The notes under the pieces were generated by a model that saw nothing but the letters and a program-made list of their open reading frames with translations, did no database searches and was not told the origin of the DNA. Shown piece after piece: positions 1 through 54,786 of a stretch of DNA of 54,786 nucleotides. Each line of letters starts with the position of its first letter. The stretch's first letter is position 1. The DNA comes from a virus (lineage: Duplodnaviria; Caudoviricetes). Made by a program: the position numbers and the translations under genes. The DNA is taken from positions 1 through 54,786 of IMG/VR virus record IMGVR_UViG_3300036826_000065, one strand, 5' to 3'.

Positions 1-127
1 GCGACTCGATCCGGCCCGCGATCCTTGGCGTTCGGCGTGTGCTTTAAGTGCGCCTCGGTTCCGTAGGCATAGCTCCATTCGTCGTTGCTGTAAACCGCAT
101 CGGCATGCACATAGCTGACGTCGCCGG
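1..127. repeat. 127-bp terminal overlap identical to 54660-54786 (circular assembly overlap)
   Basis: Exact identity of the first and last 127 nt; the recT ORF reads in frame across the join. Confidence 0.95.
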
Positions 128-524
128 ATCGCCGGACTAACTCAGCGATGCCTTTGTAGTCGATGATCAGTTGGCACTCCATCGTGTTGTTCTTCCGGTT
201 TTTAAACGGAATCAGATGGGCACGCCGACCATCGGGCTCGAGACCCAGGCTGCTGCAATCCAGCAGACAGCGGAACAAACTCTCCCGCGAGCACTCGCCC
301 AACTCGGGAATCTTCATCATGGTTGTCAGGGCCACGCGGATGAACCTGTCCGGTCGCATGACCGCTGGAAGCACGGCTTGCAGAGCCTTCTTGAACTCGT
401 CCCCCTGGAGCAGTTCCTTCACCGTCCTGGGCTGCTTCGCCAGTTGTTGCGCGGCTTGCTCCGCGACGGCTGGCTTATCCGCCGGGTCCACCGGCAGCAT
501 GGGTTGTTTGGTTTCGTCAGGCAT
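1..524 (-). CDS. recT: RecT-family ssDNA annealing protein, N-terminal part (continues at 54659..54302; about 293 aa in total)
   Basis: Manual translation MPDETKQP...RPDRFIRVALTTMMKIPELGECSRESLFRCLLDCSSLGLEPDGRRAHLIPFKN...CQLIIDYKG; ATG overlaps the YqaJ stop (TGATG). Confidence 0.9.
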   Translation of the reverse strand, partial: MPDETKQPMLPVDPADKPAVAEQAAQQLAKQPRTVKELLQGDEFKKALQAVLPAVMRPDRFIRVALTTMMKIPELGECSRESLFRCLLDCSSLGLEPDGRRAHLIPFKNRKNNTMECQLIIDYKGIAELVRRSGDVSYVHADAVYSNDEWSYAYGTEAHLKHTPNAKDRGPDRV

Positions 525-1492
525 CAAGCCGCCTCCTCCTTCTCTTCCTTCAAAAGTTTGGAGGTCAGCAGAAACCTCCGGCTTCCTTCCTTCGTCCGCG
601 AGTAGAACTCGATCAAGGCGTCACGTTCGGTCGGCAGCATGAACTGATTCATCAGCCCGCGAGCCATCGACTCCCAGTCAATAATGGTCCGGTCCTTGGT
701 CTTCCTCCAGGTGACCTGACCATCGACCCACTTGATGCCCTCGCGATTGGCGATCAATTGCTGTATCTGGACCTCCAGGTCTTCCTTGCGCCGCTTCAGG
801 TCGGCGCCGTTGATGCGGTTCCAAAGATACTCGTTCAATAACTCCAGTTCGGATTCATGGGCGAAGCGAAGGTCGGGCCTCTTGTGCGTGGGATAAGTCC
901 GCTGCAACCATCGCCGCGACAGGTCGCTGGAGGTAAGCTCCACCGGCACGCCGCGCACGACATGCGCGTCCCACCAGCGGCTGGCGACTCCCAGCAAGGC
1001 GTTGAATAACTCCGGGTCATGGCGGAACTCGTAATAGCGCATGGTCCCCCTATCATGGACAGCCAGAATCCAAGCCTCGCGCCCAGATACACCCAGATAC
1101 CAGTAACACTGAAGCGCGAAGTGCGCGGGCACTGAATCAATCGACTCCCCGAAGTGCAGGGGACTGAACTGTGTAACATGCTTGGCCTCCACGCCGACCT
1201 TCTCGCCCAGGGCGTCAGCGGTCCCCAGGGCGATGGCGCATTCGGGATGCTGGATCATGACGTTGGGCGTCACCGTCAGATTGAACCGGCGACTCGCCAG
1301 CGTGATGATGGCGGATTCAAACACATGCCCTTCGGCACGCTCATCGTCTACCTGGGGCTCCGGCTCCGCAATCGTCTCCGGCTCCGCAATCTTACTGATG
1401 AGCACGTCGCTCTCATCCTTGAACGGGTCTTCATGAATCAACGCCGATATGTCGCTTCCGCCGATGCCCAGGCGGCGCCGCAGCGGGTCCAT
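524..1492 (-). CDS. YqaJ-like viral recombinase/exonuclease
   Basis: RRLGIGGSD, GHVFE, TADAL..GVEAK and QCYWYLGV motifs; adjacent to recT; start placed at the coupled ATG 1492. Confidence 0.88.
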   Translation of the reverse strand: MDPLRRRLGIGGSDISALIHEDPFKDESDVLISKIAEPETIAEPEPQVDDERAEGHVFESAIITLASRRFNLTVTPNVMIQHPECAIALGTADALGEKVGVEAKHVTQFSPLHFGESIDSVPAHFALQCYWYLGVSGREAWILAVHDRGTMRYYEFRHDPELFNALLGVASRWWDAHVVRGVPVELTSSDLSRRWLQRTYPTHKRPDLRFAHESELELLNEYLWNRINGADLKRRKEDLEVQIQQLIANREGIKWVDGQVTWRKTKDRTIIDWESMARGLMNQFMLPTERDALIEFYSRTKEGSRRFLLTSKLLKEEKEEAA

Positions 1493-1722
1493 TACCGTTT
1501 CCCCTTGCCGACAGCCACTGGCCGTCTCAGCGGTAATGGCTTGGCGACTTCCAAAATCAGGTCGGTCATTTCGACCTCGCGGCAATCAGCGCAGAGCCAT
1601 CTGCCCAGGAGATATTTCACGCCCAGCTTCTCCCTGCAACGGTCGCAGATCAACGCCGTCGCCCGCTCGCCTGGGTCAGGCACTGAGGGCCTCCCCAGCC
1701 GCCGCGCTATTGGTTCTCGCAC
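1492..1722 (-). CDS. small Cys-rich (CxxC...CxxC) hypothetical protein
   Basis: CDRC and CADC; stop overlaps the YqaJ start; true start uncertain. Confidence 0.5.
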   Translation of the reverse strand: MREPIARRLGRPSVPDPGERATALICDRCREKLGVKYLLGRWLCADCREVEMTDLILEVAKPLPLRRPVAVGKGKR

Positions 1723-1999
1723 GCCTGGGCGCCCGCTTCTTCACCACCGGCTTCTTGAGCGGCACGACCGGCGGCGTGACCGGCGCGGGACCATGCTCCT
1801 CTTCGTTGCATGGCGGCAATGAATTAATGCGACCGAAGATCAGGTCGTCGATGATGGCGCCCACGGGAAACTTAGCCAAGCCGCCGCCGTCGCGACGTTC
1901 CTTCTCCTCTAAAAGCCGCATCAATCCGATGCGCGTGAAATCGACGTACCGCCTGGGCCTGTTATCGTCAGCGGGCTTGTTGGGGCGAGCCATAGACAC
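1676..1999 (-). CDS. hypothetical protein, first gene after the early promoter
   Basis: GAGG SD upstream; lies downstream of the promoter at 2124-2152. Confidence 0.55.
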   Translation of the reverse strand: MSMARPNKPADDNRPRRYVDFTRIGLMRLLEEKERRDGGGLAKFPVGAIIDDLIFGRINSLPPCNEEEHGPAPVTPPVVPLKKPVVKKRAPRRARTNSAAAGEALSA

Positions 2000-2123
2000 A
2001 CGTCTCCTCTCGTTGATTTACTCGTCACTCAATGTGTCAGTTGAAGGGATCTATCTCAGTTGCTGAACGCCTGATTCCCAGCCCATTTGAATTTCTAAGG
2101 TCGCTCTCAACTTCGATGATGAG

Positions 2124-2152
2124 AATATACGGCGGCGCGAAATTCCTGTCAA
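2124..2152 (-). promoter_or_regulatory. sigma70-type promoter for the early/recombination operon
   Basis: TTGACA-17 bp-TATATT on the minus strand. Confidence 0.75.
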
Positions 2153-2595
2153 GCCCAAATGATTGACAGTACACGACTTCTTTGCGAAAGTTGCTCAACT
2201 TTTTTGTCAAAAGTTTTTCTAATTCTTGCGCGAGCTTGTTCGCGAATTTGTCAGGAATTATTGAACAACTCTGAGCAAGCCAATCTGAGAAGTTCAATGC
2301 CCTCAATACAACTGCGTTACGGCGGCATGTGCAACGCACGTTGCGCGGCACGTTAAGGAGGCGAGTTCAGTCAGCAGAAACCTGCGCGAGACGCACAACA
2401 AAGTTGTCTCAGGAAGGCGATTTTGCGCCGAAAAATATTTTTCAGGTGCTTGGATTTTCTGTGACGGAGAGCACAGAGGACAAAACGCGCCGGGATGGTC
2501 TGGAATCAAGGGCTTGAGACTAAGACGTAGCTCTCGCTCAGGAGTTGTCCCTACGCCGGTCGGTCGCCGGAAGACGCGCTACAGGGGTTTACCGG

Positions 2596-2952
2596 CTAGT
2601 CGGCTGGCTTGGCTTCCAAGACTTGCAAGAGAGGCTCCAGCCAATCCAGTTGGCCGCAAGCCAGTTCCAGCGAGTCGCCCAGCTTGACCAACCTGCGAAT
2701 TTCGTCGTCGGTCAAACTCGCCTGGAAGAGCCCAGCCGTGTCGGCTGCTTCCGCAGCCACGTCATCGAAGACCATGCCGCCGTTTCCGTTGGGCCGGAGA
2801 TACTTGCGCTTCTCCTCGCTATTGATGCGGATCTTCTGCCGGACGTTGTACCAGCAACGCAGTTCCTCGCGCTTACCCTTCTGCTCGCCTAAGAGATTCT
2901 CCAATCCCAGGCGTTGCACGACGCTAAGTGAGATAGCTCGTTCACGTGCCAT
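2596..2952 (-). CDS. hypothetical protein downstream of the tail fibre (possible fibre chaperone)
   Basis: 118-aa ORF in operon position. Confidence 0.6.
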   Translation of the reverse strand: MARERAISLSVVQRLGLENLLGEQKGKREELRCWYNVRQKIRINSEEKRKYLRPNGNGGMVFDDVAAEAADTAGLFQASLTDDEIRRLVKLGDSLELACGQLDWLEPLLQVLEAKPAD

Positions 2953-2981
2953 ATTGACTTATTCTAACCTTGACTCGTTGT

Positions 2982-5900
2982 TTACGGCTCCGTCTCATAG
3001 CAAATGATGCCGCCGATAATACGAACGTTCACGTCAGCGTTGTTGATCTTCAACGCCACTACAGCCCCGCTAGCTACGGTGAGGCCTGTGTGATTGCCGT
3101 AGCTGGTGACACCGCCACCGATTATCCCAAAATCCCCGCCATACACATGGTTATTGGTCTGCACCGTTCTGAGCCATTTGCCGCCGCTGTCAGCGGACAA
3201 AATGCCGTTGATATTGATCTGCATGCAGGAGACGTTTCCAAGGTTGTCCACCTGGAAGTTGCTGCCGCCGCTGTACTGGAAGATAATGCCGGTTCCAGGC
3301 GCACCAGAGCACTGCACCGACCGGAATGTCACGTCGTTGGTGGTTCCCACCGGCTGGCCGATGGAGAGTGTCACCGTGTTGGAGCCGTTGCTGGCGGTCA
3401 CGCCAGTGCTTCCAGCAATCGAGATCGCGGGACCGCTCATGCCGTTCACGCTGGTCACGCCCGCGCCGGTCGTCGCGAAGTTGACCGTGCCCCAGCCGGT
3501 GCCGGTGTAGTAGTAATACGTGCTGCCGGACTGGTAGGCCAAGCCGCCCACGCCCGTGCCGGGAATCGGCAGGTTCGCACTGCCGAAGCCTCCCGTGCTC
3601 GTCATCATGAAGGCCGCGCCGCCATGACTGTCAGCCGCCCTGAAGTTGCCGTTCTCCAGATACACGCCGACCGACCTCGCATTCGTCTGGTCGTCATTCG
3701 GGGGGTTCGGATTCTCTCCGGTTACCTGCCCGCGCACGTGCAACTGGCCGGTGTTATGCAGCCACATTTTGGCGTAGCGCGAGGATTGGGTATTTGGCGT
3801 CACGTTGAATTGTATGTCGGTGCCCCAGGCCGAACCGCTCCAGGCCTCGCTGGTGACGAACGTGATGGATGCGCTCGCGGCTGAGATGAAGCCGCCGCTA
3901 TGGGCGCCGCGCCCGCCTATGGACATGAGCGTGAGGCCGCTCGGCAGATTCTGAAAGACGCCACTCCCTGGCAACCCGCCGGTATAGTATGCGCGGCGCC
4001 CGATAAAGCCTGGTACTCGGGTAGGATCGTTGGCTGAGTCGTAGCAATCCACGAGCAGATTGTTGGTCGCGTTGGAGGTCACGAATAAGCCGGTAACGCC
4101 GGTCAGGCCGGAGCCCAGGTCGGGCGTGAAGGCCGGGAAGACGCCGATCCGCCCCAGGGCGACGATGCCGCCGACCGTCTGAATGGAGTTGTAGTTGGTG
4201 GCGACGTCCACGTACAGCCCGCCGTTGCTCTGGATGAAGCCCTGTTCGCACTCGATGCCGACCACGCTGTTGGACGTGCCCTTGACGTGCAGGAATGTTT
4301 GCGGAGCGGGATTGTTAATGCCAACGTAGCCGTTGTACTGAATTCGCATTCGCTCGGTGCGAGTTGTGCCTCCAGCATATGTGTAGAAGGCGAGGCCGGA
4401 GGTCTGGCCACTCGCCGTCTCCCAGATTGCACTTAGACCCGGTGCAGCGGCGTAATAACTGGCGTTGTAATAAATCGGATCGCCCAAGTATATCGAGGCC
4501 GCAATCTTCGCGCTAGATGAAGTGTTGGCCGTAGCGTATGCGCCTATATCGCCCCTGACGGATAGGGTATTCCACGGCGCATCACCAATGCCCACGCTCT
4601 CATAAAACCGGGCGTAGGTCGACCGGAGTTCCAGCGACGTGGCATTGGAGCCGCCGCCTGATCCGTCGCCCACGAGGAAGGAGAGGGCTCCAGTGACGTA
4701 GTAGTTGGGAGAGGCGGATACGGTCACCGCCGTGCAAAGGATCGCCGCGCCGCCGTTGCCGGAACCGTACCAGTTGACGCCGCCCAGGATATCGCCGCTT
4801 TGGATCTTAGTCGGAGCCGCGAGAGTGCCCCGATGCCTGGAGAACGCTATGTACGGGTAGAAGTAACTGGTGTCGTTCGCATAGGTCATCGAGATCTGAT
4901 TCGTAACATCGCTCGCGATGCGGAGGATGCCAGGATTCAGACTGAGGATCTTATTGGTGTAATCCCAGGCGAATCCGGCCTCTCCGGTGATCCCAGTTCC
5001 CGTCTTGTAATACTGGATGGCCTGATCCGTCCCCGCGCCGCCGATGCTGGCGAGCGTGTTGAAGTTCAGCGTCTTCCAGCCCGCTGGCAGCGTTGGCGAG
5101 GGGGTATCATCCCAGTAGTAGTAAGTCGAGTTCCCTTGGAAAGCGAAGACGCCGTAGCCGCCCCCGGGCGGATTGAGGTCCGCTGTCGAGGCGTGGGCCT
5201 TCATGTGGACGTTCTGCGCGGTGACAAAGCCGGAAGCCGCGTTGATCCAGGCGTTGCAGCAGAGATGGGTTGTCAGCACCACCTTCGCCGCCGGGGGCTG
5301 GTTGGCACTGGAAGCCCAAAGTAGCACGTCGGTCCAGCCATCGGGGAATGAAGCGTTGAGCAGTGGCTGCGGGAAATTGATGCCGCCCTGCAACCTGGGC
5401 AGGTCGATGTAGCCACCTTTGTAAGGCGAGATGGAACTGGAAATGATGCCCACTCCATTGCAATACACGCCGCCAGTGGTGGCCTGGATCGCTTGGTAGC
5501 TGGGGGCTGGAGTGTAGAAGCCGTCCTCGCTGTGGATGTAGCCAATGGAAGCGTAAATCGACGGTGAACCAGAGACACCCATCACCTGGAGCGGCCAAGT
5601 GGGGGCCGTCTTGATGCCGACCTTACCACCGAAGTAGCTGGGGGCATCGCCAGTGTTGTACATAGCCCAGCTATCATTGGCAGTGGAGGATTGTTGGGTG
5701 AAAATCGCGTAGTTATGCTGGCCCGAACTTAGGGCCTCCATCCTGACCCCATAGAGATTGGTGATCGTAGTGGCGGCGGGATTAGATCCTATAAAACAGA
5801 ACCAGTTCCCAATCGTTGAGGTCGCGCCGCCGCCGTAGGCCCCGCCATCACACCAGAAGCCCATCACGTTATTGATCGTGCCGGTCGCCCCGGCGGTATA

Positions 5901-7292
5901 AACATAGGGACCAGCATTATACGCAACCAAGTAACCGATGGTGCCCGAACTCTGAACATAAGGTCGAGAGATGAACACATACACACTTGGGGAGGCCGTG
6001 GTCCCTGTTGTTACAAGTTGATAGAAATTGGCGTAACAGGTATTAGCAAGCGAACTATTATTGACGTATACTTCGTTCCAGTTCGGGATCAGCACGCCGC
6101 CCGTTGCATTGGAAATGTTGGCGCTGTTAAAAAGCGTGATCGCGGTAACGTCTGCAAAGCTCGTGACGTTGCTGGTGATACGCACTTTTCTGAACAGCCC
6201 GCCGCCGCTTGGAGCCTGAATCGCATTGTCAGCCGTGGAAGCGGTCTGGAAGCCGCCGTCCGCGACGACATAGGCATTGCTGACATAGATGCCTTGCTGG
6301 TTCGGCTTGCCGATGATGTTCAAGATCTGCTGCGTGTAGTCCCACTTGATATTTCCGTCGCCGCCAAAATGACCAGCGGCGTCTTTATACTGCACCGACT
6401 GAGTAACACCTCCCGGCGCGGTCCCGCCCGCGACCGCAGAGAAGTCGATCTCCTTCCACTGCGGAACCGTGGGGTCGAAGTACCAGTAGGTCGATCCGGC
6501 CTTATGGGCAATGGCTCCGTAGGCTGATACCGGCCCATTGAGGGTTGCCGGGTCGGAGTGACTCAGCATGTGGTAACCCTGCGCCGTGACGAACCCGGCG
6601 GCTGCATCGATCCAGGCGTTACAGCACAGGTGCTGGCCGATGATCTGCGATATCGTCCCGTTGGAAGTCGAGGCCCAGAGCAGCACGTCGGTCCCGGTGA
6701 ATGCATGGCCCGCCAGAGCCACCGGAAAGTTCAGCGCTCCCGCCAGCGAGGGGAAGTCGATGTAGCCGCCCCAGTAGGGCGTGGCGTGAGATGACAGATA
6801 AATCCCCGCGCAATCGATGCCGCCCTGGGGGATGCGCAACGAGTTGTATGCCGTGCTCGTTGGCAATGCCAAGTAGTCGGTTGTGAACTCGATGCCGTAG
6901 CCCGCCTGGGTATTGATCTCCGCGCCCTGGTCGGCGTTGAGGATCGTCTCGCCGGTCGATCTAATGAACGACATCTGCGTGCGCAGGAACGCGCCCGTGT
7001 CGTCATAAGCGAACAAGTGCAGGTCGGAGCCAACATTGCTTCCCGTTTCCGCGCCCTCCTCCGCGAACGCCCAGCGGGAAGTATTGTCGTTGTAGAAAAC
7101 GAGCTTGTCTGGAAACAGCGCACTAGACTGCTTCTTGTCGGCTGCGGTGAAATCTTCCGCCACGCTTACCAGCGAAGCGTTGTGTAAGTTGTGCTGGTTC
7201 CCGTCAATGTCGGACAACCAGGGCGTCTGCGCGGCGCCACTGCTTGATCCGCCGGTCGGAGAGCCTTTCTCGTAGATCCAAGATCGTGCCAT
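2982..7292 (-). CDS. long tail fibre / receptor-binding protein with internal duplication
   Basis: 1436 aa, G/S/T/N-rich; ERMRI...GYVGINN.P...LHVKG fibre repeats; last large tail gene. Confidence 0.8.
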   Translation of the reverse strand: MARSWIYEKGSPTGGSSSGAAQTPWLSDIDGNQHNLHNASLVSVAEDFTAADKKQSSALFPDKLVFYNDNTSRWAFAEEGAETGSNVGSDLHLFAYDDTGAFLRTQMSFIRSTGETILNADQGAEINTQAGYGIEFTTDYLALPTSTAYNSLRIPQGGIDCAGIYLSSHATPYWGGYIDFPSLAGALNFPVALAGHAFTGTDVLLWASTSNGTISQIIGQHLCCNAWIDAAAGFVTAQGYHMLSHSDPATLNGPVSAYGAIAHKAGSTYWYFDPTVPQWKEIDFSAVAGGTAPGGVTQSVQYKDAAGHFGGDGNIKWDYTQQILNIIGKPNQQGIYVSNAYVVADGGFQTASTADNAIQAPSGGGLFRKVRITSNVTSFADVTAITLFNSANISNATGGVLIPNWNEVYVNNSSLANTCYANFYQLVTTGTTASPSVYVFISRPYVQSSGTIGYLVAYNAGPYVYTAGATGTINNVMGFWCDGGAYGGGATSTIGNWFCFIGSNPAATTITNLYGVRMEALSSGQHNYAIFTQQSSTANDSWAMYNTGDAPSYFGGKVGIKTAPTWPLQVMGVSGSPSIYASIGYIHSEDGFYTPAPSYQAIQATTGGVYCNGVGIISSSISPYKGGYIDLPRLQGGINFPQPLLNASFPDGWTDVLLWASSANQPPAAKVVLTTHLCCNAWINAASGFVTAQNVHMKAHASTADLNPPGGGYGVFAFQGNSTYYYWDDTPSPTLPAGWKTLNFNTLASIGGAGTDQAIQYYKTGTGITGEAGFAWDYTNKILSLNPGILRIASDVTNQISMTYANDTSYFYPYIAFSRHRGTLAAPTKIQSGDILGGVNWYGSGNGGAAILCTAVTVSASPNYYVTGALSFLVGDGSGGGSNATSLELRSTYARFYESVGIGDAPWNTLSVRGDIGAYATANTSSSAKIAASIYLGDPIYYNASYYAAAPGLSAIWETASGQTSGLAFYTYAGGTTRTERMRIQYNGYVGINNPAPQTFLHVKGTSNSVVGIECEQGFIQSNGGLYVDVATNYNSIQTVGGIVALGRIGVFPAFTPDLGSGLTGVTGLFVTSNATNNLLVDCYDSANDPTRVPGFIGRRAYYTGGLPGSGVFQNLPSGLTLMSIGGRGAHSGGFISAASASITFVTSEAWSGSAWGTDIQFNVTPNTQSSRYAKMWLHNTGQLHVRGQVTGENPNPPNDDQTNARSVGVYLENGNFRAADSHGGAAFMMTSTGGFGSANLPIPGTGVGGLAYQSGSTYYYYTGTGWGTVNFATTGAGVTSVNGMSGPAISIAGSTGVTASNGSNTVTLSIGQPVGTTNDVTFRSVQCSGAPGTGIIFQYSGGSNFQVDNLGNVSCMQININGILSADSGGKWLRTVQTNNHVYGGDFGIIGGGVTSYGNHTGLTVASGAVVALKINNADVNVRIIGGIICYETEP

Positions 7293-7293
7293 G

Positions 7294-10200
7294 TTAATCT
7301 CCCGCCGCCGTGATGGTAACCGACTCCAGCGGTCCCAGCGTTATTGTCGTCGCGGCGTCCCATAGCGGATCGCCCGCTTGCGGCGTGATGATCACGTTGT
7401 GCGTGCCCTTGACGTTGGCGATGTACAGCGCACGCCCCTGGTAATCCGCCAGCGCGAGCAGATGCACCGGCACATCGTTGGTGGAGCAGTCCACGCGGAT
7501 CGTCTGGTCGGTGACGCGGGCGAGCCAGAACGTGCTGCCAGAAACGTCTGGGTCGTTGGCAGATGGACCGATCTCGCGCACGCCCGGAGGTTCCGCGAAG
7601 ATGAAGATCTCGCGCATGCACGCCGACTCCTCATCGGTGATCCGCCCTTGATCATCGACCAGGAAGCCGCCGACCAGGGCGACCATGTTCTGCAAGTTCT
7701 CGATGCGCAGCCGCAATTCAAACGACACGCCAGGAGCCATGACGCTGGTGTCGGTCGTCTCAGTGAAGTAGACCCAATCGCGAGCTTCCACGATGCACAA
7801 CGACGTGTTGTCCGGCGGCGTGTCCAGCGGCGGGTTGACGGTGATGCGGATGTTTGTGTTCGCCGTGATGGCGCGAAACTGTCCGGCGCCCTTGCCGCGA
7901 ATGATGCGGAATATGTTGCCGACCTCCACGCCAGGATCGAGGCCAGCCCAGCCTGGGCGGAAGCCGGACTGTGCATAGCCTACAGAGTTATTCCACAGGG
8001 AATCCTCAACCCAGGTTCCGCCCGCGTCCCAGGAAGTCGGCTGCGACCGGGCGATCAGAACATCCCCAGGCTGTAGGGGATCACCGGCCATCGGGTCCGG
8101 CGTGACCGTGAACGATCCGGCGCTACTGTTGAAACCGATCACCTTGAAATTCCACAGGGGTGCAGAACCATCGCTGGCGTCCGCGACCGCTGTCAGGATG
8201 CGATTGTTCCAGTTATCGGTTGAGCCGATGAAGTCGTTCGACTGGATCGTGTTCGCCGCAACGCCGGTCACGACCACGCCAGCCACGCCACTGTGCCAGA
8301 CATGCTTCGCCTGGATACGCACCTTGCGAGCGGACTGTTCGGGAAGCTCGTGCGTCATGGGATGGACGGGACCGTTGAACGTGGTGCTCGTTGGTAGCGG
8401 CGCGACCGTGCTCTGCTGCCAGCCGATCAACCGCCGGTCGGTCCCCGCGTACAAATCCCAGGTGTCCCAGGAGCCGCTGGTCGCTGGCGTCATGTCGAGA
8501 TGCACGCCCTGGCCGGTGACGCCCGCAGGAATCCAGAGTGCAATCGGAAGAGACGGAATCGTGTAGCCCGCTGGCCCATGCTGGCCTACCGCGACGTAGA
8601 TCGTCATCGGACCATTCAGCGTGCCGCCTGGGACCAGCGTTGCGCCTAAGATCCTGGGCTGCACCTGCGCGGGAAATGTGTTGATGACCATCTCGCCGCT
8701 GACGAAAATGCTGGGCGCCCAGACGCCCTCGCGAGTAATGTTGTAGTCCTGCCACAAATCAAACGAACGCTCCATCGCATCGGTGTATACCGGATCGCCG
8801 GCAACCGGCCCAATACGATTCGGCATCCACGCGAGCCCATTGATGGAGGGCAGATGCTCCGGTATCACCGGGTCGGTCGGCACGTCGGCTGGCTTGGGAC
8901 CGGCGGTGAAGTCGTACATCGAATCGGTCACGCCGGAGCAGACGATATCGATGGAGAAGTCCGGGTTCAGCGTCCAGCGCTGCACGCGCCCTTTCTGGTA
9001 TGCGCTCGCGCCCGCAGGTAGCCGCGAATGCTGGACGCCGATAATATCGCCGCACTTGGTCTGCATCGCGAGCAGAGTCGTGCGGAACTGCATGTTGCGC
9101 GTGTTCTGCGGTTCGGTCGGTCCCCAGCCGCCCAGTTCCTCGCGCAGCCTTGCGACGAGGATGCGAGCGGCTTGCGACTTGGTGGACACGCCGACAAAGC
9201 TCATCTGGTTGCGCGTATACATCGGCGCCGCGCCGTTACCGGCGAATATCGCCTGATCAATGTCGTAAACGGAGATGGTGTTCAGGGCCCAGCCGGAGCC
9301 GGTCTGTGTCTGATCCGCCGCAAACTCCTCATCGCCAAATTGACCATCGAGCCAATTGAACTGCGGCGCCATCGGCGTTGCCTGAAGCGACTGGTACAGG
9401 ATGGTGTCTCGCGTGAAGCCCTGGCCCGTGAGCACGGCGGCGTTCTCGCGGATTCCGATCCAGAGCTTGCCATTGACGAAGGTGTAATACCCGCAGCAGC
9501 AGTTCAGAATTTCCTGAATCCAGTCCTTCAGCGGCTTCTGTTCTTTCAGCACGCCGCGAAACTTGAACTGCGATTCGTTCTGGGTCGGCACGATCATGCT
9601 GGGCACGATCTCCTCGCAGATCGCCGCCGCCGCGAGCGCCGCGTCCAGGTCGAAGTAATTCTCCATCTCGTTGGCCGGGATGGTGCCGATGATATCGTTG
9701 GTCACTTTCTCGCCCAGCCCGCGCAGGAAGACGTTGATCGCGATCCAGACCGGGTTACTGAGTCTCTGCTGCCAGTTGCGCGTCTTGTCGGCGTTCCACG
9801 ACCAGCCGTACATGCCGCCGACCACGGTGACGGTCATGTGCCGGTCCACAACCTGCTTCAGTTGCATGCCCGCGTCATCGGTGCGCCGCACTTCCGCGAA
9901 CGCCACGCCAGCGGCATAAGTGCTCTGCGCCGGAACCGCGCCCCAGGGCGAACTGCTGAGTTGAAAATATTCCGTTGTTAGATTTGCCGGATCGTTGCCG
10001 TTGATCCCGCGAAAGCCGCCGTTGTGAACGGGATCGTGCGGCGGCTGGTCGTCCAGCTTGTGCTTGAGCAGGTTGGTCGCGTAGCCCGCAATCGGACCCT
10101 CGCTGACGATGCCCAGGGCGCTGTAGAACTCGCTTTCTTCGCGACCGGCGGCGACGTCGCACACGACCGGCATCTCGTGGTCGGACCAGATCTCCTGAAT

Positions 10201-11346
10201 GGGCCGCTGATAGACGCTCTCGTTGGTCAGCGTGACCGAAGTGATGCGCGAACGCCCAAAGCCGAAGACGCCGGTTGAGTTGTCCTTCAGGCGGACGCTC
10301 GCCGGTAGCGCCACGATGCCGCCGAAGGAGCCCTTCACGCCGCGAGCGACACACGCATCGTAGTCCTTCGGACAATCGGGGAAGCTGGCCGTGCTGGGGC
10401 AGAACCGGCCCTTGTAGACCTTCCAGCACGTGCGCGAGACGGTGCGCGAGGGATAAGGAATGCCCAGTTCAAAGACGCCGTCGGAGCATTGGATGATGAA
10501 CCGGCCATCGCTGGTGAGGTTCCAGGGCCTCGCGTAGCCAGCCCAGAAGTCGATCAGGTAATTGGAATTGACGTGGAATAACTTGAACTCCACCGTGGCG
10601 CGGTAGAGGTTGATCAGGTTGGCGTACTGCGTCCAGACGTCATCGCTGTTACCGAACGTGAACGTGACCGCATCGCTGGCCTCGTTCAGCGTCTGCGTGA
10701 TCGCGGACCACTCCAGCAAGCGAGGCAGGAATAGCTGACCGTTCATGGTGACTCGCCGGTTGCTCAGATATAGCGGATCAGGCGCGACCGGACTGGGCAC
10801 AGACGCCGTTGGGACCGGCGTGCGCGGTGAGATCTTCACCAGCGGGATGAACTCCTGCACTTGCGCCTGAAGCGCCGGAGTTAGTGTCGCATCGGGGAAT
10901 CGCGTCACGCGCTGGGAAGCGCTGAACGTGTAGTTCGCCGTCGTCGTGGAAACCTCGATGAGCGTAATGCCGGGGTCGTTGCAGAGCATCGCGTAGAGAT
11001 GGTCGAAGGTGATCGAGGGGTTCTCGTAGCGGCACACCACGACCTCGGAGCCGCCGGGAAACTGATGCGTGTAATTGAACTGCGCGTACTGCCCTTGTGC
11101 TTGTTGGAAGTGGACCTTGAGCGCGTTGTACTCGTTGCAGGCGAGCCCGCGTGAGCGCACCACGCGGAACCGGCGTGCGCCGTTGCCCAGGAGGTAGCGT
11201 TGCTCCTGGTTGAGCCCCGGCTGGTCGAAGGTATGGATCGCAATCGGAGGCGTCCAGTCGAAGCCGCTGGCGTATTCGCCGGTAAGCGGAAAGTCTCCGA
11301 TGACGTGCGGATCAGGAATCGCAATCGGACCCAGGGAGTCGCTCAC
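7294..11346 (-). CDS. tail tip / baseplate hub protein
   Basis: 1350 aa after the distal tail gene; Cys cluster RTCWKVY...CP...CPKDYDAC..RG...FGG typical of tail-tip proteins. Confidence 0.75.
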   Translation of the reverse strand: MSDSLGPIAIPDPHVIGDFPLTGEYASGFDWTPPIAIHTFDQPGLNQEQRYLLGNGARRFRVVRSRGLACNEYNALKVHFQQAQGQYAQFNYTHQFPGGSEVVVCRYENPSITFDHLYAMLCNDPGITLIEVSTTTANYTFSASQRVTRFPDATLTPALQAQVQEFIPLVKISPRTPVPTASVPSPVAPDPLYLSNRRVTMNGQLFLPRLLEWSAITQTLNEASDAVTFTFGNSDDVWTQYANLINLYRATVEFKLFHVNSNYLIDFWAGYARPWNLTSDGRFIIQCSDGVFELGIPYPSRTVSRTCWKVYKGRFCPSTASFPDCPKDYDACVARGVKGSFGGIVALPASVRLKDNSTGVFGFGRSRITSVTLTNESVYQRPIQEIWSDHEMPVVCDVAAGREESEFYSALGIVSEGPIAGYATNLLKHKLDDQPPHDPVHNGGFRGINGNDPANLTTEYFQLSSSPWGAVPAQSTYAAGVAFAEVRRTDDAGMQLKQVVDRHMTVTVVGGMYGWSWNADKTRNWQQRLSNPVWIAINVFLRGLGEKVTNDIIGTIPANEMENYFDLDAALAAAAICEEIVPSMIVPTQNESQFKFRGVLKEQKPLKDWIQEILNCCCGYYTFVNGKLWIGIRENAAVLTGQGFTRDTILYQSLQATPMAPQFNWLDGQFGDEEFAADQTQTGSGWALNTISVYDIDQAIFAGNGAAPMYTRNQMSFVGVSTKSQAARILVARLREELGGWGPTEPQNTRNMQFRTTLLAMQTKCGDIIGVQHSRLPAGASAYQKGRVQRWTLNPDFSIDIVCSGVTDSMYDFTAGPKPADVPTDPVIPEHLPSINGLAWMPNRIGPVAGDPVYTDAMERSFDLWQDYNITREGVWAPSIFVSGEMVINTFPAQVQPRILGATLVPGGTLNGPMTIYVAVGQHGPAGYTIPSLPIALWIPAGVTGQGVHLDMTPATSGSWDTWDLYAGTDRRLIGWQQSTVAPLPTSTTFNGPVHPMTHELPEQSARKVRIQAKHVWHSGVAGVVVTGVAANTIQSNDFIGSTDNWNNRILTAVADASDGSAPLWNFKVIGFNSSAGSFTVTPDPMAGDPLQPGDVLIARSQPTSWDAGGTWVEDSLWNNSVGYAQSGFRPGWAGLDPGVEVGNIFRIIRGKGAGQFRAITANTNIRITVNPPLDTPPDNTSLCIVEARDWVYFTETTDTSVMAPGVSFELRLRIENLQNMVALVGGFLVDDQGRITDEESACMREIFIFAEPPGVREIGPSANDPDVSGSTFWLARVTDQTIRVDCSTNDVPVHLLALADYQGRALYIANVKGTHNVIITPQAGDPLWDAATTITLGPLESVTITAAGD

Positions 11347-11741
11347 GACGTGTAGACCTCGCGGAGGCCGAAGCTGGCCTGGGACCGCGCCAGCGAAATC
11401 TGATCGTTGAAGCTGCCGTCGAACACCACGCAGTAACGCCCCACGGGATTCGCGCCGGTCGGATCGTAAGTGAAGCCCGGTGTCTCAAAAACGGAATAGA
11501 ACCAAAACGCCTTGGTGAGATGCGCCTTGTAGAAGTTGAAGAGCGAGGTGTATTGCGTGGGCTTTAGCCTCTGCGTCATGCGGAAAAAGTGGCGCGGGTT
11601 CGACATGAGCGCGGCGCGATCCGAACTGCCGTCCATGTAGGAATCGACATATGCCTCGTAGCGCAGTTCCTCTGTGAAAGCCGCGCAAAGCGCCCACGGC
11701 ATGACTTCGGTCGGCGCCCCTGGACCCACATTACCCGGCAA
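11343..11741 (-). CDS. distal tail protein (DUF2460/gpM-like)
   Basis: Position after the TMP; FNFYKAH..KAFWF motif and LREV end. Confidence 0.6.
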   Translation of the reverse strand: MPGNVGPGAPTEVMPWALCAAFTEELRYEAYVDSYMDGSSDRAALMSNPRHFFRMTQRLKPTQYTSLFNFYKAHLTKAFWFYSVFETPGFTYDPTGANPVGRYCVVFDGSFNDQISLARSQASFGLREVYTS

Positions 11742-11809
11742 ATTGCAACCTCCCCATGGGGTGAAATGCTATTGACCGGCTGCGCGGGCGCGTGATGCGA
11801 TGAGAAGTT

Positions 11810-12274
11810 ATGCGTGTGCTCTTCTTTACTGCCATCGCCGCTGTCTGCATCTGGTTGGTCTTCTTTGTTCCTACTGAGAAATCAGGGACGGCGGCGTCAT
11901 CCGAAACAGTTGAGACGCGGAGGCCCCTTGTTCTGCCGGACGACCGTCCGGCGCCCGTAACAAGGCGAGGTCTGGTTGGCCGTAGGTTCAAGATAAAAAC
12001 GGTCTGGATTGGCCCTGGCGATGCAAACGACGCCGACCAAAAACTAAAGATCGTTGTGATCATGGTCGGCATGCGCGAGGGAGGCCGTTCGGCGGATAAA
12101 GCCTGGGATAATTTGATGAAGATGGTATTGCTGGGCGAAGCCGGATACGCGCTAAACAACCACACACTCCAAGTAATACAGCAGGTTGGTGATGCCTGCC
12201 GGTTTGAAAACCTCGCCACCGGTCCCATCAACCGTGGCTGGATACCTTGCGGGAAACTCATCTCGTTACCGTGA
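11810..12274 (+). CDS. membrane-anchored protein on the opposite strand (moron-like)
   Basis: N-terminal hydrophobic helix VLFFTAIAAVCIWLVFFV; fills the gap between the TMP and distal tail genes. Confidence 0.6.
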   Translation: MRVLFFTAIAAVCIWLVFFVPTEKSGTAASSETVETRRPLVLPDDRPAPVTRRGLVGRRFKIKTVWIGPGDANDADQKLKIVVIMVGMREGGRSADKAWDNLMKMVLLGEAGYALNNHTLQVIQQVGDACRFENLATGPINRGWIPCGKLISLP

Positions 12275-15200
12275 GCGGCTCCAGCAATGCGCTGGACTGC
12301 CGTGTCCTGTTCGTTCCCGTCACCGCCGCCGTTGTGTTCGCCGCGCCGATAGCGCCTGGGTTGCTGGCGATGGCGTTCACGACTCGGCCTTCCAGCAATG
12401 CGTTCGCTTGCCCAGGATTCAATTGCAGATACAGTGGCGGCTGCGGCGTGAGCGCTTGCGCGTACTGAGTCGTGGTCGCACCCGTGTATGGGCTCGCGAC
12501 CAATTGCCCACTGCTGTAGACCGGCTGCAATTGCAAGCCCCCGGTCGCACTCTGCGCGAAGGTCGCCGGATACATCGGTCGCGGGAGTGCAGCGTGCGTC
12601 TGGCCGGATGAGATGGCGTAAGCGCGGACGATCTCCTGCACTTCGGTTGAGTAGATGCCAGTGCTGATTTTGCCGCCGTACTTCTGGTTGATGATATCCG
12701 CGATACTTTGCAACACGCCCTGGTCTGGAATGATCACGTGATACGCCTGGAAGATTCTGTCGCGGACCTGCGAGAGGAAACCTGGGACAAGCATGCGGAT
12801 GGTTCCGGCAACCGCTCCGGCGGCTGCGCCGACAGCGGCTCCGATCAATGTGCCCACGCCGGGAATGATGGAGCCGATGGTTGCGCCCAGCATTGCTCCA
12901 CCCAGAATTGAGGAGCCCAGGCCGGTCACGCCTCCGCGCTTCATGCCGAATGCGATCAGCCCCGCGCCGGTTCCGGCGATGGCGCCCTTGCCCATTCCGA
13001 AGCCCAGGCCGGGAAGATTCTTGGCGATCTGCGAGCCAACGCTCGCGCCCAGCAGTGCGCCGCCGATGGCCGTCTGCGTCAACTGCCCCGCTCCGGTCTT
13101 GGCGCCCAGTCCGCCCATGATTAACGCGCCGCCCGCCAGGGCCATGATGTTAGCCATGCCGGTGGATTTCAGGATGGCGCCAGCCTTCTGCCAGATCGTC
13201 GCTTGCGACCAATCGACACCGCCGATTGGCTTCCCAATGTCGAAGCTGCCCTTGATCCCAGACCATACCTTCTTCAGCGAGCCCAGGAAGCCGCCTAGGC
13301 GCGACGTGCGTGCCCCCAGGATGGATGGTCCCGCTGAAGTCGCGTAGACCGATGGCAACGACCGTGTCGGCAGGTTCGCGATCTGATCGTTCGCCGTATA
13401 GATACCGCTGGTGCTCAGAAGCGACGGCAACGCCCGTGTCGGTAGATCGCCAAACGTTTCCTCGATCATGCGCTGGGCGTCACCTTGGGCGGCGCCGCCG
13501 ATGCCCCCAGGTCCCGCGAGCATACCTGGACCGCCGGGAGTGTAGCCGCCCGCGAGCATTTGCCGATTCGCCGCAGCCGCCAGCCCGCTAGCCGCCATAG
13601 CCAAGTCTTGCCCTGCCTGGATCAGGAGGACGGCGCTGAAGTTCAGGTTAGTGCTGGCATTCTCCAGCCCTTGAAAGGCCGGTATGGGCGCCTTGCTGCC
13701 CTCAAAGTAAGGCCTTCGCCCCAGCAGCCGATCCAGCCAGGACCCGGTAAACTCCACATGACCGCCGCCGAATGTCTCTTGCAGAGTTCCGGCGATCCGC
13801 GACGTGACGAAACCTTTCAGCGCATTGGTGAACGCGCCCTTGATGGCGTTACCGATGTTCTGCCAGACCGAATGCGTGCGATCCGTCAGCGCATTCCAGA
13901 ACTGATCAGTGAAGGAGAGCAGATCGCCGTACATGTCGCGCTGGCTTTGCAGGATCGCGTCATCGGTCGCTTTCCACGCCGCAAAACGCGCCTCCTGGGT
14001 ACGCTGACTGCTCTGAATATCCAGCGCTTCGTTCTGGCGCCGTGTCGTGGACCGCATTTCATCTACGACCGTTTCCGCATCTTTGTGCTTGGCCGCATAC
14101 TCCTCCAGGTATGCGTTGTTGGCGTCCTTCTGAATTTGGGTCTGCTTTTTGATGAACTCGATTTGTTCATCTTGAATGTTCTGGATCTGCTGCACCCGCT
14201 CTTGCAGGTTTCGGGGTCGCTGAAGCTCCAGCTTCGCCACGTTATAAGCGGACGCCCGCGCCAGACTCTGAATAGTGAGGTTGGCCTCCTCCTCGATGCG
14301 CTTCTTGGCGAACTCCAGCATGAGAGCCTGGGACTCTCGTTCTGTATCTACGCGATGTCTGGCGATGATGCGGTCATATCGGGCGGCGATATCGGCTTTG
14401 TCCTGGTTGCCTTCGGCGTAGATCCTGACGCTCTCGGCGTTCATTTCCTTGTATGCCTGGGCGATTTGGGCATTGGTCATCTTGCTGGTATCAAGCTCGA
14501 TCAGCCTCGCGTTGAATGCGCCTTCCGCAGCCGCAGCAGTGCGAACATCAATCTTGTCCTGCTCCACTTGCTTGACGGCGTTCAGATCGTCTTCATATGC
14601 CTGGGCCCTCGCTTCCGCGATCTTCTGCTTACCGGCGAATGTTTCGTCGCCGTAAATCAGTTCGGCCTGAGAGATCGCCAATTGCCGACCGGCGCGGGCC
14701 ATCTCCTCCGCGTTCTTGAGAGCTTCCTTTTTTCGTTCCTCCTCCAGCTTTTTCAACTCGGTATCGATCCTGATACCCAGCCTTATGCGGTATTGCGCGA
14801 TGGCCTCATCGTTTTTTTCTACCTTGCTGACGTCAGCCTGGAATTCCAGCGGCAACGCCTGGATAGGCTCCTTGCCGACTCGCGCCAGTTCTGCTCGCGC
14901 TTCCAATACGGCGCGTTTGGCCTCCTCCACCTGTTGCTTCATCTTTTCGGAGTTGAACCTCGCCCGCAGTTCGCGCTGGAGCCGTTCCTCCTCCGTCTCT
15001 CCGGCTGGCGCCGCCGCACCCGCCCCGGCTGGCGCTTTGGCTCTTTCGCGCCGTATCTCCTCGCGAGCTTGCGCCGCCGCACTCTCGCCATATACGCCGG
15101 TAACGAACGAGCCGATGAGTCCGGTAACGAGGCCTTGCCCAGGTCCTCCTCCCTGGCCGAAGCCCATCATCGCGCCGGTCTTCGCCGCTTCCCTGGCCGC

Positions 15201-16739
15201 ACTACTCGTGATGTAGCTGTAGATGCCGCCGACTACCAACGCGACCACCCCAGCCGTCAGTGCTCCGATCCAGCCCGCGCTCAGTCCTCCTGCTCCGATT
15301 GCCGTGCCGGTGATTCCGGCGACTTCGCCGCCGCCAGCGGCTGCGAGCCCTTCCAGCGACAGCGTCCCAGGATTCATGAGCGTTGTGATCCTGCCGCCGC
15401 CGAACATCCGGCTGAACCATGTGCCAATCTGCGATCCAGCCGCGCCTCCGGCGACGGCGCCGCCGATGCCCAATCCTCCTCCGGCTACGGCTGCGCCGCC
15501 CCCTACTGCGCTTCCAGCTACGGCGGCTGCACCACCGGCTCTCGCGGCTGCGACTCCTGCGGCGGCTGCGGCCTCGCCACTCGCCGCTCCAGCGCTGGCG
15601 GCGGCTGCACCAGCCTCGGCTGCGGCTGCGCCGGTTTTGACGGCGGCTTTGCCGACCTCCAGCGTGAGCGTGCCCAGCGTCGTGATTTCCGCCGCGCCCG
15701 CGCCGATGCCGATTGCCGCGCCCACGCCCGCCCGCAGTGCGCCGAAGAAACCCCTGAATCCGGCGAAGCCGAATGTCAGTAACTTGACGAACGAGCCAAT
15801 GCTGAAGATCACGCCCGCGAGTGCGGTCATGTAGAACAGAGCATCCTTGACCGCTTGCGGCAACCTGCCCAGGGCCTTGATGAGATCATCCAGAGTGCCC
15901 ACTAATAGGATCAGGAAATCGAGCGTCTTACTCAGCGAAGGCCCGAAACCTTTATCGAAGCTCTGCGCCAGCGCACCAGTCGTTGTCTTGAGGACGTTTT
16001 CCTTGCGCTCCAGATCTTCAATAGCCGCCGCAGCCGCCGCGCCGTGCGTCTCCATACCCGCCAATGTGGTTACGGCTGCGACGAATTCGGGACCGGAGAA
16101 CGGCTTGAGAAACTTCTCTGTTCCGAAACGGTCCAGGCCTTTCGTCTCCATGAGCTTGGCGAACACCGGCAATCCAGTCTCCGTAGCCAGACTTACCAGG
16201 GCTTTCATGGTGACGCCTGGACGCGCCATCGCCTTCGCCAGGAGATCGAAAACCTTCGGCAGTTCGTTGACGGACACGCCGACCTTGGCAAGCTGGTTGT
16301 TCCAGTTTTCAAAGATCCTGGGCAACTCCTTCATCGGGACGCCCTGTTGGACTAGCCTCTGAAGACCGGTCACCGCCTCATCGAAATTGACGCCAGTCGC
16401 CAGCGCCATCTCGTGGAGTTGCTTGAAGACTTCGCCGCCGCCCTCGGCCATGTTCTGAAACCCGCGCTGGATGCGGTTCAACTGATCGCCCAGGCCGATC
16501 ATCTCCTTCACGGCTTTGGCTACGCCCAGGGCGGCGAAGGCATTCGCCATGCGCCCCAGGTCGTTAGTCACGCCTTCGACGGAAATGCCAATGGAGTTGA
16601 TGCCCTTGCTGGCTTGCTCACCGGCCTTCTCGCCGGTCGGCCCCAGGGCGCCCATTTGCTTGTTGAGCTTGTCGATATCCTGGGACGCACTTTGGGAGTT
16701 GAAATCGACCTGGAGATAGATGCGGTTGGTAGCGGGCAT
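12258..16739 (-). CDS. tape measure protein
   Basis: 1493 aa, Ala/Gly-rich, with coiled-coil and hydrophobic segments; follows the chaperone pair. Confidence 0.9.
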   Translation of the reverse strand: MPATNRIYLQVDFNSQSASQDIDKLNKQMGALGPTGEKAGEQASKGINSIGISVEGVTNDLGRMANAFAALGVAKAVKEMIGLGDQLNRIQRGFQNMAEGGGEVFKQLHEMALATGVNFDEAVTGLQRLVQQGVPMKELPRIFENWNNQLAKVGVSVNELPKVFDLLAKAMARPGVTMKALVSLATETGLPVFAKLMETKGLDRFGTEKFLKPFSGPEFVAAVTTLAGMETHGAAAAAAIEDLERKENVLKTTTGALAQSFDKGFGPSLSKTLDFLILLVGTLDDLIKALGRLPQAVKDALFYMTALAGVIFSIGSFVKLLTFGFAGFRGFFGALRAGVGAAIGIGAGAAEITTLGTLTLEVGKAAVKTGAAAAEAGAAAASAGAASGEAAAAAGVAAARAGGAAAVAGSAVGGGAAVAGGGLGIGGAVAGGAAGSQIGTWFSRMFGGGRITTLMNPGTLSLEGLAAAGGGEVAGITGTAIGAGGLSAGWIGALTAGVVALVVGGIYSYITSSAAREAAKTGAMMGFGQGGGPGQGLVTGLIGSFVTGVYGESAAAQAREEIRRERAKAPAGAGAAAPAGETEEERLQRELRARFNSEKMKQQVEEAKRAVLEARAELARVGKEPIQALPLEFQADVSKVEKNDEAIAQYRIRLGIRIDTELKKLEEERKKEALKNAEEMARAGRQLAISQAELIYGDETFAGKQKIAEARAQAYEDDLNAVKQVEQDKIDVRTAAAAEGAFNARLIELDTSKMTNAQIAQAYKEMNAESVRIYAEGNQDKADIAARYDRIIARHRVDTERESQALMLEFAKKRIEEEANLTIQSLARASAYNVAKLELQRPRNLQERVQQIQNIQDEQIEFIKKQTQIQKDANNAYLEEYAAKHKDAETVVDEMRSTTRRQNEALDIQSSQRTQEARFAAWKATDDAILQSQRDMYGDLLSFTDQFWNALTDRTHSVWQNIGNAIKGAFTNALKGFVTSRIAGTLQETFGGGHVEFTGSWLDRLLGRRPYFEGSKAPIPAFQGLENASTNLNFSAVLLIQAGQDLAMAASGLAAAANRQMLAGGYTPGGPGMLAGPGGIGGAAQGDAQRMIEETFGDLPTRALPSLLSTSGIYTANDQIANLPTRSLPSVYATSAGPSILGARTSRLGGFLGSLKKVWSGIKGSFDIGKPIGGVDWSQATIWQKAGAILKSTGMANIMALAGGALIMGGLGAKTGAGQLTQTAIGGALLGASVGSQIAKNLPGLGFGMGKGAIAGTGAGLIAFGMKRGGVTGLGSSILGGAMLGATIGSIIPGVGTLIGAAVGAAAGAVAGTIRMLVPGFLSQVRDRIFQAYHVIIPDQGVLQSIADIINQKYGGKISTGIYSTEVQEIVRAYAISSGQTHAALPRPMYPATFAQSATGGLQLQPVYSSGQLVASPYTGATTTQYAQALTPQPPLYLQLNPGQANALLEGRVVNAIASNPGAIGAANTTAAVTGTNRTRQSSALLEPLTVTR

Positions 16740-17099
16740 TTACTTTCCTCTGGCCTTTTTCATCTCCTCGGTCTGATATCGGTCCCGCTCTTCCACGAGT
16801 TGCCGCAGCAGAACGAAACTCGGATAGGGAATTTCGGCCAGCGTGACCGCGACACCCGCCTGGAGAGCGAAATCAAGGTCAAGGACTGACGCCAGGAGTG
16901 CTGCGACTGGAGAGGCCAAATATTCGGACAGGAGTTGTTGCGGACACAACGCGCACGGCAGGACTCCGTCCTCCGGCTCCGGGTTCTCCATCAACACTTC
17001 CGGGCACAGCTTCGGGCTGGGACACAGATCCTTCTGGCGCAAGAGCCGGTGAAAGATAAAGCGAGGCGAGGGCGATTCCGGCCAGTCCCCGCCGACTAA
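16740..17099 (-). CDS. tail assembly chaperone C-terminal extension (gpT-like), reached by -1 frameshift
   Basis: -1 frame is open from the slippery heptamer A AAT TTT (17105-17099) to the stop at 16740. Confidence 0.75.
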   Translation of the reverse strand, partial: LVGGDWPESPSPRFIFHRLLRQKDLCPSPKLCPEVLMENPEPEDGVLPCALCPQQLLSEYLASPVAALLASVLDLDFALQAGVAVTLAEIPYPSFVLLRQLVEERDRYQTEEMKKARGK

Positions 17100-17707
17100 A
17101 AATTTGCGTCATCGGCGCGAGGTCCAACGGAGCGGTCGATGAAGTCGATCACCGCTCGCACTACGGCGTCCTTGTGAGGACCCGGTATCCCTTTCGGGTA
17201 GTCGTCGCTCTTGCCGCCGCACTGGTCGTACAGCCATGCACCGGCCTCCGGCGTGGTAACCAGCAACTGCTGATTGAACGGCATGTCCAGCATGCGGAAC
17301 GCCGTGCGGCGGAACTTCACGACCTGATCCGCGCTGGGCAGCTTTAGGTGATGCTTCACGCGACCGTTGAGGATGATCGCCTCCACGTCGGCCTCGTTGC
17401 CCTCAAGCTCTACGCCGATCACGTCGCACGTACCGATGCTTTCCAGAACCTTCTGGGCTTCTGCGGGCGTCATGGCCGGTGCGCCGTTGATGGCGATAGC
17501 CTGATACAGCTTGACCTCCGCTTCGCCGGGTTCCGGCAGGATGGTTTCGCTGATGCCGCGCCCCAGGCGCCGGATCACGATCTTCCTGGCCTTCGCCCTG
17601 GTGATCCATTCAGCGTCGGTCGGAAAGCGCAGTACGACCTCTTGCGACTCCCCGCCGGTCGAAGCGACTCGCGCTTCAAATGCAATTTCCGAAGTAACAT
17701 CGAACAT
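17096..17707 (-). CDS. tail assembly chaperone (gpG-like)
   Basis: Between tail tube and TMP; ends GCA AAT TTT TAG. Confidence 0.75.
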   Translation of the reverse strand: MFDVTSEIAFEARVASTGGESQEVVLRFPTDAEWITRAKARKIVIRRLGRGISETILPEPGEAEVKLYQAIAINGAPAMTPAEAQKVLESIGTCDVIGVELEGNEADVEAIILNGRVKHHLKLPSADQVVKFRRTAFRMLDMPFNQQLLVTTPEAGAWLYDQCGGKSDDYPKGIPGPHKDAVVRAVIDFIDRSVGPRADDANF

Positions 17708-17866
17708 TCAGGTCCTCACATTGGTGATGAGAAAAACGATGGTGAGCAGGGCAAGCCCCGCCGACTGCCAATTAATCGGTCGCGCAGTTGGGGCCTGCAC
17801 CTGGACCGTACCGGCCAGGAAGCAGAGCAATGCGGCGACGAGCAGCAGAATTGTGAGTATCGGCAT
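17708..17866 (-). CDS. 52-aa two-TM membrane protein (not in the ORF track)
   Basis: MPILTILLLVAALLCFLAG...AGLALLTIVFLITNVRT; AAGGAGG SD; exactly fills the intergenic gap. Confidence 0.7.
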   Translation of the reverse strand: MPILTILLLVAALLCFLAGTVQVQAPTARPINWQSAGLALLTIVFLITNVRT

Positions 17867-17875
17867 ATGCCCTCC

Positions 17876-18988
17876 TTACAGCGCCAGGATGGCGTCCTTA
17901 TCGGTCGTCGCGGAGAACGTGACATAGGCGCCGGTCGTGGGCTTCAGCGGCGTCACCGTGCAATTGACGGTAACGATGCCGTCGGCCTCGCCGTTGGTCA
18001 CTGCGCTGAAAACCGCACGCGGGAAGTTGACCGTGAACTTATGCGTGTCCGGTCCCGCGCCGATGATCGCGCCGGTCACCGTGACAGTCACCGGCCCTTC
18101 GGTCTGCGGTGAAGACACGAGAGCGTTGTACTCTGCGGAGCCCTTGGATGCGCGAGCGACGAACGTTAACGCGCACTCGCGATCTCCGTACTCCATGCGC
18201 CCGCGCACGGCGTAACCCTGGTAAGTACCGCTACCTGGGAAGTAACCGCTGGGCAGACGCACGTTGTTGTTCCAGCGAAGCTCCAGCGAGATGAAGCTCT
18301 GCTGGAGCACGTAGTCGATGCCGACAATGCTGATCGTTGCGCTCGCCGCGTTGAGAAAGTTTTCCTTGGTCACTGGAGGCCAGGGCGTGATAGCCGAAGG
18401 CGATGCCATCTTGCCGGTCCCCACGCAGTTGACGCTGATGGTGCAGTTGGCGCGTCCTGGGCCACTCTGCATCGTGAGCGTCCAGTCGTTGACGACGAAG
18501 CCGATACCGGCGCGATCAATGACGGAGTCCGGCGGCGTGCGGATCTGCTCCGCGAAGGTGAACGGCGGCAAGTTGATGCACTGCACGACCGGGTCGCTGG
18601 GAGTCGCCGCATAAGTGAAGCCGGTGCCCGCCGCTGTCTTAGTCGCATTGCCGGTCGTAAAGCAGAACAACCACGCCATGAACTGCGACGAGACATACTT
18701 CTCGATGGTCACGGCGGCGTCGATGTTAGAAGGGAAAGTCTGCGTCGGAAACTCGTCGCCCTTACCGATATCCATCGCATCGGTTTCGTTAATCGGGTTG
18801 ACGACCATCAACGCCGGGTTGGTCTTAGTAAGTGACCAGACCTCCGCTGGCAGGTTCTCGGTTTGAACGGCGGATTGCGGCTTGAAGCCGAAGGCGATTT
18901 TCGTCTCGCGCACATTGGCGGGACAACTGGTCGGTCCCGCCATCGGCGTCACGGTATCAACGGGTGGATCTACAACGGTTGTGCCCAT
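17876..18988 (-). CDS. major tail tube protein
   Basis: 370 aa, beta-rich and T/V/G-rich; position before the chaperones. Confidence 0.75.
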   Translation of the reverse strand: MGTTVVDPPVDTVTPMAGPTSCPANVRETKIAFGFKPQSAVQTENLPAEVWSLTKTNPALMVVNPINETDAMDIGKGDEFPTQTFPSNIDAAVTIEKYVSSQFMAWLFCFTTGNATKTAAGTGFTYAATPSDPVVQCINLPPFTFAEQIRTPPDSVIDRAGIGFVVNDWTLTMQSGPGRANCTISVNCVGTGKMASPSAITPWPPVTKENFLNAASATISIVGIDYVLQQSFISLELRWNNNVRLPSGYFPGSGTYQGYAVRGRMEYGDRECALTFVARASKGSAEYNALVSSPQTEGPVTVTVTGAIIGAGPDTHKFTVNFPRAVFSAVTNGEADGIVTVNCTVTPLKPTTGAYVTFSATTDKDAILAL

Positions 18989-18991
18989 GTG

Positions 18992-19447
18992 TTACGCATC
19001 TCCTGATTCTTTGATTTCAGTTCGTATGTAGAGGTAATCGATTCCCTCTGTATCCTGCGTCCAACCCAGTTCCTTGAGAGTCGCCGGTAAGACGCCGTCC
19101 ATGACCGGGCAATACCGCCAGCGCAACCCGTCGCCCGGTACGGGAATGCCGTTCACGATGAGATCTCCGATATCCAGCGGGCTTGCGCCCTTGTCGGCGC
19201 GGACGAACATCATCAGCGTGTGCAGCCACGCCTCCATCTCGCCTTCGGTGATAGTGGTGTCGTCCCAATAGACCATCACGGTCCCTGGGGCTTGCTGGTA
19301 GATCGCCCGCGCACGGGAATTCATCATCGGGTTTTCGTCCACGTACCCGAAGATATTGGTGGCGTCGTTCTTCAGAGCCGCCACTAATGGCGGAATCTTC
19401 TGGAGCGTGCTCACTACCGCATTAATAAGGCTTCGCCTGGACACCAC
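18992..19447 (-). CDS. tail terminator/completion-like protein
   Basis: Size and synteny. Confidence 0.55.
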   Translation of the reverse strand: MVSRRSLINAVVSTLQKIPPLVAALKNDATNIFGYVDENPMMNSRARAIYQQAPGTVMVYWDDTTITEGEMEAWLHTLMMFVRADKGASPLDIGDLIVNGIPVPGDGLRWRYCPVMDGVLPATLKELGWTQDTEGIDYLYIRTEIKESGDA

Positions 19448-19916
19448 TTAGCTGCACCCATGCATGCTTTAAATAGATTCCGTACTGCTCGTTCGCCGCC
19501 GTGAACACTTCCACCTGATCGCTTGCCGCGAAGCCGATCATCTCCGCGTAGCCCTGGGCGCGGCGAGCGTGATCTCGAGCCGTTTTGCTCGTGTTCTCGG
19601 CGCGGATGGTATTCTGCGCGGCCTTGCGCAGCCCGAAGTTCTTGATCAGAAGTCCGGTCATCTTGTTGTCGCGCACCGGCCTCACGTGGAACTTTTTCTG
19701 CTTGATGATGGCGTACCTGGGCGTAAGCTTCGGCGCCGGATTGCCGTAAGCGTCTACGGCCTTCGACCAGCGTTCAAACTGCTTCGCCACCATCGAATCA
19801 CCGATGGTCTTGAGTTGCGGGTCGCTCAGATTCGGTTGTTTGAACCGGCCTCCGCGCACGCGCACCTTGACGTAGTTGCGATAGCTGCTGGCCGCTTCCC
19901 CGAAGTCGAAGGGCAT
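19422..19916 (-). CDS. neck/virion morphogenesis protein
   Basis: Probable start MPFDFGEA coupled to the upstream stop; basic; synteny. Confidence 0.55.
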   Translation of the reverse strand: MPFDFGEAASSYRNYVKVRVRGGRFKQPNLSDPQLKTIGDSMVAKQFERWSKAVDAYGNPAPKLTPRYAIIKQKKFHVRPVRDNKMTGLLIKNFGLRKAAQNTIRAENTSKTARDHARRAQGYAEMIGFAASDQVEVFTAANEQYGIYLKHAWVQLSGVQAKPY

Positions 19917-20230
19917 CAGCCTCTCTCCTGAAGCACGACGCTGGTATAGCCGATGATGAATTCGTTCACACGCACCACGTCGAACTCGACGCCATCGTTG
20001 AACACCGCATCGCCACGCTCCGGCACGCTGGGCAGGTCCGTATTCTGAATCCACAAATGCGAATAGCGCCCAGGCGATTGATCCTCGTCCTCGGCGCCGT
20101 CTTTCCAAATGGCTCTGATCGTGAATCCCGGCGAGTTTCCGCCGATGCGGTATTCGACCTCTTGCCCGAACACCGGCAAGAGCGCCGCCCATAGTTCCGG
20201 CGCGAAGAACGCATTGAACGCCGTCGCCAA
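19916..20230 (-). CDS. head-tail joining protein (gpFII-like)
   Basis: 104 aa after the MCP; P.RGD and FDVVRV pattern. Confidence 0.6.
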   Translation of the reverse strand: MATAFNAFFAPELWAALLPVFGQEVEYRIGGNSPGFTIRAIWKDGAEDEDQSPGRYSHLWIQNTDLPSVPERGDAVFNDGVEFDVVRVNEFIIGYTSVVLQERG

Positions 20231-20335
20231 ACTGTTCCTCCTTCCCTGCGCGATTCCCCGGAGGAAACTGGCTGGGCTCTCCGGGGAATGCGCTGGATTT
20301 GACCCACGACTCCGGCGATGGAGCCGCGAGCAAAA

Positions 20336-21358
20336 CTAAAGCACCTTCGCCTTGAAACTCGCGTTCGGGCGATAGGGCACGACCAGCGGCGCGGATTGCA
20401 GCATGACGAACCGCACCGAAGGATCTTCCTCGATCCAACTCTTGACGAAATACTGGACCGCTTGCAGACCGGCCTGTTCGTCGCGCACGGCGCCATAAGC
20501 TTGCACGCCTTCGATTGCGGACGAAGTCAGCACGCACGTCTGCGCGGGGAAAATGGGTTTCTCCACGCCGTCGGCGGGATCTACATACCAACCGGCGTAG
20601 ACAAAAATGTTGAAGCCGTCGATGGTTCCCTGGTACACGCCGCCTTCGGTGATCTGCGCATCCTGGGTCATGGTCGGCATGTTTTGATAGACCCGCTGCA
20701 ATGTCAGCCGGTCTTTCACGTTCGGATGGTTGCGGAAGACTTTCCAGACGTCCACGCCCATGATCACGTCGGTAACTTGCACGCCCGTGCTCTGCAAAAC
20801 GATCTGCGACCAATCCTGCAAGTCATCGAGCGGAAAGCCGGTAGTGACTGACCATAGAGTAGAGGCCACGATGGTGTTACCGGCGGCGCGTCCGAAGTCC
20901 AATACGACGGTCGGGTACTTATCGCCAGTGATAGTGGACTTACCTGTCACCAATACCTCTGACGCCATCACTTCCATGCGGCGCCGCACCATGTCCACTT
21001 GGTCTTGCAGGTCGCGGGCGATGAGTTGCCGTAGCCGGTCGCCGGGAGTCATCGTACCGCCGATCTGCTCGCCGGGTCCGCGCTTCAGCGGGCGATTCAT
21101 ATCGAACACCCTTTTGTCCTTCACATACGCGGGCCGGAACGTTGCGGTTTTAAAGTTCAGCGAAGCTACAATCTGACCTTCGACTAATGGACTTACAAAC
21201 GGACTGATGCGCCGCTTGCCGTCGAGTGTGTCGAAGTGAATGTCTTCGCTGGTTTCGGTTTGCACCGTGCCGAAGTATCTGTCGATCAGAAACTGTGGGT
21301 TGCCCAGCAAGGAGGCGACGACCCTTGTCAGCACGTCTGTCGAAAAAAGATCTGCCAT
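20336..21358 (-). CDS. major capsid protein, lambda gpE family
   Basis: SPFVSPLVEG, F.PAYVKDKR and QSAPLVVP motifs. Confidence 0.92.
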   Translation of the reverse strand: MADLFSTDVLTRVVASLLGNPQFLIDRYFGTVQTETSEDIHFDTLDGKRRISPFVSPLVEGQIVASLNFKTATFRPAYVKDKRVFDMNRPLKRGPGEQIGGTMTPGDRLRQLIARDLQDQVDMVRRRMEVMASEVLVTGKSTITGDKYPTVVLDFGRAAGNTIVASTLWSVTTGFPLDDLQDWSQIVLQSTGVQVTDVIMGVDVWKVFRNHPNVKDRLTLQRVYQNMPTMTQDAQITEGGVYQGTIDGFNIFVYAGWYVDPADGVEKPIFPAQTCVLTSSAIEGVQAYGAVRDEQAGLQAVQYFVKSWIEEDPSVRFVMLQSAPLVVPYRPNASFKAKVL

Positions 21359-21445
21359 TCTGTTGCTCCTGAAATGTCCAAACTTTGTAATCCCGCCGCT
21401 TCCTGCGACTCATCGCCTAGCCGCAGGAACGGCTAAAAGGTCCAC

Positions 21446-22090
21446 CTACGGCGTCGTCGGTGGAGGCGTCGTCGGCGCAGCCGGTTCAGGCGGCGGCACG
21501 TCCGCGAGTTCGGGATGCAATGCTCGCTCTTCGGCGGTCAGGTAACCCAACAGAGAATCGCTGGGCGGCACTGCCGGTGGAGGCGGCGGTTCGGTGGCGG
21601 CGGCTGCGGCGGTGTCCTCTGCGGCCTTGAGCGCGGCGCGGTTCGCATCGAGTTGGGCTTTGGCTTGCGCCGCCTCGGCGTCCATCGGAGCGCTCTTGAC
21701 CAGCGTGCCGTCGGTGTACACGACCGACTCGATGAGGATGGAGAAGTTGCGAAGTGCGTCTGCCACGGCGCCATGCCCCAATGCAGCGGGCCATACCACT
21801 GCGGCTGCGGAGAACTTACCGCTGAGATACACGGTCGCGGCGACAGTGGCGGTAGTGGCGTCAATGTCGTTGACCAGGATTGCATTGCAGTCGGCGGCGG
21901 CTGCGGGAAGTGTGATGGCGCCGGTCGCTGGATCGATCTTGACGATGGTCCCGCGAAGCAGGACGCCGATGCCGGAAGCCACCGTGCCGCTCCGCGATAC
22001 GACGTCGTCGCCGTCGGTCAACAACGGCAAGTAAGAGAATGGCGTCGTCGAGAACATGGCCTGAGCCATGGGATTTGCTACTGCTGGCAT
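21446..22090 (-). CDS. head decoration protein (gpD-like) with Pro/Ala-rich C-terminal extension
   Basis: L.RGT, AILVNDIDAT and VY.SGKF...V.WP motifs. Confidence 0.8.
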   Translation of the reverse strand: MPAVANPMAQAMFSTTPFSYLPLLTDGDDVVSRSGTVASGIGVLLRGTIVKIDPATGAITLPAAAADCNAILVNDIDATTATVAATVYLSGKFSAAAVVWPAALGHGAVADALRNFSILIESVVYTDGTLVKSAPMDAEAAQAKAQLDANRAALKAAEDTAAAAATEPPPPPAVPPSDSLLGYLTAEERALHPELADVPPPEPAAPTTPPPTTP

Positions 22091-22107
22091 GCTCGTTTAG
22101 CTCCTTT

Positions 22108-23403
22108 CTATGCGACCCGCCGGTCCTTCGGAACGAACCGCAGGATCGAGGCCGCTTCGGTTTCCGCACTGTCACCCAGCCCCGCGTCGGCGGATGTTCC
22201 GACCTTCGGATTGGGCACTTGACTCATGGCGTGTTCCAGCCGGTTCGTCGGCGCCGGAGCAACCGGAACCGCGAGCGGCGCGGAGGCGAGAACCTTGCGT
22301 GCGGCGTCGGGCTCAAGATCAGTCTCCAGGGCCAGCGTGCGGGCGAGTTGCTCGCGTCCGTTGGCTTCCTGACACGTGAGAATGGCTGCGATCCGCACTC
22401 GTTGATCGACCGGGGATGCAGCCGCCGGGACCGGCGCAGGAGCCGGTGGCGTCGTAGCGGGCGGTGTCGTCCCGCCAGTGGCGATTGGATCATTCATCGT
22501 TGTTTGCTCCGTTGTTGAGGCGGCTGACGCCGCTGGTCGTAAGAGGTTGTCTATGGTGACCGGGTTGCCCAACTCGTTCATCAGCGATTCAAAGTTGGAC
22601 ACAGAGTCGGCCATACCGGCGGCGACGGCTTGGCGTGCGATCATGACGCCGCCGCGACCGTAGTTCTGCGTGACGTTCTCCGCTGTCGTGCCGCGAAACG
22701 CAGCCACGCGGGAAACGAAGATTTCGGCAAGGGAGTCCGCGATAGCGAGAAGCTGGGCTCTTCCCTCATCGGTCCCGGCGTCAGCCCGCTTTAACGGGGA
22801 AACAGTGCTGACGATCTCGTACCGCTTGACTCCCCGCTTTTCCTGAGCCGCCCTATTATCCATGACGGTCACTACCACGCCGATGGAGCCCAGGAAGCTT
22901 GACTCGTTGGACACGATGCGCGAGGCCGCGCTGGCGATCCAGTAAGCGCCGCTGGCGGCGAGCCCGTCCACGTAAGCCGTCACCGGCTTGATGGCGGCGC
23001 CAGCCCGCACCATGTCGGCAAGCTCGCTCACGCCGTCTACCTGACCGCCGGGAGAGTTGACGTTCAGGACGATCTGCTGGACCGCAGAGTTCTCAATCGC
23101 CGCCTGGAAGTTCTGCGCGAGCGTCTCAATCGCCGTCGCGCCGGAGATCCTGGTGAAGATATCGGCGTATCTAAAAATCGGGCCGGTCACGTCGATAACT
23201 GCGATGCTTCCGCGCATCGTGACGTCGCCGCCGGTATTCTCTAGCGGCTGGCCCAGCTTCGCCGCGACGGCCTCCAGGTCGATCTCGCGACCGTCCATGT
23301 GGCGTTCGACGATATCCATGATGGTGGTCATCGAGCGGTCGGTGATAGCCCATGGCCTTTCCTGAATCGCTTGGAGCACGCGGAATAGCGGATGCCCTGG
23401 CAT
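22108..23403 (-). CDS. S49 prohead protease/scaffold (gpC-like)
   Basis: NSPGG, ASGAYWIAS and GSIGVV motifs; scaffold-like C-terminus RIAAILTC.EA.GREQLA. Confidence 0.92.
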   Translation of the reverse strand: MPGHPLFRVLQAIQERPWAITDRSMTTIMDIVERHMDGREIDLEAVAAKLGQPLENTGGDVTMRGSIAVIDVTGPIFRYADIFTRISGATAIETLAQNFQAAIENSAVQQIVLNVNSPGGQVDGVSELADMVRAGAAIKPVTAYVDGLAASGAYWIASAASRIVSNESSFLGSIGVVVTVMDNRAAQEKRGVKRYEIVSTVSPLKRADAGTDEGRAQLLAIADSLAEIFVSRVAAFRGTTAENVTQNYGRGGVMIARQAVAAGMADSVSNFESLMNELGNPVTIDNLLRPAASAASTTEQTTMNDPIATGGTTPPATTPPAPAPVPAAASPVDQRVRIAAILTCQEANGREQLARTLALETDLEPDAARKVLASAPLAVPVAPAPTNRLEHAMSQVPNPKVGTSADAGLGDSAETEAASILRFVPKDRRVA

Positions 23404-23405
23404 AG

Positions 23406-24980
23406 TTACTCCTTCTGCCTGACCGGCGTAACTGTGGGCTCTGCTGGCGAGCCGACCGGCGCGGGCGGCGGCGGTTCGACATACAGTCCCAACTGCTTCA
23501 GCCGCTCGCGTTCAATCGCGGCTTGTTCCAGCACTTCCATCCAGTCATCGCCCTGTTCGGCGCACTCTTTCTCCAGCGTGGAAGTCATGGACGCCATGCG
23601 AAGCTGACTCGCCTCCGCTTCCTTCATCGGATCGACATAGCCCCTGCCTGGGCCGATCCATTTGGCGCGTTCGTAGAGCGGGCGCAGGTCGTAGTAACCC
23701 GGCGCGTCGATGAGTCCCGCGTTCACGGCTTCCTCCAGCCAGAGGCAGTACACCGGCTGCAACCAATAGCTCGCCAGGAACATCCTGCGCGACATGAAAT
23801 AGCGCCATGCCTCGTTCAGTGCGGCGCGAGCGCTGGAGTAGTTCGTCTTACTGAAATCCTTGATCGCGAGTTCATACGGCATGCCCAGGGCGACACCGAT
23901 CTGCCGCTGCACCGCTTCGACGAAGTTGTTGTACTGCGGCGCCGGTCGCGTGGGCGTGAAGGGAGTGAGTTTGTCTCCTGGGTAGAGCGGAATGATGGCG
24001 CCGCCTTCCAGTTGCACGCGCCACTGGTTCTTATTCTGCAAATAGGCGTTCGGATCGCCGCCCATCAGCTCGTGGATGGCTTGTGGATCGAGCGGCGTCT
24101 CGATGACGCCCGCGACCAGGGAGTTCACGATAGCCGACTGCAACTCGGTTCTCTGGTAGCTGTCCAGCATGCGGAACTGCTCGATGACGGAGGAGAGGAC
24201 CGGCTTGCCGCGAGTCTGATCGACGCGATCCGTCGCGAGCACGTGGATCACGCGCTTCCGTCCCCACTCGGTTTCCGCCGGTATCGCTTGCCAGGGACCG
24301 ACCACGTTGACCCAGCCGGTAATCACCATCCAGTCCTGCATGACGCGCACGTAGTAGGTGAGCGGCTTGCCGTAGTCGTCCATCTCGATGCCGCCCCGAA
24401 GCTTCAAGGTCGGCGGCGTGAAGTTGGGGTTGCTGAGACGATCTACTTCGATCAACTGCAAACACGTGCGGAACGGCGTGTCGCCACGCTCCAGCCAGAG
24501 AGGCAACGCCAGCGCTTCGCCGGACTCGATGCACGACCGATAGACCAGCGACGTCAGGTAGTGGAAGTTGAACCGGCCAGCGGCGTCACACGCCGTCGTA
24601 TCGGCCCAGGTGCGCCAGAGTGACTCGACTTGCTGCGACCAGTCTTCCGCCCAGGCGATGTCGCGTCCCAGGGCGCGGTAATCGGGATAGCACGCGAGCC
24701 GCAGCCCGATGCCGACCACGTTGTCCACCAGTGTCTGGAACGCGCCGCTGGTGACGCCGTTGTTCCTCGCCAGATCGCGGGACCGCGCCACCAGCATGTC
24801 CTGGTCCGGCAAAAGCTCCGCGTCCGCCATGGCGCGGAACGGCAACCAGTTCGCGAGTTGCTTGCGCCAGCGGGAAGCTCCGGCATAGGGCCTCTCGGTG
24901 GACAGGTCGGCAGTCGCGCCATTAGCCCCGCCACGAGGCTTCCAGAGGCTCTGGAGCCACTTTACCGGCGAGGCCGTCAC
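23406..24980 (-). CDS. portal protein, lambda family
   Basis: RSRDLARNN, NVVGIGL, NYSSARAAL and GPGRGYVDP.KE motifs; start placed at the GTG overlapping the upstream stop. Confidence 0.92.
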   Translation of the reverse strand: MTASPVKWLQSLWKPRGGANGATADLSTERPYAGASRWRKQLANWLPFRAMADAELLPDQDMLVARSRDLARNNGVTSGAFQTLVDNVVGIGLRLACYPDYRALGRDIAWAEDWSQQVESLWRTWADTTACDAAGRFNFHYLTSLVYRSCIESGEALALPLWLERGDTPFRTCLQLIEVDRLSNPNFTPPTLKLRGGIEMDDYGKPLTYYVRVMQDWMVITGWVNVVGPWQAIPAETEWGRKRVIHVLATDRVDQTRGKPVLSSVIEQFRMLDSYQRTELQSAIVNSLVAGVIETPLDPQAIHELMGGDPNAYLQNKNQWRVQLEGGAIIPLYPGDKLTPFTPTRPAPQYNNFVEAVQRQIGVALGMPYELAIKDFSKTNYSSARAALNEAWRYFMSRRMFLASYWLQPVYCLWLEEAVNAGLIDAPGYYDLRPLYERAKWIGPGRGYVDPMKEAEASQLRMASMTSTLEKECAEQGDDWMEVLEQAAIERERLKQLGLYVEPPPPAPVGSPAEPTVTPVRQKE

Positions 24981-25252
24981 GGCATTGCCTCCATGCTGAC
25001 CGGCCTCCGGCGCGAGCGGTAGAACGCCGTGAGGTCGCCCCGCGCCAGGGCGCACTCTGCCGTGAGCTTGTCGATGTAGCGTTGCAGGTCACCGATGGCG
25101 GTCTGCGACCCCTCGTACTCGACGCGTCCCAACTGCGGCGTCTCGATGGCGGAAATATTCTGCCCGCGCATGAGCACGCCCATCTGCGCCTGGGCGTCCG
25201 CGAGTTGCTGGCACGGCAACGGAATCGGATTCGGTCTGCGGTTGCAGGGCAT
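24977..25252 (-). CDS. gpW-like head completion protein
   Basis: L.RG...RVEY...IGDLQRYI..L...RRRP, directly before the portal. Confidence 0.7.
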   Translation of the reverse strand: MPCNRRPNPIPLPCQQLADAQAQMGVLMRGQNISAIETPQLGRVEYEGSQTAIGDLQRYIDKLTAECALARGDLTAFYRSRRRPVSMEAMP

Positions 25253-25539
25253 CAGATCAGCTTGTTGATGACCGCTTCAGTCGCGCCCTGAAGCGCGGCG
25301 TCGGTAACATCCGCCCCAGCCGCCTGGACTGCCGGGTCCATGACGACCGGCGTCTGGAGTTGCGCGGCAATCGCATCGGGCTGCTGGTACATCGACTGCG
25401 CCCAGCGCAATCTCGCGTTGTGCGCCACCACGGTCGGCTCCTCGTTCATCACCGTGGTTGCAAACTGCATCGACGCGACCTTCACGCGCCCGCGAAACGT
25501 CATATCGACCATAAGTTGCGATGATTCGGTGTAAGTCAT
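25252..25539 (-). CDS. hypothetical virion-associated protein
   Basis: Coupled ORF with SD. Confidence 0.6.
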   Translation of the reverse strand: MTYTESSQLMVDMTFRGRVKVASMQFATTVMNEEPTVVAHNARLRWAQSMYQQPDAIAAQLQTPVVMDPAVQAAGADVTDAALQGATEAVINKLI

Positions 25540-25551
25540 CTAAGTTCCTCG

Positions 25552-27606
25552 TTAAGCTGCATACTTCACCCTGTTTCCGTCGGCGGGATCGTACCAAAGC
25601 GTCTTGGCTCCAGCCGCTGGCGCGGTAGATGGCAGACCGGGCAGACGCAGATTCGCACTCCCGTTAATATCGCCGCCAACGTCGAGTTGATAGGCGGGGC
25701 TGGCCGCGCCAAGGCCGATGCCCACGAGGCCAGCTTGGGTTACGTAGACGCGCACGTTGCTGGAATTGGTGACTACGCAGAAACCAGTGCCGCATTCAAT
25801 ATTGAAGTTGCCTCGCTTTGGGACAGCCGCTCCATGACTAGGCCCGTAATAGGTGAGGTAACTGTTCACGCCCGCCTGATTGAAGCCAAAGGCGATAGAT
25901 CCGGCGCCGTCACTACCAGTGGCGAAGAACGGAACGTTATTTCCAGCGGGGAGTGTCGCGGTAATGTGCCGAACGGCGGTAAGTATGTTCACGTTACTCA
26001 GGTTCTTAGCGCCGCCGTCAATGTTTGTTGACCACGGTGTCTGCGCCGCGTTGATCGTCAGATTCATCACGCCCGCAGAGAAGCTTGTTCCCAGCGTGAT
26101 GTTCGTCCCGGCGATCATGTTCAGGATCGTCGAAGCACCGTAGGGTGTGGAGTTCACGCGCACGTCCAGCCCAGGCGCGAACGGTGCGCCGTTGACCCGA
26201 TAGACTCCGGTGGTATTCACGTCGCCGGTAACATCGAGTGGATAAGCCGGGGCTCCATTGAGGACGCCGACCCGCCCGGTGTTTCCGTCCAGTCCCAGGA
26301 CGGTGAGCCAATCGGTATTGCGCTGGAACTTCAGGACGCCGCCGCTCGTGCCTACGCCCCATTGGAACGAGATACCGGGGTCGGTGATGTACATCCAGGT
26401 CGTATTGATGCTTCCGTTGAACCAAGTTGCATCGATGCTTTCTACGTTGTACAAACCGAAGCCGCCGCCGTCGATGGCACTAAGCCAGGGCGTCTGACTT
26501 CCGCCTCCGCCACCGCCGCCAATCGGCACTCCGTTGACCCGGTACTCTGCTCCGGTTGGGATATTCACGTTGCCGCTAGGATCGACCTGAAGCAGGTTGA
26601 CCCAGGTATCGGTGCGCCGCACGGTCCAGTTGCCGCCCATGTTATCCAGCGACATGTTCCAGGCGTAAGTGCTCCATACATCTGGCATCTGAATGCCGCG
26701 TACATTGATGTGAGCGTTAGTAGTTATGATGCCTACGTTATAGAGTTGAAAGCCTCCGGCGTCTATGTCACTCGTCCAGGGAGTCTGCGAGCCACTGCCG
26801 ATAGGTACACCGCCAATCGTGAAGTTGTAGCCATAGGCGACGTTGATATTGCCGCCAAATGATAACTGCGGAGGTGAGTTGGCGCTAATAGAGAAGAGAT
26901 TATTGCCGCCATACTGGATGTTCAGAGCGCCGCTACTGCCCCAGACTATCCATTGCCCAGACGGCCCCGCGACCGTCTGGTCCTGCATCTGAAGATTCGC
27001 ATTAATAGAGAGGTTGTTGACGTTGCTGAGGTCATGTCCCGCCGCATCAATGTCGCTCGTCCAGGGCGTTTGGTTTCCGCCAGTGGCGAGCGGAACACCG
27101 TTGACCTTATACTGCCCGGTGATATCTATGTCGGTGACGCCGCTGAGTGAGTGACCGCCGCCGTCAATGTTACTCAGCCAGGGAGTTTGCGCCGCGCCGC
27201 CGATAGGGACGCCGTTGATCTTGAAGGTGTAGCCCAGGTTGTATATGTCAACGATATTTATGCTGCCCGCGACTCCTAAGTCCCCGGTCACACTCATCCC
27301 AAAAGGATCTACGCCGGTAAAGCCGAATAGGGTGCTGCCGTAATACGACAAGTTCAGATTACCGGCATCGCCAAAGAACGTCCATGACTTAGGCGGCGTC
27401 AGATCTATGATATTCAGATAGGGCGCACTGATCTGGCTGGAAGCCGTTATGTTGCGGACGTTATTCAGATCGTGGTTAGCCGCATCGATGCTCTGCGTCC
27501 AGGGAGTCTGGGACGCCGCCGGACCCGGAGGCCCAGGAGGTCCCTGACAGTAAGACACCTTGAATTGCTGCTTCGGAGTTAGCGTGGCTTTGAACTGTTG
27601 CGTCAT
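25552..27606 (-). CDS. fibre-like protein with six QTPWxSxIDxxG repeats
   Basis: GPPGPPGP, QTPW repeats, and GRVGV..PAYPLDVTG fibre repeats. Confidence 0.75.
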   Translation of the reverse strand: MTQQFKATLTPKQQFKVSYCQGPPGPPGPAASQTPWTQSIDAANHDLNNVRNITASSQISAPYLNIIDLTPPKSWTFFGDAGNLNLSYYGSTLFGFTGVDPFGMSVTGDLGVAGSINIVDIYNLGYTFKINGVPIGGAAQTPWLSNIDGGGHSLSGVTDIDITGQYKVNGVPLATGGNQTPWTSDIDAAGHDLSNVNNLSINANLQMQDQTVAGPSGQWIVWGSSGALNIQYGGNNLFSISANSPPQLSFGGNINVAYGYNFTIGGVPIGSGSQTPWTSDIDAGGFQLYNVGIITTNAHINVRGIQMPDVWSTYAWNMSLDNMGGNWTVRRTDTWVNLLQVDPSGNVNIPTGAEYRVNGVPIGGGGGGGSQTPWLSAIDGGGFGLYNVESIDATWFNGSINTTWMYITDPGISFQWGVGTSGGVLKFQRNTDWLTVLGLDGNTGRVGVLNGAPAYPLDVTGDVNTTGVYRVNGAPFAPGLDVRVNSTPYGASTILNMIAGTNITLGTSFSAGVMNLTINAAQTPWSTNIDGGAKNLSNVNILTAVRHITATLPAGNNVPFFATGSDGAGSIAFGFNQAGVNSYLTYYGPSHGAAVPKRGNFNIECGTGFCVVTNSSNVRVYVTQAGLVGIGLGAASPAYQLDVGGDINGSANLRLPGLPSTAPAAGAKTLWYDPADGNRVKYAA

Positions 27607-27944
27607 GCTACCGCCCTGGTAACCTCCGAAGTGACTCGCACGTTACCGGCGAGGATGGTCGTAACTTGACCCGCTGGCGAAGTGATCTGTAAGTCCCATA
27701 CATAATCGCCGCATAGGTTGACTGTTTGACTCGCTGGAATAGTAAGTGAGATCGCCGGCGATGCAACCGCAGTTACTATCTCAATGTCTACGTCAGGATC
27801 GTTGTCCGCGACGTCCTGGCGGATCTGCGCCTTGGCCGTATATCCCGCGATCACTTGGTCCGGCGGCACGCCGTTGGAAGTCACCGTCACGGTCGCGCCC
27901 CAATCGTCGCCCTGGTAGATGATGAGATCTCCTCGATCAGGCAT
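27603..27944 (-). CDS. fibre anchor/adapter-like protein (BppU-like fold possible)
   Basis: IYQGDD...AQIR...YVWDLQIT...G.V.V..EVT pattern. Confidence 0.6.
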   Translation of the reverse strand: MPDRGDLIIYQGDDWGATVTVTSNGVPPDQVIAGYTAKAQIRQDVADNDPDVDIEIVTAVASPAISLTIPASQTVNLCGDYVWDLQITSPAGQVTTILAGNVRVTSEVTRAVA

Positions 27945-27947
27945 CCA

Positions 27948-30900
27948 TCACTCCGTGAAATCCGTTCTTGCGCTGAAGCTCTGGAACTGCGGCATCGGCG
28001 TCGTGCGGAGCTTCGGCGCGGCCACCGGCTTCCTGGCGCTCGCGGGTTCGTTCTTGCGTTCGGTCGAGGTCAGCCGGTCTTGGAGATCCTGCCAGCGGGC
28101 CTCGTTCCAGCTTTCAAACCGCATGCTCGCCGCCGCCGCACGTGCGTAGATCCGGCAATTCCCGGCGACGAAGACTTGCCCATTGCGTCGGCAGATCAGC
28201 GTCCCGTTGGGGACCGTCGCGCAATATACGGTTCCTTGATGCTGGACCGTGCGACCGATAAATCCACGCTGTCCATTGGCGCCGCCATCTAGATACGCCC
28301 GCTTTACATGGGAATTCTCATGTACATGGAATTGATCGCGGGTATTGTCTCCGGTGCGTCCCCTGATTTCGTAAGGCCGCGATTCCCTGCGATGAGATCT
28401 GGGCGCACTCCCCAGCTTGAGAAAAAGTTCCTGGTAGTCGTCGGCTAACTTCTCGCAGACGGTCGCGATCACTCTACAGTCGCCGGATTGAAGCCAGCCA
28501 TCGCCCAGGACTGCCGTCTGAAGAAACGCCTCGATGACGTCCCGTGACGACTGCTTGATCCACGACGGGATGCGGCGGCTTTCCTGCAATCGCCCCCAGG
28601 GCGCCACCTCATCGAATAACTGCTTGGAGGTCGCGGTGAACTTATGGACTCCGTCGTTCCAACTAAATCGCCAGGGAAGCCTGTCCAGTAATCGGGCGAT
28701 GGCTTCAACGTTCTCCTTCTTGGTTTGGCAAATGCTGACCAGCCGCCGCACCGACCCCTCGTGCTCATTGATCGCCGCCGAACCCTCTGTAATCCACCAG
28801 CCATAGAACCGCGCCAGATCCATCGCATCAACATGTCGCTCCGGCTCGATCTCCATGCCGGAGTCACTCTTATGGCTCGCAGGAATCGTAATCTGTGGTG
28901 CGCCACGCTCCAGCCATTGGCCGGTTAACTTGATCTGATGCCGCTGGGTTAATTCGCGGGCGAGCGTGACCTGGGGACCGACTACACCATTGCGCGAGGG
29001 AAGATAAGTGACCATGCGGTGAGCAGGCGTCGTGAGGATATCGATGCGCCTCCCCTGGAGATGCACCATGTCGCCGCTGTACTGGCGAATGATCAGGTCG
29101 GATGGCCGCTGGAATTCGATGGCGTCCGTCTCCAATTCCACGGTCGCGACCTTCTGGCCGGAAAGATCGATGAATCGCTTCCATCCCTCGTCGGTCAGCA
29201 CCTCTGTCGAGGCGTCGAAGCAATCGAGAGCCTCGTTCCGCTCGCGGTGCTTTTCCCACTGGGTCTTCTTCATGCCGCGCACCGTCGATGTAACCAACCG
29301 CTCCGCTGTTAGCTGTTCAAAGTACTCGCGTGAGTAATTGGGGAAGTGGCAGAAGCCGACCGGCCAGGATTCGCCCGCGCTCAGGTCCGGCGTGCGGCTC
29401 CGCAGCCAGCGGTAGAGTTCCTCCTTCGCGATGTCCACGTTGACCGGCCAGAGCCGGATGCCGTACTTGAGCTTGCTGCCATGGGGGCCGACCTCCACCA
29501 TCGAGGCCGACCCCACCAAGGACGCGGGCCTGTTACTCCCCTTAACCCCCATCACGCGCATCGGGCTCATGCGCCGCACGTAGTCGTAAACCGCCATCGT
29601 GTTGAAGCCGGTGTCGATGGCGAGCTTGGCGATCCGGGTCGGCTGACCGTACTCGGTCGGAATGTCCTCGTCCAAGAGCTTGGTGATGTTCTCCCAGACC
29701 TGCGGCTGCGACGTGTCGCCGTCGAACACGCGATAGTCCACAGACCAGCTATGCCGGTCGCGACCCCAGGCGACGATCTCGCATTCCAGCCGCCGCGCCT
29801 GGACGTCCACGCCAGCGGTGACCAGGATGCCGCCCTCCGGCACCACGCCCAGCATGTAATCCTCGCGCCGCTCATAGAGCCGGTCAGCGTCCGGCGCCTC
29901 CGCGACGTCCAGCCAGGGCAAGCCCAGGATGGTATTAACGAAGATCTGCTGCTTCTGCGGGTCTTCCCCGGCCTCTTCGCGTTTGCGGGCGACGTCCTCC
30001 CAGGAGAGCCAGCCGACCGGCGAGTAGAGCGACGACAGGTGGTAGCCGTGCGTGCGCGGGTTCTCCGCGCCGTCCGGCCTCCACTCGCCACGCGGAAGCA
30101 TGTACGCCTTGTGGTGGTTCGCCAGTCCCTCGCCGCAGCCCGCGCAGTGATAGCGGGCCGTCTCCGGCTTGCCGTGCTGCCAGCGGAGTTGGGCGAACAC
30201 CAGGACCTGCTTCTCGCCGCAGTGCGGACAGGGCACCCAGTATTGCCGCTTGTCGCTGTCCTCGTAGAAGCGCTCGATGCGCGAGTGTCCGCTGACGGTC
30301 GGCGTCGAAACGATGAAGATCTTCCGGCGTGCGAAGTTCGTCGTGCGGGCGATGGCGAGTCCGCATGGTTCGCCCTCGCCTTCGACGTCGCCTTTATAGC
30401 CATCGACCTCATCGAGGAAGAGATACCGCGCCGACATACTGCGGAGTCCCTTGGCTGAGTTAGCCCCGGTCATTACCAGTAACCCGCCAGGGAATTCCTT
30501 ACTAAGTAGCGTGTTGCTGCTATCTCTAGATCTGGAGTCTTTCACCCGCGTGCGCAGCACGACGGAGTCTTCTATGAGCGGGCCGATGCGTTGCTTACTG
30601 TTGCGCCGCGCCATCTCGATGGTCGGTTGCACCACGAGCATGGGACCGGGCGCCATGTGGATGACGAAGCCGACCCAGTTATTCCCAGCTTCCGTCCCCC
30701 CGATTTGGGCCCCCTTCTGGAACACGACCGTCTCGACGCGGGAAGCCGGGGAGAGATCGTCCATGATGGCGCGGAGAAACGGCGCACGGGAAGTGCGCCA
30801 CGGTCCCGGCTCCGGCGACGAACGCGCCGATAGCTGACGGAACTGATCCGCCCATTGACTGATCGTGAACGCGGGGTCAGGTCTGGCTCCGTCGCGGGCT

Positions 30901-30959
30901 GCGCGATCATACACCGCAGCCGCGTCCGCGATCCTCTCGCCAATGAGCGCGACGTCCAC
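27948..30959 (-). CDS. terL: terminase large subunit (GpA family) containing an intein
   Basis: KGAQIGGTE, LFLDEVD, STPT, VPCPHCG, GVDVQ and RNEALD motifs. Confidence 0.95.
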   Translation of the reverse strand: MDVALIGERIADAAAVYDRAARDGARPDPAFTISQWADQFRQLSARSSPEPGPWRTSRAPFLRAIMDDLSPASRVETVVFQKGAQIGGTEAGNNWVGFVIHMAPGPMLVVQPTIEMARRNSKQRIGPLIEDSVVLRTRVKDSRSRDSSNTLLSKEFPGGLLVMTGANSAKGLRSMSARYLFLDEVDGYKGDVEGEGEPCGLAIARTTNFARRKIFIVSTPTVSGHSRIERFYEDSDKRQYWVPCPHCGEKQVLVFAQLRWQHGKPETARYHCAGCGEGLANHHKAYMLPRGEWRPDGAENPRTHGYHLSSLYSPVGWLSWEDVARKREEAGEDPQKQQIFVNTILGLPWLDVAEAPDADRLYERREDYMLGVVPEGGILVTAGVDVQARRLECEIVAWGRDRHSWSVDYRVFDGDTSQPQVWENITKLLDEDIPTEYGQPTRIAKLAIDTGFNTMAVYDYVRRMSPMRVMGVKGSNRPASLVGSASMVEVGPHGSKLKYGIRLWPVNVDIAKEELYRWLRSRTPDLSAGESWPVGFCHFPNYSREYFEQLTAERLVTSTVRGMKKTQWEKHRERNEALDCFDASTEVLTDEGWKRFIDLSGQKVATVELETDAIEFQRPSDLIIRQYSGDMVHLQGRRIDILTTPAHRMVTYLPSRNGVVGPQVTLARELTQRHQIKLTGQWLERGAPQITIPASHKSDSGMEIEPERHVDAMDLARFYGWWITEGSAAINEHEGSVRRLVSICQTKKENVEAIARLLDRLPWRFSWNDGVHKFTATSKQLFDEVAPWGRLQESRRIPSWIKQSSRDVIEAFLQTAVLGDGWLQSGDCRVIATVCEKLADDYQELFLKLGSAPRSHRRESRPYEIRGRTGDNTRDQFHVHENSHVKRAYLDGGANGQRGFIGRTVQHQGTVYCATVPNGTLICRRNGQVFVAGNCRIYARAAAASMRFESWNEARWQDLQDRLTSTERKNEPASARKPVAAPKLRTTPMPQFQSFSARTDFTE
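28158..29222 (-). mobile_element. 355-aa intein with LAGLIDADG homing endonuclease
   Basis: Starts CFDASTEVLTDEGW; TPAHRM block B; GWWITEGS and AVLGDG; ends VYCATVPNG...AGN followed by +1 Cys. Confidence 0.92.
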
Positions 30960-31466
30960 TTAGCGGAACTCACCCAGGGCCGCAGCCAAGCATTTGTCCG
31001 GCGGGTAGCCGTGCGTGAAGTATTCGCACTGCAAACCCACGTTCGCCTTGCCGCCCTTGGCCTTGATCCACGGCACCTTGCGGTTGGCTGCGTAACCGCC
31101 GCCGTACTCGTCATCCTGGGGCCAGTCGTAGTACATCTTTGCGTCCGGGTCGTAGTTGTCCTGCACGAGCTTCAACATGGTCGCGGCGGCATACCCGGTT
31201 CCGCAGTAGCGCGGCGCCTCCTGGCGGAAGCCGCCCTGGGGCAGACTCACCGTCACATAGCCCAGGAAATACAGGCTGGGAAACGCGCACACCGGGCTGG
31301 GCTCAGGACCGATCCGCGTATTCATCTGCCAGTTGTCCGGTGGACCGAACTCCGCGATTTGGCACTCGCGCATTTCATCGGAGAGTTCCTGAGCGGTCCC
31401 AGGAATCGCAGGGAGTTGAGCAATGGAATCCTTCAGGTCCTTCAGTTTGTCCAAGGCTTCCGGCAT
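30960..31466 (-). CDS. hypothetical protein between terS and terL
   Basis: 168-aa ORF with SD, abutting terL. Confidence 0.65.
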   Translation of the reverse strand: MPEALDKLKDLKDSIAQLPAIPGTAQELSDEMRECQIAEFGPPDNWQMNTRIGPEPSPVCAFPSLYFLGYVTVSLPQGGFRQEAPRYCGTGYAAATMLKLVQDNYDPDAKMYYDWPQDDEYGGGYAANRKVPWIKAKGGKANVGLQCEYFTHGYPPDKCLAAALGEFR

Positions 31467-31468
31467 AG

Positions 31469-31537
31469 TTACTCCTCTTCCTTGTCGTCGTCGCCGTTAT
31501 CTTCCTCGTCGTCCTTCGGCTTATCGATGTAAGTCAT
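31469..31537 (-). CDS. 22-aa highly acidic peptide
   Basis: MTYIDKPKDDEEDNGDDDKEEE; GGAG SD; fills the gap exactly. Confidence 0.45.
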   Translation of the reverse strand: MTYIDKPKDDEEDNGDDDKEEE

Positions 31538-31546
31538 AAGTAACTC

Positions 31547-32053
31547 CTAAGTCAGGTTAGTTTCCGCGAAGTCGGTAAATACCCGGCGGATTTCCTCCTC
31601 CAAGATGGAGAAAACCTTGGCCTCGTCCTTCTCCCCGGCCAGGAGTGGCGCGACCCTGGCGGGAATATTCAGACACGCATCGCGAATCATCCGAAACCGG
31701 CTGAAGGCGGCGCGTTCGACAGCGGTGCGGGAAATCAGTTCGCCAGCGCGAACCTCAAGCTCCAGCTTGCGGCGTTGCGCGTCGTAGACTTCCTTCAGGG
31801 CGCGAGCGTCGGCGTACATCATTCCGGCGACCGGCTCCGTCGCGGAGGTCGTCGCGGCGCCCTGCTTCTGCTGCGGGCCGCTGGGGCCAGCGGAGATCTT
31901 GCTGCGGGAGTGCGCTTCCCATTCGCGATCCGCCGCTTCGCTATCGATGGTGCCGTCGGCGTTGCGCGTGATGCGCCCGTCGCGCACGGCGTTAGCGATG
32001 GTCTGTGGGTTCACGCCGCGCTGGACGGCGTATTCAGTGATCGAAACGTCCAC
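31547..32053 (-). CDS. terS: terminase small subunit (Nu1-like)
   Basis: N-terminal wHTH (SITEYA..RGV...AVRDGRI); A.RRKLE...GELI; RDA.LNIP.R. Confidence 0.85.
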   Translation of the reverse strand: MDVSITEYAVQRGVNPQTIANAVRDGRITRNADGTIDSEAADREWEAHSRSKISAGPSGPQQKQGAATTSATEPVAGMMYADARALKEVYDAQRRKLELEVRAGELISRTAVERAAFSRFRMIRDACLNIPARVAPLLAGEKDEAKVFSILEEEIRRVFTDFAETNLT

Positions 32054-32161
32054 GACAGTCTTGCCTCTTGGTCGGAAGTGCTGTACACTTCGCCTAAGTA
32101 AAGCCTGTCGAAGATATCGTTCATGGAGCCGCTGGCATCGAACCCCAGCGGCTTCGCTGTT

Positions 32162-32419
32162 TTAAACCTTGGGTGCGGGCGCGGGAGGCGGCGTCGTGGT
32201 CGTCGTCGCCGGAGTCACCGTGACCGGAGCCGCAGGAGCCGCCGGTTTCGCTTCGGCCTCATCTTCACTCACCATCACCAGGGCGGTAAGCTCGCCAACG
32301 ATCACGCCCTTGACCGGCGTGCCGTCCACGGCCACCTCGCCGGACTTCGCGCCGTCCTTCGCGCCGATAGGGATTACGAGTGAGATCATGAGTTGTCCTT
32401 TGACTAACTGACTTATCAT
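32162..32419 (-). CDS. hypothetical Pro/Thr-rich protein
   Basis: 3' part of ORF 32162..32698; start uncertain. Confidence 0.45.
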   Translation of the reverse strand: MISQLVKGQLMISLVIPIGAKDGAKSGEVAVDGTPVKGVIVGELTALVMVSEDEAEAKPAAPAAPVTVTPATTTTTPPPAPAPKV

Positions 32420-33780
32420 CGATTCACCCATAAGGTCAACAAAATAATAAGTTACGACACTTAACCTGCTATAATGAGGTTTAAGGTGGTAGTAAGTAGC
32501 CGCCGAACCCGCCCAGGCCGACCGGCCAGACCCCCAGGAAAATCCCCGAAGCGGAAAAGAGCCCTCGCCAAACATTGTCATTTGTGGGGAGGTGTACGCA
32601 CCCATGCAGGCGCGAAGCCGCCGGGGAGCCACCGCCTTCGGTAGGACCCGCAAACCGCTGAAAACAAAGGAGATTCCGGTTTTAAACCGCGAATACACAA
32701 ACAGAAAGTGTACCTTTGCGGCGCAAAGCGTTGTAACGCTCGTACACCTCTGATTCCATTGGGTTTAGCTGGGTCAGGTTTGTGGAGCCGTGCGAGTCGG
32801 CGTAATCCATTGAAAACAAAGGGCTAGTCCTGGGCGCATGGTGTCGGCGCATGCCCAGGGCGCACGCGGCGCACGGTTTAAGCCATTGAAAACAAACGGC
32901 TGACAGCCATTACCGCCGCCTATTACCGCCGCTAACCGTGGCGTGCCCAGGGTGCCAAACGCCTATCTTCGGAGCATTATCAACGGTTTAGCAGGAATTT
33001 ATCCCCAGGGCGCAAGTTTTTGGTCGGAATCGGCTGTCGGCACGCCGAAACCGCTATGTAATTCTTTCAAAACTGCGACTGTATCAGACTAGCTTGTCTG
33101 ATATATTGCAGATATCTGAGTCCGAATATGCTGCTTTACCAGGGCGCATGCGGTCGGCACGCCCTGGGCGCATGCTGTCCGATACCTGGGCGGCGCATCC
33201 TGGGCGCCCTGGGCGCACGTGCGGGGTATTCCTGGGCATGCTGGGCACGCCCTGGGACGGCTGACGGTCGGCGCCCTGGGCATGCTCGCCGCTCGCCGAC
33301 CTGGGGACGGTCGGCGCATCCTAAAGGGACGGCTATCGGGCGCCCAGGTCGCGACCTGGGACAAATGGGCTATGGCTATTTATTCACTGGAATGTATATT
33401 TATCCAAACGGCTGTCGGCACGCCCTAATCTCTGCTAGGTTTCTAGCATGTTTTTCCACAGGATACGGGGAGGATAAATTCGCTTTACTTTCACTTCTTT
33501 TCGGTTTTCGTTCGCCTATGGGGAATACCCTGATACCGGGGAGTTTCCTGAGGCGCATCCTAGGGCCTGCAAACGCTCAGGAACCCTATGTCCGTTTGTG
33601 GGATTATCAATAACTTACAGACATACTGCTACAGACTGTAGCACTGCTTTATACAGTGTTTATGCATCCCCTGGGGCGGCGCATCCTGGGCACGCCCTAA
33701 AACACGTTGGGCGCCCTAAGTCTTGCGACCTGGGCGCCCAATGGAATGGTGGGGCTGTAATGAGGTATTGCGGGGTAACC

Positions 33781-34056
33781 TTACGGCACGAGTGAAACCA
33801 GTGTGCAATGCTCACAAAACAGTGCGCCGTTACCGACCGCAGCAAACGGCACGCCCTGGGCGCATCCTGGGCACACGGCACGCAAGTCTAGATCGCACGT
33901 TGCGCCGTACCAGGGCGCGTCAGCGGTCGGCGGTATTGCGCCGCTATGCCAATCCTCTACATCGGCAAGCGTCATACCTAGGCACGCACGCACGTCAGCG
34001 TGCCGCGCAAGTCGCAGAGCAAGCGACAGCAAGGTTTCGATAACCTGGGCACGCAT
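33781..34056 (-). CDS. small hypothetical protein with CxxC pairs
   Basis: GGGAG SD; CPGC and CEHC. Confidence 0.55.
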   Translation of the reverse strand: MRAQVIETLLSLALRLARHADVRACLGMTLADVEDWHSGAIPPTADAPWYGATCDLDLRAVCPGCAQGVPFAAVGNGALFCEHCTLVSLVP

Positions 34057-34057
34057 G

Positions 34058-34288
34058 CTAGTTGGACTCCCTGGGCGATTCCATTGAATCCAATTCGACA
34101 GCCGCTATCGTCGTCAGGTCGTATCCCTGAGCATCAACACGATCAATCAAGCTTGACCATGCGGCTGTCAGGGACTCGCAGTGAAAGCAGAATAGGCGCG
34201 TGCGCCCATTGTTCAAATGGAACCGAAAAAAGAACAACGATAGGCGCGTATCGTTGTTGATCAACTGAGTATGTCTGTTAATCGTCAT
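34058..34288 (-). CDS. small hypothetical protein (ribozyme cassette)
   Basis: ATG 9 nt after the ribozyme-borne GGGAG. Confidence 0.6.
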   Translation of the reverse strand: MTINRHTQLINNDTRLSLFFFRFHLNNGRTRLFCFHCESLTAAWSSLIDRVDAQGYDLTTIAAVELDSMESPRESN

Positions 34289-34297
34289 AGTGGGTAT

Positions 34298-34348
34298 CTC
34301 CCTACGCCTCACGGCGTTTCGTCCCATCCCAGGGACTCATCAGGGGAG
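34298..34348 (-). ncRNA. type I hammerhead ribozyme, copy 1
   Basis: CUCCC-CUGAUGA-GUCCC(UGGGAU)GGGAC-GAAA-CGCC(GUGA)GGCG-UA/GGGAG. Confidence 0.92.
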
Positions 34349-35065
34349 TTAGGATGCGAGCACAATAAAGGGAGAGTCGGCGTTAATCGCGAGTCCCTTC
34401 GCCCTTAAGCCGACAACGACTCCCTTCGGGTCCAGAAATCGCAAGTCGTGCAAGTCGCCATCAATCACACGGTAACCATGCCACGTCTCAGGCAAAGGGA
34501 AACCTTTGCGCACATGAAACACGACAGCGACATTGACGCCTAGCGCGAGTACTCGCAGGGACTCAGTTAGATTCTCGCCACTGTAGCTGTATGTCAGATG
34601 GTAGTTAGGTAGCTGGCGCAAATCCGCTTTAGGTAGTTTGGTGTAATCGTAAAAGGTTACCTGGGGAAACGACCGCGCCATTTCTTTGGCTAACCACGGT
34701 AGATCACTCGTGCCGTTGATACGGACAGCTAAACGCATGCCGCGTTTGGCGGCGCGGCGCACGTACATGCCAATGTCATACCTGAGGCATGCCAGAAACA
34801 ATGCACGATTGCCAGCCAGCAACATAGTCTTGGCGACTCGTGCCGCTTGCACGTTGCGAAACCGCCCCATGCCAGCCATATTGAGACATAGCGCTATGCA
34901 CCATGCCGTTGCGCCTAGGCAGACATTGAGGACTCCTGAAGACATAGCTGGCGCCAGATACATAATCGCTGTCAGCCAGCCTAGGGACTCGCCCTTGACA
35001 GTCTTGTAATTGTCATCCTGCAATAGCCGTTTGTAACCGTTTGGTTTCCGTTTATTCGTCGTCAT
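34349..35065 (-). CDS. phage GP88-like protein
   Basis: C...C..CL..AG.G, RINGTSDLPW, FYDYTK, NYHLTYS, DGDLHDLRFLD and VGLRAKG motifs. Confidence 0.7.
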   Translation of the reverse strand: MTTNKRKPNGYKRLLQDDNYKTVKGESLGWLTAIMYLAPAMSSGVLNVCLGATAWCIALCLNMAGMGRFRNVQAARVAKTMLLAGNRALFLACLRYDIGMYVRRAAKRGMRLAVRINGTSDLPWLAKEMARSFPQVTFYDYTKLPKADLRQLPNYHLTYSYSGENLTESLRVLALGVNVAVVFHVRKGFPLPETWHGYRVIDGDLHDLRFLDPKGVVVGLRAKGLAINADSPFIVLAS

Positions 35066-35077
35066 AGTAGTTTGGGT

Positions 35078-35128
35078 CTCCCTACGCCTCACGGCGTTTC
35101 GTCCCATCCCAGGGACTCATCAGGGGAG
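35078..35128 (-). ncRNA. type I hammerhead ribozyme, copy 2
   Basis: Identical 51-nt core to copy 1. Confidence 0.92.
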
Positions 35129-35347
35129 TTAGCGAACCCGGAACACCGGACGGCGCCCACAGTCCTCCCCAGGGCGCACGGCAACGTTGATTCTACCGAC
35201 CTTGATTTCGGAACCGCCAGCTAACCACTGATACTTGCGCGGCGAAACCTTGACCCATGGACCATGCGCAAAGTTGTAGCAAGTACACTCCAGTACGGAG
35301 TGATCGAATTCAAACGTGGCGCCAATTTCCAGGTCGCGAAATTTCAT
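35129..35347 (-). CDS. small hypothetical protein
   Basis: MKFRDLEIG; coupled (TAATG); stop abuts the ribozyme. Confidence 0.6.
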   Translation of the reverse strand: MKFRDLEIGATFEFDHSVLECTCYNFAHGPWVKVSPRKYQWLAGGSEIKVGRINVAVRPGEDCGRRPVFRVR

Positions 35348-35571
35348 TAGCGTAAACCTCCATTGAGCAGCACACGATAAGTGTGATTCCCAGCAAAGTC
35401 GCTGTATCGGTATTCCACGCGATTACGATTCCGATAATCGCGTGTTGCGTCGTTATGGCCGAAGTAGTCACGAGTCCAATCTGTCGCCAGCCAGAGAAAC
35501 TCGCAATGAACGGTGACGTCAAATGACGTTTCCGTCTGGTTTTCAAAACATACGATGTAAGGTCTTTCCAT
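35347..35571 (-). CDS. small hypothetical protein
   Basis: ATG 9 nt after the ribozyme GGGAG. Confidence 0.6.
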   Translation of the reverse strand: MERPYIVCFENQTETSFDVTVHCEFLWLATDWTRDYFGHNDATRDYRNRNRVEYRYSDFAGNHTYRVLLNGGLR

Positions 35572-35580
35572 AGTGGGTAT

Positions 35581-35631
35581 CTCCCTACGCCTCACGGCGT
35601 TTCGTCCCATCCCAGGGACTCATCAGGGGAG
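35581..35631 (-). ncRNA. type I hammerhead ribozyme, copy 3
   Basis: Identical 51-nt core. Confidence 0.92.
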
Positions 35632-35871
35632 TTAGTGTCTCCAAAACTTGCCATTCGGACTGGCAGCGCCGTCAGGATTGATATAACCGTGGCATTCGTC
35701 AGCGGGTCTATACCACGTCAGCAATAGGGACTCTGACGGATTAGCATAGTGCTTAAGGTATCGGCGCATTTGCAGCATCGCGCCCTGATCAGTGTGCGCC
35801 GTCAGGCGAACATAATTTCGCTCGCCTAGGCTGTCGATAATCTCAATCGCGTATGTCGTGTAAGGTTTCAT
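35632..35871 (-). CDS. small hypothetical protein
   Basis: MKPYTTYAIE; bounded by two ribozymes. Confidence 0.65.
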   Translation of the reverse strand: MKPYTTYAIEIIDSLGERNYVRLTAHTDQGAMLQMRRYLKHYANPSESLLLTWYRPADECHGYINPDGAASPNGKFWRH

Positions 35872-35880
35872 CGTTTGTGT

Positions 35881-35936
35881 CTCCCTACGGCGCCGTGGGC
35901 GCCGTTTCGTCCCATCCCAGGGACTCATCAGGGGAG
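35881..35936 (-). ncRNA. type I hammerhead ribozyme, copy 4 (variant stem III)
   Basis: Same core; stem III is CGGCGCC(CAC)GGCGCCG, a different sequence with pairing retained. Confidence 0.92.
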
Positions 35937-36161
35937 TTAGGACAAGTCAGCCAGTAGCGCAACGACGGCGCCGATTACCGCGCCGCCTAGTCCGGTGATT
36001 GCCGCCCATGCGCCGGCTGACCAGACAGTGGGCGCCGCAACATGGAGTGTTGCCGCGACAGCTAGCGCGAGAAATCCGACCGCTGAAAGACCCAGGGCGC
36101 CGCACATGAAGTAGTCAACTACCGGGATGCCGTTTGTGTAACTGCGTTTGTTGTTTGTCAT
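35937..36161 (-). CDS. small two-TM membrane protein
   Basis: Two hydrophobic helices; first gene of the ribozyme operon. Confidence 0.6.
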   Translation of the reverse strand: MTNNKRSYTNGIPVVDYFMCGALGLSAVGFLALAVAATLHVAAPTVWSAGAWAAITGLGGAVIGAVVALLADLS

Positions 36162-36171
36162 AGGTAAGTCA

Positions 36172-36201
36172 ATCCTAGTGACTACTCCCCAAGGTAGTCA
36201 A
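36172..36201 (-). promoter_or_regulatory. promoter of the ribozyme operon with overlapping palindrome
   Basis: TTGACT-18 bp-TAGGAT; TGACTAC/GTAGTCA inverted repeat inside. Confidence 0.6.
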
Positions 36202-36555
36202 GTGTCGGCGCAAGTCAGCTATTGACTTTGCGGCGCAAACGCGAGTTAGGCTGACTCAGTGGCGCCGACCGCCGTGCGCCGCATGCCATAGTCTTACCGT
36301 GCGCCCTGGGCATGCTGTATCAGTGACTTACAGCATGCCGTAGGACTAGCTATAGGCGTTAGCCGGTTTCGGACCGACCGCTCGGTTTCCTGACCCCGGC
36401 TTTCCCCTTTGTTTTCAAGCACGTACCAGCGTTACAAGAAATTTCACCCCAAACGGGCTTGGGGCGTTTGGAGAGGTCGATCCTATAGATTTTGAATGGG
36501 CCAATTTTTGGCCGGAAATATTTTGGGAGTCCCAGGCCGGAGACAGAGCCCATAT

Positions 36556-36595
36556 AAAAGGAAAGCCCCGCGCCGCCGAAGCGGAACGCGGGGCT
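36556..36595 (-). terminator. intrinsic terminator
   Basis: AGCCCCGCG...CGCGGGGCT followed by TTCCTTTT. Confidence 0.7.
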
Positions 36596-36616
36596 GAAGG
36601 TTTCCAGGGGGGGGTG

Positions 36617-36862
36617 CTACTTACCCCAAACGTCTGGCAGCATGGACTGACAAACCGCTTCAAACAGGCTGTCGATGGCTTTCAGCGGTACACCATCCAG
36701 ATCAGATACGCTCCGCATGATGGTAACGACTTCCCGCGCAATCATCGCCTCTTGCAGCCCCACGCCCAGGGCACGGTAGACCGGGTCGCTTGAGAGCTTT
36801 TTTGAAATCGCCTTGAGTTGAGCTTTTTGCCAGTTGCCGCCCTGAAGGCTGGGGCTCGTCAC
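36617..36862 (-). CDS. hypothetical protein
   Basis: GTGA-coupled; GGAGG SD. Confidence 0.55.
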   Translation of the reverse strand: MTSPSLQGGNWQKAQLKAISKKLSSDPVYRALGVGLQEAMIAREVVTIMRSVSDLDGVPLKAIDSLFEAVCQSMLPDVWGK

Positions 36863-37011
36863 TGCACTTCCTCCGCGAGGAGGTCGAGAGCCATGTCGAT
36901 ATGGACGGCGGCGTCCCGCAGGTGGTCGATGGCGGTTTGGCCTTCGGCTTCCATAGCCGCGCCCAGTTTGATGATGGCGCTATTCGCGAGTTCTTTCCAG
37001 GTCGTCTTCAT
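36859..37011 (-). CDS. 50-aa hypothetical protein (not in the ORF track)
   Basis: MKTTWKELANSAIIKLG...; GGGAG SD. Confidence 0.55.
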   Translation of the reverse strand: MKTTWKELANSAIIKLGAAMEAEGQTAIDHLRDAAVHIDMALDLLAEEVQ

Positions 37012-37067
37012 GGTGGGTGTCTCCCTTAGATCTCAGCCTAAGGGGTAATCGCGCCTTCAAGTCAAGC

Positions 37068-37096
37068 AAAAAAGAGGGCCTCGCAGAAGGAGGCCC
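37068..37096 (-). terminator. intrinsic terminator
   Basis: GGGCCTC-loop-GAGGCCC followed by TCTTTTTT. Confidence 0.7.
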
Positions 37097-37166
37097 AGAT
37101 TTGTGGATGTATTGAACTGAGAAGTCGGCAGGTTGACTGCCAGGGAATACCGAAACCTCCCCCAGT

Positions 37167-37685
37167 TTACCGCGCCGGTCGCCACAGGACGTCCTCAACC
37201 GGCGTCTTGCCGGTGACCAGGGGATGGTGCAGCCAGTAGGCATCCAGGACGTTGTACAGCCTTAGGCGCCCAGAGGCTCTGTAGACGCTCCGCAGGTATT
37301 CCGGCCTGATCGGCACCCCCAGGTAGGGGACAGCGGCATTGGCGCCCCTCCAGGCGAGTTCCACGGCTATTCCTGGGGCGCTTGCGGGCTGTACCCAGGC
37401 GTGATGGATGGCGAGCGGGATGGTTGGTGAGACGGCGTACCCTTCCACGTAGACCCACTTGTGCGGGTAACGGGTGGCGAGCCGGTAAGCGCGGGTGAAA
37501 CATTGCTGCGGCTCCAGGGGATGTTTATTCTGGCGCCAGGAGAATTCCTGGCCGTGCCGCAGCACGAGATCCTCGATGCAGATGAACCGCCGCTCGTCGG
37601 CGCCAGGGATGGTGCGATGGATCGTGACCATGTTGCGCAGGAAGGTGCGGAGGTCGTCGATCATGCCGGTTCGATCTCGTTTCAT
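37167..37685 (-). CDS. hypothetical protein with C...YVEGY...HAW motif (papain/transglutaminase-like triad possible)
   Basis: QCF, YVEGYA and IHHAWV. Confidence 0.6.
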   Translation of the reverse strand: MKRDRTGMIDDLRTFLRNMVTIHRTIPGADERRFICIEDLVLRHGQEFSWRQNKHPLEPQQCFTRAYRLATRYPHKWVYVEGYAVSPTIPLAIHHAWVQPASAPGIAVELAWRGANAAVPYLGVPIRPEYLRSVYRASGRLRLYNVLDAYWLHHPLVTGKTPVEDVLWRPAR

Positions 37686-38296
37686 TGGGTGCGCCTCCGC
37701 ATCTCGGATGGCATGAAGTCGTGCATCGACCACTTGCCGTATCCAAACATTTTCAATCGCCCGTCGAAATCTTTCTGATCGTTGAGCATGAATTCGGGCT
37801 TGCCGATGAAGAGCCGCCCTTGAATATTCTGCACGCAGGTACACACGCGCTCCGGCGTCTGCACCAGTGCGTTGAGGGCATCGCGGACGGTCAGGAGGCC
37901 TTGCGCAACTAGCTCGTGCTGATGGTCGGCGCCCTGATCGAGATGGGCCCTGATCTCGGCCTCCGGCAACGCCATCAACGCTGGCGTCGTGCCGAAGCGG
38001 TTGATCACCGACACCAGCGCGACGGCGTCCGGCTTGACGATATCGACGGCGAACCGCAGGATGCCGAATGCCGCGTTCTTGGTCGCGCCGCTATTGAGCC
38101 AGTCGTCGCCCAGGCGTTCCGCGATCTCGGCTTCGACCTTGCGCATGCGGTGGAGCGTCTCGCCCTGGTGCAACGTCGCGATCAACATGCCGAAGCTTTT
38201 CTTCTGCCGGAGATCGACCTTCGCCATATTCAGCGCTTGCGCGGCGATGCCCTTGAGTTCCGCGTCAGTCATTGTCTTTGCATCCAAAACGTCCAC
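37682..38296 (-). CDS. hypothetical protein
   Basis: Coupled ORF. Confidence 0.6.
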   Translation of the reverse strand: MDVLDAKTMTDAELKGIAAQALNMAKVDLRQKKSFGMLIATLHQGETLHRMRKVEAEIAERLGDDWLNSGATKNAAFGILRFAVDIVKPDAVALVSVINRFGTTPALMALPEAEIRAHLDQGADHQHELVAQGLLTVRDALNALVQTPERVCTCVQNIQGRLFIGKPEFMLNDQKDFDGRLKMFGYGKWSMHDFMPSEMRRRTQ

Positions 38297-38505
38297 GCCA
38301 GGACCGCAGCCCTGGCGGCTTGCCGCTTGGTCATGTGCGGCGGATCGTGCTCACCGGCGCCTGGGACATAGCACATGCAGCGATGTTCGATATGCGCCAC
38401 CGAACCCATGATGGTGCGGAAGCCGCACTCGCCGTGCATCGGCTGTTTAAAGTCGGAATGCTGTTCGCTCTCCGCGACCGGCTCGCCGCACCACAGGCAG
38501 ATCAT
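38269..38505 (-). CDS. small Cys/His-rich protein
   Basis: CLWC, H.EC and H..C.C. Confidence 0.55.
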   Translation of the reverse strand: MICLWCGEPVAESEQHSDFKQPMHGECGFRTIMGSVAHIEHRCMCYVPGAGEHDPPHMTKRQAARAAVLAWTFWMQRQ

Positions 38506-38705
38506 GAAGGGCTCTCCAGTTGATATCGGACGTAGCCGCCCTTATTTTCCAAGGTCACTCTCCATTCGCTCCAGCCCGCTGGCACCAGCTTGACGAACTC
38601 GTCGAAGGGTAGGCTGAAAGAGCCGCCATTGTGCCGAAGCATGACAAATAGACACAGGGCAAGCTCTCTACAGTGCTCCTCGTTTTCGTCTATTTCCTCG
38701 ATCAT
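38502..38705 (-). CDS. hypothetical protein
   Basis: ATGA-coupled at both ends. Confidence 0.55.
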   Translation of the reverse strand: MIEEIDENEEHCRELALCLFVMLRHNGGSFSLPFDEFVKLVPAGWSEWRVTLENKGGYVRYQLESPS

Positions 38706-39031
38706 GACCTTACCGCCATCTTCACGCCCTCCAGAACCTTCTCGTGACCGGCGAGCGCTTCCTCGTAGCTCCGGTAGCGCCGCTGCATAATGTCCTCGCT
38801 CGCGAGGCTAATCCCGCAGCCGCCGAAAATCATCGTCTCCCACAAAACCGGCTTGCCGGACCGCCACCAGTTGTGATCGACGCCCAGGAACACGGTGCTG
38901 ACCGTGTAGTCGCCCACGCGATCCTGGCGCACGACGCGATCCGAAAGTTCAAACCACGTCGCCCACTTGAAAATGTCCGGTTCTTCAACCGGCGTCTTGC
39001 CATCCAGCGCCAGGATGTAGTTCTTGATCAA
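38702..39031 (-). CDS. hypothetical phage protein
   Basis: VSTVFLG.DH...WETMIFGG...RY.SYEEALAGH. Confidence 0.65.
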   Translation of the reverse strand: MIKNYILALDGKTPVEEPDIFKWATWFELSDRVVRQDRVGDYTVSTVFLGVDHNWWRSGKPVLWETMIFGGCGISLASEDIMQRRYRSYEEALAGHEKVLEGVKMAVRS

Positions 39032-39963
39032 ATCTTCACCTCCACGTCGATATCGCGCACGATCTTCCGCTTCTTGTTGCCGCGCACGGTCATCGGCGTC
39101 CAGACAAGCTGGTGATATTTGCCGAACAAGCCTGGGCCTTGCCGATAGTCGCGGAAATGCCCACGGCAAATGTGCATCGCCTTCGCGAGCCCAACTTTGT
39201 CGGCGTTGCCCTCGCGCCGCAGGATCTGTTTCAGCGGATCGATGATGAGCGTCTTGAAGCCGGTCGGCGTCTGGCCTTCATGCCGCTCGCGATGCCTCTT
39301 AACGAGCTTCGCGTCGATCTTGTTGTCCACGACGCGCACGTTGCGACAGTGAAGGAAGCACATTGCCAAGCATGTCGGCTTGACGAACGTCATCAGGTTG
39401 CGCATTGTCTCGTCGTAGGGCTCGCCGCTGGGCGAGTAGGTCTGCATCCAAGGCCGGTCGATGATGACGCCGTCCTTATCGATCATCAGAAAGATCGAGC
39501 CGTGCGGGCCGTCCGCGACGACGTCGCGCCGCATGCGGTAGTCGATGAAGACTTCAAACCAGAGCAACCATTTGCACTCGTCCGGCGGTTTCTGATCCGC
39601 GACGATCTCCTTCGCCGGATCGAGCGAGGTCGTCAGCACGCCCAGGCGCCCGCCGCCCCATTTGTCGCTCAGATCGGTGAGCCCTTTTTCCTTGGAGTAA
39701 ATGTGATTGGGTAAGGGATGTTCAGCGAAGAACTGCGGCCAGGGCGGCGCAAGGTTGGGGAAGTCTTCCTTCAAGTCCCAATATTCCTGATCGGACTGAT
39801 AGAAATATTCCGCGACGTTGGGAATGTGCAAGCACGGCATGTCGTTCTGGAGAAGCTCCAGAACCTTCTGGGCGTGCTTTTCCCAGGCGTCGTACTTGGA
39901 CGGTGCAACGAACCAGGGCGCACGCACCGGGCCGCGCCGGAGATCATCGAGAAAGCGAGCCAT
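39028..39963 (-). CDS. hypothetical phage protein
   Basis: 311 aa; C-terminal H.CRGHFR...W....RG. Confidence 0.7.
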   Translation of the reverse strand: MARFLDDLRRGPVRAPWFVAPSKYDAWEKHAQKVLELLQNDMPCLHIPNVAEYFYQSDQEYWDLKEDFPNLAPPWPQFFAEHPLPNHIYSKEKGLTDLSDKWGGGRLGVLTTSLDPAKEIVADQKPPDECKWLLWFEVFIDYRMRRDVVADGPHGSIFLMIDKDGVIIDRPWMQTYSPSGEPYDETMRNLMTFVKPTCLAMCFLHCRNVRVVDNKIDAKLVKRHRERHEGQTPTGFKTLIIDPLKQILRREGNADKVGLAKAMHICRGHFRDYRQGPGLFGKYHQLVWTPMTVRGNKKRKIVRDIDVEVKI

Positions 39964-40322
39964 CAGTTGCGCTTGCTCCAGTTGTTGGGCACTGCCCCGC
40001 GTATCTCTTCCGCGACGACCTCCGGCTTGTCCGGCAATCTCACCTCGTCACCGGGCTTGAGTCCTCCCAGCGCGAGCCAGCATTGCTCGCAGATGATCGG
40101 CATCGCCGTTCGTTTCTTGAGCAAGCGCTGGCTGGACGGCGACACGATTACCTGTGCGCCGCACTCGCCGCACTTGCGGTCGAAGCTTGAGCCGCGAGTC
40201 GCCCAGTCGGCGTCCGCTCTCGCGCATATGAGCACCATCGGATCGTTCATTCTGAAATCTCGAGCCTCTGTATCATGGTAGAAAATCGGGGGCCGAATGC
40301 AGCCGGGGCGCGAGCCTTGCAA
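39963..40322 (-). CDS. small zinc-finger-like protein
   Basis: CGEC and CEQC; start probably internal. Confidence 0.5.
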   Translation of the reverse strand: MQGSRPGCIRPPIFYHDTEARDFRMNDPMVLICARADADWATRGSSFDRKCGECGAQVIVSPSSQRLLKKRTAMPIICEQCWLALGGLKPGDEVRLPDKPEVVAEEIRGAVPNNWSKRN

Positions 40323-40354
40323 CCTTCAACCCCGAACCTTGTCGGCCCCTGTGA

Positions 40355-40684
40355 TTATGCGGCGTGCGACTTGCGGAACTCGCGCACGCTTTCCCCGCGT
40401 TTGCGAGGCAAGCCGTAAGCCGTCGGATCGAACAAGCTCGTCAGCGGCGACTCAGGATGCTTGCGCCAAATCTCGGTCGATTGGAATTCGCGCCATGCAT
40501 CCGCGCCCTGGCGAGTGAGATGGAAGCCGCGCCCTGGGCGGTACACGATCCACTTGCGGATGAGCATCGAGCGGAAAGGTCGTTGATCGTATTTCCCGGC
40601 TTCGCTGATGGTCATGTAGTAGCCGGAGCCGGACTCCGCGAAGGCGCGGAGCATGGGATAGCCACGATTGGAAAGTTGGATCAT
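40355..40684 (-). CDS. hypothetical (winged-helix-like) protein
   Basis: Coupled ORF; LT..G motif. Confidence 0.55.
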   Translation of the reverse strand: MIQLSNRGYPMLRAFAESGSGYYMTISEAGKYDQRPFRSMLIRKWIVYRPGRGFHLTRQGADAWREFQSTEIWRKHPESPLTSLFDPTAYGLPRKRGESVREFRKSHAA

Positions 40685-41064
40685 GACTTCTTCCTCATAC
40701 CCCCTTTGGCAAGGGTTTCAAGAGGATTCTTGGATGGCCCTTTCGCAAGCTCTTTGTACGAGGATCGTGGGCGCGAGTCCGCATAGGCCGACATGAAGGT
40801 CATCTGCACCATGCCGAACACTTCGTTCACCGCCATGTGGACGGCATGATTTCTGATGTCGATAGGCAGACGGAAGTGCAGATCTTCCTTCCCTTCGTCG
40901 CTGAAGCCGTATTCGACCGTGACGGTCAGCTTGTTGAGGTTGCGATCCAGCGGCGTTTTGAAGGATGCGCGTATGTTGATCCATTCCAGGTTCCGCCGGA
41001 GTTCCCAGATCAGGAGGATCAGGACGCGGGCGATATTGCGGATCGACTTCACCTGGGCCTTCAT
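40681..41064 (-). CDS. hypothetical protein
   Basis: ATGA-coupled. Confidence 0.5.
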   Translation of the reverse strand: MKAQVKSIRNIARVLILLIWELRRNLEWINIRASFKTPLDRNLNKLTVTVEYGFSDEGKEDLHFRLPIDIRNHAVHMAVNEVFGMVQMTFMSAYADSRPRSSYKELAKGPSKNPLETLAKGGMRKKS

Positions 41065-41585
41065 GCTTCAGCCCCCAGGTGTCCGTTTTTTTTTAAGCCG
41101 CGACCGGCCACCATTGCCGCCAGCCGCGCCTTCTGCTCGCGAGGCGTCAGTGCGTCCCAGCGCTTGCGCCGCGCACGCGTGGCCTTATTCACCCACTTCT
41201 TATGATCCGGGTGATCGGGGTGACGAATATCGGTCGGAGACAAAGCGGACACTTTGACGACCGGCGTGTCCTTCGGCTTGCGCTTCGCCACGCGCCGCGC
41301 CATCTCCAACTTCCTCTCCTCCGGGTCGTCCGGCCAGCCGGTGCGCAGGCTGGGGATTTCGCGCCGTCTACCGCGCCGCCGGGTCGCCTCCTGAACGACC
41401 GGCAGGATATCGCGAACGACAATCGGTTCGGTTTCTTCCGCGTTGGGCAGCAGAGCCTCCAGCGCGTCGATCTGCCGCTGCAATGCGGCGATCTTTCGTT
41501 GATGAAGCTTCACTCCTTCCTTGAGGCCTTCCAGTACGGCCTCGATTTCTTCTTGGTTGATCGTGTTGTGGGTTTCGGTCTTCAA
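41061..41585 (-). CDS. basic coiled-coil hypothetical protein
   Basis: TTG start with GAGG SD. Confidence 0.6.
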   Translation of the reverse strand: MKTETHNTINQEEIEAVLEGLKEGVKLHQRKIAALQRQIDALEALLPNAEETEPIVVRDILPVVQEATRRRGRRREIPSLRTGWPDDPEERKLEMARRVAKRKPKDTPVVKVSALSPTDIRHPDHPDHKKWVNKATRARRKRWDALTPREQKARLAAMVAGRGLKKNGHLGAEA

Positions 41586-41845
41586 TTCCTCTGACTCCCG
41601 CTTCTCCTCAGACTTTTTCTAATCCCCGTGACGCGAGCGCACTCAGACTTTTGCGAGATATATTATCTCCGGCGTGCTTCGGATACAAACAAATTTTTGA
41701 CAAATATGTAACAAACATACCGCATGTAATGAAGCCGAACGGTCACCCAGCAACCCTGCTGCGATGCGGTCCAGCACACTATATTCCAGGGGCAATTTTA
41801 CGACGTGGCTAAGTTTATACCCGTCATGTAATTTTTGTAAACAGA

Positions 41846-42112
41846 ATGAACAAGCCTCCACTACCGGAAGCGCTACAGCGAACGTTCGGCAAAACCGTGA
41901 GATGTCTGAGGAAGCGAATCGGCATGGCGCAGGAAACGCTGGCGCTGGAAACAGGCATAGGGAGAAGCTACATGGGAGCACTGGAACGAGGGCTCCATAG
42001 TCCGTCGCTGAATACGATTTATCAACTGCTGCCAGTCTTACGGGTGAGCTTCCCCGAATTTGCGCAGGAGTTTGAAAACAACCTGCACCCACGCGCAAAG
42101 CGGCAAGCGTAG
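41846..42112 (+). CDS. XRE-family HTH regulator
   Basis: FG..VR.LRK..GMAQE.LA...GI.RSY...LERG...PSL. Confidence 0.9.
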   Translation: MNKPPLPEALQRTFGKTVRCLRKRIGMAQETLALETGIGRSYMGALERGLHSPSLNTIYQLLPVLRVSFPEFAQEFENNLHPRAKRQA

Positions 42113-42118
42113 GCATGC

Positions 42119-42475
42119 CTATCCGGCCTGGGCGACGATGCAGCCGCATCTCTTCGCGCCGGATATTCCCTTGCGCTCCACGATCCTCCAGCCGGAGCCG
42201 CCGCAGAGTGGACAGCCGGTGTTCTGCGGGGCGCCCAGGTATTCGCCGGGACGCGGGTTGAAGTGATCGTAGATATCCACCGGCTTGGGGCAGTCGTGCT
42301 CTGACTTGATCCATCCGGCGACGAACGCCTCGGCGGCTTCCATGCTGGGCGCACTCTGCATGGCCTTGATCAGCATGGCGACGGCCTCGTCGTCCTTGGG
42401 AAAATAGTTCAGGCCGGAGAGTCGTCTAACCAGCAGAAACGCTGAGTCCCCGGCTATTGATTCTCGCGAGGGCAT
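42119..42475 (-). CDS. replication-associated protein with Zn ribbon
   Basis: CPLCGGSGW...KRCGC; follows the initiator. Confidence 0.55.
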   Translation of the reverse strand: MPSRESIAGDSAFLLVRRLSGLNYFPKDDEAVAMLIKAMQSAPSMEAAEAFVAGWIKSEHDCPKPVDIYDHFNPRPGEYLGAPQNTGCPLCGGSGWRIVERKGISGAKRCGCIVAQAG

Positions 42476-43373
42476 CCATCACTCCTTGGTGTTTCGCCTG
42501 GACCTCGCTCATCGGCTTCCTGGGGACCGGCGCCATGAGCCAGTCGCCATCGCTGATCCATCGCCACAATTGGGGCCTGAATTTTTCCACCGGCAACGTG
42601 AGCCAATATTCCCGCCATGCCGCGTGCGCGGACCGGAGCTTCGCCGCCGCCCCAGGATCGCGGGCCAGAACCTTCTCTACTTCGGGGATGGCCTTCAGCG
42701 GTAGCCCAGGTTGCGGATGGTCCGCGAGCAACTCCCAGGCCAGGGCTTCGGCTTCGGAGCACGACCCCTGGCTCGCCCGGTGAGCCTGGGGTTCAACCGG
42801 GGTTGTTAATTCTTCAACCTGGGTTGCCGGAGAGGCCGACATTGCCACCTCCGGGTCGTGTTGGTTTAGATTTTTATTCGCCGCCGCCGCCGCCGCCGCC
42901 GCCGTTTCCCTACTTTCTCCAGATGGCACGGCGGCATGAGAAAGAACGTCTAGTTCAGAAACGTCTGGTTCATATAAGGATAGCTGGCCTCCGCTTTGTC
43001 GCTGGTGACGAAGCTGGTTTGTCACCCGTGACGAAGCTGGTTTGTCAGATCTGACAGGTTTCGGAGGCGCTTTCCACTCGCCGGGAGTGGCGAATTCGTA
43101 GGAGCATCCGCGACCTGTATCCCAGCCGCAGCGCACGATGCCCAGGGCGCGGAGTTGCGCCATGCCGCGATCCAGCGTGCTCAGGCTGAATCCCGCCCGC
43201 TTCGCCAATGTCGCCCGCTTCGGGTTGCATTGGCCGCTCTTTTGGTTACGAAACGAATAAAGGACCAGGAGCACTTTTAATGCGGCGAGCGATACATCCT
43301 TGCGCAGAATTAATGCCTGGGGGACACAAACGAATGGTTGTGTGAGAGAATTATTAGCGGATGCGTTTGTCAT
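42426..43373 (-). CDS. replication initiator with N-terminal HTH
   Basis: CNPKRATLAK..G.S..T..R...L...G; internal direct repeats. Confidence 0.75.
   Translation of the reverse strand: MTNASANNSLTQPFVCVPQALILRKDVSLAALKVLLVLYSFRNQKSGQCNPKRATLAKRAGFSLSTLDRGMAQLRALGIVRCGWDTGRGCSYEFATPGEWKAPPKPVRSDKPASSRVTNQLRHQRQSGGQLSLYEPDVSELDVLSHAAVPSGESRETAAAAAAAANKNLNQHDPEVAMSASPATQVEELTTPVEPQAHRASQGSCSEAEALAWELLADHPQPGLPLKAIPEVEKVLARDPGAAAKLRSAHAAWREYWLTLPVEKFRPQLWRWISDGDWLMAPVPRKPMSEVQAKHQGVMDALARINSRGLSVSAG
43005..43047. repeat. two 20-bp direct repeats (putative ori iterons)
   Basis: GTGACGAAGCTGGTTTGTCA at 43005 and 43028. Confidence 0.7.
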
Positions 43374-43511
43374 AGGACGTTTCCTATGGGCCGCCGTTGG
43401 GTGTCTCCCAAAAATATTCGGCGGCGGCTCTAAGCCTGAGCGACTTTGAAGCGGACGCTCAGGCGGGATTAGCAGGTAGAGCGGTTGGCGACGGCCAGCC
43501 GCTTTTTTTTG

Positions 43512-43898
43512 TTAGGGGGAGTGTTCAAATCGACGCAACCATTCCAATAACTCTTCGACCGATTCCACTACCACAACTTCCAGCCCGTAGAGGCGCAGTT
43601 CGGCGTGCCGCCTCAACTGCACCTCGGAGATCGCGCCGCCTGGGCGCTTGACCTCCACGAGAAAACTGGGATGCCGCACCGCGATCCAATCCGGGTCGCC
43701 TGGGACGCCCATGCGGATGAAGCAATTGTTCGGCGTCTTGAACAGGCCCACGTGCTGGCGCACCGGCATGTAGCCCTTCAGCCGGAGAATGTCGAGACAG
43801 CCCTTCTCGACGTCGTTCTCCGAAACCTTGATCTTCGGCGCACGCAGTGCGAAGCGCTGACGCGCCTCCTTCGTTCTGCCGAACAGATCGCGGCTCAT
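43512..43898 (-). CDS. VRR-NUC domain nuclease
   Basis: E..VE, G.PD, VEVKRPGG..SEVQ. Confidence 0.85.
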   Translation of the reverse strand: MSRDLFGRTKEARQRFALRAPKIKVSENDVEKGCLDILRLKGYMPVRQHVGLFKTPNNCFIRMGVPGDPDWIAVRHPSFLVEVKRPGGAISEVQLRRHAELRLYGLEVVVVESVEELLEWLRRFEHSP

Positions 43899-44112
43899 AC
43901 GTTCGCTCCAGCGCTGGCTTGCGCCTCCGGGTCGAAGTACACGTGGACTCCCGCCCGCATCAACGTGCCGATGAGCGCGACCCATTCGGGCTTGCTGCAT
44001 GAGACGACGCCCAGCACGTTCCAGCCGGTGACGGCTTCGATCTCGATGCGCCCGTGGAAAATCTCAGGCGGCGCGGTGCGATGCCAGCGGAGGCGGAATT
44101 GAGAAGCCGGTG

Positions 44113-44448
44113 TCACGCCGCGACGGCCTCCTGGGCGGCGGCGCGGACCTCGATCCGGCACTTGGAGCAGACGTCATGCTTCTCCAGTTCGTCCCAGGCG
44201 AGCACGCCGCGCTTATGGGCGCGGGTGATATCGTCGCCGCACCACGTGCGCGTCACGCGCTCACCGAACATCCAGATATGCCGCACGCGCCCTATGACCG
44301 CCGTCTTGAGCGCATACCGGCCCTTCACGACGGAGATGAGGAAGATCAATTGTTGCTGGTACACCGCTTCGGCGTTGCGCTTCTGCACGCACGCGGGGCA
44401 GACCAGCGCGAGATCCGGCACGGGATTTTTGCAATCACGACAGAGCAC
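44113..44448 (-). CDS. Cys-rich hypothetical protein
   Basis: CRDC, CPAC and CSKC. Confidence 0.55.
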   Translation of the reverse strand: MLCRDCKNPVPDLALVCPACVQKRNAEAVYQQQLIFLISVVKGRYALKTAVIGRVRHIWMFGERVTRTWCGDDITRAHKRGVLAWDELEKHDVCSKCRIEVRAAAQEAVAA

Positions 44449-45586
44449 TCAACCTCCTAGCAAGAACCGTGTATGCGACCGCAGCCTGGAGAGGTACGAC
44501 TCCATTTCCTGCGCACTGAAGACGAGGTCGGCGTTCGACCAGCCAAGTGGCGCACCCATCAACCAATCGACGAAAATCGGATTTAGCCTCGGCCTGAAGA
44601 TCGAGCGGACCCGATTGTAGGGCCAGGGCAAGCGCAGCCTTAACTGGCGACAAAGCTGGAGAAAAATGCGGACTCGTTCGGAGAAACTCAGACCATCGAC
44701 AATCGAGAGGTCCTGGGGCAAAGAGGGGAAGAGTTCCGCTTGGTTCTTCAGGTCCACCGTGTGCTTGATTCCCCGCGCATCCACTCCCCGCCGTGCGACC
44801 GTCGCCGGGTCCAGCTTGTTCCCGCCCTGGGGCGTGCGCGGCGTCTGCCAGTATTCCGTCTGGTCCTGCAAATCCATCGCGTGACCGGAGCCCCGCCGCT
44901 TCCCAGGCGCCTGACTGCCGCCCTTCTGCGGATGCCCGCCCTGGGGCGTCTGCCACTGCCGCGCCGCATCCGTTAACGTCGTGCCGTCGTGCATGACGCC
45001 GGTCATGGTGGATTGCCTCGCGGAGGACTTGCCGTCCTTGCTCGTGGCGGTAGGCCAGGAAGAAAGTTCGGAGGCGCCCGTGAGAGGCGCCCACGTGGGA
45101 AGCTCGTAGGCTTCCCCACGCGCAAGTAAACCCCAGCGCGGCCAGATCCCTGAGAACGATTCCCATGCCCCCCACAGGGGTTGTTGCGCCGTCATCCAGG
45201 TCTGCAAATCGCTCAACTGGGCGATCAGTGTCCCGCAGGATTCCGTTGACGTTCTCGCCGCAGAAGAGCGGGGCTCCGCACTCGTCGATGATCCTGGCGA
45301 TATCGCTCCAGATCCATCGCTGGTCGTTGGCTCCTCGGCGTGTACCGGCGACGGAATGCGGCTGGCAAGGCCAACCGGCAACGACGCAATCCACTCGCTG
45401 ATGGAGGGGTCGTGCATCGAATCCCAGCACGTCGCGGAAGAGCTTCGCGTGCGGGAAGCGGAGCCGGAATCTTCGCGCCGCGTGCGCGTTGTTTTCGACG
45501 CCGGCAATCGTTTTGTAGCCTGGGAATGCGGCTTCGACGGCGAGGTCAAGCATGCCGATTCCCGCGCAGAGGGAGAGCCCATTCAC
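44435..45586 (-). CDS. C5 cytosine DNA methyltransferase, alpha polypeptide
   Basis: Motif I LCAGIG, IV GWPCQPHS, VI ENV, VIII H.R.R.F, X GNGVVP. Confidence 0.88.
   Translation of the reverse strand: MNGLSLCAGIGMLDLAVEAAFPGYKTIAGVENNAHAARRFRLRFPHAKLFRDVLGFDARPLHQRVDCVVAGWPCQPHSVAGTRRGANDQRWIWSDIARIIDECGAPLFCGENVNGILRDTDRPVERFADLDDGATTPVGGMGIVLRDLAALGFTCAWGSLRASHVGASHGRLRTFFLAYRHEQGRQVLREAIHHDRRHARRHDVNGCGAAVADAPGRASAEGRQSGAWEAAGLRSRDGFAGPDGILADAAHAPGREQAGPGDGRTAGSGCAGNQAHGGPEEPSGTLPLFAPGPLDCRWSEFLRTSPHFSPALSPVKAALALALQSGPLDLQAEAKSDFRRLVDGCATWLVERRPRLQCAGNGVVPLQAAVAYTVLARRLSALS
44449..45582 (-). CDS. overlapping-frame beta polypeptide of the methyltransferase (start uncertain)
   Basis: WPT/WQTP repeats and motif IX-like RLNPIFVDWLMGAPLGW. 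Confidence 0.65.
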   Translation of the reverse strand: MGSPSARESACLTSPSKPHSQATKRLPASKTTRTRREDSGSASRTRSSSATCWDSMHDPSISEWIASLPVGLASRIPSPVHAEEPTTSDGSGAISPGSSTSAEPRSSAARTSTESCGTLIAQLSDLQTWMTAQQPLWGAWESFSGIWPRWGLLARGEAYELPTWAPLTGASELSSWPTATSKDGKSSARQSTMTGVMHDGTTLTDAARQWQTPQGGHPQKGGSQAPGKRRGSGHAMDLQDQTEYWQTPRTPQGGNKLDPATVARRGVDARGIKHTVDLKNQAELFPSLPQDLSIVDGLSFSERVRIFLQLCRQLRLRLPWPYNRVRSIFRPRLNPIFVDWLMGAPLGWSNADLVFSAQEMESYLSRLRSHTRFLLGG

Positions 45587-45807
45587 GCGACCTCCTGCGC
45601 CAGGGCGCGGCGGATGGCTGGCTCGTCCTCAGGGAATTTCTCGATGGCCGCTTCGGGCGTCATCGAGTATTCGACCAGCGGTCGGCGTCCCCGCCAGCAT
45701 GCCGGTCCATGCCAGTGGTAATGGAATAGGCCGTCCCGGCGCAGATGCAGCCATTCCTCGCATCCGCGACCGGCGGGACGATGAAATACCTGAACCGGGT
45801 CGCTCAT
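45583..45807 (-). CDS. hypothetical protein
   Basis: GTGA-coupled to the MTase. Confidence 0.5.
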   Translation of the reverse strand: MSDPVQVFHRPAGRGCEEWLHLRRDGLFHYHWHGPACWRGRRPLVEYSMTPEAAIEKFPEDEPAIRRALAQEVA

Positions 45808-45829
45808 GGGCTAGAGCGCCCCCAAACGC

Positions 45830-45861
45830 AAAAAAGCCCAGGGGTATAGAGCCCCTGGGCT
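45830..45861 (-). terminator. intrinsic terminator after the integrase
   Basis: AGCCCAGGGG-loop-CCCCTGGGCT followed by a T run. Confidence 0.75.
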
Positions 45862-45890
45862 AATTGCCCTCTGATCAGAGGGTTGGCGGC

Positions 45891-47660
45891 TCACGCCGCG
45901 ATCCGTACCCTGGTCGTTACCTGGAGTTGCTTATTGTAAATCGCACGTTCAGGCTGCTTACAATTAGCAACATTCAGGCGAACCAGGATGGTGATTTCCG
46001 CCCAGCCGTGTGCGTAGCGTATGCCGCCAGCCGGAATCCAGTCCAGCAGGATGGCTTGTTGCTCCACCGGGTCGGTCGTTTGGAAAGCCTTGCGGGCTAG
46101 CCGCTGAATTGTGGCGAGGTCGTATTGCTCCGGCTCAACCTCTCCGGCTCCGGCTTCGATGCGCCGGTCCAAGAGGGCGAGTTCGGTTTTATATTTCGCC
46201 ACCAGCCCAGCATACTCCGCTTTGTCCTCGTCGGAGTCGGCGTCGATCTCCTTTCTCATCGCTTCCCGTCGCTTCTGATCCTTCCGCTTCCGCTCTTCGC
46301 GGAGGCGAGCCAGTTCGGCCTCGTCGTCCGGCGTGACGACCTCACCGAACTTCTCCGCGACCAGCGACTCCAACTGATCGCAGACGGCGGTCTTCAGCCC
46401 ATTCCAAACGCCGGGATGCAGAATGTCGGCGCGAACGGATTTGGAATCGCACTCGTAATGTCCCTCCGTCTTGTGCCGGTGCGTGCAGCGGTAGTACAGC
46501 GTGCGCGTGCCGTCGTCCTTCACCGCACTTCCATGCGCGGGCGCCATCGCTTTTTTGCACTCCTCACCGATGCCCTCGCCGGAGATCACGGTGGCGCCGC
46601 AGGAAACCAGCGTGCTGAGTATCGCCACCTGACCGCCGTCTTCGGCTCGCCGTGCGGGCTTGCCAGTGGACGCGGCGCCATTGCGCTTCAGGCCTTCGAT
46701 GATGGCCGCTTGCTCATCCGGCGTCCAGATGCCGCCACCGGGCATCTCGATCTTGCCAGCCCACTCCTCGCGGGGCTTGAACACCTTCACGGTGCGAACC
46801 TTGTGCCGCTCCGCTTCCGGGTTACGAACTTTTTTGGGCTCGATGAACTTGCGCTTGCCGTACCACCATTCGCCGCTGGAATAGGTCCAGTCGTTCGCGA
46901 TTGCGGCCACGGTAATCGGATTCCAGCCCAGCTTGCCGCCGGGAGTCTTGATGCCACGCGAGTCCAGTTCCCGGCAGATGCCACGCTGGGTGCCTTCGCG
47001 CCCCCCGGCCAGCGCGAGTTCACCGATTAGCTGCACGACTTCCAGTTCGTTCACGCGCCGTTCGTAGAAGTTCTGCGGTCTGCCGGTCGGAACTTCCTCG
47101 TTGGCGTTCAGAGCCCGCGCCGCGATCTCCCTGGCGGTCACCATGTGCCAGCCGTAGGGCGCACCGAAGTGCGCGAGGCCCTTCGCCAGCTTCGCCATCA
47201 CGCCATAGCGGGACTTCTCCGCAATGTCGTCCCGCTGATACTGGGCGACGGTCAGAAACATGTTCATCTGCATGCGGAACCAGCCGCTGTCCTGATACCA
47301 GCCCAGGTCGCCCAGCAGCACGTCGGCCTTCAGTTCGCGGAACTCGCGGATGGTTGCGAGCCCGCCTTCGACGTCGCGGGAGAAGCGGTCGATCCAGGGG
47401 AATGCGACGGCGTTCGCCACGCCAGCGCGGATCTGTTTTTTGGCGAGCCGGATCGAAGGCCGGTTGAAGTCAGTGCCGCTGTAGCCCTTGTCTTCGATCA
47501 TCAGTTCGGCGGGAATGTCGCAATCGTACTTGTCGGCCAGGAGGGCGAACTTGTTGCCCTGTCCGTCGAAGGAGTAGTTGCCGACCTGCTTCAGCAAGCT
47601 GACGCGCTTAATCCCGATTGCGATCCGGCGTGCCGGTCTTGGGAATGCTCTTGCGGCCAT
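45891..47660 (-). CDS. large serine recombinase (integrase)
   Basis: RVS..Q, D.GYSG...RP, DRFSR; recombinase domain PYG; Zn-ribbon cysteines and coiled coil. Confidence 0.92.
   Translation of the reverse strand: MAARAFPRPARRIAIGIKRVSLLKQVGNYSFDGQGNKFALLADKYDCDIPAELMIEDKGYSGTDFNRPSIRLAKKQIRAGVANAVAFPWIDRFSRDVEGGLATIREFRELKADVLLGDLGWYQDSGWFRMQMNMFLTVAQYQRDDIAEKSRYGVMAKLAKGLAHFGAPYGWHMVTAREIAARALNANEEVPTGRPQNFYERRVNELEVVQLIGELALAGGREGTQRGICRELDSRGIKTPGGKLGWNPITVAAIANDWTYSSGEWWYGKRKFIEPKKVRNPEAERHKVRTVKVFKPREEWAGKIEMPGGGIWTPDEQAAIIEGLKRNGAASTGKPARRAEDGGQVAILSTLVSCGATVISGEGIGEECKKAMAPAHGSAVKDDGTRTLYYRCTHRHKTEGHYECDSKSVRADILHPGVWNGLKTAVCDQLESLVAEKFGEVVTPDDEAELARLREERKRKDQKRREAMRKEIDADSDEDKAEYAGLVAKYKTELALLDRRIEAGAGEVEPEQYDLATIQRLARKAFQTTDPVEQQAILLDWIPAGGIRYAHGWAEITILVRLNVANCKQPERAIYNKQLQVTTRVRIAA
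45926..45971. other. candidate attP
   Basis: GTTGCTTATTGTAA-18 bp-TTACAATTAGCAAC (13/14 inverted arms) with central TT. Confidence 0.6.
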
Positions 47661-47781
47661 TAGCGCGTTCCTCCCTTTCCAGCCGTCTGCCGATTTCGAC
47701 CAGACGCCTCAGAGCCGCCGTGAGCTTCGCGCCTTCCAGCGGTTGCCCTTGCTTCAGCGTGACTTTGATCTTGCGGGCCAT
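47608..47781 (-). CDS. 57-aa basic protein upstream of int (possible RDF/regulator)
   Basis: Manual translation MARKIKVTLKQGQPLEG... Confidence 0.35.
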   Translation of the reverse strand: MARKIKVTLKQGQPLEGAKLTAALRRLVEIGRRLEREERANGRKSIPKTGTPDRNRD

Positions 47782-47895
47782 CAGTGATGGCTCGTCGTGA
47801 TGACCATGCCTTGAGCATGGTCTGTATGGTTTCGGTCATGGTCTATGCGTAGCATGGGCCGTCTGCTTCAAGTCAATGGCCTTGGGGTGAAATCC

Positions 47896-48225
47896 TCATC
47901 CCTCCCAGGGCGTCAGGGCGAAGCCGTCGCCCTCCGGCGGATGATCGACCCACAGGGCCTCGTATAGCGACTCGCTCCGCGAGACGACTTTGTAGTCGAG
48001 TTCGCCCGCTCGCCGCAGCATGCGCAGGATGCGATCCGGCGAGCCGGGCGCCACTTCGCCCACGTTCACGCGCACGTAGCGCCGCAGATCGTCCGCGAAG
48101 AACTGCTGGCCGCACCGCTCGCGCATAAACGCTTTGACGGCCCCGCCGATACGCTCGCTGACGCGCTCGATGTTCTCTTGCTGCTCGTCCATCGCCTCAT
48201 TCCATGCCCAGTTCCTGGCGCACAC
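47896..48225 (-). CDS. hypothetical winged-helix-like protein
   Basis: APGSPDRILRMLR..G..DY.VVSR..SLY. Confidence 0.6.
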   Translation of the reverse strand: MCARNWAWNEAMDEQQENIERVSERIGGAVKAFMRERCGQQFFADDLRRYVRVNVGEVAPGSPDRILRMLRRAGELDYKVVSRSESLYEALWVDHPPEGDGFALTPWEG

Positions 48226-48562
48226 CGGGAAGGTCGCGGAACCAGAACCGGCGCCCGTCAGCCGACTCGCCGGTCAAGTGCATGCGCAGAATTGGAGATT
48301 GCTTCCCGCGCAGATGTTCACGCAGCCACTGGAGCCCAACGACAATGAAGCCGTGCGGGCTGCGGGAGTCCACCTGGGGCGGCATGGCCGCGACTTCGGT
48401 CTTGGAGAGTACATCCGCCATTCCGTCCCAGGGATTGATCTCATCGGTCATTTGATTTCTCCTCGCCTCGCCATGCCCCTCCGCGCCCAACCGGGCCTCG
48501 CCGGGTAGATCATTCGTCGGCCTCCAGAATCGATATGCCGCCAGCTTGCTTCGCCGCCTCAT
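48197..48562 (-). CDS. hypothetical protein (true start probably internal, MTDEIN)
   Basis: GGAG SD before the internal ATG. Confidence 0.45.
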   Translation of the reverse strand: MRRRSKLAAYRFWRPTNDLPGEARLGAEGHGEARRNQMTDEINPWDGMADVLSKTEVAAMPPQVDSRSPHGFIVVGLQWLREHLRGKQSPILRMHLTGESADGRRFWFRDLPGVRQELGME

Positions 48563-48731
48563 CGAGCAGGTCCATTCCCGGCTGGTTGGTCGCGAAGATG
48601 TAGATCGGCCCTTCCTCCGGCTGCACCACCTTCCTCACCGTATAGAAGGGGTCCGGCGACGTGATGGAGTGCGTGCGGAAAACATCCGTCAGCAAGTCGC
48701 CCAGGAGGAGAGCCATTTCGTTGCTGGTCAT
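48510..48731 (-). CDS. hypothetical protein
   Basis: Coupled ORF. Confidence 0.5.
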   Translation of the reverse strand: MTSNEMALLLGDLLTDVFRTHSITSPDPFYTVRKVVQPEEGPIYIFATNQPGMDLLDEAAKQAGGISILEADE

Positions 48732-48952
48732 CGCTTCGGCCTTCTGAATAACTCGCGATCAGGGCACGTAACGAAGTGCGACTCGCCGTCCGGGTTGTAG
48801 ATTCCCAGCACGCCGTTCAGGTGGCGCACCATATAGACTTCAGCCTTGCAGTTGGGACCGCGACACACAGATGGATTCCCAACACGCGACAGTAACGCCC
48901 GCGTGAGCGCGTGGGCGCGTTCCAGTTCGGTTAGTTCATTTACTCCAGACAT
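48728..48952 (-). CDS. small Zn-binding hypothetical protein
   Basis: C...C and HF.TCP. Confidence 0.55.
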   Translation of the reverse strand: MSGVNELTELERAHALTRALLSRVGNPSVCRGPNCKAEVYMVRHLNGVLGIYNPDGESHFVTCPDRELFRRPKR

Positions 48953-49154
48953 TCAGTCCCCTCCGCAGTGATCGTCACCGAATGCAGCAGATTGCGCGAG
49001 CGATCTCGCCATTCGATCTCGACGCCGCCAATTAAGTTGGCCCGCACTTCGGGCGTGGCGTTGATGATTTGTTCGGCCAGAAAGATGGCCGCTTCGCTGG
49101 GCGGCTGATCGCCGCAGCCTGGGTCGGCCCCGCGCAGATAATCAAGCTTGATTG

Positions 49155-49577
49155 TCATTCGCCCTCCTTCGGCGGCTCCTTCACGGGTTTCAGCGAGCCG
49201 GAGTCCTCCTCCATCAGCCGCTGGCCTTCCTCCCAACTCACTGCGTTGGGATACTCCACCATCTCGATGCCGCGCCGCTTCAGTTCCTTCATGACCTTCT
49301 CCATGTGATCCGCGAATGAGCGGTTGTGCGCGTGTCCCAGGACCCAGCACAGGACCTCCGCATAGGAATGAATACGGATCGCTAACATCGAGCCGGAGCC
49401 AATGGGGATGCTGGGCTCGAGAATGAGTCCCGCGTATAAGTCGTGCGCGAACTGAATCTCGCGCAAGCTACGGATTTTAGGCCTTTCCATCGCCCCCTCG
49501 CTTGAATTGAAGCTTGCGGGCGAAGTCGAAGAGCACGTCATAGGCGACAAGATAAACGTCCCGTTTCCGCTTCTCAC
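49155..49577 (-). CDS. hypothetical protein (start probably MERPKI)
   Basis: L.WVLG motif; internal SD. Confidence 0.5.
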   Translation of the reverse strand: MRSGNGTFILSPMTCSSTSPASFNSSEGAMERPKIRSLREIQFAHDLYAGLILEPSIPIGSGSMLAIRIHSYAEVLCWVLGHAHNRSFADHMEKVMKELKRRGIEMVEYPNAVSWEEGQRLMEEDSGSLKPVKEPPKEGE

Positions 49578-49680
49578 TGATCTCCAGGTAGCGCGGGAAA
49601 AGCCGAATGATGAGAGGCCGGTCGCGATGCTTTGCCGCCGTCTCGCGAATTACTGAGCTTGAGCTTTCAAGCTTGGTCAT
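49477..49680 (-). CDS. hypothetical protein
   Basis: GAGGAG SD. Confidence 0.55.
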   Translation of the reverse strand: MTKLESSSSVIRETAAKHRDRPLIIRLFPRYLEISEKRKRDVYLVAYDVLFDFARKLQFKRGGDGKA

Positions 49681-49827
49681 AACTCCTCAGTCGCGCCGCA
49701 GGTTTGACACACATATCCATAAAACACCATCCATTCCGAATAGCCGTCACAACTGACGCCCGATGGATACTCAACTTCGGCGTAAGTCATCGGGGCGCCG
49801 CATGAGCAAACCTTCTCGGGTTGATCA

Positions 49828-50304
49828 TTCTCGCCTTGCATCGCACTGCCCCACCTCACCATGCCCTGCCCCACCTCGCCAGACATTGCCTCGCCATGCC
49901 TAGCCATGTTGAGGAAAAAAACCTCGCCTTACCTTACCTGACCGTGCCCGACCCTACCCGACCCTACCCGACCAGACCTCACCCGACACAGCCTCGCCAT
50001 GCCCCGCCGCTGAAAAAAAAGAATGAGTGCAGCCTCGCCATGCCTCGCCGTGCCGGACCTCACCTCGCCATACCGGGCCACGCCTTAACTCGCCTAGCCC
50101 CGCCATACTTTAAATCCTCGCCTCGCCATGCCTGACCAAGCCAAACCGCGCACGGCCTCACCATGCCGGACCCCGCCCAGCCACAAGATGAAAATATGAG
50201 TGCAACCTCGCCTTACCTTGCCGCGCCGCGCCACTCCCCGCCACTCCATGCATTGGCCCACCACGCGATGCCACGCCAAGCCTGACACCGCCCTGCCTCA
50301 CCAC
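49828..50304 (-). repeat. five (NN-GGY)n pentamer arrays, putative guide RNAs (49828-49907, 49921-50010, 50032-50106, 50115-50184, 50205-50304)
   Basis: Strict 5-nt periodicity (RCC-NN on plus), 14-20 units each, separated by AT-rich linkers. Confidence 0.85.
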
Positions 50305-50309
50305 GATCT

Positions 50310-50990
50310 CTACGCGGCTGTCATCGTCTTGCCGGACAGCAAGCCAGCCAGCCGCTCCAAAGCCTTGCGAACATCGTCGTTCGCGAGATCCATGAGCCCG
50401 CTCTCTAGGAGATCGATCACCTGACGGATCATGAACGTCTGGGTCGCGCCGCCCAGGCGTTTATTCACCTCGACCTGCTCGCCGGTCAGCGTCATTCCGC
50501 TCATGTGGGCGGCGGCGCGTTTCAGCGGAATCGGCTGCGGCTTCTTTTGCCCCGGCACATTCAATTCGCCCAGCCGGTTGAGCCGAAGCTCGCCCAGTTT
50601 CATGACCGTCACGCCCAGGGCGGCGGCGGTCTGATCAACCGTCAGTTCCAGCTTCTGCCCAATCAACTGACAGCGGATGCGGTCAATGTTCGTCAGTTTG
50701 CGCCCATGATCCGCGTTCAGGCGCATCGCATCCATGAATAGCTCGCCATCGGTCTTATAGTTCCGTGTCACCACCTCGACCGGATATTCCTTGCCGTGCA
50801 GCGACAGATACAGTTTGTACCGATGGAAGCCGTCCACGATCCGCCGCGATTTCGCGCAGATGATAATCGGCGGGAATGTTCTCCCGGCCTTCAGCGATTG
50901 CTTCATTTCCGCGACGTGGTACATATCTACCGACTCTCGCGGATAAACGTCATAGTCCAAAACTAAGTCGCTCAATTTATAAGTCTTCAT
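50310..50990 (-). CDS. ParB/Srx N-terminal domain protein
   Basis: FPPIII...IVDGFHRY and N..HG..L motifs. Confidence 0.8.
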   Translation of the reverse strand: MKTYKLSDLVLDYDVYPRESVDMYHVAEMKQSLKAGRTFPPIIICAKSRRIVDGFHRYKLYLSLHGKEYPVEVVTRNYKTDGELFMDAMRLNADHGRKLTNIDRIRCQLIGQKLELTVDQTAAALGVTVMKLGELRLNRLGELNVPGQKKPQPIPLKRAAAHMSGMTLTGEQVEVNKRLGGATQTFMIRQVIDLLESGLMDLANDDVRKALERLAGLLSGKTMTAA

Positions 50991-50991
50991 A

Positions 50992-51332
50992 ACCTCGCCC
51001 TGCACCGCCAAACCTCACCATGCCTCGCCGTACCCAACCCGGCCAGACCCCGCCAAGCCAAGCATCACCCCGCACGGCCCTGCCACGCCCCGCTGCAAAA
51101 GAGTTCCACAAATCTTATAAGTGCAACCGCGCCATGCCTTGCCGAACCGCGCCAGGCCGTGCCTGACCCGGCCAGACCTCGCCTGACCAGACCCGGCCAA
51201 GCCTCGATCAGGAGGAGCAGGGCGGGAAGCAGCCCGCCCTGTCGAAGTATGTGTCAGAGTTGTCCTCGCCTTGCCTCGCGCCGCCCAGCCCGGCCAGACC
51301 TTGCCGCGCCAGGCCGCGCACGGCCTCGCCTT
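50992..51332 (-). repeat. three (NN-GGY)n arrays (50992-51091, 51126-51205, 51263-51332)
   Basis: Same periodicity; hairpin at 51218-51241 in a linker. Confidence 0.85.
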
Positions 51333-51907
51333 CAGTTCTTAGAAGTCTCCAGAAGTCGTAGACTGAAACGTCCGAATGGTCCTCCCTTCTCCGGTCGGTA
51401 ATCACCGATGCCGACCATGCGACCGGCGAGGTTGCCAATCTCCTCGATCATCTTCAGGTTCTCCACGATGGTGTCGTCCACCTCCAGGTTCACGACCGCT
51501 CGCCAGTTTTCGATCTTTGGGCGCGAGCGCATGATGCCGATGGTCTTGTTGAGGACCACGCGCCGGGTATCCACCGTGTAGCTCTTGCCGCTCATCGGCT
51601 TGCCCTTGGCGTCCAAGATCTGGAAGTATTCGTCCAACGGGAAGATGGTCGCCTTCAGAACTCCCAGCGCACTGAGCTTGCCGATGCGACGGCCTTTGCC
51701 GCCGCTGGCAATCGCCGCCTTCACGGCGACTGTGGGAAAGACGAAGTTGCCCTTCTCATCCAGGTAACGACCGGCTGCGGCTTCGTCCTCCGGCTCCGGC
51801 ACCTTCTTGGTGTCCAGCTTGCCGTGCTTACTGCCGCTCATTGCGGAAGGGTTGTGCATCAGAATCGGCGTCGTGCCGACCAGTTCGACTTTAATATTCG
51901 TTGACAT
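51332..51907 (-). CDS. RAMP/Cas7-like RNA-binding protein (putative guide-RNA effector)
   Basis: N-terminal VELVGTTPILMH, FP..AVKAAI, and C-terminal Gly-rich loop GIGDYRPEKGGPFGRF; flanked by arrays. Confidence 0.65.
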   Translation of the reverse strand: MSTNIKVELVGTTPILMHNPSAMSGSKHGKLDTKKVPEPEDEAAAGRYLDEKGNFVFPTVAVKAAIASGGKGRRIGKLSALGVLKATIFPLDEYFQILDAKGKPMSGKSYTVDTRRVVLNKTIGIMRSRPKIENWRAVVNLEVDDTIVENLKMIEEIGNLAGRMVGIGDYRPEKGGPFGRFSLRLLETSKN

Positions 51908-51941
51908 ACACGTGTCCTCTCAGTTCTCATTGATTGGATTG

Positions 51942-52166
51942 ACCATGCCCCGCCATACCACGCCGAATCACGCCTGACCAAGCCAAACCCAACCGCGCCT
52001 AGCCAAACCCTGCCGGGATGCTATGTCCGGGGTTGCCCAATAGTTTCGGTATTAGGCCCTTGTATTAAGAAACCTCGCCTTGCCATACCATGCAGTGCAT
52101 TGCCATGACCCGCCGGACCTCGCCGGACCAGACCTCGCCTAGCCGTGCCACGCACCGCCATGCCTC
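51942..52166 (-). repeat. two (NN-GGY)n arrays (51942-52016, 52072-52166)
   Basis: Same periodicity. Confidence 0.85.
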
Positions 52167-52533
52167 AACTCTCAGAATCTTCGTCAAGATCTTCCCTGTC
52201 GAATAACTGCCTCTGCAACTCGCCGGGAGTCATCTTCTCGACGCGAATCGGCTTACCACTGCTCGCAACAAAAACAGTCTTTTCGCCAACTGAGGGCTCA
52301 TCGAAAGTAACCCCAATCTCCATCTCCTCCAACTCATAGCCCAGGGCGAGTTTCTGCTGGAGATCGCTGCACGCCTTCTCGGCGGTCAGGATCTCACTGG
52401 CAATCGCGGACGTCATTGCCTTTTTCCGACTGCGCAGTTCATAAATCGCTCCCACGCGAAAAACCAGTTCGTCCTTCATCCGCGACGTCTCTTCGGCGGT
52501 GAACGGTCGCTTCACTTCCTCCGTCATCTTCAT
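52165..52533 (-). CDS. hypothetical phage protein
   Basis: FT.EE...GYE...G...MT..ELQ; GGAGG SD. Confidence 0.7.
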   Translation of the reverse strand: MKMTEEVKRPFTAEETSRMKDELVFRVGAIYELRSRKKAMTSAIASEILTAEKACSDLQQKLALGYELEEMEIGVTFDEPSVGEKTVFVASSGKPIRVEKMTPGELQRQLFDREDLDEDSES

Positions 52534-52546
52534 GAAGTAAGCCTCC

Positions 52547-53518
52547 TTAGTGCGCCCAACTGGGTTGTGGCAAGAACACCTTCTTGCCGGTTTCGGTTTG
52601 CAGCCGTGCGACGAAGATCGCCTTCACCCGGTTGTACGCGGGCGTGCGGTCGCGTTCGGAGATCGTGCGCCCCAGGAGCCAATCGACATAGTCCGCTGTC
52701 GCGCTTACCGACATGAGACATTTCTTGAACGAATCCCTGGTAATCGGCGCCACCTTGCTCGACAGTTCGGGGTGCAGGACTAAGCGCCGGAAAAGCCACA
52801 TGCAGATGATCATGTTGAGCGTTGACCAGAGCCGACCGTACTGCAAGTCGCGCCCCCAGGCGCCCACGGCAAGATTCAGGAATTCGATGAGCGCATCGTA
52901 CTCCTTCGGATCGAGCGTTTCCGCGACCAGGGCGGCGCTTAATGTGGCGCCCGTGCTGGGGACTTCCGACATGCTGCCGCGCCATGCCCTGAGGACCAGC
53001 GACATGCCCACGACCGGCGCCGACTGATTGCGGCGGATGTAATCGTAGCCGACAAAGGGACAATGCGCCCGCAACTTCCGCAGCCCGTCGATGGAGGACT
53101 CCAGCCCGCGCAGGATATCGTCTGGGCGCATGCGGACCAGTTGCGAGTTCAGCCGGACGAACTCCTCGCCCATGTCGGCCATCGAGTTGAAGTAGTGCGT
53201 CCTGACGTCGGTGTAGCCTTCCTTGCAGCCGGAGAGGATGAACGACTCCTTCCTGTGCTGGCCGTCGATCAGATAGATCTCGCCGTCCAGAATCGCCAGC
53301 GTGATGATTCCCGGCCAGACGCCGCCGTCGCGCTTCATCTCTTCGGCCAGGGCGCGGACCTTCTCGTTCTGGCGCACCGGCCTCTGGAACGGCGGCGACT
53401 TCCACTTCTCCAGCAACGTGGGCGTCACCATGATGGTGTCCACGACGGTGCGAGTCTTTTTCTCCACCGGCGTTTGCGGTTTCACGATTTTAAATAGCGC
53501 GGCCAATGGCATGTGCAA
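52547..53518 (-). CDS. DGQHR/ParB-like domain protein
   Basis: FQRP and YLIDGQHR. Confidence 0.75.
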   Translation of the reverse strand: MHMPLAALFKIVKPQTPVEKKTRTVVDTIMVTPTLLEKWKSPPFQRPVRQNEKVRALAEEMKRDGGVWPGIITLAILDGEIYLIDGQHRKESFILSGCKEGYTDVRTHYFNSMADMGEEFVRLNSQLVRMRPDDILRGLESSIDGLRKLRAHCPFVGYDYIRRNQSAPVVGMSLVLRAWRGSMSEVPSTGATLSAALVAETLDPKEYDALIEFLNLAVGAWGRDLQYGRLWSTLNMIICMWLFRRLVLHPELSSKVAPITRDSFKKCLMSVSATADYVDWLLGRTISERDRTPAYNRVKAIFVARLQTETGKKVFLPQPSWAH

Positions 53519-54275
53519 CGTCTCCTTCCTCAGTGGTCATTTCCGCGAGCCGATAAATCTCCTTGGCCTCCGGCGAGTCCAAGAGATGCCAGCCCATTGC
53601 GTCGTAGGGCCTCATCCTTGCGCTCCGCAGGATCATCCGAACGAATTGCCCGTGCCCATGGTTGCTGCGGTCGCTGATCAAGCCGTGCGGTCTGTGGAAG
53701 AGCTTGGGCATCTCCTCCAGCCGGTACAGCCTCCGGTGCGCCTTCTCCGGGTTGGCCTTCAGGTCGCCGCGCATCAGCCGGTAATGGCGCAGGTTCAAAT
53801 TCATGATCAGGTCCATGCGCGGGAAGCGGGCGCAGCACTCGATGATCTCCGCGACCGGAACGCCCGCGCCGGTCCTGCTCCGATACAGCCAGCCGTTCGG
53901 GTCGATCACGATACTGCCGACAGCGTGCGGCGGCATGCCCTTGGCCCATTCCATGAAGTGCCGGTTATCGAGCATCTCCACCCGGCAGTTGGGTCGGCCT
54001 CGCAGCCGCGTCTCAAGCTCGCCCGCGCGGGCGTTATCCAATTCAAAGAACATCGCCTTCCAGCGGCGCAGATGTTTCTGCGCAAGCTCCAAGAAGACCA
54101 GCGGCGTACCGGGGACGCCGTACTCATCGTTCCAACCGGAACCGGCGTTCAAGTCGAAGTGATAGTAAGTATCGCCAGGGTAAAGTATCCGCATGCTCAT
54201 GCTGAACATAGCGGCGATCCGCCGCCCTTTGTCGCAAGTGCTCAGACCTTGCCCTTGACGTCTGCCATCCTGCAT
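53490..54275 (-). CDS. SAM-dependent methyltransferase-like protein (TcmP/GMT-like)
   Basis: GQG.S..., FDLNAGSG, G.P, IDPNG and DLIMN motifs. Confidence 0.6.
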   Translation of the reverse strand: MQDGRRQGQGLSTCDKGRRIAAMFSMSMRILYPGDTYYHFDLNAGSGWNDEYGVPGTPLVFLELAQKHLRRWKAMFFELDNARAGELETRLRGRPNCRVEMLDNRHFMEWAKGMPPHAVGSIVIDPNGWLYRSRTGAGVPVAEIIECCARFPRMDLIMNLNLRHYRLMRGDLKANPEKAHRRLYRLEEMPKLFHRPHGLISDRSNHGHGQFVRMILRSARMRPYDAMGWHLLDSPEAKEIYRLAEMTTEEGDVAHAIGRAI

Positions 54276-54301
54276 AAGTTCGCCAGCTTTCGGTAAGGGA
54301 G

Positions 54302-54659
54302 TTACTCTTTGGGCGGCTCGCCGGTTTCCTGCGCCGCCGACATGACCCGGTCGCGGAGCTTCGGCCTTTCTTTCGCACCGGCCTCCAGTTGCTTCGCGCC
54401 TTCGTCGAGGACTTCTTCCCAGCCGCTGACATCCACGGCTTCGGTGTCCTCCTTCTCGATGACGTTGCGCACCTCAGGCGAGAGCGGAAGCCACTTGGAA
54501 TGGCGGCGGAAAACCGTCTTCTTCGCCATCTCGTCGAAATCGGTCACCCATGGTCCCTGATCCGGCGACTTACTGCGCTTGCGGATCTTCTCGATCTCTG
54601 ACGGGTTCATGACGATGAAATCTTCGCTACCGTCCTTGAATCGCACGTAGGAATAGTAA
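54302..54659 (-). CDS. recT: RecT C-terminal part (joined to 524..1)
   Basis: GPWVTDFDEMAKKTVFRR.SKWLPLS. Confidence 0.9.
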
Positions 54660-54786
54660 GCGACTCGATCCGGCCCGCGATCCTTGGCGTTCGGCGTGTG
54701 CTTTAAGTGCGCCTCGGTTCCGTAGGCATAGCTCCATTCGTCGTTGCTGTAAACCGCATCGGCATGCACATAGCTGACGTCGCCGG

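Follow-up and report, generated by a model that had tools for sequence, protein, structure and literature searches.

The genome of a soil phage carries, beside a 122-aa gene, an array encoding a guide RNA which fits the allele of that gene in a closely related phage better than the copy of the carrier itself. The guide probably silences the relative-type allele in sibling phages, while the carrier is spared by its own diverged allele, which is linked to the guide. The window (the whole stretch of DNA analysed, 54,786 bp) is the record of a complete virus with 60% G+C. This record was binned with a Blastocatellia MAG in a species-genome collection, and its context is soil.

The guide belongs to a VIPR (Viral Interference Programmable Repeat) system. 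In the systems described so far Vipr, a minimal RAMP protein, polymerises on vrRNAs built of GGY/NN repeats (10.64898/2026.04.26.720920; 10.64898/2026.04.26.720927; 10.64898/2026.10.15.759431). According to the first of these preprints, the NN bases pair with double-stranded DNA, each third base of the target being skipped, and the systems are found mostly in phages, where they silence competing elements; a target is called at a gapless NN match of at least 80%, and no self matches reach that level (10.64898/2026.04.26.720920). VIPR systems are further characterised by vrRNAs that co-purify with Vipr, by a structured and invariable 3' tail behind the repeat tract, and by an accessory vap gene of DNA-related function, for which the classes vap1-6 have been published. 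Perturbation of GGY or disruption of the NN pairing abolished silencing by the SUSP1 system (10.64898/2026.04.26.720920), and a functional SUSP1 guide is reported to read 89.2% of bases on average over its natural targets (10.64898/2026.10.15.759431).

The VIPR cassette and its components

All genes near the right end of the window lie on the minus strand, and by homology the locus found there is a VIPR system of a soil phage of about 55 kb. The cassette contains vipr, a gene of a ParB-like accessory protein and 11 GGYNN arrays of 8-20 units on the minus strand (Table 1), and no GGYNN arrays were found on the plus strand of the window. A run flagged as an array at 4727-4796 was rejected, being glycine-rich coding sequence.

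A profile of 54 Vipr family members matched the PDB entry 36pp_D ('SUSP1 Vipr protein') over its full length with an E-value of 3.2e-23, profile positions 3-186 being aligned with chain residues 1-191. The vipr product also matches phrog_4652 (E 1e-20) and has 121 homologs, and its identity to the relatives in phages is 26-32% (tblastn). GGYNN arrays are located on the vipr strand in 55 of the 81 viral loci with Vipr relatives and on the opposite strand in none of the 81. A homolog of the ParB-like protein adjoins vipr in 43 of the 81 related loci; the protein itself had no Pfam match at E <= 0.01. No nuclease domain was identified.

Most arrays (10/12) end in GGCAW-GGCGA-GGYTN, and three of these go on with TGCACT... 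Four array tails were folded, and their stability did not exceed that of shuffles (z from -0.10 to +1.08). An Rfam search gave nothing at the gathering score, and no sigma-70-like promoters were found in the cassette. By these comparisons, the cassette consists of the arrays, vipr and the ParB-like accessory gene. The 122-aa gene is part of the backbone of the phage: like the other flanking backbone genes, it was present in 0/81 other Vipr loci.

Table 1. Features of the VIPR locus and of the adjoining target gene in the window
Feature	Position	Strand	Remark
vipr, 191 aa, RAMP-type guide-binding protein	51907..51332	-	profile match to SUSP1 Vipr
ParB-like gene, 233 aa, candidate vap	50310..51011	-	phrog_1033, E 7e-10
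122-aa backbone gene	52533..52165	-	viral family; stop codon at start of array 1
Self copy of target patch, codons 72-88 (EIGVTFDEPSVGEKTVF)	52270..52320	-	10/17 units, 23/34 nt
Array 1, vrRNA tract	52169..52070	-	20 five-base GGYNN units
Array 1, variable guide, units 1-17	52085..52169	-	GGYNN tract
Array 1, units 18-20, GGCAA GGCGA GGTTT	52070..52084	-	terminal motif common to 10/12 arrays
Array 2, 15 units	51940..52014	-	GGYNN tract
Three arrays between vipr and ParB-like gene (50990..51330)	51330..51266, 51203..51124, 51089..50990	-	
Six arrays downstream of ParB-like gene (49846..50302), first three	50302..50258, 50242..50203, 50182..50118	-	
Six arrays downstream of ParB-like gene, last three	50104..50030, 50008..49919, 49905..49846	-	
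VIPR cassette as indel	49806..52198	.	2393 bp without counterpart in contig G001
Solo mini-array, 8 units	48502..48463	-	inserted between two genes

The guide of array 1 and the alleles of the 122-aa gene

The NN dinucleotides of units 1-17 of array 1 are GA AT GG GT AC TA GA CT CC GA CC GG AT AA AC AT AT. An earlier, sequence-only reading of the window had listed 19 dinucleotides for this array, all of them exactly, and a 20th (TT) is added here. Units 18-20 are probably a handle rather than part of the guide, because the same three terminal units close nearly all of the arrays. Among the 5/20 units of array 1 with an imperfect GGY is unit 1 (GTTGA), in which the 122-aa gene has its stop codon. 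Imperfect units of the TGY type occur in other arrays as well, for example, 3/20 in the array at 51089..50990. The imperfect units of array 1 speak against the main reading to the extent that the array could be decaying.

The guide had been reported to agree in register with 10 of 19 dinucleotides of the phage's own gene at 52320-52264, and this count was reproduced. The stretch comprises codons 72-90 (GAG ATT GGG GTT ACT TTC GAT GAG CCC TCA, followed by GTT GGC GAA AAG ACT GTT TTT GTT GCG; EIGVTFDEPSVGEKTVFVA), the agreement is at codon positions 1-2, and units 1-5 all agree in a row. With both strands of the window searched, the patch is the top match of the array 1 guide under a 1-nt skip; the runner-up (9/19 at 29604..29659) is no better than chance, since a score of 9 is attained by 9.6% of guides after permutation. 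A score of at least 10 anywhere in the window was reached by 15 of the 1500 order-permuted guides, and per nucleotide the self match lies within the window-wide range of shuffled guides (maximum 24). Inside the adjoining gene the self score was reached by 0/20000 permuted guides with 19 units and by 1/20000 with 17 units. None of the other 11 of the 12 arrays has a notable self match in the window (permutation p >= 0.51).

This match, together with the fact that array 1 starts on the stop codon of the gene that it matches and on the same strand, might indicate autoregulation, in which a complex of Vipr with the array 1 vrRNA binds its own 122-aa gene weakly, as a roadblock, and so tunes read-through into the cassette or the expression of the 122-aa gene itself. 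Partially matching guides are involved in the regulation of some CRISPR loci. The match within the gene is far above chance, as this explanation would have it. Nevertheless autoregulation is unlikely, given that the self identity of 0.68 is not only within the shuffled range but also under the published 0.8, that silencing by the SUSP1 system was lost on disruption of the NN pairing, and that another allele of the gene fits the guide better than the self copy, as described below.

The 122-aa protein belongs to a viral family with 188 representatives at E <= 0.001, and 15 of the 35 aligned members match phrog_12688. There is no Pfam family for the protein itself, and the seven Pfam families encountered among the 35 aligned members were each matched by a single member at E >= 0.001. 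A PDB sequence search with the protein gave nothing significant (best E 0.016, coiled coils), and its Atlas neighbours are viral hypothetical proteins. The patch matched by the guide covers the most conserved motif of the family, DxPxxGxKxI, in which P80, G83 and K85 are invariant in the 35-member alignment.

Near homologs of the protein are rare. Among 5.77 billion proteins there are two clusters at 90%, one of which is its own; the other is represented by a 118-aa protein with 74% identity, and the second member of that cluster has the same patch. A search of viral contigs for the near homolog returned one locus, on the 53,525-bp contig G001. This contig came up again in the metagenome collection, and the species genomes yielded only the record of the window. 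In genomes of the same class homologs were present in 2/401, namely, the own record and one distant homolog, with a best guide score of 18/34. Thus, two alleles of the 122-aa gene are known.

The sequence-only reading had proposed that the guide targets the allele of close relatives and had made this depend on a homolog matching better than the self copy. The sole near homolog, that of G001, does match better: with all units scored it agrees at 14/20, compared with 10 for self. When scoring is restricted to the 17 variable units, the homologous G001 site (32677-32727) agrees at 14 units and 29/34 nucleotides (0.85), and the self copy at 10 units and 23/34 nucleotides (0.68), which supports the proposal. 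By the published threshold of 0.8 the G001 site would be called a target and the self copy would not. This verdict depends on units 18-20 being a handle, because with all 20 units the G001 score, counted by hand, is only 30/40 (0.75), under 0.8. The peptide encoded by the G001 site, EIGCTYDLPEIGMKTIF, is close to EIGVTYDLPEPGMKTII, which had been predicted from the guide.

That the guide has nothing to do with the 122-aa gene is extremely improbable. Such a coincidence could be argued from the borderline self match in the whole window, which 1.0% of permuted guides attain, 12 arrays having been examined. The 14 units matched in G001 were, in contrast, reached by none of 300 permuted guides anywhere in the contig (maximum 10), and the match is confined to the register with a 1-nt skip: one skipped base gives 29/34, whereas no skip gives 20, two skipped bases give 22 and three give 19 (permuted guides reach 23 at most). 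On these two results and on the permutations within the adjoining gene, coincidence was rejected. The skipped base is codon position 3, so that the 1-nt-skip rule holds here, for one guide.

The sequence-only reading had also drawn attention to 11 A/T-ending codons out of 19 in the self patch, and this count is correct. Within the long GC3-rich ORFs of the window, 2.2% of 19-codon windows have at most 8 GC-ending codons. The dip in GC3 along the patch is, therefore, present, and what did not stand is its being specific to the self copy, as the G001 allele has 10/19 GC-ending codons. Since G001 shares the dip, it is no evidence for the replacement of the self patch alone.

The two alleles differ at 7 informative units, of which the guide agrees with G001 at five (6, 8, 10, 13 and 16), with self at unit 4 and with neither allele at unit 11. 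This unit-by-unit siding with G001 is suggestive, coming from a small sample of 7 units. G001 mismatches the guide at units 4, 11 and 17. The guide codon at unit 11 (CC, proline) fits the family consensus PxPGMK and neither known allele, which points to a third allele, outside the present sampling, as the putative exact target.

The same unit may be taken as a sign that array 1 is a relic, a guide which once matched the allele of an ancestral, unsampled or extinct lineage and is now decaying and inactive; G001 would then merely be closer to that older allele. The imperfect GGY units of array 1 would be in agreement with decay, as would the outcome of searches for a perfect target. No perfectly matching allele was found in the viral contigs with exact gapped patterns of 19 units, units 6-16 or units 1-10, nor in the metagenome contigs with an exact 16-unit gapped pattern, and there was no third allele in the contigs of four runs (X5-X8), among which X6-X8 carry the G001 form only. 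The lack of a perfect target in these collections is a point against the main reading too. Against a relic, the agreement at 29/34 bases falls inside the range reported for natural SUSP1 targets that are functional, this type of system may tolerate TGY-type units, which are present in further arrays of the locus, and soil phages are thinly sampled, with only two alleles of this gene to compare. An inactive guide thus appears improbable. The RNA library X5 contributed one 151-nt contig on the window, and it lies inside the 122-aa gene and not on array 1, which is a point against the main reading. In none of the four runs did contigs cover the arrays, although gaps in contig cover are no proof of absence.

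For comparison with the family as a whole, the guide was translated into the residues that it allows and slid over 152 family proteins. Two G001-type sequences were compatible with 14 of the 17 units and the next protein with 11, and by this test the G001-type allele is an outlier of the family in its fit to the guide. The self copy scored 10/17 and was tied with three homologs of 26-37% identity. As distant family members reach an equal fit, residues conserved in the family account for the self match, and this weakens the case for autoregulation further. The other 10 guides of the cassette had no target above shuffles in the window or in G001, and all 11 cassette guides had none above shuffles in 85 other loci (0.87 Mb). 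Phages of the G001 type are, therefore, not a general target of the cassette, which counts against the main reading.

Silencing of sibling phages would most likely proceed as follows. Array 1 would encode a vrRNA whose 17 NN dinucleotides, taken with a one-base gap after each, correspond to codon positions 1-2 in the target; protomers of Vipr would polymerise on it, and the complex would bind the relative-type allele as double-stranded DNA, so that an early operon of the sibling phage, whether co-infecting or resident, would not be transcribed. As the guide is in the coding-strand sense, its pairing partner can be the template DNA strand, in line with the published mechanism, and cannot be the mRNA. 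With the wobble base skipped, no escape is possible through synonymous changes. Amino-acid changes set the self allele apart from the guide at 7/17 codons, and it is by these changes that the carrier, whose own linked allele lies less than 250 bp from the guide, would be spared. The expression of the vrRNA, its binding, the silencing and a competitive benefit are what we infer from the sequences compared.

The insertion site and other Vipr loci

The alignment with G001, a contig rated 100% complete, covers 78% of the window at 85.4% identity and in the same gene order. G001 has no Vipr homolog even at E <= 10 and no GGYNN arrays. In place of the cassette, which is the largest unaligned segment of the window, G001 has about 56 bp, and the empty site is located at about 32798-32855. 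In the same manner, position 49779 is connected with 52313 in contigs from the soil runs X6 and X8. The target patch of G001 is 63-120 bp from the empty insertion site.

From 53500 to 52540 the identity to G001 is 93-100%. Toward the junction it goes through 0.90, 0.75, 0.72, 0.77, 0.55 and 0.57, and beyond the junction it stays at 0.53 over some 50 bp before it returns to about 0.9. Between the self gene and the G001 gene, there are no changes at codon positions 1-2 in codons 1-28 and 29 such changes in codons 29-111. The patch, with 7/17 changed, is not enriched for divergence relative to the rest (Fisher p 0.14 and 0.58). The self copy had been described as diverged or replaced; its divergence is real and, being spread over codons 29-111, fits replacement better than local mutation.

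These features may suggest that the cassette is a homing-like or poison-antidote module, whose junction guide acts on the cassette-free flanking allele of siblings so that only recombinants inheriting the resistant allele together with the cassette escape, and the cassette spreads. The closeness of the G001 target to the empty site, the difference of the self allele at 7/17 units, the fall of identity toward the junction, and the absence of the flanking genes from all 81 other Vipr loci, which indicates that the cassette moves between unrelated backbones, would all be in line with such a module. A solo mini-array at some distance from the cassette behaves similarly, favouring the G001 gene at its own insertion point: when compared with the start of the downstream gene, it agrees with G001 at 7/8 units and with self at 5/8. 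Its statistics are weak, however, since the array is too short (genome-wide permutation p 0.01) and self still matches at 13/16 nucleotides, as counted by hand. The identity gradient is not diagnostic either, because similar divergence between the window and G001 occurs elsewhere (67.5% identity at 13459-14928). Furthermore, no nuclease domain was found, and the VIPR action published so far is repression. A module of this kind is therefore quite unlikely to be the explanation for array 1.

The layout of array 1 recurs in two other Vipr loci. In locus L084 the stop codon of a 197-aa gene marks the beginning of an array whose in-frame match to this gene amounts to 10/14 units and 23/28 nucleotides (0.82), which is above the published threshold of 0.8; in locus L024 an array starts 8 nt after the stop codon, and the last codons of the gene are matched at 8/16 units. 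Moreover, where an array comes immediately after a long open frame, as in 74 cases, 3 arrays have p <= 0.005, with about 0.4 expected. Both the recurrence and this excess would suit autoregulation. For 177 guides of other Vipr loci, there was no excess of partial self matches per 12-kb locus (2 guides reached p <= 0.02 and 5 reached p <= 0.05), and within 600 bp the same guides showed a slight local excess, with 4 at p <= 0.01.

A carrier could be compared with a cassette-free relative in two pairs, the window with G001 and L084 with L089. The L089 allele agrees with the L084 guide at 10/14 units, as does self, and at 21/28 nucleotides against 23/28 for self. The cassette-free relative is thus no better in this pair, which is a further argument against the homing-like module. 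The L084 pair does not repeat the result of the window, and this counts against silencing of sibling phages as well.

There is a small chance that VIPR cassettes in general spread as selfish poison-antidote or homing-like modules with the resistant allele travelling along, silencing in a mixed infection being escaped only by recombinants that acquire both. If so, the layouts of L084 and L024 and the mini-array may be footprints of one general rule, which could explain how cassettes colonise unrelated phage backbones.

Significance and comparison with known systems

VIPR is known only from preprints of 2026, and natural targets are known for few clades. The present case offers a predicted natural target for a distant soil-phage type of VIPR with a ParB-like accessory gene, and the 1-nt-skip rule is independently reproduced by it from sequence data alone. 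The target is distinguished at the level of alleles, between two collinear phages, by a guide that reads the amino-acid-determining bases of a conserved motif, and the carrier would escape only via amino-acid changes in its own nearby copy. If the linkage of a guide with a resistant allele is general, it suggests how cassettes avoid autoimmunity and spread among related phages.

Free-standing homing endonucleases occur in T-even phages, and TnpB and IscB, transposon-encoded RNA-guided nucleases, act on the element-free site. The arrangement described here is similar in that a mobile cassette adjoins a gene whose cassette-free allele is recognised, the allele of the carrier has diverged where recognition takes place, and divergence is raised beside the insertion. 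It differs in that no nuclease was identified and recognition is by a noncontiguous RNA guide.

Compared with the SUSP1 and P. fulva type II VIPR systems (10.64898/2026.04.26.720920; 10.64898/2026.04.26.720927), the locus shares a Vipr homolog, GGYNN arrays flanking vipr on the same strand, the skipping of the wobble base, a target in the coding sequence of a competitor, and the absence of self matches of 0.8 or more. Unlike them, it has a distant Vipr, with the low identity to phage relatives given above (26-32%), and a soil host context. Its accessory gene is ParB-like, whereas ParB is absent from the main text of 10.64898/2026.04.26.720920, supplements aside. The arrays are interleaved with both genes and, in contrast to the published systems, have the shared GGCAW-GGCGA-GGYTN end and no demonstrable pseudoknot tail.

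VIPR as a system and guides that fit rivals better than self are already described in the preprints. The point that wobble-skipping counters synonymous escape was made for satellites (10.64898/2026.10.15.759431), and for the vrRNA-targeting vrRNAs of SUSP1-like phages, rivals were reported to be fitted better than self (10.64898/2026.10.15.759431). According to one 2026 VIPR preprint, the phage's own homology covered no vipr-class or satellite-class target there. A VIPR-plus phage directed at the backbone gene of a VIPR-null sibling, with a diverged homolog beside the guide, was not found in the text examined of the 2026 VIPR preprints, whose supplements may hold more. The placement of a guide next to its target is possibly a new twist.

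A close parallel is with the solo vrRNAs of the SUSP1 family that target vrRNA or vipr. In both cases close relatives are targeted and a lower self match avoids autoimmunity (10.64898/2026.10.15.759431); the guide follows, in wobble alignment, a conserved stretch that determines amino acids, and solo arrays are located outside the main locus. Here, in contrast with the SUSP1 family, a VIPR-plus carrier aims at a VIPR-null phage, what is targeted is not vipr or a vrRNA but an ordinary backbone gene, and the carrier keeps its own diverged homolog of the target right beside the guide.

The target gene's operon and the possible host lineage

The 122-aa target gene (52533..52165, minus strand), which adjoins the VIPR cassette, is preceded by further genes of an early recombination-type operon. 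These are a RecT-family gene (Pfam E 1e-22), a 261-aa ORF that could not be assigned to a family, and the gene of a DGQHR-motif protein of 323 aa, whose GmrSD_N/ParB-like matches are weak. If transcription were blocked in a sibling phage's 122-aa gene, the roadblock would fall inside this operon.

The window's record in the species-genome collection (L003) is a 54,800-bp contig binned in a MAG of Blastocatellia (Acidobacteriota), and this binning hints at Blastocatellia as the host lineage of the phage. The window's form was found in four soil runs of 2020, and the form of G001, a collinear 53.5-kb relative with neither vipr nor arrays, in three soil runs of 2017.

Features discussed in this part, with coordinates
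Feature	Location	Strand	Basis or position
Solo GGYNN mini-array, 8 units	window 48463-48502	-	between two genes
Zinc-ribbon gene, listed 76-aa ORF	window 49680-49907	-	ORF listing
Genes upstream of the 122-aa target gene	window 52547-54784	-	Pfam / motif matches
Array and 197-aa gene in an unrelated Vipr locus, with cassette-free relative	L084:5297-5960; L089:961-1545		in-frame match
Array and 209-aa gene	L024:8988-9134		in-frame match to last codons

Arrays of the window and their neighbouring genes

The motif GGCAW-GGCGA-GGYTN terminates 10 of the 12 arrays of the window (cassette arrays within 49846-52169), and a TGCACT... spacer after the array end is common to three of them. Folding predictions gave no stable structure for the four array tails examined. 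Since the terminal motif immediately precedes two start codons, those of the ParB-like accessory gene (51011) and of the gene at 48451, the array end may double as a ribosome-binding site.

The solo mini-array is an insertion between two genes that directly adjoin each other in G001. Compared with the opening codons of the gene downstream of it (DPWAGME in G001), the NN units of the mini-array agree at 7 of 8 positions in G001, directly at the empty insertion point, versus 5 of 8 in the window's own copy; the genome-wide permutation p for the G001 match is 0.01, eight units being too short for firm statistics.

The N-terminus of the listed zinc-ribbon ORF (MARHGEAMSGEVGQG...) is a translation of the last array, and comparison with G001 suggests that the true start is an ATG near 49835. 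Relative to G001, this gene has diverged over its first ~20 codons, a stretch that contains the first CxxC.

Arrays behind stop codons in other Vipr loci

The array caller found no GGYNN array in the fetched sequence of 26 of the 81 loci with Vipr relatives (L008-L087); these may have a variant repeat consensus, or arrays beyond the fetched flank. In L024, the array is preceded by a 209-aa gene whose stop codon lies 8 nt before the array start; by eye this gene looks DnaA C-terminal-like, and it is identical in the only viral contigs found. This array matches the gene's last codons in frame at 8 of 16 units, the first five being consecutive. In L084, the array starts exactly at the stop codon of the 197-aa gene, which resembles a YqaJ-type nuclease with a GSPD motif. 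The cassette-free relative L089 matches this array at 10 of 14 units, as does L084's own gene in frame, but at 21 of 28 nt versus 23 of 28. The latter value, 0.82, exceeds the NN-match threshold of 0.8 published for VIPR targets (preprint 10.64898/2026.04.26.720920), so that this match would count as a self hit.
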